DNA of 32,000 nucleotides, taken from positions 11,519 to 43,518 of the forward strand of contig PRDJ01000063.1 of assembly GCA_003345555.1 (NCBI GenBank), given 5' to 3'. This DNA is from Candidatus Thorarchaeota archaeon. GTDB taxonomy: Archaea; Asgardarchaeota; Thorarchaeia; Thorarchaeales; Thorarchaeaceae. Positions 1-32,000 of this stretch are shown piece after piece. A program made the position numbers and the translations under genes. The notes below the pieces were generated by a model that was not told the origin of the DNA, made no database searches, and was given only the letters and a program-made list of their open reading frames with translations. Numbering within the stretch: the first letter of the stretch is position 1; each line of letters starts with the position of its first letter.

Positions 1-116
1 GGATGAAATAGTCACTTCAGCGCGGACGGGATGGGTCGACGCTATTCTTCCCTCCGGCCTCGCGTTTTTTCTGGGAATGACACCTCTAGCGAGTTTGGCT
101 CGTGCGCAAGAAAAAG

Positions 117-228
117 TGGAGCCTCGGGCGAGTCTTGAACTCGCGACCTTCCGCTTTTCCGGCCTGCAGGCTGCGCTCCTGCTGCAAAGCTTACAAGGCG
201 GATGCTATAACCCCTAAGCCACCGAGGC
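117..228 (-). tRNA. tRNA-Thr(UGU) with 36-nt intron at canonical 37/38 (intron 156..191), CCA encoded
   Basis: Reverse complement folds as GCCTCGG/CCGAGGC acceptor, TCCGC/GCGGA anticodon stem, loop CT-TGT-A|A, GCGAG/CTCGC T stem, U73, CCA. The intron forms a hairpin with a relaxed BHB. TATA-like TTTATTA lies at 259..265 on the minus strand. Confidence 0.93.
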
Positions 229-383
229 CTGACTTGGCTGAAAACCAACCCAGTTCTCTAATAAAGGTTTATCATGATTGCAGCAATAACCACAGGCTTC
301 GTCAGTGAGAACGTATGAAATCCATGTCCATCTGTTTCCCTTGCAGAGTCCGTCTCGCTCCGCTTCAGTGTGTCGTCGCTGTT

Positions 384-926
384 CTATACATTGAGACTAG
401 CATCACTAACCACTATGGCATAAGCAAGAAGCAAGAGTCTGTCCATCTCAGGATCCTCAATGTCAATCACGTATGTTTCTACGAACCCTGGACCTAGATG
501 AGACATTCGTTCCCAACAGCCCGCTTTCGTGATAGTCGCGCAGTCTCCGCCGCCCCTTCTTGGATTGCTTATTACGAACTCCCATCTGACTGCATTGCCT
601 GTTGCCCTGAGCAATTCCTCGTTGTCAGTCGAATACATTCTCATGAAATCTTTGAATCCGCCTGCTGTTCTCTTGGCTCTGCCTAGCTGCCTTCCAGCAG
701 CATCCGTGACATCGTAAACAGGATTCAAACCCGTGGTCTTTCTGTGCACTGCACACAGAACACTACTATCGGTATCAAGGACCTGAATCTCGGTTCGCAT
801 GAGCAGAAGCTTACGCTTCACGGAACCGACTGCTTCACCCGCCTCATTCTCTATGTCACCAGCTCCGACTTTCCACGCTTTCCCGCTCAGAATGTAGCGC
901 ATTATTGACGGGTCCAGCAATCTCAT
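384..926 (-). CDS. LURP-one-related / scramblase (Tubby-C-like beta-barrel) protein
   Basis: 180 aa with repeated 'I.d..G..vG.vkrk' beta-hairpin units and a C-terminal hydrophobic helix (DRLLLLAYAIVV), the typical architecture of this family. TATA-like TTAAAT lies at 962..967 on the minus strand. Confidence 0.75.
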   Translation of the reverse strand: MRLLDPSIMRYILSGKAWKVGAGDIENEAGEAVGSVKRKLLLMRTEIQVLDTDSSVLCAVHRKTTGLNPVYDVTDAAGRQLGRAKRTAGGFKDFMRMYSTDNEELLRATGNAVRWEFVISNPRRGGGDCATITKAGCWERMSHLGPGFVETYVIDIEDPEMDRLLLLAYAIVVSDASLNV

Positions 927-1038
927 GATGACATGCCTTCTGCGAGTCCTCTCTTTACAGCATTTAAGCCAATCTGGAGCAGAGCGTTGTCCTTGGGTCT
1001 CCTTGCATATACAGGGGGTCGTTTACCCGTCAATAATG
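900..1038. repeat. 14-bp perfect inverted repeat pair (900..913 / 1025..1038)
   Basis: CATTATTGACGGGT at 900..913 is the exact reverse complement of ACCCGTCAATAATG at 1025..1038; the spacer is 111 bp. Confidence 0.9.
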
Positions 1039-1222
1039 GCAGTCTGCTCAATCACATCGAGGACATCTTTATGAGTCCTCACGTAGACATAGAGAATTGA
1101 CACTGCTGCGCCAGAAAGGGGCAGCATCACGCGTGTGATACAAAGAAACAATATTCAAGAGAAGACTAAAATATCACACAGAACACGGCTGCCTCGAACG
1201 GAGTGCCACAAGGTGATACCGG

Positions 1223-2137
1223 ATGCAGATTGATGAGATCTTTGACAATCTACTAGCTGCCATGGGCATAGGCACAGGAGTATTCTTCATTATCTACACT
1301 GCAATCTTTGTCGGTATCATCCTGTTTCTAGTACATCGTATGCAAGCCGGCAGCAAAGGACTGCCGGAGGGCGTCACTAGGATAATCGCCTCCACAGGTG
1401 ACGTGTCCGCAGGGATTGTAGGAGCCAAGAAGCTGAAATTCATCAAGACGCCTTCTACAGCTCTGGTGTTTCTGAAAATCGAAGAGAATGCAATCCAACA
1501 GGCACTCTCTGCCGCCGATTACTTCGCTCAGCAAGGCGAGATTGATGAGTCAACAAAGAGCAAGATAGCTGAGGCATACCAAGCACGACTTGACGCTGTA
1601 CGAACAGCCATTGCCAGAGACGAAGAGCTCAGAGAAGTGATGGCGACATCCTCGGCTGTAGACAAGGCTCGTTCTGATTACCTAAGAAAGATGGCCGCTA
1701 TGTCCGGGACGGCGGTCGAAGCGGAGACAGAGGCCGCAGGGCCGACAAGCGTGGGTATGCCTACTCCGGGTCGACCATCAGGCCTCAAGCCCGGGAAGGG
1801 TTTGACAGCTCCGCCTGCAGGAGGTCCACCATCGGGAGGTCCACCATCAGGAGGCCCACCTTCAGGAGGCCCGCCGTCAGGTGGTCCGCCACTGGGCGGC
1901 CCCTCCTCTGAAGCTGCACCCAGTGCCGGAGGTCCGCCAGTTGCAGTTCCGGACATTGGTGGTCCGCCTTCTGGCCTGCCAATGCCATCATCCAGCCCGC
2001 CCAGCGGCCCATCTCCAGCTGTTGGCCCTGCTCCTGCCGCGAGCAGTCGACCAACACCAGCGGGAGCTGCTAAGAGTTCCCTCCAGTCGGAAATGCTTGC
2101 TGAGATGGAACGGCTTAGGGCTCTCATGGGTGAGTAA
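1223..2137 (+). CDS. Single-pass membrane protein: N-terminal TM, helical domain, long Gly/Pro/Ser low-complexity region, C-terminal amphipathic helix
   Basis: 304-aa ORF with hydrophobic segment GIGTGVFFIIYTAIFVGIILFLV, a helical middle region, GGPPS repeats and the C-terminus SSLQSEMLAEMERLRALMGE. Synonymous variation among the repeat units supports coding. Confidence 0.85.
   Translation: MQIDEIFDNLLAAMGIGTGVFFIIYTAIFVGIILFLVHRMQAGSKGLPEGVTRIIASTGDVSAGIVGAKKLKFIKTPSTALVFLKIEENAIQQALSAADYFAQQGEIDESTKSKIAEAYQARLDAVRTAIARDEELREVMATSSAVDKARSDYLRKMAAMSGTAVEAETEAAGPTSVGMPTPGRPSGLKPGKGLTAPPAGGPPSGGPPSGGPPSGGPPSGGPPLGGPSSEAAPSAGGPPVAVPDIGGPPSGLPMPSSSPPSGPSPAVGPAPAASSRPTPAGAAKSSLQSEMLAEMERLRALMGE
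1820..1909 (+). repeat. Six tandem 15-bp coding units (GGPPS x4, GGPPL, GGPSS)
   Basis: ggaggtccaccatcg, ggaggtccaccatca, ggaggcccaccttca, ggaggcccgccgtca, ggtggtccgccactg, ggcggcccctcctct; differences fall mostly at third codon positions. Confidence 0.95.
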
Positions 2138-2319
2138 ATCATCAACTCTTCGTTCTGGATAGGCTTTCCGAGGGACAGGACGCTATCGAGTATCGATTTC
2201 TGCTCTTCGCGCGCCAAGAGACCGGAGTACTGTAGTTGCAGCTTTTCTAACGCCGGGGAAGAGGCATTCGAACAAAACCAGTCTTGCCCCGTTATTAGGT
2301 GGGCTGGCTACAGATTAGT

Positions 2320-2538
2320 ATGCATGCTGAGAGATGGCACGTAGTAGGCGGCCAGGTCTACAGGCTGGCCAACGTATTTGCGACTAGCCGGGAAGCGGTG
2401 ATAGTGGCACGATTGCTGAGAAGCCGCCTTTACGTAGTCATATCTAGGGACGAAGATGGTTTCTGGGCCGTCTACTGGCGACCGAAGACCAATCCCGCAG
2501 AGTCGTCGACGGGATGTTGTGGAGTTACCAGAGCATAA
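2320..2538 (+). CDS. Small hypothetical protein (72 aa from ATG 2320; ORF open from GTG 2299)
   Basis: Fills an otherwise empty gap. Globular-looking beta-alpha-beta-beta pattern (VYRLANVFATSREAVIVARLLR...WAVYWRP). Confidence 0.55.
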   Translation: MHAERWHVVGGQVYRLANVFATSREAVIVARLLRSRLYVVISRDEDGFWAVYWRPKTNPAESSTGCCGVTRA

Positions 2539-2636
2539 AGCATCTTGACCCAATACAGAATCAGACTCTCTCGGAAGCCTTATTGAGCGGATGAACCGAT
2601 ACGATTTGTACAGCCTGTGGAGACGTCCGAAGGGAA

Positions 2637-3320
2637 TTGTCAGAGGCAAAGGCAAATGCGGCTAGGAGTGTACTGAAGCTACTCCCAAGGGAGGGTGCAA
2701 TCGGGCTTGGAAGCGGCTCCACGGTAGCTCTCTTTGCAGAAGGGCTCGGCCGTCAAGTTTCTGAAGGCAAGACGAAAGTATCAGTTGTCCCGACTTCATA
2801 TCAAGCCTATCGACTTGCAGTAGAGTACAAAATACCTCTGACCAATCTTGATCTTAATCCCGAGCTCTTGCTCACCGTGGATGGGGCCGACGAAGTCGAC
2901 AGGCAGCTAAACCTCACAAAAGGCGGTGGAGGTGCGCTCCTTCGGGAGAAGGTGGTTGCTGCAGCTTCTCGAAAACTCGCAATAATCATTGACGAATCGA
3001 AACTAGTTGACAACCTCGGAATCAAGTTTCCGATTCCAATTGAGGTCTTGCCCTTTTCGCTCGGGTTTGTCAGAAGAAGAATAGACACGATGGGCATTGC
3101 TTCATCCATTCGTGAATCCCAAGGCAAGCTGGGTCCAGTCATCACGGACAACGGCAATTTCATAATTGACCTCAAGTTCCCCAAACCCATTAGTGATCTA
3201 GCTGGTACGTCGACCGGTTTGAAGATGATTCCAGGCGTTGTGGAGACCGGTCTCTTCGTTGGCATGGCAAACGAAGTGCACGTTGGTACTGCGACCAAAT
3301 CCTATGTGCTCAAGAAATAG
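2637..3320 (+). CDS. rpiA: Ribose-5-phosphate isomerase A
   Basis: Signature motifs IGLGSGST, VDGADEVD and KGGGGALLREK, plus ITDNGNFIID and GVVETGLF. TTG start. Confidence 0.97.
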   Translation: MSEAKANAARSVLKLLPREGAIGLGSGSTVALFAEGLGRQVSEGKTKVSVVPTSYQAYRLAVEYKIPLTNLDLNPELLLTVDGADEVDRQLNLTKGGGGALLREKVVAAASRKLAIIIDESKLVDNLGIKFPIPIEVLPFSLGFVRRRIDTMGIASSIRESQGKLGPVITDNGNFIIDLKFPKPISDLAGTSTGLKMIPGVVETGLFVGMANEVHVGTATKSYVLKK

Positions 3321-3329
3321 CCAAGGGCA

Positions 3330-3440
3330 TGGCGGGCCCGGTGGGATTCGGACCCACGATCACCAACTTAGGAGGCTGGTGCTTTATAATCCTCTCACAA
3401 GAATACGCGTTCTCGCAAGTCCAGGCTAAGCCACGGGCCC
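3330..3440 (-). tRNA. tRNA-Arg(CCU) with 33-nt D-loop intron (about 3388..3420), CCA encoded
   Basis: GGGCCCG/CGGGCCC acceptor, CCAGC/GTTGG anticodon stem, CT-CCT-AA loop. Removing 33 nt gives D-loop AGCCTGGATA, matching AGCTTGGACA of tRNA-Arg(UCG) in this window. TATA-like TTTAAC lies near 3466..3471 on the minus strand. Confidence 0.92.
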
Positions 3441-3525
3441 AAAGCGACTGAGTTTGTGGCAGGCTGTTAAAGCTTTTGAAGTTCCTCAACCTATTCTCGG
3501 CCAAAGAACTGGAGAGAATGAAGTT

Positions 3526-5190
3526 CTAGTCAATATCTCCTGACTGCGCTACCTTTGCCGTAAGAGTCGCATTCTCTTCCAAGGCGTCTACGAGGGCGCT
3601 TCCCTGTCTTGTCTTAATCCGTATTGATGCCTCTCCATTTCGACCGGTTACCGTTGTGAGAAGGTACTGGTCGTTAGCAAAGATGTCTAATCGCATCTTC
3701 ACGTACTTCTTGCCAGCATACACCGTGACTTTCTTGTGCGAGTAGCTTACCGAAATTGGGACGCTTTCTCCCGGTGTCCCCCGTTCGAAGGTCTCTCGGC
3801 GTTCCCCCATAACAGGTCGGGTCTCACCGTGAACGGGAACCACGACTTTCTCTCCACCGAAAGTGAATATCTCGTATTCAAGCACTCCGCGCTCAAAGTC
3901 ACGTACCTCAATGACAGGTCTCGCTAAGTCTCTTTGTGAGCTGCTCATTCCAGTTGGGAGCTTGACCTTTAAGGAGAGGGCAGCAACTTTCGCAACACGC
4001 CCTGCCTCTATATGTAAGACAGTATCCACAGTGCTTGGCAGCTGGCCCAATTCAACTCGGCCACCGAGTATCAACCGCTGTATGGCATCAATGGCAGAGC
4101 CGGCATGCACTACTCCTACCATGCCGACACCTGCAGATCTCAGGTCGGAATACACCTGAAAGTCAGAGTTCTTTCGTAATTCGTCGTATACAACATAGTC
4201 TGGCCGTACCAGCAGTAGGATGTCTGCGGTCTTCTCCATGCTTCGATCAAGCGGAGCATACTGAACGATATCATCAGTTACTTGAAGGTCTCGAGGTTGC
4301 TCCAATGTCTTGACAACATTTCCCTTCTTACTATAGAACTCTGCAAGTGCAGCTGCAAACGTACTCTTTCCGGATCCGGGCGAGCCCGAAATGAGAATGC
4401 CTTCGGCACGGCTTTCTAGCCTGTTCATGAGTTTCGGGCTAAGGCCATAGTAATCGATGTCGAGCTTCGTGATGGGACGAATCGCTGAGATTTCCATCTT
4501 GTCACTAAAAGGTGGACGCGCGATGGCGATACGGTAGTTTCTGAGTTGAACGACTGTCGCACCGAATTCCTCGATTTCTATGAATGAGGCTCTGTCCTGC
4601 CGTGCTCTCTCGAGTATTGTATTGGCTAGCTGATCCAGTTCCTCAAAAGCGAGAACATGGTCTGACAGGTCCACCAATTCCCAATCTCCGGGTTCTCCTC
4701 TCTTTGCCCGGGGAGGATTGTTCTCCACGAGATGGACACTCATGGTACGTTCATCGAAGAACTCCTCTAGGGTGACAATAGAATCGGGGCGTTTCTTTGC
4801 AATTACAGTCACCTCGAGTCCCATGATACGACCCGCCGCCGCTTGGACACTGTCAGATGTCACTAGCGTCGCGCCAAGCTTTGATGCAGTATCACGAACC
4901 AAAGCATCCAATTCGCCCCTGTCTGCATCATGGACTTGGGCAATAGATGGTCTCTCGCCGGTGAATTCCAGCACGATGATACCGTTATCGGCGAGAGATC
5001 TGAGTCGTTCAAGTTCATTGAGGCCTAGCTTTCCTACGTCCCTCTTCTGATTCGCCATGTGCTCGATTTCTGCCAGTACAACGTTCGGGACGACTATTCG
5101 AAATCCTCTGTAGTCCCCGGATTCCACTTGGTGCGATACCCACCCGTCTATTACTACGCTAGTGTCAAGCACAATGACATTGTTCGTCAT
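3526..5190 (-). CDS. PIN-domain / VirB11-like ATPase (PINA family)
   Basis: N-terminal PIN acidic residues (LDTSVV, AEIEH, GELDAL, VTSD), Walker A GSPGSGKST, Walker B VYDELR and GMVGVVHAGSAIDAIQR. Starts at ATG 5190 or GTG 5193, overlapping the upstream stop codon. Confidence 0.92.
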   Translation of the reverse strand: MTNNVIVLDTSVVIDGWVSHQVESGDYRGFRIVVPNVVLAEIEHMANQKRDVGKLGLNELERLRSLADNGIIVLEFTGERPSIAQVHDADRGELDALVRDTASKLGATLVTSDSVQAAAGRIMGLEVTVIAKKRPDSIVTLEEFFDERTMSVHLVENNPPRAKRGEPGDWELVDLSDHVLAFEELDQLANTILERARQDRASFIEIEEFGATVVQLRNYRIAIARPPFSDKMEISAIRPITKLDIDYYGLSPKLMNRLESRAEGILISGSPGSGKSTFAAALAEFYSKKGNVVKTLEQPRDLQVTDDIVQYAPLDRSMEKTADILLLVRPDYVVYDELRKNSDFQVYSDLRSAGVGMVGVVHAGSAIDAIQRLILGGRVELGQLPSTVDTVLHIEAGRVAKVAALSLKVKLPTGMSSSQRDLARPVIEVRDFERGVLEYEIFTFGGEKVVVPVHGETRPVMGERRETFERGTPGESVPISVSYSHKKVTVYAGKKYVKMRLDIFANDQYLLTTVTGRNGEASIRIKTRQGSALVDALEENATLTAKVAQSGDID

Positions 5191-5825
5191 CACTGTTCAC
5201 CGGCCCGATTTCGTAAAGTCGCACGTGATACCTTATAGAAGTTCACTTCCCCGTTCTGGTCCACGAGGGCAAATACAAGCTTCTTACGTGCAGCAGAGGC
5301 TGCTTCAGTGACCATGTCCAAGTCTTGAAGCGATATCGGTTCTCCTTCTTTGAGGACATACACAAGCTGGCTGGCGGTTGCCGCACTGGGCCTGTCTCCT
5401 CTTGCATAAACCCTGAATCCGATTCCTCCACCGAAACCCTGACGCACTGCGTATCCCCTGCTTCTGAGGTCTCTGAATACCAGATAGCGGGTCCAGAGAT
5501 CAGGATCTCCTTTCATAAGTTCATCCACTATCTGCCTTGCTTCAATCTGCTCTCCGGTAAGTGACCTTGTGAGGATCCTTTTCCTTTCAAGAAGATGAAG
5601 CATTTCGACAGGGTCGAGCTGCAGTCTGCCGTCATCTAGACGGGTTCCGTAGAAACCATCCTGTGATATCCTATCAGCCTCGGCACCAGAAACGTAGCCG
5701 TACCTATCGTAGAATATGGCTTCCGCTGGTTCCTCCTGAAGCTCTGTCAGCTCTTCTGCAATTTTCTCGTCATCAGGATTTCCTGTTTCCTCTGACTCTG
5801 GGTTCTCGCCATCTTTATCGGGCAA
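5190..5825 (-). CDS. tRNA-splicing endonuclease, probable structural (beta-type, non-catalytic) subunit
   Basis: EndA fold motifs (LQLDPVEMLHLLE, YLVFRDLRSRGY.VR.GFG....FRVY, ARKKLVFALVD), but the catalytic Tyr (KYG) and His positions are absent. Probable TTG start at 5825; the ORF is open from 5888. Confidence 0.85.
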   Translation of the reverse strand: MPDKDGENPESEETGNPDDEKIAEELTELQEEPAEAIFYDRYGYVSGAEADRISQDGFYGTRLDDGRLQLDPVEMLHLLERKRILTRSLTGEQIEARQIVDELMKGDPDLWTRYLVFRDLRSRGYAVRQGFGGGIGFRVYARGDRPSAATASQLVYVLKEGEPISLQDLDMVTEAASAARKKLVFALVDQNGEVNFYKVSRATLRNRAGEQ

Positions 5826-5925
5826 CCAGTCTCGCCTGATAGAGCAGGACCTCAGCCGATTCGAGAAAAACCCTTCGTCGAGGTACATTGCGAGAATCTA
5901 GGCAAGTATTTGGACCAGTGAGCCT

Positions 5926-6456
5926 GTGATGAAAAGCATGCTGGAAGAAGGCCTCAGAAGGTTCATCTCTGGGGCCAAACGTGTGGCGGTTCTAGGGATA
6001 GGGAACGACCTGAGAAGTGACGATGGTTTAGGCCCGTTTATAGTTGCGGGGTTGAATCTACAGCATCCGGACCTGATTGTAGAGAACGTTGGATCCGTTC
6101 CAGAGGCCTTTGCACGCCCTTTGGCCGATTTCGGTGCTGAGCGCGTAATCATGGTCGATGCAGCTGACATGAGAAAGCCCGCAGCGCACATCGACCTGAT
6201 AACAAAGGAGCGAATAGGCGGTATCACCATAAGTACACACAGCATGCCATTGTCTTTGCTCATGATGTACCTAGAGCAGGAGACTGGGGGCAAGACCGTC
6301 CTTCTCGGTGTGCAACCGAAAAGCATCGTTTTTGGCGAAGGGCTGACTCCCGAAGTACGGCTTGCTGCTCAGAAAGTTATTAGAATCCTGAGAAGAGTTC
6401 TGCAACAGCACTTGGGAGACTCCAGAGATGTTTCGGACGATAGAGTGGCTAGATGA
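5926..6456 (+). CDS. hycI: Hydrogenase 3 maturation endopeptidase (HycI-like)
   Basis: VLGIGNDLRSDDGLG, GSVPE, IMVDAAD, ISTHSMPL and LLGVQP motifs. Start is GTG 5926 or ATG 5929. Confidence 0.92.
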   Translation: MMKSMLEEGLRRFISGAKRVAVLGIGNDLRSDDGLGPFIVAGLNLQHPDLIVENVGSVPEAFARPLADFGAERVIMVDAADMRKPAAHIDLITKERIGGITISTHSMPLSLLMMYLEQETGGKTVLLGVQPKSIVFGEGLTPEVRLAAQKVIRILRRVLQQHLGDSRDVSDDRVAR

Positions 6457-7495
6457 TAACACAGTCCGCTACGTAGACCAGACAAAGCTTCCTCTTGTAG
6501 TGGAGCACGTGACTACTAGGGAGCACGAACGAATAGCACACGCGATTCAGCTGATGGAAATCAGAGGCGCACCTGCAATTGGTGCAGCCGCAGCCATGGG
6601 AATGGCACTGGCAGCACTGGAGAGTCACGCGGCATCAAAACCAGAATTAGTGCAGTCCCTAAAGCATGCCGCTATGTCATTGAACGTGCGCCCCACTGCC
6701 GTGAACCTGACTTGGGCAACCACTCGCATGTTGCGGTTGGCAGACACTGCGAAAGGCAGCGTAAGCGACACAATCAAGGCCCTGATAGATGAAGCGAAAG
6801 AAATCGCCGAAGAGGACATACGAATGTGCAGAAGCATAGGGGAGAATGCGTTACCGCTCATTAAGTCTGGCTGGACGATACAAACCATCTGTAATGCAGG
6901 ATCGTTGGCAACGGTTCTCCTTGGTACCGTGGGTGCTGTGATTCGAGTTGCAAATGAGAAGTACGGCAACATCAAGGTCTATGCTGCTGAGACTCGCCCA
7001 AGACAACAAGGTGCAAGGCTAACAGTGTTTGAATTCATGCAGGACGGTATAGACACTACCTTGATTACTGATGGAATGATTGGCACAGTGTTTCGGCAAG
7101 GACGGGTGAACTGCTGTGTTGTGGGCGCAGACAGGATATTGAAGACCGGCCATGTGACAAACAAGATAGGCACGTACACAATGGCGATCACTGCAAACTA
7201 TCACAAGATACCGTTCTATGTGGCAGCTCCGAGTTCGACAGTTGACATGGACAGTAGAATCGAGGGCGTCAAGATTGAAGAGCGCGACCCTGACGAGGTT
7301 CGAATCATAAACGGGCAGTATGTGACTGTGCCGACTGCGAAGGTATACAACCCCGCATTTGACGTGACACCACCCGAACTCATCTCTGCAATAATCACCG
7401 ATAGAGGAGTTGTGCGCAGGCCCAACGAACAAAAGATGAAGAAGCTCTTCGGGGCGTTGGCGCCAACAAGCACAAATTCCATTTCCTGCGAATAG
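6428..7495 (+). CDS. mtnA: S-methyl-5-thioribose-1-phosphate isomerase (eIF-2B alpha/beta/delta family)
   Basis: IRGAPAIG, RPTAVNL, CNAGSLAT, ETRP..QGARLT, VGADRI and NKIGTY motifs. The CNAG.LAT motif favours MtnA over R15P isomerase. Confidence 0.9.
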   Translation: MFRTIEWLDDNTVRYVDQTKLPLVVEHVTTREHERIAHAIQLMEIRGAPAIGAAAAMGMALAALESHAASKPELVQSLKHAAMSLNVRPTAVNLTWATTRMLRLADTAKGSVSDTIKALIDEAKEIAEEDIRMCRSIGENALPLIKSGWTIQTICNAGSLATVLLGTVGAVIRVANEKYGNIKVYAAETRPRQQGARLTVFEFMQDGIDTTLITDGMIGTVFRQGRVNCCVVGADRILKTGHVTNKIGTYTMAITANYHKIPFYVAAPSSTVDMDSRIEGVKIEERDPDEVRIINGQYVTVPTAKVYNPAFDVTPPELISAIITDRGVVRRPNEQKMKKLFGALAPTSTNSISCE

Positions 7496-7513
7496 CCGTG
7501 TGCATTCTGTGCT

Positions 7514-8656
7514 TTGTCGATGACACAATCTTCTGAGGAGCGATGGTTGAGCACGACTCCGGACCGGATTTCATATCTCAGGGCTGATTCCACAGGATGG
7601 TTGCTCGAGCAGGACAACGCATCTGTTCGTTACTTCGCTCTAAGAGACCTTCTTGAATGTCCCCCCAAAGACCCAGAAGTCCTTGATGCCAAACTCAGAA
7701 TTGGAGCATCCGAGCAAGTCACGAAGATATTCCTGAAGCAGAAACCGGACGGTCACTGGGAAAGGCCCGAAGAGCCGTATCAGCCCAAGTACAAGGCATC
7801 CTACTGGCAAGTTATGCTTCTGGGCATGCTGGGTCTTGACAAATCGGATGAGCGAGTCAGGAGTGCTATCAATCACATCTTTTCGTTTCAGCATGAAGAA
7901 GGTGGTTTTGCTCAGTACGGAGCGGAAGGAGCTCGTGCGGAATACGACTACGTCTCTCATAGGGCATCACGATATGGAAAGACTATTCTTTCATTCAGGC
8001 CTTGGGCCGAGAAGGAACTCCATGACTCCCAGATGTCTTGCCTCACGGGGAATGTCTCTCTTGCTTTGATTCGGCTAGGGTATTCCAGAGATGCCCGACT
8101 GCGCAAAGCATTGAATTGGCTGGTGAAGGTACAGAACCTCGACGGCGGCTGGTTGTGTCCGTACTGGGGGGCCCACATACATGACAAGCATGGCTGTTTC
8201 ATGGGCACCATCACTCCTCTTCATGCATTCGCTGAGTATCCCAAGAAGTACAGGACACCGGGTATGCAGAAGGCCATCGAAACCGGTGTCGAATTCCTTC
8301 TAATGCACAGGCTGTTCAAGGCGGACAATCATGGCTTCAAGGTGATCAAACCGTCTTGGCTCACCCTCAGTTTTCCGCAGTTCTTCTATGACATATTGCG
8401 TGCCCTTCTGGTGGTGACTAGCCTGGGATACGCTGCTGACGAGCGAATAGATGACGCACTGAAAGAGATCCTTCACAGGCAGAATGAGAAAGGCAGATGG
8501 GCTGTCGAAGCTACCTTGGCCGGCAGACTGCAAACTACCTTGGAGAAGCAAGGCCGACCGAGCAAGTGGATTACCCTAGATGCTCTGAGAGTGATTAAGA
8601 ACGTTGTCAAAGAGAGAGGTCAGTTGAACACCGGCGGAGGCGGTTCCGAACCGTGA
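7514..8656 (+). CDS. Prenyltransferase/squalene-cyclase-repeat (alpha/alpha barrel) protein
   Basis: Four QW-like repeats (QKPDGHW, QHEEGGF, QNLDGGW, QNEKGRW) and family motifs WLLE.DN.SVRY..LRDLL and LSFP.F..YDILRAL. ATG 7520 is an alternative start. Confidence 0.8.
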   Translation: MSMTQSSEERWLSTTPDRISYLRADSTGWLLEQDNASVRYFALRDLLECPPKDPEVLDAKLRIGASEQVTKIFLKQKPDGHWERPEEPYQPKYKASYWQVMLLGMLGLDKSDERVRSAINHIFSFQHEEGGFAQYGAEGARAEYDYVSHRASRYGKTILSFRPWAEKELHDSQMSCLTGNVSLALIRLGYSRDARLRKALNWLVKVQNLDGGWLCPYWGAHIHDKHGCFMGTITPLHAFAEYPKKYRTPGMQKAIETGVEFLLMHRLFKADNHGFKVIKPSWLTLSFPQFFYDILRALLVVTSLGYAADERIDDALKEILHRQNEKGRWAVEATLAGRLQTTLEKQGRPSKWITLDALRVIKNVVKERGQLNTGGGGSEP

Positions 8657-8700
8657 CTTGTCAAAAACCCAAGGCGATGTTGAACGCCTGCTTGACCAAG

Positions 8701-8778
8701 TGGCGGGCACGGTCGGATTTGAACCGACGACATCCAACTCCGAAGGCTGGTGCCTTGTCCAAGCTAGACTACGTGCCC
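8701..8778 (-). tRNA. tRNA-Arg(UCG), no intron, CCA encoded
   Basis: GGGCACG/CGTGCCC acceptor, CCAGC/GTTGG stem, CT-TCG-GA loop, GTCGG-TTCAAAT-CCGAC T arm; 78 nt. Confidence 0.97.
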
Positions 8779-8850
8779 CTTGATGGCCCATGAAAACCGG
8801 CGCCTTAAGGACTTTTACTCCCGAACCTCTGAAGAGGCAGAGGTCGTCTC

Positions 8851-9084
8851 TCATTTCCTTGATCTCTTCCCCCAGATTCCTAAGAAATTATCGAGGGACC
8901 GATCGTAGGTCTTCTCGGCCTCGGGCGGGAAGAGACACCCGGGAAGTTCGTGATTCTTCCAGTGATACTGGAGGCAATCACAACAGTAGCCCTTTCTAGG
9001 GCAGCCTGCGTACGTACAAGCACAGCGTTGCCTATTCCTTTCCGAATTACAGACTCTGTCCGTCATTCTCGTCTTGTCTGCCAC
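8851..9084 (-). CDS. Small Cys-rich DUF6485-like protein
   Basis: CACTYAGCPRKGYCCDCLQYHWKNHELPGCLFPPEAEKTYDRS matches the family pattern as I recall it. Confidence 0.8.
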   Translation of the reverse strand: MADKTRMTDRVCNSERNRQRCACTYAGCPRKGYCCDCLQYHWKNHELPGCLFPPEAEKTYDRSLDNFLGIWGKRSRK

Positions 9085-9144
9085 TTGCCTTAACGATTAA
9101 ACCTGTTTGGTCTGGGCGATACGCTAATAGACCAGAGGGCGTGA

Positions 9145-9942
9145 TTGTCTGGCACAATGGTCATCTTGAAGGGTCTGGGCAGTGACTTGACAGGGGTTGA
9201 TGGCACCAAGCTTGATCCATCCCGTCTTACAACACTTGAGGATATCTTGAAACAGGCGTTCGGTGCCAGTACCAAAGCAACAGTCGTACGAAGATTCGAG
9301 AGCAAGAAGAACGTCGTTCTTCAACTCAGGATTGAGGGCAAGAGAAAGGCTGCTCAAACCAACATGGTTGCGAAGCTGTTTGTAACTGACCGTTTTGAGA
9401 TAGAGCTGCAATTGCTCAATGCATGTCATGAGCGTGGGCCCGATGTACCAGAGGTTCTTGCTGGCAAAGAAGGCGTGATATTAATGTCATTCATATCTGG
9501 GGAGCTTCTAGTTGAAGCAATCAACCGGACCTTCGACTCCGGATTGATTGACACACTTGTTGCATGGTACTACGAATATCACACCCTACACAAGCTCACC
9601 AAAGGCGATCCTAAGCTGAAGAACTTCATCTACAATGATGGTGTGATTTTCGGTATAGACTTCGAAGAATCCCGACCCGGAGACTGGATGTTAGATATCG
9701 GGGGTATTGCCGCCAGTCTGCTCGATACAACACCTGTTTTTGACAAGCGGAAGAGAATCTTAGCTTGGCATCTACTGGAGCAATACTTGAGGCTTAGGAA
9801 CGAGACCCGCAACCATGACATTGATCATACATTCCTTCAAACAGTATCAAGTGCGCTGAAAGAAACTGCTCACTGGCGCAAAGACAACAGCCTTCTTTTG
9901 CTCGCCGAGAGCGTCTCTCGCTTCGGAATTCCTATCGAGTGA
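9145..9942 (+). CDS. Atypical protein-kinase-like fold phosphotransferase (RIO/Bud32/APH-like)
   Basis: Beta3 Lys (MVAKLF), alphaC Glu (FEIELQLL), catalytic loop GDPKLKNF and metal-binding IDFEE. Confidence 0.8.
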   Translation: MSGTMVILKGLGSDLTGVDGTKLDPSRLTTLEDILKQAFGASTKATVVRRFESKKNVVLQLRIEGKRKAAQTNMVAKLFVTDRFEIELQLLNACHERGPDVPEVLAGKEGVILMSFISGELLVEAINRTFDSGLIDTLVAWYYEYHTLHKLTKGDPKLKNFIYNDGVIFGIDFEESRPGDWMLDIGGIAASLLDTTPVFDKRKRILAWHLLEQYLRLRNETRNHDIDHTFLQTVSSALKETAHWRKDNSLLLLAESVSRFGIPIE

Positions 9943-10001
9943 GATATTGCCATTCCAAGGTCTTTGGCTGCCTTTCCCTAATCTTCATATTACCATCTCC
10001 G

Positions 10002-10031
10002 TACTGATATGTTCACTCGAACATATCAGTA
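10002..10031. promoter_or_regulatory. Perfect 13-bp palindrome with 4-nt spacer, candidate operator/hairpin upstream of the ECF operon
   Basis: TACTGATATGTTC-actc-GAACATATCAGTA ends 22 nt before ATG 10054, with no U-tract on either side. The sequence is certain; the function is inferred. Confidence 0.6.
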
Positions 10032-10053
10032 GGCTCACATGGAGACTCCTTGA

Positions 10054-11601
10054 ATGAATCGTGGAGCAGCTGTACTTGTGCTCTCGTTGGTACTAGTGGC
10101 CGCAGGCCTCGCAGTGGGTCTGTTTGTCTTTCAACCCATAAGAGAATCTCCAGCAATCTCGGTCCAAGGGGGATACCTAGTTGGTACGTCAAGTGATACT
10201 GCATTGGTTCGGGCTATGAGCCTAAGTCTAGACATCACGCTGCTTTGGGAATCTCAGTCAGGAGTCGGCTTGTTCAGAATCAATGTGACCAACATAGATA
10301 CCGAGAGAATGATTGCAGAATCGGATGCACAGGTCACCGTTGTTGCAGTCGGGTATAGCTCCAAGACTTTCGAAGTACGTACGACCGCACTGAAGGCCGA
10401 GCTCAGTCTACGGCATACGTCCTCAGATTCCATTCGATTCTATGTCTTCGGCGATTCACAAGGCTATCAAGGCGGAATGCAGCAAATCGTATTATCTGCG
10501 AACGAGAACAGACCAGACTTTCTGTTCCACTGCGGAGACCTTACGCCCTTCGGTCAGGAGAACCAGTACGTTAGTTTCACGCAGGCTCTTCATAATCTGA
10601 CAATACCTTTGTTCGCTACCACTGGAAATCACGACGTACGCAAGGGGGGCGACTTGCGATACCTTCAACACTTTGGTCCTTCCAGTTATTCGTTTGATTT
10701 TGGCGCTGCACACTTTACAGTTCTCGATACTTCCAGTGGCAATGTTTCGGAGGCGGCCTATAGTTGGCTAGCTAACGATATCATCGGATCTTCTGCAGAA
10801 TGGAAGATTGTATTCACTCACATTCCCCCGTTTGATCCACGCCCCGGAGGAAACCATACGTTAGGTAATACCACTACAGCCGAACGGTTGATGAATCTGT
10901 TCAAGACTTCGGGTGTAAACATAGTGTTTGCCGGCCACATTCATGTATTCAATGAAACCATCTTCGGTGGTGTGCATTATGTAATCACAGGGGGCGCCGG
11001 CGCGACCGTATCTCCGAGTTCACAAGGAGGAACGTACCACTATGTCAACGTCACATTACAAGGGTCAAATCTCCTGATGAATGTCATACCGTTGAGTCCT
11101 CCAATTCTGGCCGTTGGCACAATTACAATTCGAGGGGTTTTAGATAGTATGACGGTCTCGCTTGAGGATTTGGGAACACTCACAACTATCGTGGGTTCAT
11201 CGTCATTCCAGAATCAGTATGGCAACTGGGGCGGACTAGGCGAATACAGAGGAGTCCGAGTATCAGACTTGGTCGACATGGTTGGTGGAATGACAACGAA
11301 TGAATTACTGTCCGTGTCAGCGTTCGATGGTTACCAACGACTGTACTCCTACTGGAATGTCTATCCCAATGATTCTTGGCATTCACTGCAGGGCGACATG
11401 ATACTCGCATATGAGTTCAACGAGACATTGGGCCCAACTTGGCAAGACGGTCCGAGGATCGCAATGCTCGCACCCGACGGCGCTTACAGCAACGATGACT
11501 GTTTGGCTACTTCGGCTCCGGGGCTAGGCTTCTACTATTACCCGTCTGCGGGCGCGCTCTGGGTTAGGTGCGTAGTACTTATTGAGGTGAATCACGAGTG
11601 A
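10054..11601 (+). CDS. Secreted/membrane-anchored calcineurin-like metallophosphoesterase with C-terminal molybdopterin-oxidoreductase-like domain
   Basis: N-terminal signal anchor; MPE motifs GDSQ, HCGDLT, TGNHD, FTHIPP and AGHIH; C-terminal domain (~11116..11601) with Y.GV...L, SAFDGY, MILAYE.N, GPRI and WVR.V..IEV. Confidence 0.85.
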   Translation: MNRGAAVLVLSLVLVAAGLAVGLFVFQPIRESPAISVQGGYLVGTSSDTALVRAMSLSLDITLLWESQSGVGLFRINVTNIDTERMIAESDAQVTVVAVGYSSKTFEVRTTALKAELSLRHTSSDSIRFYVFGDSQGYQGGMQQIVLSANENRPDFLFHCGDLTPFGQENQYVSFTQALHNLTIPLFATTGNHDVRKGGDLRYLQHFGPSSYSFDFGAAHFTVLDTSSGNVSEAAYSWLANDIIGSSAEWKIVFTHIPPFDPRPGGNHTLGNTTTAERLMNLFKTSGVNIVFAGHIHVFNETIFGGVHYVITGGAGATVSPSSQGGTYHYVNVTLQGSNLLMNVIPLSPPILAVGTITIRGVLDSMTVSLEDLGTLTTIVGSSSFQNQYGNWGGLGEYRGVRVSDLVDMVGGMTTNELLSVSAFDGYQRLYSYWNVYPNDSWHSLQGDMILAYEFNETLGPTWQDGPRIAMLAPDGAYSNDDCLATSAPGLGFYYYPSAGALWVRCVVLIEVNHE

Positions 11602-12662
11602 GTCTTGACCGTTCAACGGCACAAATGACCCGTGAAATCGTAACGGTCGCTGTTCTGGCCTCCCTCGGTGGCGCTCTAAGCACCTTTGTAGGCTATCTAG
11701 GTAATCTCATAAATGCCGGCCTGGGTGTGCCATTTGGAGCAGGCCAGTTCATGGCTGGTCTCCATGTCTTCTGGATTGTGCTGATCAGACTATTGGTGCC
11801 GAAGAGGGGGGTCGGAACCGCAGGAGGTCTTCTGAAGGGCTTCGTTGAGTTCCTGACAGGCAGCACACACGGAATTGTCGTTGTGTTGGTATCCGTCATT
11901 CAGGGCGCTATTGTGGATCTGGGTGCTACCTTGGGGGGAAGACCATCCCCCGCAGGACCCGGGGCGAAGCTCGTGTGGTGGCTTTCAGCCGGTGTCTCTT
12001 CTGCTTCCAACGTGTTAGCGCTCCAATTCCTCTACTTCTCAGGCGCACCTGCAATCTACCTCTTCCTAATCGCAGTCCTCGCTTTCTGCTCTGGAATCAT
12101 CTTTGGCGGCTATTTCGCATGGGAAACAATGCAGTTCCTATATGACGCAAGAGTCATAGTTCCCGTCTCTGAAGCGGCGGTGCCAGTTCTCTCATCTAAG
12201 CGGAGGATAAGGATTCGAAATCTCCCGGCCATAGTACTGATTCTTTTCCTAATTGTCGGCTCATCCTTCTATCTTGCGTTTGTGATGAAGGCTTTGTCAG
12301 ACCCGTACTCTTGCGAAGTTACGGGGCTCGTCACAAATCCGTATACTTTCACATACTCAGCATTTGCTGGTGAGCAGGTTACAATTGTGGCCGAACTCAA
12401 GGGCGCGTATATCTCTCTCCCTCCCGCGAATTACACTGGGGTTCTTCTGAGTGTAATTCTGGCGAATGCAAGTCCGCAGTCAGGAGCTTCCATGTTGAGC
12501 GTGAGCGCACGGGATGGCTACGTTGTAGATTTCGGCCTGGATGGCGTTCTCGCTGATGGCCATTTACTGCTGACAAGAGCTGACGATGGTCTCTGGCTTA
12601 TTGCCGGAAACTATGCCGGTTCGATGTGGGTAAAACAGGTCACTACTCTCAGAGTGTACTAG
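11598..12662 (+). CDS. ECF transporter S component (YkoE/ABC_cobalt-like) fused to an extra TM and a molybdopterin-oxidoreductase-like domain
   Basis: Six hydrophobic helices with GQFMAGLH.FW, K.G.G...GL..G.VE...G and SVIQGAIVDLG; then a seventh TM and a soluble domain with YTGVLL, SARDGY...F.L and WVKQV..LRV. Confidence 0.82.
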   Translation: MSLDRSTAQMTREIVTVAVLASLGGALSTFVGYLGNLINAGLGVPFGAGQFMAGLHVFWIVLIRLLVPKRGVGTAGGLLKGFVEFLTGSTHGIVVVLVSVIQGAIVDLGATLGGRPSPAGPGAKLVWWLSAGVSSASNVLALQFLYFSGAPAIYLFLIAVLAFCSGIIFGGYFAWETMQFLYDARVIVPVSEAAVPVLSSKRRIRIRNLPAIVLILFLIVGSSFYLAFVMKALSDPYSCEVTGLVTNPYTFTYSAFAGEQVTIVAELKGAYISLPPANYTGVLLSVILANASPQSGASMLSVSARDGYVVDFGLDGVLADGHLLLTRADDGLWLIAGNYAGSMWVKQVTTLRVY

Positions 12663-12674
12663 GCGAGAACCACT

Positions 12675-14129
12675 ATGCTTGAAGCGCGTCACGTCACTTT
12701 CTCCTATGATGGAATACAACCTGTACTTCGTTCCATAGACCTGACGCTTCAACGAGGGGAGACTCTACTAATCACGGGCCCAACCGGTTCGGGAAAGTCG
12801 ACTCTGGCCAAGTTCCTCTGTGGATTCATACCACGAATCGTCCGTGGCGAATGTTCCGGTGTACTGTCCATCGACGGTGACGACGCCGATTCTCTTACAC
12901 TAACCGAAATTGCGCGGAAAGTATCTCTCGTACAGCAGGATCCCGAGAGCCAGATTTGTACCCTTACGGTAAGTGACGAGGTAGCATTCGGACCAGAGAA
13001 CTACCTGATTAAACCCGAAGTTATGACCCGCCTAGTTGACTCGTCGTTGGCATCTATCGGATCATCTCATCTTGCTGGTCGTTTGACTTATGCATTGTCC
13101 GGTGGAGAGAAACAGCGGGTTGTGATAGCTTCAATGCTTGCGTGCCAACCTGACTATCTGATTCTAGATGAACCCTCGTCGAGTCTAGATCAGAAAGGCA
13201 TTCTCCAGCTCGGACAGATATTGAGTGAGCTGAAGAAAAAGAACTTGGGTGTCATATGCATTGAACATCATCTTGAGCCATTCCTGCCGTCGGCAGACCG
13301 TGTTCTATCATTATCTGAGGGCAGACTGTTTCCTTGGGCCCAAGACGTTGGCCGGAGGGGCGGCCCATTCCAAAATCATTCTGTTCTGCCAATCGAGACC
13401 GATGCCCTCGCTTCAATGAAGAATGTCAGTTTTGCCTATGCAGACAGGCCTGTGATTCGGAGAGTCACAATGGCAATTCATCGTGGAGAGGTCATTGCAC
13501 TGATGGGAGACAACGGCTCCGGGAAGACGACACTTCTTTGTTTGTTGGACGGACTGCTCAATCCCTTGGAGGGCGAGATCTGCTTGGGCGCTAATTCGGT
13601 CAAGAGGCTGTCAAAGAAAGACATAGCAAAGAAAGTCGCAATGGTATTTCAGAATCCGAACAATCAGATATTCGAGCGGACTGTCTCAAGGGAGCAACTT
13701 CTTACTTTGGACGTTCTGGGACTCAAAGAGAGTCGTTTGACCGAAAACAGCGGCGCGCGTCTCGATGAGGCTGGTCTTGCAGAATTCAAGGACAGAAACC
13801 CGTTCGCGTTAAGTCACGGTCAGAAACGTCGGCTCAATGTGTGCTCAGCTGTTGTTCATGATCCCGACTTGTACCTGTTTGATGAGCCCTTCATTGGGCA
13901 GGATGAGCGTGGCCAAAGATTCATCACAAATACGATAGCCGAAAGGGCCCGAACAGGCGGGGCCTGCGTCGTGGCAACTCACGATCTCCCCTTTGCGGCA
14001 GAGTATTGCAGCCGACTAGTTTTCCTAGAAAATGGCTCGTTGCTTTTCGATGGCCGCCCCGAATCAGTCTTTCACAGGCTCGAACAAACCGGGCGGCCGG
14101 AATACAGTCTTGGCAAGGTGGCGTCCTAA
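12675..14129 (+). CDS. ECF transporter duplicated ATPase (A-A' fusion)
   Basis: Two ABC cassettes: GPTGSGKST/LSGGEKQR/ILDEP and GDNGSGKTT/LSHGQKRR/LFDEP, with ECF-type Q-loops QDPESQ and QNPNNQ. Confidence 0.95.
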   Translation: MLEARHVTFSYDGIQPVLRSIDLTLQRGETLLITGPTGSGKSTLAKFLCGFIPRIVRGECSGVLSIDGDDADSLTLTEIARKVSLVQQDPESQICTLTVSDEVAFGPENYLIKPEVMTRLVDSSLASIGSSHLAGRLTYALSGGEKQRVVIASMLACQPDYLILDEPSSSLDQKGILQLGQILSELKKKNLGVICIEHHLEPFLPSADRVLSLSEGRLFPWAQDVGRRGGPFQNHSVLPIETDALASMKNVSFAYADRPVIRRVTMAIHRGEVIALMGDNGSGKTTLLCLLDGLLNPLEGEICLGANSVKRLSKKDIAKKVAMVFQNPNNQIFERTVSREQLLTLDVLGLKESRLTENSGARLDEAGLAEFKDRNPFALSHGQKRRLNVCSAVVHDPDLYLFDEPFIGQDERGQRFITNTIAERARTGGACVVATHDLPFAAEYCSRLVFLENGSLLFDGRPESVFHRLEQTGRPEYSLGKVAS

Positions 14130-14948
14130 TTGACTTCACGGACTGGATTCATAGATAGGAATACGATACTCCACCGTCTGAATCCCGCGATGAAGCTTTG
14201 CGCACTGGTATCCATAGCGGTTGCTACCATAGTCTATCCGAGTTGGCGACTAAGTGCAATTGTACTTCTGTCTATCTTGGTATGTTTCAGACTCTCACAC
14301 GTTCCCCTCCGGTTGACGAAAGGCCGGATGAAGTTCATTCTAACATTCGCGGCGCTGATGTTGTTGCTACAGATTATCGTAATAGAGAATGGCTCGATTC
14401 TCTTCTATCTGCTCCCTCAAATCGGCAGCTTGGGCCCCTTCTTTCCGGTGACCGATTTCGGCATCGAACGAGGCCTAGATATAGTGGTCAGGTTTCTCTT
14501 GATTATATTCTCCAGCATACTCTTTGTCTCGATCACTGACCCCACGCTGCTTGCCTATTCTCTGGTCCGGATTGGAATCCCCTACAGGTATGCTTTCTCA
14601 CTTGTATTAGCGCTCAGATTCCTGCCGCTATTTGATTCCGAGAACAATATCGTTCGCATGGCTCAGCAGTCCAGAGGTATTTCCCTTGAGGTCGGCAGCA
14701 TTCACAAGATACTCAGAAGCGTAAGGTACACATTCTTTCCTCTGCTCGTATCCGCCCTGTCGAGGGTTGACAGCCTTTCCCTTTCAATGACTGGTAGAGG
14801 ATTTGGCTATAGTGATAAGAGAACGTACCTGCGCATCACACATTGGTCTCCAAGCGACTGGGCGATTCTCGCCATCTCGGTCATCTTCACAATCTTCTGC
14901 TTCATACTGGCACTCGGTTTGCTTCCTCAGGTCTCTCGGTTCCTTTGA
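14130..14948 (+). CDS. ecfT: ECF transporter T component (EcfT/CbiQ family)
   Basis: LHRLNPAMK start, LALRFLP and AQQSRG motifs, second Arg motif SMTGRGFG. TTG start abuts the ATPase stop. Confidence 0.93.
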   Translation: MTSRTGFIDRNTILHRLNPAMKLCALVSIAVATIVYPSWRLSAIVLLSILVCFRLSHVPLRLTKGRMKFILTFAALMLLLQIIVIENGSILFYLLPQIGSLGPFFPVTDFGIERGLDIVVRFLLIIFSSILFVSITDPTLLAYSLVRIGIPYRYAFSLVLALRFLPLFDSENNIVRMAQQSRGISLEVGSIHKILRSVRYTFFPLLVSALSRVDSLSLSMTGRGFGYSDKRTYLRITHWSPSDWAILAISVIFTIFCFILALGLLPQVSRFL

Positions 14949-17119
14949 GATCGAGTGTGCGGAATGCGTGTCTCCACAGCAGTGCTGATTGAGTGAAGAG
15001 CATCCTCTGGAGTAACTCTGTTTCCATTCCGAAACACATTGGGATAGTACATGGAGTAGCACTGCAGGCATTTTCCAAGTGTCATTACTTGAACTTCAAG
15101 CGGAGTCGGTTTCTCTCCTCTTGTCTTGAGCACGGCCACCACCTCTTTCGATGCCTTGTCGATAGACCTTCTCACCGAGGCCCAGGATCTGGAGCGCCCT
15201 TGCAGCTCTCTCCTCCGACATACAAGAACAACATCATACTTGATGCTGTTGGTTAGGCGTAAGTGAGTTGAGGACTCCATCTCGCTTCTAACCGGGTAGG
15301 CCGCACTTATGGCAAAACCAGAATACAGCACTGCTTGAAGCACAGAGACCCACTCATTTAGGCTTCTATGATGAAATGTAAACACAAGGATACCGTCCGG
15401 TTTCAGTACTCGGTTCGCTTCGGCAAAGATACCCGTGAGTCCCCGAAGGAACTCTTTCTCTCCTTTTTGCTGGACACTGTTAGAGATTACCTCCTCCTCC
15501 CATGGAACTGTTTCACTGTCGAACCACGAGTACTTGGTTCTTAGGCCCAATCGTAACCAGACATAGAAGAAATTCGATAGCTCCGAATACATCACGTTCC
15601 CTGCATATGGGGGGTCGGTGACGACAGCATCGATGACTGCATCCGGAATATCAATATGGTCCGAGGAACCGCAGATCAACATTGCCTGTTTTGTTTTGCG
15701 AAAATCCTTGTAATGCAACGCTAATTGGCCACTAATCGGCGTGGTGAAGTGTACTGCTCTTATCTCAGTACCTTCAACTACTCTCTCAAACGGTGCTATA
15801 CAGTAGTCTTTTGCCTCCATCACGAGTCTGACAAAGGCCGTGAAAGGTCCTCGCCCTTTTGCAGTATCATAGCAATTACCCTCCACTGGCGTCATTGAAG
15901 GCGAGTATGAGTGAGTTCTGAAGATGTCAGTTATGAAGCCCCTTGTTCCGTTGTACTTACATAGCATGTTATTATACTTCAGGCAATTCGAGAAAGCAAG
16001 GACAAGAAACTCCTTCAGATTCCAGTCTTCGATACTCAATATCCATCTGTATATCTTCCCGAGGTTCAGTAGCTGTCTAGCATTGAATAAGTCCCTGAAT
16101 TTCACGTATCCGTGGTTCAGGACGCGTCTAGTCTCCACCCCTTGCGGAATCGCTACGTCTGGGATGGGTAGATACTGTACTTCACTTTCGTACTCGCTTT
16201 CTGCTTTCTTCAGAAGCTCGTAGTCAGCACTATCGGGCGCCTTGTAGCCTCTGCCGTGCATCAATCTGGGGTTATTGTTTTGATCACATGCATGACAGTA
16301 GAATTCGATGGCATACATTCGCTCTCTAGGTCGGCCCTGCTGTCTTATCGCGCGCGTAATCTGTGCAGGTTTGCATGTTGGTCTAAGGCAGAAGAACTGT
16401 TGTCCTGAAGTAAACGATGTTGCTTTTGCGCAGAATTCAGCCCCACATTTCGGGCAAGTGCTCGGTTGTGCTGCATTGAGGGTTTCGAAAATGCCCCAGC
16501 AGTTTGGGCAGACCACTACATCCCCTCTTCCTGTAGGGGCTTTGGCCAAGAAGAAGTCCCGCATCAGCGGAACCGTGGTGCCGCATTCAGGACACTTCAG
16601 CTCCTTACGATGAAAGTAGTAAATCGCTTCTGCACTGCCACTACACTCAGGACACACGGTTTTGTAGTACCTGCGGAGTTCGACTCCAAGCTCGCTCTCA
16701 AGCTTCGAGAGACAGTCTCTGAGAGAAGCCGAGTCAATATGCTCAATCTCTTTTTTCACCACAAACCAAGAGACCGGATTCAGGTCTCCTCCAATGACCT
16801 TGCACCCAAGCCTGAGTGCCTCAACGATTGTGGTACCCCCGCCCATCATCGGGTCGAGGACGACCTTTCCGTTCAGCTGAGTGTCACGGGAATAGAAGGC
16901 CCATAGGTTGTTGGGGTCCTGATCCCATTGTGCCAATCCTCGGTCAGCCAGAGAATATAGAAGTATGGCACGAAAGACAGAACCAAGTCTTCGTGCCCAC
17001 CATTTGTGCATCAGATACACAGGACGATAATGCCGTCTTCCAAAGCCGGTCGACTCCTTCTCCGCAATCTTGTTGATTTCAGCAATTGGAAAGAAGTCTT
17101 CAATCGGTCTGGACGACAC
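14927..17119 (-). CDS. Adenine-specific DNA methyltransferase with Zn-ribbons (DUF1156/COG1743-like)
   Basis: N-terminal LMHKWWARR, motif I DPMMGGGT, motif IV TDPPY, VFTFHH, and multiple CxxC pairs (CPEC x2, CPNC, CPKC, CHAC). Confidence 0.92.
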   Translation of the reverse strand: MSSRPIEDFFPIAEINKIAEKESTGFGRRHYRPVYLMHKWWARRLGSVFRAILLYSLADRGLAQWDQDPNNLWAFYSRDTQLNGKVVLDPMMGGGTTIVEALRLGCKVIGGDLNPVSWFVVKKEIEHIDSASLRDCLSKLESELGVELRRYYKTVCPECSGSAEAIYYFHRKELKCPECGTTVPLMRDFFLAKAPTGRGDVVVCPNCWGIFETLNAAQPSTCPKCGAEFCAKATSFTSGQQFFCLRPTCKPAQITRAIRQQGRPRERMYAIEFYCHACDQNNNPRLMHGRGYKAPDSADYELLKKAESEYESEVQYLPIPDVAIPQGVETRRVLNHGYVKFRDLFNARQLLNLGKIYRWILSIEDWNLKEFLVLAFSNCLKYNNMLCKYNGTRGFITDIFRTHSYSPSMTPVEGNCYDTAKGRGPFTAFVRLVMEAKDYCIAPFERVVEGTEIRAVHFTTPISGQLALHYKDFRKTKQAMLICGSSDHIDIPDAVIDAVVTDPPYAGNVMYSELSNFFYVWLRLGLRTKYSWFDSETVPWEEEVISNSVQQKGEKEFLRGLTGIFAEANRVLKPDGILVFTFHHRSLNEWVSVLQAVLYSGFAISAAYPVRSEMESSTHLRLTNSIKYDVVLVCRRRELQGRSRSWASVRRSIDKASKEVVAVLKTRGEKPTPLEVQVMTLGKCLQCYSMYYPNVFRNGNRVTPEDALHSISTAVETRIPHTRSQRNRET

Positions 17120-17267
17120 GGAAGAGCCCCCTTGTTCTCTGTCTTCTCAGTTGATGGAACCACCTTTCAAAGATTCCGAAGAATCGGTCTGAGCCAGCAG
17201 GACTTGATAAGAAACCGTGGTCAACTGAGTAATGTTTTTATCCAAAGCTAGAGGCCTTCTGTGCTCA

Positions 17268-17374
17268 CGGGGTGTAGCTCAATCTGGCAGAGCTACGGAC
17301 TGTAGATCCGTTGGTTGCTGGTTCTCCTGTACCGATTGCCGGTTCGGGGCCAAAAAATCCGGCCACCCCGACCA
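17268..17374 (+). tRNA. tRNA-Tyr(GUA) with 30-nt T-loop intron at 56/57 (17325..17354), CCA encoded
   Basis: C1:G72 acceptor CGGGGTG/CACCCCG, ACGGA/TCCGT stem, intact CT-GTA-GA loop. T stem GCTGG/CCGGC encloses 37 nt, and excision restores TTCAAAT. TATA-like TTTTTAT lies at about 17235..17241. Confidence 0.93.
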
Positions 17375-17471
17375 TGTTTTCCCTCTATCAGACCTGTTTC
17401 TGGAGTATTATAGTGCTATTACAGATGTTTTAGTGTTCTCTCTCTTGTTCTAGATCAGAGGATTAATCAAA

Positions 17472-17759
17472 ATGGACGAAATCGAGTCAAGGATTAGATC
17501 CGGCCTAAGAGGCCTCGGCATTCCCGTCCACTCGGTCTACATATTGCCTGGCTCGGAAAAGGAGCGAGTTCTGATTGCTTTCAAATCCGAAGATAACCTC
17601 AAACTCACAACAGCAAAGGTTCAGACAGCATTGAACTCCTTGGGGGTGGGCGAGTTTTCGGTACCAACCAACTTTGAGCGCTTGAGTGCGAGCTTTCTTC
17701 ACCTAGAGGTTGTGCTTGGCGCTCGAATGGAAGGTCGAGTCGGGCAAGATGCTGAATAG
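17472..17759 (+). CDS. Small hypothetical protein (95 aa)
   Basis: ATG start, globular alpha/beta pattern, co-oriented 25 nt upstream of the SDR gene. Confidence 0.7.
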   Translation: MDEIESRIRSGLRGLGIPVHSVYILPGSEKERVLIAFKSEDNLKLTTAKVQTALNSLGVGEFSVPTNFERLSASFLHLEVVLGARMEGRVGQDAE

Positions 17760-17784
17760 CTGTTCCAGCTGGTGATCGCAGAAT

Positions 17785-18546
17785 ATGGATTTGAAGCTAA
17801 AGAACCGAAGATTCCTTGTCACAGCTGCCTCTCGTGGTCTCGGCTTCAGCGTTGCAAAGGCGCTCGTGCAGGAGGGAGCAGGTGTCACCATCTGCGGACG
17901 CACTGAAGACTCACTGAAGAAGGCGGTTTCAGCGCTAGGCGAGCGAGTGCGATACGTCGTCTCAGATGTTTCGACTGAGAAGGACGTGAAAAGACTGATA
18001 GGAGACGTACAATCCGTAAGCCCTAGACTGGACGGGCTGTTTGTCAATGCCGGTGGTCCTTCCCCTGGAACATTCTCAGCTTTGTCTGACCACGATTGGT
18101 ATTCATCTTTTGACCTGACGGTGATGAGTGCTGTGCATCTTACTCGATATGCATTGCCTCTTCTGCGTAAGTCCGATGGCCCATCTATCCTATACAGCAC
18201 TTCTATCTCAGTCAAGCAGCCTCTTGAGAATCTTCTTCTATCTAACGCATTGCGACCGGCAGTAGTCGGCATGATGCGCACTCTAGCCGATGAACTCGGC
18301 CCGGAAGGCTTTCGATTGAATGCAGTCTGTCCGGGTTACATCCACACCAAGCGTGTCGAAGAGATCATGTCAAAATCGAAGGACACTGAATCTGAGGAGA
18401 GCATCAAAGCAAGAATCCCTCTGCGTAGAATGGGTCAGCCCGACGAGTATGGTGCAGTCTGCGCATTCCTTCTAAGCCCGGCTGCCAGCTACATTCACGG
18501 GGCCCTGTTGCTGGTTGATGGCGGACTATACAGGGGCATGATGTGA
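17785..18546 (+). CDS. SDR family oxidoreductase
   Basis: Rossmann VTAASRGLG, FVNAGGP, NAVCPGYI.T and LLVDGG; the active-site segment LSNALR marks an atypical BKR-like subgroup. Confidence 0.93.
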   Translation: MDLKLKNRRFLVTAASRGLGFSVAKALVQEGAGVTICGRTEDSLKKAVSALGERVRYVVSDVSTEKDVKRLIGDVQSVSPRLDGLFVNAGGPSPGTFSALSDHDWYSSFDLTVMSAVHLTRYALPLLRKSDGPSILYSTSISVKQPLENLLLSNALRPAVVGMMRTLADELGPEGFRLNAVCPGYIHTKRVEEIMSKSKDTESEESIKARIPLRRMGQPDEYGAVCAFLLSPAASYIHGALLLVDGGLYRGMM

Positions 18547-18569
18547 ATCATTCGCAGACTCCCAGTTCC

Positions 18570-19571
18570 TCAATAGATTCTGAATGCATCAGCATGCGGC
18601 TGTTTAAAGCCACTCTTGCTCGGGTCATGCATTTGTACGACATGGTAGGACGCCATCTGTAATGCAATCGTATTCGGAATTGCCTGTGCAAGAGGTGTGA
18701 CAAGGTCCAGTGCGTCAGTATGTAGGAGGTAGGTTCTCATGTTCAACTTTCCCGCAACAATCTTCGAGAAGCTTTCGTCTTTGGGTGAGACGGGGTCATC
18801 CAAGACAAGAACCGCCCGTTCATCCTTGCCAATTGATAGGTTGTAGTGATGTTGGAACTCCTCCCTCACTGCGGCGACACCCTTTGCTATCGAGAATTCA
18901 TTAAGTTTCATCATACCGATTTGGGCAGCCACGTAGTTTGGCCCATCAGAAATCAGGTACAGAAGATCACCTCGCTTGACCAGCTTGGAGATGGCAATGC
19001 CCTGTCCCTCGGACCATTGTATGATTTCTTTTCCTCTGGACTCCAGAATCTGACAATCATGCCGAAGCCCGCCTTGGACGGGACTCGGAAGCTGAGAGGC
19101 GAGTGCAAGAAGATAGGCCATTGCTGCAGTGGTAGGGGCTGACGGGCTGATGTTGTAAGAATCCACACCTGATCTAGTCTGCCATACTGACTCTGCAGTT
19201 TGAGCAGCTCTGCCATCAGGATTGTCCGTCAGGGCAACAGTGGTTGCGCCTAATGACTTGGCGAACTCGAGCGCCTCAGTTGTCACAAGACTACGACCTG
19301 AGGCACTCACTCCTATGACTGCACAATTCGACCCAATGGTGATTCTCTGTAGCTCGGGCGGAGAGACCGAGATCGCGTTGAATCCAAGCATCAGGAGTGC
19401 CCACTTTCCGTACTCAGCGACAGCGTACGAATCGCCGCATCCGATTAGCAGGACCAATCGCTTATCAGACAAAGGGCGAAGGTCATCGGCTTTCGCAGCC
19501 GTCATGGTGTCTGCTATTGACGTGGCCTGTTTTACAATCGCACGGTAGCAAGCATCTAGGAATTGAGTCAC
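18570..19571 (-). CDS. SIS-domain sugar-phosphate isomerase/deaminase-like protein (two SIS domains)
   Basis: LIGCGDSY, GVSASGRS, ALTDNPDG, KLNE and EEFQHH motifs. Confidence 0.85.
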   Translation of the reverse strand: MTQFLDACYRAIVKQATSIADTMTAAKADDLRPLSDKRLVLLIGCGDSYAVAEYGKWALLMLGFNAISVSPPELQRITIGSNCAVIGVSASGRSLVTTEALEFAKSLGATTVALTDNPDGRAAQTAESVWQTRSGVDSYNISPSAPTTAAMAYLLALASQLPSPVQGGLRHDCQILESRGKEIIQWSEGQGIAISKLVKRGDLLYLISDGPNYVAAQIGMMKLNEFSIAKGVAAVREEFQHHYNLSIGKDERAVLVLDDPVSPKDESFSKIVAGKLNMRTYLLHTDALDLVTPLAQAIPNTIALQMASYHVVQMHDPSKSGFKQPHADAFRIY

Positions 19572-19630
19572 AGAATATCACACCGGGATGACGTACTTGC
19601 ATTCACTTTCTGCTCACGGCCCAGAAGAAG

Positions 19631-19708
19631 TGGCGCCCCCGCCGGGATTTGAACCCGGGTTAGACGAGTGACAGTCGCCTATGCTAGACCGGACTACACT
19701 ACAGGGGC
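19631..19708 (-). tRNA. tRNA-Asp(GUC), no intron, CCA encoded
   Basis: GCCCCTG/CGGGGGC acceptor, GGCGA/TCGTC stem, CT-GTC-AC loop, CCGGG-TTCAAAT-CCCGG T arm. Confidence 0.97.
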
Positions 19709-20052
19709 GTTCGAACAAACGGCCAATAGTCCTCGCGCGAAACGACTCCTCGGACGGTTTTCTATTAAAGTTGTCGGACTATTATCACGCAATTCCTCCG
19801 GCTATGGTGCCAACTCAATCGAAGTAGCCGAGATTCACGGAGTACCTCTTGACTAACAAACAATTATCATAGTGCAGCATCACAAACATGTGTTTCATCA
19901 AAACGCTTTTATGGCCTCAGAAGTCCGGTTCGCAGGCTCAGTCAGAGCTGCTTCCCACTAATGCATGACCGTGTGTGTTGCCCGGTGCGTATCATGTTCG
20001 GCACGAAGACTTCATGCAGAGTATGTACCATCGGACGCACAGACATCAACAT

Positions 20053-20158
20053 GGGCTAGTGGCGCAGCCAGGTAGCGCGGCAGGCTTTTAACCTGAAGCT
20101 CGCGGGTTCGAACGGCGTAGACGATTCGTGACGCTTGAAAATCCCGCCTAGCCCGCCA
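20053..20158 (+). tRNA. tRNA-Lys(UUU) with 29-nt T-loop intron at 59/60 (20113..20141), CCA encoded
   Basis: GGGCTAG/CTAGCCC acceptor, CT-TTT-AA loop. T stem GCGGG/CCCGC encloses 36 nt and forms a full hBHBh' motif; excision restores TTCGAAT. Confidence 0.95.
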
Positions 20159-20315
20159 CGGGCATAACGAAAGTGGCAGCAGACAAGCGCTGGGTCAAGA
20201 AAAAACACGGGGCGACTACCGCGACAGCGAACTCAGTTTTTCTGGGTTCATGCATTGGGAAGCGCATGTGCTGACAGTGGTTGCCCCGAATCCTCCATCA
20301 AGGTGTGGTAATAAC

Positions 20316-23300
20316 TTGGCCGCGGAAGAAAAAGACAAATACTGGCCGGTGATAGAGGCCTTCTTCTCTGAGTTTGGATTGGTAGGTCAACATCTCGACT
20401 CGTTCAACAGATTCGTTCGCGAAGAGCTGCAGGAGATCGTTGAAAGCGTTGGCAGGCTCAGTCCTAAGGTCGAGGACTACTTTGTTGACCTTGGTGCTAT
20501 CACCGTGGAGCGCCCGTCTGTCCGAGAGGCGGACGGCAGTGAGCACCCCCTCTATCCAAATGAGGCAAGAATCAGGAACCTGACATATGCGAGCAAGATG
20601 CACCTAGAGTGCACGCCGGTTCGGAAAGAGGGTTCCGTAACCACACGCATGGAGACTCTGAGGATCTACATCGGCGATTTACCCATCATGCTACGTAGCG
20701 AAAGCTGCTTGTTGCATCAATCTAATTACGACGACTGGTTGAAGAAACAACGTGAGTCCGGCAAGGCCGTCGAGATGAGCTACGACGAATGGCTCATCCT
20801 CCATGGCGAAGACCCCAAGGATCCCGGCGGTTACTTCATCATTAACGGCTCCGAGCGCGTCTTGGTTACACAGGAGGATCTGGCCCCCAACCGAATACTC
20901 ATTGAGGAAGCCAGCAAGAGCTCAAGCTATACTCACATTGCCAAGGTCTTCTCCACCTCGCGTGGATTCAGAGCCCCGGTCACCATAGAGAGAAAGCGCA
21001 CAGGTGAGCTACGTGTTTCATTCCCTTCCGTACCGGGCAAGATACCTTTGGCAATACTCTTGAAGGCGCTAGGCCTAGAATCCGATAGAGAGATAGCTGA
21101 TGTGGTCTCGGATGACGAGGAGATTCGTAATGAACTCATAGTTACAATAGAACAGTCCGCCCCGATAAATGCGACACAAAACGAGGGCGAGACATCCACA
21201 CGCATTAACGCACTGGACTTCATCGGCAAACGAGTAGCTGTTGGGCAGACTAAGGAATATCGTCTGGCCAGAGCAGAGAAGGTGCTGGATAGATATCTGC
21301 TACCCCATATTGGCACTGAAGAGAAGCACAGACTTCAGAAAGCGTACTATCTCGGCCAGATGGTCGAGCGCTTGTTGGAGCTCGTATTGTACAAGCGTCA
21401 AGCAGATGATAAGGATCACTACGCAAACAAGAGGCTCAAGCTGTCTGGGGATCTTCTGATGTCGCTCTTTAGAGTAGCACTCTATTCTCTTACACGTGAT
21501 ATCAAGTATCAGCTTGAGCGCACGGCAGTACGGGGTCGAAAGCCCAACATCCGCACCGCTGTCAGGGCTGATGTCATAACTCAGAGACTAAAGCATGCCC
21601 TAGCAACGGGCAACTGGGTTGGCGGGAAGGCTGGAGTCTCACAGCTACTTGACCGTACCAACTACATATCTTCCTTATCCCATCTGCGGAGAGTAGTCTC
21701 ACCTCTCTCAAGGTCGCAGCCGCACTTCGAAGCAAGAGACCTTCACTGTACACACTGGGGCAAAATCTGTCCGAACGAGACTCCCGAAGGACCAAATTGT
21801 GGTCTGGTCAAGAACATAGCCATGATGGCATATATCTCCGTAGGCACTGACGAGGAGTCTGTTGAGCGGGCCTTGCTGAAGGCCGAAGTCGAACCGATTG
21901 AGCGCTTGAAGGGAAAGCGTGGTGCAAAGGGCGCAGATGTATTTCTTAACGGGAGACTAGTGGGTATACACGCCGCGCCCCAAGTGTTGGTCAAGACAAT
22001 CCGTCAGAAGCGTCGGGCGGGAGAAATCGATCACGAAGTGAACATCGCTTACTATGAAGACACACGCGAAGTTCAGGTGAATAGTGATGCAGGAAGAGTC
22101 CGGCGTCCACTGATTGTGGTTGAGAATGGTCGGAGCAGGTTAACCGATGAACATCTTCGCATGATCAAGGATGGTGAGTGGACTTTCGTCGACCTTCTGA
22201 GGAATGGCGTCGTCGAGTTCCTTGACGCGGAAGAAGAGGAGAATACTCTCATTGCTATGTATGTCAGCGAAGTTGGCACTCATACAACTCATCTTGAGAT
22301 AGCACCATCGACGATACTGGGTATCTCTGCTGCATTGATACCGTTTCCGGAGCGAAACCAGTCACCACGTAATGTCTACATGGCCGGGATGGCGAAGCAA
22401 TCAGTTGGGGTGCCCTCGTCGAATTTTAAGTTCAGGGCCGATACGCGCGGGCATTTCTTCCACTACCCACAAAAACCCCTCGTGAAGACACGTGCAATGG
22501 ACGCTATTGGATACGAGGCGCGCCCTGCAGGGCAGAACTTCGTTGTTGCCATTCTGTCCTTCGAAGGCTACAATATCGAAGACGCGTTAATCATGAACAA
22601 GGCGTCGATTGAGCGAGGACTTGGCCGAAGCACTTTCATGCGAGTGTATGAAAGCGAGGAACGAAAGTATCCTGGTGGGCAAGAGGACCGGTTCGAGGTA
22701 CCTGACAGAAGCGTACGTGGCTACAGAGCGTCAGAATCCTACCGCAACTTGGGTGAGGATGGTATAATAGAGACCGAGGTTGAGGTACAGGGCGGAGACG
22801 TACTCATCGGCCGCACTTCTCCTCCGCGATTCCTTGAGGAGTACTCCGAGTTCGAGATACAGTCACCGAACAGACGCGAGACTTCTGTGGCAGTTCGTCA
22901 TGGTGAGTCTGGCGTAGTAGATAGCGTGATACTGACTGAGACAATCGATGGCAACAGGCTTGTAAAAGTCAAGGTCCGGGACCTGAGAATCCCAGAGCTC
23001 GGTGATAAGTATGCCTCGCGCCATGGACAGAAGGGTGTTATTGGCTACGTTGCTCCTCAACAGGACCTGCCTTTCACTGAGGATGGCGTTGTTCCAGACT
23101 TGGTAATCAACCCGCACGCGATACCGAGCAGGATGACAATCGGTCAGATTCTTGAGATGATCGCTGGAAAGGCCGCATCAATGGTGGGCAAGCAGCAGGA
23201 TGCCACACCATTCTGTGGAGTTACGGAAGAAGAGCTTTTTGAGATTCTCAGGAGTCATGGTCTCAAACACAACGGCCGCGAAGTCATGTATTCGGGTATC

Positions 23301-23738
23301 ACTGGTGAGAAACTCAAGACTGACATATTCATAGGCTGTATCATGTATCAGAAGCTACATCACATGGTGGCTGACAAGATACACGCTCGTGCGCGTGGTC
23401 CAGTACAGATTCTGACTCGACAGCCAACGGAGGGTCGTGCGCGTGAGGGTGGTCTGAGATTCGGTGAAATGGAGCGGGATGTGCTCATAGGTCACGGAGC
23501 TGCGATGTTACTCAAGGGTAGACTACTTGATGAGTCTGACAAGAGCAACATGCTTGTTTGCGAGAATTGTGGGCTCATCGGTGTTTATGACCGTAACAAG
23601 GACATCTATTACTGTCCAATCTGCGGCACTAGTGCAAAGATAAGCAGTATCGTCGTGTCATACGCCTTCAAGCTCCTAATACAAGAAATGATGTCCTTGG
23701 GCTTGGCCTGTAGGCTGAGACTGAAGGAGATGATATGA
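20316..23738 (+). CDS. rpoB: DNA-directed RNA polymerase subunit B (unsplit Rpo2)
   Basis: HLDSFN, GGYFIINGSERV, CPNETPEGPNCGLVKN, GDKYASRHGQKG, GGLRFGEMERD and a C-terminal Zn ribbon. Probable TTG 20316 after AGGTG; the ORF is open from 20250. Confidence 0.98.
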   Translation: MAAEEKDKYWPVIEAFFSEFGLVGQHLDSFNRFVREELQEIVESVGRLSPKVEDYFVDLGAITVERPSVREADGSEHPLYPNEARIRNLTYASKMHLECTPVRKEGSVTTRMETLRIYIGDLPIMLRSESCLLHQSNYDDWLKKQRESGKAVEMSYDEWLILHGEDPKDPGGYFIINGSERVLVTQEDLAPNRILIEEASKSSSYTHIAKVFSTSRGFRAPVTIERKRTGELRVSFPSVPGKIPLAILLKALGLESDREIADVVSDDEEIRNELIVTIEQSAPINATQNEGETSTRINALDFIGKRVAVGQTKEYRLARAEKVLDRYLLPHIGTEEKHRLQKAYYLGQMVERLLELVLYKRQADDKDHYANKRLKLSGDLLMSLFRVALYSLTRDIKYQLERTAVRGRKPNIRTAVRADVITQRLKHALATGNWVGGKAGVSQLLDRTNYISSLSHLRRVVSPLSRSQPHFEARDLHCTHWGKICPNETPEGPNCGLVKNIAMMAYISVGTDEESVERALLKAEVEPIERLKGKRGAKGADVFLNGRLVGIHAAPQVLVKTIRQKRRAGEIDHEVNIAYYEDTREVQVNSDAGRVRRPLIVVENGRSRLTDEHLRMIKDGEWTFVDLLRNGVVEFLDAEEEENTLIAMYVSEVGTHTTHLEIAPSTILGISAALIPFPERNQSPRNVYMAGMAKQSVGVPSSNFKFRADTRGHFFHYPQKPLVKTRAMDAIGYEARPAGQNFVVAILSFEGYNIEDALIMNKASIERGLGRSTFMRVYESEERKYPGGQEDRFEVPDRSVRGYRASESYRNLGEDGIIETEVEVQGGDVLIGRTSPPRFLEEYSEFEIQSPNRRETSVAVRHGESGVVDSVILTETIDGNRLVKVKVRDLRIPELGDKYASRHGQKGVIGYVAPQQDLPFTEDGVVPDLVINPHAIPSRMTIGQILEMIAGKAASMVGKQQDATPFCGVTEEELFEILRSHGLKHNGREVMYSGITGEKLKTDIFIGCIMYQKLHHMVADKIHARARGPVQILTRQPTEGRAREGGLRFGEMERDVLIGHGAAMLLKGRLLDESDKSNMLVCENCGLIGVYDRNKDIYYCPICGTSAKISSIVVSYAFKLLIQEMMSLGLACRLRLKEMI

Positions 23739-23739
23739 A

Positions 23740-27602
<3,863 letters not shown>

Positions 27603-27708
27603 TCTAGCATAACACATGGCATAAGCATTAAAACCGATGGGCATATGCCGCAAGTAGTCTGGGAAGACGTAATCACAAACAACATGTCATTCAATGAGGT
27701 TGTCTAGT

Positions 27709-28002
27709 TTGAGCCTGAATCAGCCAATCGCAAGTGCAGTTAGTACGGGTGACTGCAGAATAGGCGGTAAGTCATCCATAAACGCCATTCGCACCGGGAT
27801 TGCGAAACTAGTTGTGGTCGCCGCTAACTGTCCGAAGGAAGACTACGAAGACATCGTGCATTTTGCCAAGTTGACCGGGACCAAGATTCACAAATTCGAA
27901 GGGTCGTCTTGGGATCTCGGTGAGATTGCTGGAAAGCCATTTATGGTGTCAGCCATTGCTGTGATAAAGCCAGGCGACTCCAACATCTTGAAATTGGTAT
28001 GA
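27709..28002 (+). CDS. rpl30e: 50S ribosomal protein L30e
   Basis: KLVVVAANCP, FEGSSWDLGEIAGKPF.VSAIAVI.PGDSNIL. Probable TTG 27709 after GAGGT; the ORF is open from ATG 27694. Confidence 0.95.
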   Translation: MSLNQPIASAVSTGDCRIGGKSSINAIRTGIAKLVVVAANCPKEDYEDIVHFAKLTGTKIHKFEGSSWDLGEIAGKPFMVSAIAVIKPGDSNILKLV

Positions 28003-28448
28003 GGAGAGATTTCTTGCCCCGGTTCAAACTCTCAATGGAAGACATGGGACTTATAGCCACATTCGAGAGCATCACTGGCGTGTCTGCCGTAGATGTTGTC
28101 CGTGATGACGAAAGCGAACGTCTGATCTTTGTCGTTCGCCCAAAACAGCTTGGCAAAGCAATCGGACGGGACGGAATTAGGGTCAGGACCGCGGCCGATA
28201 CCTTTGGTCGGCCTATAGATGTTGTAGAAATGGCTGACTCTGCTGAAGATTTCGTGAAGAGTGCACTTGCTCCAGCTCGGGTTGAGCACGTGAAGATAGT
28301 TGAACACAAGGATGGAAGCCTTGTCGCAAGCGTGACTGTCAAGGCAGAAGACCGAGGAATAGCAATAGGTCGGGATGGCAAAAACGTCGCTCGCGCGAGG
28401 ATACTTGCCCGACGCCATTTCGATGTGGACAATGTTGTGATAGCCTGA
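27999..28448 (+). CDS. nusA: Archaeal NusA-like transcription termination factor (2 KH)
   Basis: FESITG, two GxxG loops (AIGRDG twice) and canonical position after L30e. Confidence 0.95.
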   Translation: MRRDFLPRFKLSMEDMGLIATFESITGVSAVDVVRDDESERLIFVVRPKQLGKAIGRDGIRVRTAADTFGRPIDVVEMADSAEDFVKSALAPARVEHVKIVEHKDGSLVASVTVKAEDRGIAIGRDGKNVARARILARRHFDVDNVVIA

Positions 28449-28514
28449 GCGTAGTCTGGCAGTGGGCCTTTCTTGCACTCTCTTGCCAACAGCCTACCTA
28501 AGCCTGTTCATAAG

Positions 28515-28524
28515 CCTTTTAAGG
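28515..28524 (+). promoter_or_regulatory. Probable TATA box for rps12-rps7
   Basis: CCTTTTAAGG preceded by purine-rich ATAAG in a 153-bp intergenic region. Confidence 0.5.
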
Positions 28525-28601
28525 AAACACTCGGCGGGTGGTCTGAATCCGGTCAGGACGGACTGTCTATGTCTTGTTCCTGATAGTATGAGGTAGACAA
28601 C

Positions 28602-29045
28602 TTGACTCACTCCAAATCCCCACTCGGTGAGTTTGCCGCAAGGCCTCTCAAGGCTAAGCGAAAGCGATTCCAGTGGAAGAAGTCCGCATACAAGTCCATG
28701 GTGCTGAAGCTAAAGGAGAAAACCGACCCACTAGAAGGTGCTCCTCAGGCGCGCGGCATCGTCCTTGAGAAAGTTGGCGTTGAGTGTAAGCAACCTAATT
28801 CGGGGATAAGGAAAGCAGTGAGAGTTCAGCTCTCCAAGAATGGAAAGCAGATCACGGCGTTCATACCTGGTGATGGCGGTTTGAAGTTTATCGACGAGCA
28901 CGATGCAGTCGTTGTCGAAGGCATAGGTGGTGCTATGGGTGGAGCGTTTGGAGACCTGCCGGGTGTGCGATGGCGCGTGGTCAAGGTCAACGGAGTCTGT
29001 CTTGAATCACTCATCTATGGCAGAGTGGAGAAGCCAATACGCTAG
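28602..29045 (+). CDS. rps12: 30S ribosomal protein uS12
   Basis: [40 protein letters not shown] and [11 protein letters not shown] start after GAGGT. Confidence 0.98.
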
Positions 29046-29054
29046 GTGGTAGCG

Positions 29055-29711
29055 ATGACAGAAGAGGAGAAAACTGAGCAAACACCAGCCCCTGAGGCTC
29101 CAGTCCCACGTACCGTTCCCAGATTGCTGCTATTCGGCAGATGGGATTCAACCGAAGTCCAGGTCAAGGATGTCGGGCTTCAGAGATACATAACGCTGAA
29201 GCCGGTCTTGATACCGCATACGTCGGGCCGGCATGCGGGCAAACGATTCCATAAGTCGACCGTGCCTATTGTTGAAAGGTTCGTGAACAAGGTTCTCAAC
29301 GCGGGAGATCGGCATGAGAAGAAGACACGAACTGGCAAGAATGCTGGCAAGAAAGTCAGAGCAATCGGTTTCGTCCGTCGTGTGTTTGAGATGATTGACT
29401 TCAGGACCGGAATGAATCCGATACAGGTGTTGGTTACCGCAGTGGAGAACGCAGCTCCTGCTGAAGAGACCACTCGTATCTCATATGGTGGTATGGCCTA
29501 TCCTCGTTCTGTCGATATTGGCCCGCAACGAAGAGTGGACCTTGCGTTGAGGCATATCATGGTTGGAGCTGTTAGGGCATCACACAACAGTGCAAAGTCA
29601 CTCGAAGAATGTATCGTTGACGAAATCCTACTTGCTTACAAAGGCGATGCCGGAAGCTTCGCAGTTGCAAGGAAGGAAGAGCGCGAGAGAATAGCACGAT
29701 CCGCAAGGTAG
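29055..29711 (+). CDS. rps7: 30S ribosomal protein uS7
   Basis: LFGRWD, PHTSGRHA.KRF.KS.VPIVER, NPIQVLV.AVENAAP.EETTRI and ERIARSAR. ATG 29055 follows AGGTGG; GTG 29046 is an alternative start. Confidence 0.98.
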   Translation: MTEEEKTEQTPAPEAPVPRTVPRLLLFGRWDSTEVQVKDVGLQRYITLKPVLIPHTSGRHAGKRFHKSTVPIVERFVNKVLNAGDRHEKKTRTGKNAGKKVRAIGFVRRVFEMIDFRTGMNPIQVLVTAVENAAPAEETTRISYGGMAYPRSVDIGPQRRVDLALRHIMVGAVRASHNSAKSLEECIVDEILLAYKGDAGSFAVARKEERERIARSAR

Positions 29712-29849
29712 GGGAAACCAGTCTTCAACTTTGCTGTGCGCGGCAACTCCTAGGGCTGTATTTCCGAACAGAAGTGCAAACGTTTTCAGAGCCCCGACCT
29801 GCAGTGCCGTATGGCGTGGATTCTTGTCTCACGAGAGGCGATTCATCAG

Positions 29850-30356
29850 TTGACGGCACCGATAGCGAGAGTAAGGAAGTACGAGTCCGAAGACGAGCAT
29901 CAGGTCGTTCGGCTCATTGCTGAGTTCAGAATAGCGCTGGATACTCTGAAGCAGTCAGGTGTTCTCCCGAACGATGATTCAGCAAGACAGGAACTGCACG
30001 AATACCTAGGTAAGGGATTTCCAATTCTCGTGGCGATAGATGATAAGAAGAAGATTCTTGGCTATGTAGTGTGTCGGGTTGACGAAGATGTGGTTTGGGC
30101 CGAGTCACTATTCGTATCTCCGCGCGCTCGAAGGAGGGGGATAGGCTCGCTATTGTACTCTGAAGCGGAACATCTAGTAGAGTCGTTAGGCGGGGGCACG
30201 GTTTACAATTGGGTTCATCCGAATAACAACGTCATCATCTCGTTCCTTCGAAAGCGGGGCTATTGTGTGCTCAATCTGGTCGAGATTCGCAGACCCAGAA
30301 AAGGTGAGAGACTAACAACCAAGGTCCAAGTTGGCGAGTACGAATTCGACTACTGA
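29850..30356 (+). CDS. GNAT family N-acetyltransferase
   Basis: Acetyl-CoA motif A (LFVSPRARRRGIGSLL) and motif B (VHPNN....FLRKRGY). Probable TTG 29850; the ORF is open from ATG 29811. Confidence 0.9.
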   Translation: MTAPIARVRKYESEDEHQVVRLIAEFRIALDTLKQSGVLPNDDSARQELHEYLGKGFPILVAIDDKKKILGYVVCRVDEDVVWAESLFVSPRARRRGIGSLLYSEAEHLVESLGGGTVYNWVHPNNNVIISFLRKRGYCVLNLVEIRRPRKGERLTTKVQVGEYEFDY

Positions 30357-30370
30357 TTGATTCCGTAAGC

Positions 30371-30376
30371 TTTAAA
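30371..30376 (+). promoter_or_regulatory. Probable TATA box for EF-1alpha
   Basis: TTTAAA preceded by TAAGC, about 55 nt upstream of TTG 30432. SD-like GAGGT lies at 30420..30424. Confidence 0.55.
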
Positions 30377-30431
30377 GACACACCAGCCCTTTCGCGCTTA
30401 GTTTAACCTAGTCTGAGTTGAGGTTAGCACA

Positions 30432-31868
30432 TTGAGTAAAAAAGAAGCAAAGCCCGCAGCGGAAAAGGCAAAGCCCGCAGCGGAAAAGGCAAAGCCTGCA
30501 GCCGAAAAGAAGGCTGGAGCAGCACCCGCACCGGCGGCCGCTCCTGCTGCAGCGGGTAAAGAAAAGGGAAAGGAGCACCTCAACCTCGTCGTGATTGGAC
30601 ACATAGATCACGGGAAGAGCACACTCACTGGGCGACTTCTCTACGAGGCCGGTGCCCTTGACGAGAGGACAGTCGCAGCCAACAAGGCCGAAGCGGAACG
30701 CCTTGGTCGTCCTGAACAGGCGTGGGCCTTCGCACTGGACCGTCTAAAGGAAGAGCGAGAGCGTGGCATCACTATTGATATCGCGTTCTTCAAATTCATG
30801 ACACCAAAGTACTACTACACAGTCATTGACGCACCGGGCCACAGGGACTTCGTCAAGAACATGATAACAGGCGCATCGCAAGCGGATGTCGCCATGCTGG
30901 TCGTGTCTGCCAAGACTGGTGAGTTCGAGGCAGGCGTTGGTGTCGGCGGTCAGACCAAAGAACATGCATATCTTGCAATGACACTGGGTGTTCCTAGTCT
31001 TATTGTCTGCATCAACAAGATGGATGAAGTCAAGTACAGTGAAGCTCGATACAAGGAAGTTAAGGAAGAAGTCGGTGGCTTCCTTAAGAGCATTGGCTAC
31101 AAGATTGAACAAGTCCCGTTCATTCCAACATCTGCACTAGAGGCTGTCAATCTGAAGGCTAAGACCCCTGCCAAGACCCCATGGTACACTGGACCATGCT
31201 TACTTGAGGCTCTCGACGCCGTAACACCTCCACCAAAGCCTCTCGACAAGCCATTGCGAGTGCCAATCAACGACGTTTACTCGATCAAGGGAGTTGGCAC
31301 AGTACCAGTGGGTCGTGTCGAGACCGGTGTGATGAAGCCTGGGCAGAAGATTACCTTCATGCCTGCCAACAAGTCTGGTGAAGTGAAGTCAATTGAGATG
31401 CACCACGAGCAGCTGACCCAGGCGGTACCTGGTGACAACATCGGGTTCAACGTCCGAGGCATCGAACGGAAGGACCTGACTCGAGGAGATGTTGCCGGAC
31501 CAGCCGAGAAGCCACCTACAGTCGCACAGGACTTTCAAGGCCAAGTGATGGTCATCCAGCATCCGACAGCTATCACGGTGGGTTACACCCCAGTCGTGCA
31601 TGCTCACACAGCCCAAGTAGCCTGCAGATTTGACCAGATCACCAAGAAGATAGACCAGCGTACAGGACAGGTCATTCAGGAGAACCCCGAATTCGTGAAG
31701 AGGGGTGAGAGTATGATTGCTAAGCTCGTGCCACTCAAGCCCTTGGCAATCGAGAAGTACAAGGATCTCCCGCAGCTGGGAAGATTCGCAGTGCGTGACA
31801 TGGGCATAACGGTGGCTGTCGGAATCGTTCTCGACATCACCCCAAGAGACATGAGCACTGTCAAGTAG
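30432..31868 (+). CDS. tuf: Translation elongation factor aEF-1alpha with N-terminal Ala/Lys/Pro extension
   Basis: [54 protein letters not shown] and GRFAVRDMG. Confidence 0.98.
30447..30509 (+). repeat. Three tandem 21-bp coding units (AKPAAEK x3)
   Basis: GCAAAGCCCGCAGCGGAAAAG occurs twice identically; the third copy has two synonymous changes. Confidence 0.97.
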
Positions 31869-31885
31869 TCGAACAACAGTTGAAT

Positions 31886-31923
31886 GAACCGGGCCGCACG
31901 GCCCGTGTTCTTTTCTCTCTTTT
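31886..31923 (+). terminator. GC-rich hairpin plus pyrimidine/U tract after tuf
   Basis: GAAC-CGGGCC[GCAC]GGCCCG-(T)-GTTC followed by TTTTCTCTCTTTT. Confidence 0.75.
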
Positions 31924-32000
31924 GCAGTCATCTTCACTGATTCAAATCACAGCATGAATAGCCTCAGACGCAAGACTGATTATCATGTGTCAATATCAAA

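Follow-up and report, generated by a model that had tools for sequence, protein, structure and literature searches.

The closest described transporter is YkoEDC, the group I thiamine importer of Bacillus subtilis (5EDL; PMC5037267), whose PF09819 S component, fused A-A' ATPase and CbiQ-type T component are encoded in one operon. Thiamine is bound in its S component, YkoE, by Trp49, Tyr46, Glu77, Gln95 and Asp131, the Glu/Gln pair hydrogen-bonding the aminopyrimidine ring (PMC5037267). A second point of comparison is PruR of Agrobacterium and other Proteobacteria (7kos, 7kom, 7rkb), a Cys-less protein of the sulfite-oxidase fold that resides in the periplasm, where its ligands are free pterins (PMC11194511). 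PruR is non-catalytic, holds the pterin ring between a conserved Tyr and Trp with a hydrogen bond from an Asn, and acts by docking onto a membrane protein, signaling to the DcpA cyclase. Uptake of mature molybdenum cofactor (Moco) has been described in an animal: Caenorhabditis elegans can live on Moco obtained from other organisms (PMC7849362, PMC9793310). No prokaryotic equivalent was found in the literature searched. Routes that dephosphorylate a cofactor and then import it are represented by NadN/e(P4) with PnuC in Haemophilus and by UshA for flavins in Shewanella.

Here, we describe an Asgard archaeal operon that combines a YkoEDC-type importer with predicted surface domains of the fold seen in PruR and sulfite oxidase, and we weigh what it may import.

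A YkoEDC-type operon with a predicted surface phosphoesterase

We analyzed a window of 32,000 nucleotides from Candidatus Thorarchaeota archaeon (GCA_003345555.1, contig PRDJ01000063.1, positions 11,519-43,518, forward strand), whose own genome, G000 hereafter, is 2.28 Mb long and 93% complete. The ORF list places an operon at 10054-14948 on the + strand, encoding in order an anchored metallophosphoesterase (P0001), a YkoE-like S component (P0002), a fused A-A' ATPase (P0003) and a T component (P0004) (Table 1). Of the four ORFs (10054-11601, 11598-12662, 12675-14129 and 14130-14948, all +), the first two overlap by 4 nt, 12 nt separate the second from the third, and the fourth follows the third at 0 nt, in agreement with the tight coupling claimed in an earlier note on this DNA.

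Table 1. Features of the operon and its upstream region (window coordinates)
Feature	Position	Strand	Basis or remark
Perfect 13+13 nt palindrome, 4-nt spacer	10002..10031	.	Read from sequence, between upstream gene and operon start codon
P0001 N-terminal signal anchor, aa 1-30	10054..10143	+	Hydrophobic segment; nine N-x-S/T sequons after it
P0001 variable N-terminal module, aa 31-125	10144..10428	+	In ~515-aa relatives, missing from ~425-aa relatives
P0001 metallophosphoesterase catalytic domain, aa 127-340	10432..11073	+	Metallophos PF00149, E 9.5e-18
P0001 A2-type pterin-fold domain, aa 345-515	11086..11598	+	Sulfite-oxidase fold, Asn387 at Mo-ligand Cys site
P0002 ECF S-component core, YkoE-like, aa 1-200, six helices	11598..12197	+	ABC_cobalt/YkoE PF09819, E 4.8e-15
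P0002 basic linker KRRIRIR (aa 201-207) and seventh transmembrane helix (to ~aa 233)	12198..12296	+	AF2 helix 201-234
P0002 A1-type pterin-fold domain, aa 235-354	12300..12659	+	Sulfite-oxidase fold, Cys-bearing tripeptide deleted
P0003 fused ECF A-A' ATPase, YkoD-like	12675..14129	+	TIGR04520 + TIGR04521, E ~1e-96 each
P0004 ECF T component, YkoC/CbiQ-like	14130..14948	+	CbiQ PF02361, E 1.5e-29

As in group I ECF systems, S, A, A' and T are encoded together (PF09819, TIGR04520/TIGR04521 and PF02361); P0003 matches ECF_ATPase_1 and ECF_ATPase_2 and carries two ABC_tran domains, and the order of the ECF genes is the same in 8/8 system loci examined. Group I systems are further defined by having no extracytoplasmic substrate-binding protein, whereas here the S component bears a domain predicted to face outward and a predicted surface protein of the same fold is always encoded nearby. 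The operon thus appears to depart from the textbook ECF type through surface pterin-fold domains that are predicted to face outward.

The palindrome ahead of the operon is a candidate operator. It is the sole perfect copy in the genome. Its core ACTGATATG...CATATCAGT also precedes the orthologous operon of another genus (L025), and a third genus (L026) has a degenerate version of it there. A search of this region against Rfam gave no riboswitch, including no TPP riboswitch.

In the phosphoesterase, the PF00149 motifs (D, GD, GNH(D/E), H and GHxH) are present as D134, D162, N192-H193-D194, H256 and H295/H297; 119-120 of 120 relatives retain them. Motif I reads GDSQG, resembling that of purple acid phosphatase, and the nearest solved structures to the catalytic domain are a GpdQ-type phosphohydrolase and purple acid phosphatases. 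The variable module has no match in Pfam. A separate phosphoesterase, from a distant operon described below, shows a weak Pur_ac_phosph_N match.

Two Cys-less domains of the Moco-binding fold

The phosphoesterase and the S component share a C-terminal domain (A2 and A1, respectively) that is real, though divergent. AF2 models reach pLDDT 91.6 and 80.6, the former for A2. By Foldseek, A2 matches sulfite oxidase/dehydrogenase (E ~2e-6) and PruR (7kom, TM 0.80), and A1 matches SorA (E 2.4e-6), as well as YedY and PruR; the A1 profile also matches SoxC (2xts, E 2.9e-4). Against profiles of true Asgard PF00174 enzymes, hhalign gives 97.0% for A2 (E 8e-11, 135 columns) and 98.2% for A1 (E 4.5e-14, 118 columns). 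Both domains miss the PF00174 gathering cut-off of 24 bits, at 22.7 and 14.3 bits, and some of their relatives exceed it. Direct comparison of A1 with A2 yields only 12/32 identities by BLASTP (E 0.004) and 89.5% probability over 44 columns by profile-profile alignment.

The Mo-ligating Cys is missing from both. In A2 its position is taken by Asn387, a residue shared by 120/120 relatives and set within the conserved motif SSFQNQYGNW; in A1 the H-C-V tripeptide of the site is deleted, leaving AEL---KG, and the invariant Cys239 of P0002 sits at the N-terminal edge of the domain, away from the Mo-ligand position. Conserved in A1 and A2 alike are D-G-Y and a C-terminal Trp, as judged by conservation among their relatives. 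A1 and A2 would be versions of the cofactor-binding fold that have lost catalysis. Within A2, conservation is highest in the former active-site motif, which argues for a part in ligand binding over one as a scaffold.

Both domains are predicted to face outward. For A2 this follows from the anchor and its nine sequons. In the S component, Lys and Arg are confined to the even loops, which by the positive-inside rule leaves A1, after the KRRIRIR linker and the seventh helix, outside the cell; its N278-Y-T sequon is invariant. The C-terminal helix of YkoE itself has been described as directed to the cytosol. The fold, the lost ligand and the outside location had all been proposed in the earlier note; the first two hold up, and the third agrees with the predicted topology.

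With sulfite oxidase and YedY (MsrP), the domains share fold, profile homology and the pterin-site DGY and C-terminal Trp motifs; unlike these enzymes, they have no redox partner domains and no Tat signal. The predicted outside location after a plain anchor, with no Tat signal, makes cytoplasmic cofactor loading unlikely. PruR resembles them as a small, predicted extracytoplasmic domain of this fold with no Mo-ligand Cys. It differs in having a Pro-Trp motif with Trp at the Cys site, where the Asgard domains have Asn or a deletion, and in its DcpA partner, where they have ECF transporter parts as neighbors and no DcpA-type protein; PruR is also bacterial and free-standing, whereas they are archaeal and fused or membrane-anchored. 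Surface proteins also bear the pterin-fold domain of A1 and A2 in large tandem arrays, with 2-3 copies in P0245 and 10 matched stretches in a metagenomic protein.

An S core of the YkoE family with an altered binding site

The earlier reading of P0002 as YkoE-like is borne out by its PF09819 score (56.2 bits, cut-off 25.2) and by the Foldseek match of its core to 5edl (TM 0.74, E 8.6e-6). In a profile alignment to 5edl that is weak (E 1e-3), so that single residue positions may be shifted, Glu77 and Gln95 of YkoE correspond to the invariant E84 and Q102, while Trp49, Tyr46 and Asp131 are replaced by His56, Ala53 and Gln143. Of the five thiamine-binding residues, then, only the Glu and Gln that contact the pyrimidine remain. 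The system further departs from YkoEDC in the seventh helix and outward pterin-fold domain of its S component, in the surface partner of the same fold, in the lack of a TPP riboswitch, and in a distribution among Asgard genomes that follows loss of the Moco pathway, not of the thiamine pathway.

Conservation of the system across Asgard families

The fused S component was found in four Asgard families (f1, f7, f11 and f14). An A2-type domain is encoded ~1.1 kb upstream of the S component, on the same strand, in f1; f7 has a single-A2 protein and a separate phosphoesterase-A2 protein; and the operons of f14 and f11 lack a phosphoesterase and have a double-A2 protein. A distant metagenomic operon encodes the parts separately: a 162-aa pterin-fold protein, a phosphoesterase that stands alone, the S fusion, A-A' and T. 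Across the four families, what always accompanies the transporter is the second pterin-fold domain, and the phosphoesterase is recurrent and optional. Co-occurrence of the genes across Asgard families, expected in the earlier note, is supported, with the phosphoesterase missing from the f14 and f11 operons; the dephosphorylation step proposed there is likewise not constant, with a double pterin-fold protein in its place in these two families. No paper describing an ECF importer with such pterin-fold domains was found in the literature searched, in keeping with the view that the architecture is uncharacterized.

The system and Moco synthesis are mutually exclusive

We compared the distribution of the system with that of cofactor synthesis in the same 400 Asgard genomes; the result is a correlation among related genomes, of which many are incomplete MAGs. 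The system is present in 81/400 genomes, none of which has MoaC (0/81); conversely, none of the 34 MoaC-positive genomes of the four families has the system (0/34). The split repeats within six genera of three families; for the two largest genera, zero overlap would arise with a hypergeometric probability of 1e-4 and 6e-4. MoeA behaves similarly, with 32 MoeA-positive and 49 system-positive genomes in f1 overlapping in one, G353, the single genome with both. Outside the four families, MoaC and the system are both missing from most of f8, f13 and f21 and half of f22.

Two other pathways lack this pattern. ThiC is missing from all f1, f7, f11 and f14 genomes searched, whatever their system state (0/85 in f1, 0/22 in f11, 0/19 in f14), so thiamine does not explain it. 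GTP cyclohydrolase IB, with which non-Moco pterin synthesis begins, occurs at similar rates in system-positive (39/49) and MoaC-positive (20/30) genomes, and this marker does not discriminate. The mutual exclusion gives independent support to molybdo- or tungstopterin, the cargo named first in the earlier note, and the thiamine or hydroxymethylpyrimidine (HMP) phosphates also named there are disfavored.

G000 itself has no match for MoaA, MoaC, MoaE, MoaB or MoeA, and tblastn with the tup-moaA-moaEC-moaB-moeA block of a relative, G320, returned nothing specific. It encodes 10 tungsten-pterin aldehyde oxidoreductases (AORs) and one Cys-bearing PF00174 protein; AOR is present in 86/86 f1, 19/19 f14 and 21/22 f11 genomes. 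Judging by this gene content, the host probably cannot make a Mo/W cofactor that it would need for about ten AORs and one enzyme of the sulfite-oxidase family. An HD + MoCF_biosynth protein is also encoded, and not all MPT-binding modules are gone. ThiC, ThiD above cut-off and a second PF09819 gene were likewise not found in G000, which carries a further ABC system whose permease is a fused double one resembling ThiP/FbpB/PhnU2.

Possible cargoes

We favor, at a probability of roughly 0.6, the reading of the operon as a dedicated ECF importer (group I, YkoEDC-type) that would take up a molybdopterin-type cofactor by way of capture domains at the cell surface. Taken at its family name, the S core would instead belong to a thiamine/HMP importer like that of B. 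subtilis, the phosphoesterase making thiamine from TPP or TMP outside the cell and the extra domains binding the pyrimidine or serving another purpose. YkoE as best solved match, the retained E84 and Q102, the lack in G000 of ThiC, ThiD above cut-off and another PF09819 gene, and JGI labels that call several homologues thiamin/HMP permeases all agree with this. We hold it to be quite unlikely nonetheless, since ThiC is missing also from the 34 MoaC-positive genomes without the system, so that a need for thiamine is no predictor of it. The stacking Trp and thiazole ligands have given way to His, Ala and Gln; HMP would be useless to a cell without ThiD; the ThiP/FbpB/PhnU2-type system could serve thiamine; and the two Moco-fold domains and the exclusion of the moa cluster go unexplained. 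Another pterin- or pyrimidine-ring compound (folate, a methanopterin precursor, neopterin-type pterins or a 7-deazaguanine precursor) could be bound in the way PruR binds monapterin. PruR is among the top structural matches and binds small non-Moco pterins (PMC11194511), the Cys loop of A1 is shortened as in PruR, and the Glu/Gln pair suits an amino-oxo-pyrimidine ring. This too is unlikely, given that the exclusion is specific to MoaC and MoeA and spares GTP cyclohydrolase IB, a single marker of these pathways, and that the Pro-Trp hallmark of PruR is missing.

The domains might also serve in anchoring, oligomerization or sensing for an unrelated micronutrient, the moa exclusion arising from shared ancestry or an auxotrophic lifestyle; the genomes compared are indeed related, and the tandem arrays on surface proteins would fit. 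Repetition of the exclusion in six genera of three families, two control pathways without it and the conservation of the former active-site motif in A2 make this a poor bet. Least probable is uptake of tungstate or molybdate in place of a Tup-type ABC transporter: tungstate/molybdate-type ABC genes do lie within the moa block of G320, and the whole block has no tblastn match in G000, but the oxyanion would be useless without a pterin pathway, of which none was found, YkoE-type S components bind organic vitamins, and the sulfite-oxidase fold binds pterin, not free oxyanion.

Discussion

For the molybdopterin-type importer, we infer that the cargo, taken up from the environment, is the Mo/W pyranopterin cofactor or something closely derived from it, and the same footing holds for its exact identity and the role of the phosphoesterase. 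Non-catalytic cofactor-binding domains would capture the pterin cofactor at the cell surface; the attached metallophosphoesterase, where present, would trim it and may cleave the pyrophosphate of MGD or MCD dinucleotides; the cargo would pass to A1, tethered above the S component by the seventh helix, and on to the S core, which may bind it through the retained Glu/Gln pair; and the A-A'/T module would power import with ATP. As proposed here, a surface metallophosphoesterase-type enzyme would handle a nucleotide-linked cofactor before uptake, as in the NadN/e(P4)-PnuC and UshA routes; unlike those enzymes, it is fused to a putative cargo-binding domain that the transporter shares. It is also optional.

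Several points count against the importer reading. The exclusion is a correlation, G353 has both the system and MoeA, and many Asgard genomes beyond the four families have neither MoaC nor the system. Moco in its free form is labile. AORs require a bis-pterin cofactor, which would have to be assembled from imported units, and as MoeA is missing, the cofactor would need to be imported already metal-loaded. We know of no enzyme that would re-phosphorylate the dephospho product of phosphomonoesterase action. The f14 and f11 operons manage without a phosphoesterase, and the S core lies in the thiamine/HMP family and is so named in databases. The shortened Cys loop of A1 weighs against Moco as cargo; in PruR, a shortened loop yields a pocket not long enough to hold full Moco (PMC11194511).

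The comparison with C. elegans is one of an animal's dietary Moco uptake with a proposed archaeal importer. To our knowledge, no prokaryotic equivalent of that uptake is known. If the reading proposed here is true, this operon, a strong candidate, would be the first known prokaryotic system for the uptake of a molybdenum/tungsten cofactor.

Operon organization and transporter proteins

The operon lies on contig C63 of a 2.28 Mb genome (G000, 93.5% complete). Its first two genes overlap by 4 nt, 12 nt separate the second from the third, and the third and fourth abut; the ORF coordinates bear out the four coupled genes described in the earlier note. Homologues of the encoded proteins bear the names Thorarchaeota, Lokiarchaeota or Promethearchaeota, which marks the host as an Asgard archaeon. 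The S, A-A′ and T genes match the gene set of YkoEDC, a group I transporter of B. subtilis. When its AF2 model was searched with Foldseek, the S core of P0002 matched YkoE (5edl) at a TM of 0.74; it retains YkoE's pyrimidine-binding Glu and Gln and does not retain the thiamine-specific residues.

The palindrome upstream of the operon is unique in G000. Its core is found again ahead of the orthologous operon of a second genus, and in degenerate form in a third, a pattern that would fit a dedicated repressor or activator site. A sequencing-run search listed wetland metagenome DNA runs, some perhaps from the source sample, and no RNA run. An Rfam scan of the window for a riboswitch returned three tRNAs only. 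One of these tRNA genes probably holds an intron, since it spans 109 nt.

Features of the operon, its surroundings and other loci (window positions unless a contig or locus is named)
Location	Strand	Feature	Details
10002-10031		Palindrome ACTGATATG	Perfect 13+13; upstream of operon start codon
10054-11601	+	P0001, metallophosphoesterase, 515 aa	PF00149, E 9.5e-18
11598-12662	+	P0002, ECF S component, 354 aa	YkoE family, PF09819, 56.2 bits vs cut-off 25.2
12675-14129	+	P0003, fused ECF A-A′ ATPase, 484 aa	TIGR04520/04521, E about 1e-96
14130-14948	+	P0004, T component, 272 aa	PF02361, E 1.5e-29
14927-17119	-	DNA methylase, 730 aa	N6_N4_Mtase with DUF1156; convergent with T gene, 3′ ends overlap 22 nt
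120-228	-	tRNA gene	Rfam
8704-8778	-	tRNA gene	Rfam
19634-19708	-	tRNA gene	Rfam
5190-5888	-	tRNA-splicing endonuclease gene	
G000:C52:14542-16101 = L038:4040-5521	-	P0245, unlinked surface protein, 493 aa	N-terminal anchor; two clear A2-type domains and a possible third; 19 N-glycosylation sequons
G000:C31 (L037:1090-5758)	-	ABC importer	680-aa fused double permease; weak SBP_bac_11 binding protein
G000:C27:7482-9011 = L036:983-2512	-	HD + MoCF_biosynth protein, 510 aa	Fusion of HD phosphohydrolase and MPT-binding domain
G320, L033:2672-9064		Compact seven-gene block	Tup-like binding protein, permease, TOBE ATPase, MoaA, MoaE-MoaC fusion, MoaB, MoeA
G072 (family f11), L017:13011-14801 and neighbours	-	AOR gene, ZIP metal transporter, two unknown genes	Directly upstream of operon, same strand
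L041:5904-11942 (metagenomic contig)		3-4 paralogous S fusions in tandem	With 187-aa pterin-fold protein and one T component

Two sulfite-oxidase-fold domains lacking the molybdenum-ligand cysteine

Residues 345-515 of the phosphoesterase P0001 (an A2-type domain) and residues 235-354 of the S component P0002 (A1) show a weak BLAST likeness (E 0.004), and an alignment of their family profiles reaches 89.5% probability across 44 columns. A direct PDB sequence search with P0002 found no match and the A2 profile reached E 1.6 at best, against SorA; assigning the fold required structure prediction and local enzyme profiles. Compared with an alignment of genuine Asgard PF00174 enzymes, the P0002 domain scored 98.2% (E 4.5e-14) and the P0001 domain 97.0% (E 8e-11), while Foldseek on AF2 models (pLDDT 91.6 for the P0001 domain, 80.6 for P0002) matched both to sulfite oxidases, sulfite dehydrogenases and YedY at E about 2e-6. 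The molybdopterin-oxidoreductase fold proposed earlier for both domains is thus confirmed, and so is the absence of a Cys at the Mo-ligand position: in P0001 the position is Asn387, invariant in 120 of 120 relatives within a conserved SSFQNQYGNW motif, and in P0002 the H-C-V tripeptide that carries the Cys is deleted.

Both domains share with the PF00174 enzymes a conserved DGY motif and a conserved C-terminal Trp. The same Foldseek searches returned PruR (7kom at TM 0.80), a periplasmic Cys-less sulfite-oxidase-fold protein whose ligands are free pterins and whose docking partner is a membrane protein (PMC11194511). The DGY and Trp of the domains described here, and the Asn of P0001, may be equivalent to the pterin-binding Asn, Tyr and Trp of PruR.

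Both domains are predicted to face outward. This topology should follow from the N-terminal hydrophobic anchor and nine sequons of P0001 and, in P0002, from the confinement of K/R to the N-terminus and even loops and from a seventh helix, which comes after the sixth helix and a KRRIRIR stretch and precedes the domain with its invariant N-Y-T sequon; the C-terminal helix of YkoE is described as cytosol-facing.

A second pterin-fold domain is the constant partner of the S fusion

Among 400 Asgard genomes, 81 carry the S component fused to a pterin-fold domain: 49 in family f1, 1 in f7, 14 in f11 and 17 in f14. In f1 an A2-type domain lies about 1.1 kb upstream of the fusion on the same strand, within a protein comprising an anchor, an N-module, the phosphoesterase and A2, followed by S, A-A′ and T. 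The f14 and f11 loci encode an anchored or lipoprotein-like double-A2 protein, f7 has a 207-aa single-A2 protein upstream and a phosphoesterase-A2 protein after T, and a distant metagenomic operon encodes a 162-aa pterin-fold protein, a 459-aa S fusion, a stand-alone phosphoesterase, A-A′ and T. Across these loci, then, the constant partner of the S fusion is a second pterin-fold domain, and the phosphoesterase is recurrent, fused or in a neighboring gene, yet optional. Of the gene co-occurrence expected in the earlier note, the pairing of the S fusion with a pterin-fold partner stands; the phosphoesterase is missing from the f14 and f11 layouts.

Among 1.8 billion representatives searched, full-length S fusions form about 30 clusters; the search also brought up a 450-aa class, split versions, and tandem arrays with as many as 10 matched stretches. 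Cluster look-up placed Kariarchaeaceae among the distant relatives. Metagenomic proteins with 4 to 10 A1-type matched stretches each (P0367, 1556 aa; P0322, P0324, P0340 and P0341, about 600 aa) suggest large surface arrays of the pterin fold. Most system-carrying genomes also have a second A2 locus of the kind that encodes P0245. Eight genomes of the f8 genus g28, which have neither MoaC nor the S fusion, gave weak A2-profile matches (E 1e-13 to 1e-16) and may contain a further-diverged form of it. In f22, f4 and other families, A1-profile matches with E values of 1e-6 to 1e-11 resembled distant copies of the system but turned out to be genuine PF00174 enzymes carrying a DUF4079/cytochrome b561-like fusion, and we excluded them.

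The system as a probable substitute for the Moco pathway

Genome G000 encodes ten AOR genes along with a single PF00174 gene that bears the Cys, and searches in it for the MoaA C-domain, MoaC, MoaE and MoeA gave no match. The closed genome G320, from the same family and without the system, has these functions in a compact block with a Tup-like transporter; tblastn of the block's proteins against G000 found nothing specific, including no Tup-like binding protein or permease. The C31 ABC importer of G000 has permease halves weakly like ModB/WtpB; its matches (PhnS2/PhnU2, ModB/WtpB, ThiQ-like) all fall under curated cut-offs, and its substrate could be thiamine, iron or an oxyanion.

MoaC occurs in 0/81 system carriers, and conversely the system is found in 0/34 MoaC carriers of f1, f7, f11 and f14. 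This split is repeated inside six genera (g6, g9, g11, g12, g36 and g41), with a chance of zero overlap under independence of 1e-4 and 6e-4 in the two largest, figures that ignore within-genus relatedness. For MoeA in f1, 32 carriers stand against 49 system carriers with a single overlap, G353, in which the system and MoeA loci are both at contig ends. All f1 (86/86) and f14 (19/19) genomes and 21/22 f11 genomes have AOR genes. Upstream of the importer operon in f11, a few kb away and on the same strand, there is an AOR gene (by coordinates, within about 4-8 kb in at least four genomes). Thiamine and general pterin pathways give no such pattern: ThiC was absent from every genome searched of f1, f7, f11 and f14, and GTP cyclohydrolase IB occurs in 39/49 system carriers versus 20/30 MoaC carriers. 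Of the pathways compared, it is thus the Moco pathway that the system replaces, rather than either of these two.

Proposed mechanism and its difficulties

Cofactor scavenging is the best reading of these data. Surface domains derived from a cofactor-binding fold would capture Mo/W-pterin, the tethered A1 domain would hand it to the S core, which would receive it with YkoE's pyrimidine-binding Glu and Gln, and the ECF module would import it. Because MoaE, MoaB and MoeA gave no match in G000, import would have to deliver the cofactor already loaded with metal, or a compound very similar to that. Judging from its conserved metal ligands, the P0001 phosphoesterase should be active; simple dephosphorylation of the cofactor would yield a product for which no return route is known, and more speculatively the enzyme might trim dinucleotide forms (MGD, MCD) to the MPT form.

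Several points weigh against a cofactor as cargo. Free Moco is labile, and AOR needs a bis-pterin cofactor, whose origin scavenging leaves unexplained. Many MoaC-negative Asgard lineages lack the system (most of f8, f13 and f21; half of f22). The Cys loop of the A1 domain is short, and in PruR such shortness means a small pocket (PMC11194511). The HD + MoCF_biosynth protein of G000, which appears in many relatives as two neighboring genes or interrupted by in-frame stops, was rejected as a system-specific cofactor-handling marker because it is found in genomes both with and without the system; though it does not track the system, its presence means that G000 retains one MPT-binding module.

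Implications

ECF transporters are defined by the absence of binding proteins, and we know of no organism with a transporter for Moco or Moco precursors, nor did a literature search find one. The same search found no paper linking ECF transporters with molybdopterin or reporting Moco auxotrophy in Asgard archaea. C. elegans takes up Moco from food, and can live on this supply, by a transporter that is unknown (PMC7849362, PMC9793310). We give somewhat less than even odds (about 0.45) that the operon encodes the first system by which a prokaryote imports the mature Mo/W pyranopterin cofactor and the first ECF transporter using extracytoplasmic receptor domains, by which Asgard lineages drop the Moco pathway, apparently also the linked tungstate transporter, and run about ten tungstoenzymes on cofactor from neighbors or necromass.

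If so, ECF transporters would be able to recruit surface receptor domains, and the Cys-less domains could serve as a reagent for capturing and stabilizing a labile cofactor. A defined candidate importer would make cross-feeding of Moco and tungsten cofactor in anoxic sediments testable. It would also account for the large AOR families of many Thorarchaeota-like Asgard archaea that have no cofactor pathway, and may bear on the resistance of these archaea to isolated cultivation.

Follow-up and report, generated by a model that had tools for sequence, protein, structure and literature searches.

A genus-specific, predicted-disordered Ala/Pro/Lys/Glu-rich insertion near the N-terminus of a Thorarchaeota elongation factor EF-1alpha

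EF-1alpha is among the most conserved of proteins, and its N-terminus is normally fixed within a few residues. Here we describe a Thorarchaeota genus in which the only EF-1alpha gene carries 41 additional codons, predicted to encode a disordered tail, between the fifth residue of the protein and its otherwise canonical core. The tail contains apparently recent tandem repeats, differs in architecture between species of the genus and has counterparts of similar composition on unrelated proteins encoded by the same genome. In the following, coordinates refer to the window, i.e., the whole stretch of 32,000 nucleotides that was analyzed. Where genomes have to be told apart, G000 denotes the present genome, G003 and G001 two genomes of the same genus, and P0001-P0004 variants recovered from a collection of 5.8 billion proteins.

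Identity and genomic context of the gene

The gene, its conserved core and its upstream neighbor are located as follows:

30432..31868, + strand: aEF-1alpha coding sequence, 478 aa plus the 3' stop codon (31866-31868); the sole copy in the genome
30570..31865, + strand: EF-1alpha core (G domain, domains 2 and 3), delimited by Pfam, profiles, alignment, AlphaFold2 and solved chains
29811-30356: GNAT acetyltransferase gene, between rps7 and EF-1alpha

The predicted product scores 660.5 bits against the NCBIfam EF-1alpha equivalog TIGR00483 (cut-off 540.1) and 682.7 against PRK12317 (cut-off 502), and displays the three-domain architecture formed by PF00009 (GTP_EFTU), PF03144 (D2) and PF03143/PF22594 (D3). 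The GTPase motifs G1-G5, including TSAL, are intact in the translation, and their key residues are invariant across an alignment of 30 sequences. Residues 47-473 (427 residues) can be aligned end to end with the solved structures 1JNY, 3VMF and 3WXM. The gene is single-copy in this genome (2.28 Mb in 82 contigs, 93% complete), the other match being a GTPase with 30% identity, and it is preceded by rps12, rps7 and the GNAT acetyltransferase gene, in that order; many archaea have EF-2 at the position occupied here by the GNAT gene. The sole copy, the gene order and the nesting of the protein within the Thorarchaeota EF-1alpha tree show that it is the orthologous elongation factor of the organism and not a paralogue. 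Both the TIGR00483 score above cut-off and this nesting bear out the initial annotation of the gene as an Asgard EF-1alpha. Delivery of aminoacyl-tRNA is its predicted function, going by family membership.

The product of rps7 in the same neighborhood (29046-29711; putative GTG start taken from the ORF list) features an apparent N-terminal stretch of ~30 residues rich in Glu, Pro, Ala and Thr, with the Pfam S7 domain beginning at residue 46.

Architecture of the insertion

The additional sequence and its parts are as follows:

30447..30569, + strand: Ala/Pro/Lys/Glu insertion of 41 codons, specific to the genus and flanked by the conserved MSKKE and KEHLNL; delimited by comparison with the family and other Asgard archaea; predicted disordered
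30447..30509, + strand: three tandem 21-bp units, each coding for AKPAAEK, detected by Tandem Repeats Finder
30510..30569, + strand: older part of the insertion, comprising a Lys, an Ala/Pro-rich spacer and GKEKG; common to both tail types, with changes, in the alignment of G000, G003, G001 and P0004

The initial annotation had described an N-terminal extension of ~45 residues. The extra tail is indeed present, but comparison with relatives refines its nature: since these begin with M-SKK(D/E)-KEHLNL, and the protein considered here retains the TTG, SKKE and KEHLNL of the family with 41 codons in between, the alignment indicates that the new material is an insertion after the conserved five-residue N-terminus (MSKKE) rather than a prefix. 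Tandem Repeats Finder reports a period of 21 with 3.0 copies, 95% matches and a score of 112 for 30447-30509. The first two units are identical and the third departs from them by CCC>CCT and GCG>GCC, both synonymous; the repeats thus look recent, as the annotation had suggested for its two identical units.

In the AlphaFold2 model, computed with a 30-sequence alignment, the core is confident and canonical, while residues 1-45 have pLDDT values of 27-32 and form no DSSP element. This agrees with the earlier proposal of a disordered tail, which the model predicts with pLDDT < 35 throughout residues 1-45. The other premise of that proposal, that canonical aEF1A and eEF1A proteins are free of such a tail, also held: the TIGR00483 profile match starts at residue 45, and the solved EF-1alpha chains, which like related proteins begin 2-7 residues before the first strand of the G domain, align from their own residue 2-7 with query residue 45-47 onward, with no counterpart of the tail aligned before chain residue 2-7.

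We also considered a source for the tail elsewhere in the genome. A blastn-short search of 30432-30575 against the whole genome returned only chance words of 13-19 nt; hence, copying of the tail from another gene, including the one for the Ala/Pro hinge of aP1, was rejected.

Start codon and translation of the tail

Upstream of the tail, the following elements were recognized:

30372..30377, + strand: TTTAAA, putative TATA box of the EF-1alpha promoter, 3' of the GNAT stop codon (30354-30356); read from the sequence
30420..30424, + strand: Shine-Dalgarno-like GAGGT, 7 nt 5' of the TTG; read from the sequence
30432..30434, + strand: TTG start codon, homologous to the EF-1alpha start codon of the family (mostly TTG)

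The strongest argument for translation of the tail is the homology of its start codon across the family. EF-1alpha begins with TTG in 15 of 19 genes from the other genera of the family, followed by SKK(D/E)KEHLNL, and these genera have a GGTG-type Shine-Dalgarno-like motif at a similar distance before the TTG. The three members of the genus that were compared all retain the same Shine-Dalgarno-like region, GAGTTGAGGT. An in-frame stop codon, TGA, lies upstream at 30414-30416 and leaves the TTG at 30432 as the sole start candidate after it. The next in-frame ATG, GTG or TTG is a GTG within the first strand of the G domain (LVVIGH), from which no working protein would be made because it lies inside that strand, and the near-cognate codons CTG, ATT, ATC, ATA and ACG are absent from the tail codons between 30435 and the G domain. 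Judged from this layout, translation must start at TTG 30432, so that the tail would be translated. The initial annotation had reached the same view from the GAGGT at 30420-30424, 7 nt before the TTG, and from the lack of in-frame ATG, GTG or TTG codons between the TTG and the G domain; both readings stood, and the conservation of the TTG, SKK and Shine-Dalgarno-like layout in the family adds to them. The 3' end of the 16S rRNA was looked for in the assembly for comparison with the anti-Shine-Dalgarno sequence and was not found. Further upstream, the block GATTCCGTAAG(C/G)TTTAAA surrounding the putative TATA box is kept in the three species of the genus, and the TTTAAA may act in the promoter of the gene.

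The variation in tail length points in the same direction: all five length differences among the variants (+3, -3, 12 nt between the two tail types, the 21-bp units and the 57-bp unit) are multiples of three, as expected if the tail is read through into an essential protein.

The use of TTG in most sister genera (loci L005-L022) is itself of note for a gene expressed as strongly as that of EF-1alpha. Gene callers have placed the EF-1alpha start too far upstream in at least two proteins in public collections (P0023 and P0055). A further observation concerns the Shine-Dalgarno-like region at 30417-30424, where GTTGAGGT is perfectly complementary to ACCTCAAC at 30577-30584, in the HLNL codons ~150 nt downstream. 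The two are paired in the minimum-free-energy fold; both sides are invariant in the genus and therefore offer no covariation. The overall fold of 30400-30600 is no better than that of shuffled sequences (z = -1.35, with 17 of 200 shuffles equally good), and the idea that the part of the gene encoding the tail forms an RNA structure or an intron was rejected.

Phyletic distribution and origin

Our survey of the phylum covered 400 Asgard genomes, 332 of them with a TIGR00483 match, and upstream frames were taken from the 150 matches listed. The tail was found in G000, G003 (96% identical), G001 (90%) and P0001-P0004, that is, in three GTDB species and metagenomic variants, all from one genus; nine samples yielded identical assemblies of P0004. 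No EF-1alpha match was obtained in the one remaining genome of the genus, which is 83% complete. Among the remaining Asgard EF-1alpha sequences that were retrieved, the G1 motif lies at residue 4-22, except for two mis-called starts, and wherever a long upstream open frame was seen in other Asgard genera (the family loci and 13 fetched among the listed matches), a normal start is present beside the core. A comparison of Asgard N-termini, as proposed by the initial annotation, places the tail in one genus, with all others checked starting beside the core. The tail peptide, used as a query in 25 relatives, matched only G000 and G003 and so does not serve to count similar tails in the others. We found no published description of an EF-1alpha tail in Thorarchaeota in the literature searched, of which coverage was partial.

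The tail comes in two architectures. Type I (G000, G003 and P0001) consists of three AKPAAEK-like units, the Ala/Pro spacer and GKEKG. Type II (G001, P0003 and P0004) consists of a 57-bp unit present twice, in nearly identical DNA, followed by the same junction as in type I. Thus, a comparison of repeats between relatives, also proposed in the initial annotation, uncovered both in-frame indels between G000 and G003 and a different repeat architecture in a sister species. The sequence preceding KEHLNL is 46 residues long in one architecture and 42 in the other, and its net charge is +5 or +6 in every variant. In a quick maximum-likelihood tree of the cores, the tail-bearing sequences form one clade (SH-aLRT 100), and its weakly supported sister group (81) is formed by two proteins whose insert at the site of the tail is 8 residues long. 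These patterns fit a single origin of the tail at the base of the genus, possibly after a short insert.

Selection on the exact sequence of the tail gives a mixed signal, while length, charge and composition are kept. By the Nei-Gojobori method, the tails of G000 and G003 differ by six synonymous and two non-synonymous changes (dN/dS ~0.1), and those of G001 and P0004 by no synonymous and five non-synonymous changes.

The GNAT gene was considered as a possible tail-specific modifier and rejected. In the species with the type II tail it has been reduced to a 55-residue C-terminal remnant (in a 65-aa ORF), and a genus that lacks the tail has a 53%-identical GNAT copy beside its EF-1alpha gene.

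Several further observations concern EF-1alpha elsewhere in the phylum. Two genomes of one sister genus have a second fragment of ~133 residues that matches only domain 3, with 75-77% identity, 3-5 kb downstream of the full gene (G004:C2:45160-45558 and G019:C30:10766-11167). A single in-frame TGA interrupts the EF-1alpha match in G012:C2:309671-311008 (L018), and likewise in G376 and G159; at L018 the frame stays open for just 104 codons after the start and the match is ~40 nt longer than usual, and the interruption could be an error, an insertion or a case of recoding. Finally, in the phylum survey at E <= 1e-120, TIGR00483 has no match in any of the 22 genomes of family f18 or the two of family f19, whereas nearly all other Asgard families match; these two families may have a divergent factor.

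Similar tails on unrelated proteins of the genus

When the whole genome was scanned for windows rich in Ala, Pro, Lys and Glu, 12 open frames were recovered. These include the ribosomal proteins L31e, L32e, uL18 and S25e and the usual hinge of aP1, as well as three enzymes with N-terminal tails, namely an acyl-CoA synthetase, a rubredoxin and a nitroreductase. Three of these are of particular relevance:

G000:C36:76576-78426 (L081:177-2027): acyl-CoA synthetase with a ~60-residue Lys/Pro/Ala N-terminal tail
G000:C12:11069-11377 (L082:270-578): rubredoxin with a ~50-residue Lys/Pro/Ala N-terminal tail
G000:C10:73393-73821 (L083:94-522, - strand): L31e with a ~55-residue acidic Glu/Ala/Pro-rich N-terminal tail

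The tail of the acyl-CoA synthetase shows 55% protein identity to that of EF-1alpha and no DNA similarity; it is present in the orthologues from the genus, and those from nine other Thorarchaeota genera and one further Asgard family start at the core. The rubredoxin tail is similarly confined to the genus, with orthologues from 12 or more other genera starting at the core. In contrast to the EF-1alpha tail, that of L31e is older and common to most genera of the family, and the nitroreductase tail is genus-specific only in part. Thus, at least three unrelated proteins appear to have gained similar cationic Ala/Pro tails in the genus, which, as a trend drawn from three proteins in the scan of one genome, points to a cause at the level of the lineage. 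Since the acyl-CoA synthetase and rubredoxin gained theirs in the same genus, a trend across the lineage, or a bulk property common to the tails, appears a more parsimonious reading than a tail function specific to EF-1alpha. The specific roles put forward in the initial annotation, in binding nucleic acid or the cytoskeleton or as a target of modification, accordingly found no support.

Possible explanations for the tail

We consider it probable that the tail is an insertion of one origin, rebuilt by in-frame tandem duplication and kept as a disordered cationic appendage for its bulk properties, in a genus with a tendency toward such tails. Under this explanation, the insertion would have arisen once, at the base of the genus, directly after the ancestral MSKKE. 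It has since been remodelled by in-frame tandem duplication, of 21-bp units in the present species and of a 57-bp unit in its sister, presumably via replication slippage or unequal recombination. The product would be a disordered appendage with a net positive charge (+5 or +6), attached to the G domain at its solvent-exposed N-terminus and retained not for its sequence but for its length (about 42-46 residues), its charge and the stiffness lent by Ala/Pro. The appendage would leave the core job of the factor unaltered and at most confer a weak, non-specific attraction to polyanions (tRNA, rRNA or the acidic tails of the stalk) or better solubility. The EF-1alpha tail would then be one case of a tendency of the genus to grow tails on unrelated cytosolic proteins, likely tolerated and perhaps mildly useful. 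EF-1alpha is among the most abundant proteins, and for this reason ~10% of extra length is costly; the persistence of the tail across a genus whose EF-1alpha cores differ by ~10% hints at more than passive tolerance.

The same persistence in a highly expressed protein could speak for a module dedicated to EF-1alpha, namely a cationic 'fly-casting' arm that would capture tRNA, rRNA or the acidic C-terminal tails of aP1 and thereby speed delivery of the ternary complex. Such an arm would have analogs in eukaryotic Lys- and Asp-tRNA synthetases, with their Lys-rich appendages at the N-terminus, and in the N-terminal region of bacterial IF2. The charge and the 42-46 residue length maintained in both repeat architectures and the dN/dS of ~0.1 in one species pair would suit an arm of this kind, as would the link drawn between Lys-rich low-complexity regions of translation proteins and nucleic-acid binding (PMC6821194). 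However, the rubredoxin and acyl-CoA synthetase, which have no RNA link, gained like tails in the genus; the sequence turns over fast, with only non-synonymous changes in the second species pair; and all other Asgard EF-1alpha genes checked manage without a tail. We therefore regard a dedicated arm as rather unlikely. The parallel acquisitions might instead be taken as a shared, genus-specific address or tether, in which a Lys-rich tip and an Ala/Pro spacer dock cytosolic proteins on an anionic scaffold, be it membrane, cytoskeleton, nucleic acid or condensate. Three unrelated proteins do have similar tails, each beginning M-x-K-K followed by Ala/Pro-rich stretches, and there are parallels in the Lys and Ala-Pro N-terminal arm of the myosin essential light chain, which contacts actin, and in eEF1A, which moonlights on actin. 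Nevertheless, the tails have no conserved motif beyond their composition, the initial MSKK of EF-1alpha is ancestral to the family and was not gained with the tail, and few proteins are involved, several of the 12 Ala/Pro/Lys/Glu-rich ORFs being ribosomal with older tails. A tether thus seems improbable, and the fuller claim, that the tails of EF-1alpha, acyl-CoA synthetase and rubredoxin make up a common tethering system on a single type of anionic scaffold (cytoskeleton, membrane or nucleic acid) and are not a product of drift, slightly more so. If true, it would mean that an Asgard archaeon has a simple way of localising its proteins, echoing the association of eEF1A with actin.

Two further possibilities were considered. 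The tail could be absent from the mature protein, through proteolysis, an unrecognised downstream initiation codon or an archaeal mRNA intron. We hold this to be distinctly improbable given that neither canonical starts nor CTG, ATT, ATC, ATA or ACG occur between 30435 and the G domain, that an intron would need neither the in-frame lengths nor the synonymous excess between G000 and G003, and that the fold of 30400-30600 (z = -1.35) does not exceed the shuffled background. Alternatively, the repeat could be an assembly artefact or a chimera, as the genome is a metagenome-assembled draft in 82 contigs. The 63-bp array is, however, shorter than a read, and independent assemblies agree, the three-unit structure recurring in an independent MAG and a separate ENA contig and the sister form being identical in nine samples, which makes an artefact very unlikely and the least credible of the alternatives.

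Comparison with known systems

Like canonical aEF1A (TIGR00483; 1JNY, 3VMF, 3WXM and 3WY9), the protein has three domains and the G motifs, is the sole copy and is encoded after rps12-rps7; it departs from this type by the 41 extra, predicted-disordered residues between its fifth residue and the first strand of the G domain. The eukaryotic EF-1alpha paralogues eRF3 and Hbs1 have long disordered N-terminal regions, and their partners are eRF1 and Dom34. They resemble the present protein in placing an EF-1alpha-type GTPase behind a low-complexity, charged, disordered N-terminal region, but they are separate paralogues, whereas it is the orthologous elongation factor with a much shorter tail. The match to HBS1L scores 363 bits against 576 for 1JNY, and the best solved matches are aEF1A proteins. 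Membership in the eRF3/Hbs1 subfamily was accordingly rejected, the protein being the sole copy and nested within Thorarchaeota EF-1alpha, and the comparison with these paralogues drawn in the initial annotation survives as an analogy only.

AlgP of Pseudomonas is a histone-H1-like protein with KPAA/AKP repeats. The tail resembles AlgP-type proteins and the arm of the myosin essential light chain in having a KPAA-type repeat, a positive net charge and an Ala/Pro spacer of extended form; the likeness is one of composition, and we found no homology or shared domain. Low-complexity regions rich in Ala, Glu and Lys recur in prokaryotic translation proteins, in a survey whose main text does not contain 'Elongation factor' (PMC6821194). 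The tails described there, such as the N-terminus of bacterial IF2 and those of ribosomal proteins (PMC6821194), are comparable in their Ala/Glu/Lys/Pro composition, terminal position and highly expressed hosts, and the present genome has tails of this sort on L31e, L32e, uL18 and S25e; in contrast, the EF-1alpha tail occurs in a single genus, where tandem duplication continues to remodel it. In eukaryotes the EF-1alpha N-terminus is accessible to modifying enzymes (PMC6109062). On these comparisons, the tail is best described as a genus-specific variant of a well-known protein and not as a new kind of system.

Implications

The sole EF-1alpha copy of this archaeon tolerates, and perhaps uses, ~10% of extra, predicted-disordered sequence at its N-terminus. 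It offers a dated example of how slippage would give rise to a low-complexity region in a core gene and then rework it, and it draws attention to a genus where similar tails appear to have been gained by several unrelated proteins. Annotation work and phylogenies that rely on EF-1alpha as a marker should allow for the insertion in this genus and for TTG start codons in Thorarchaeota.
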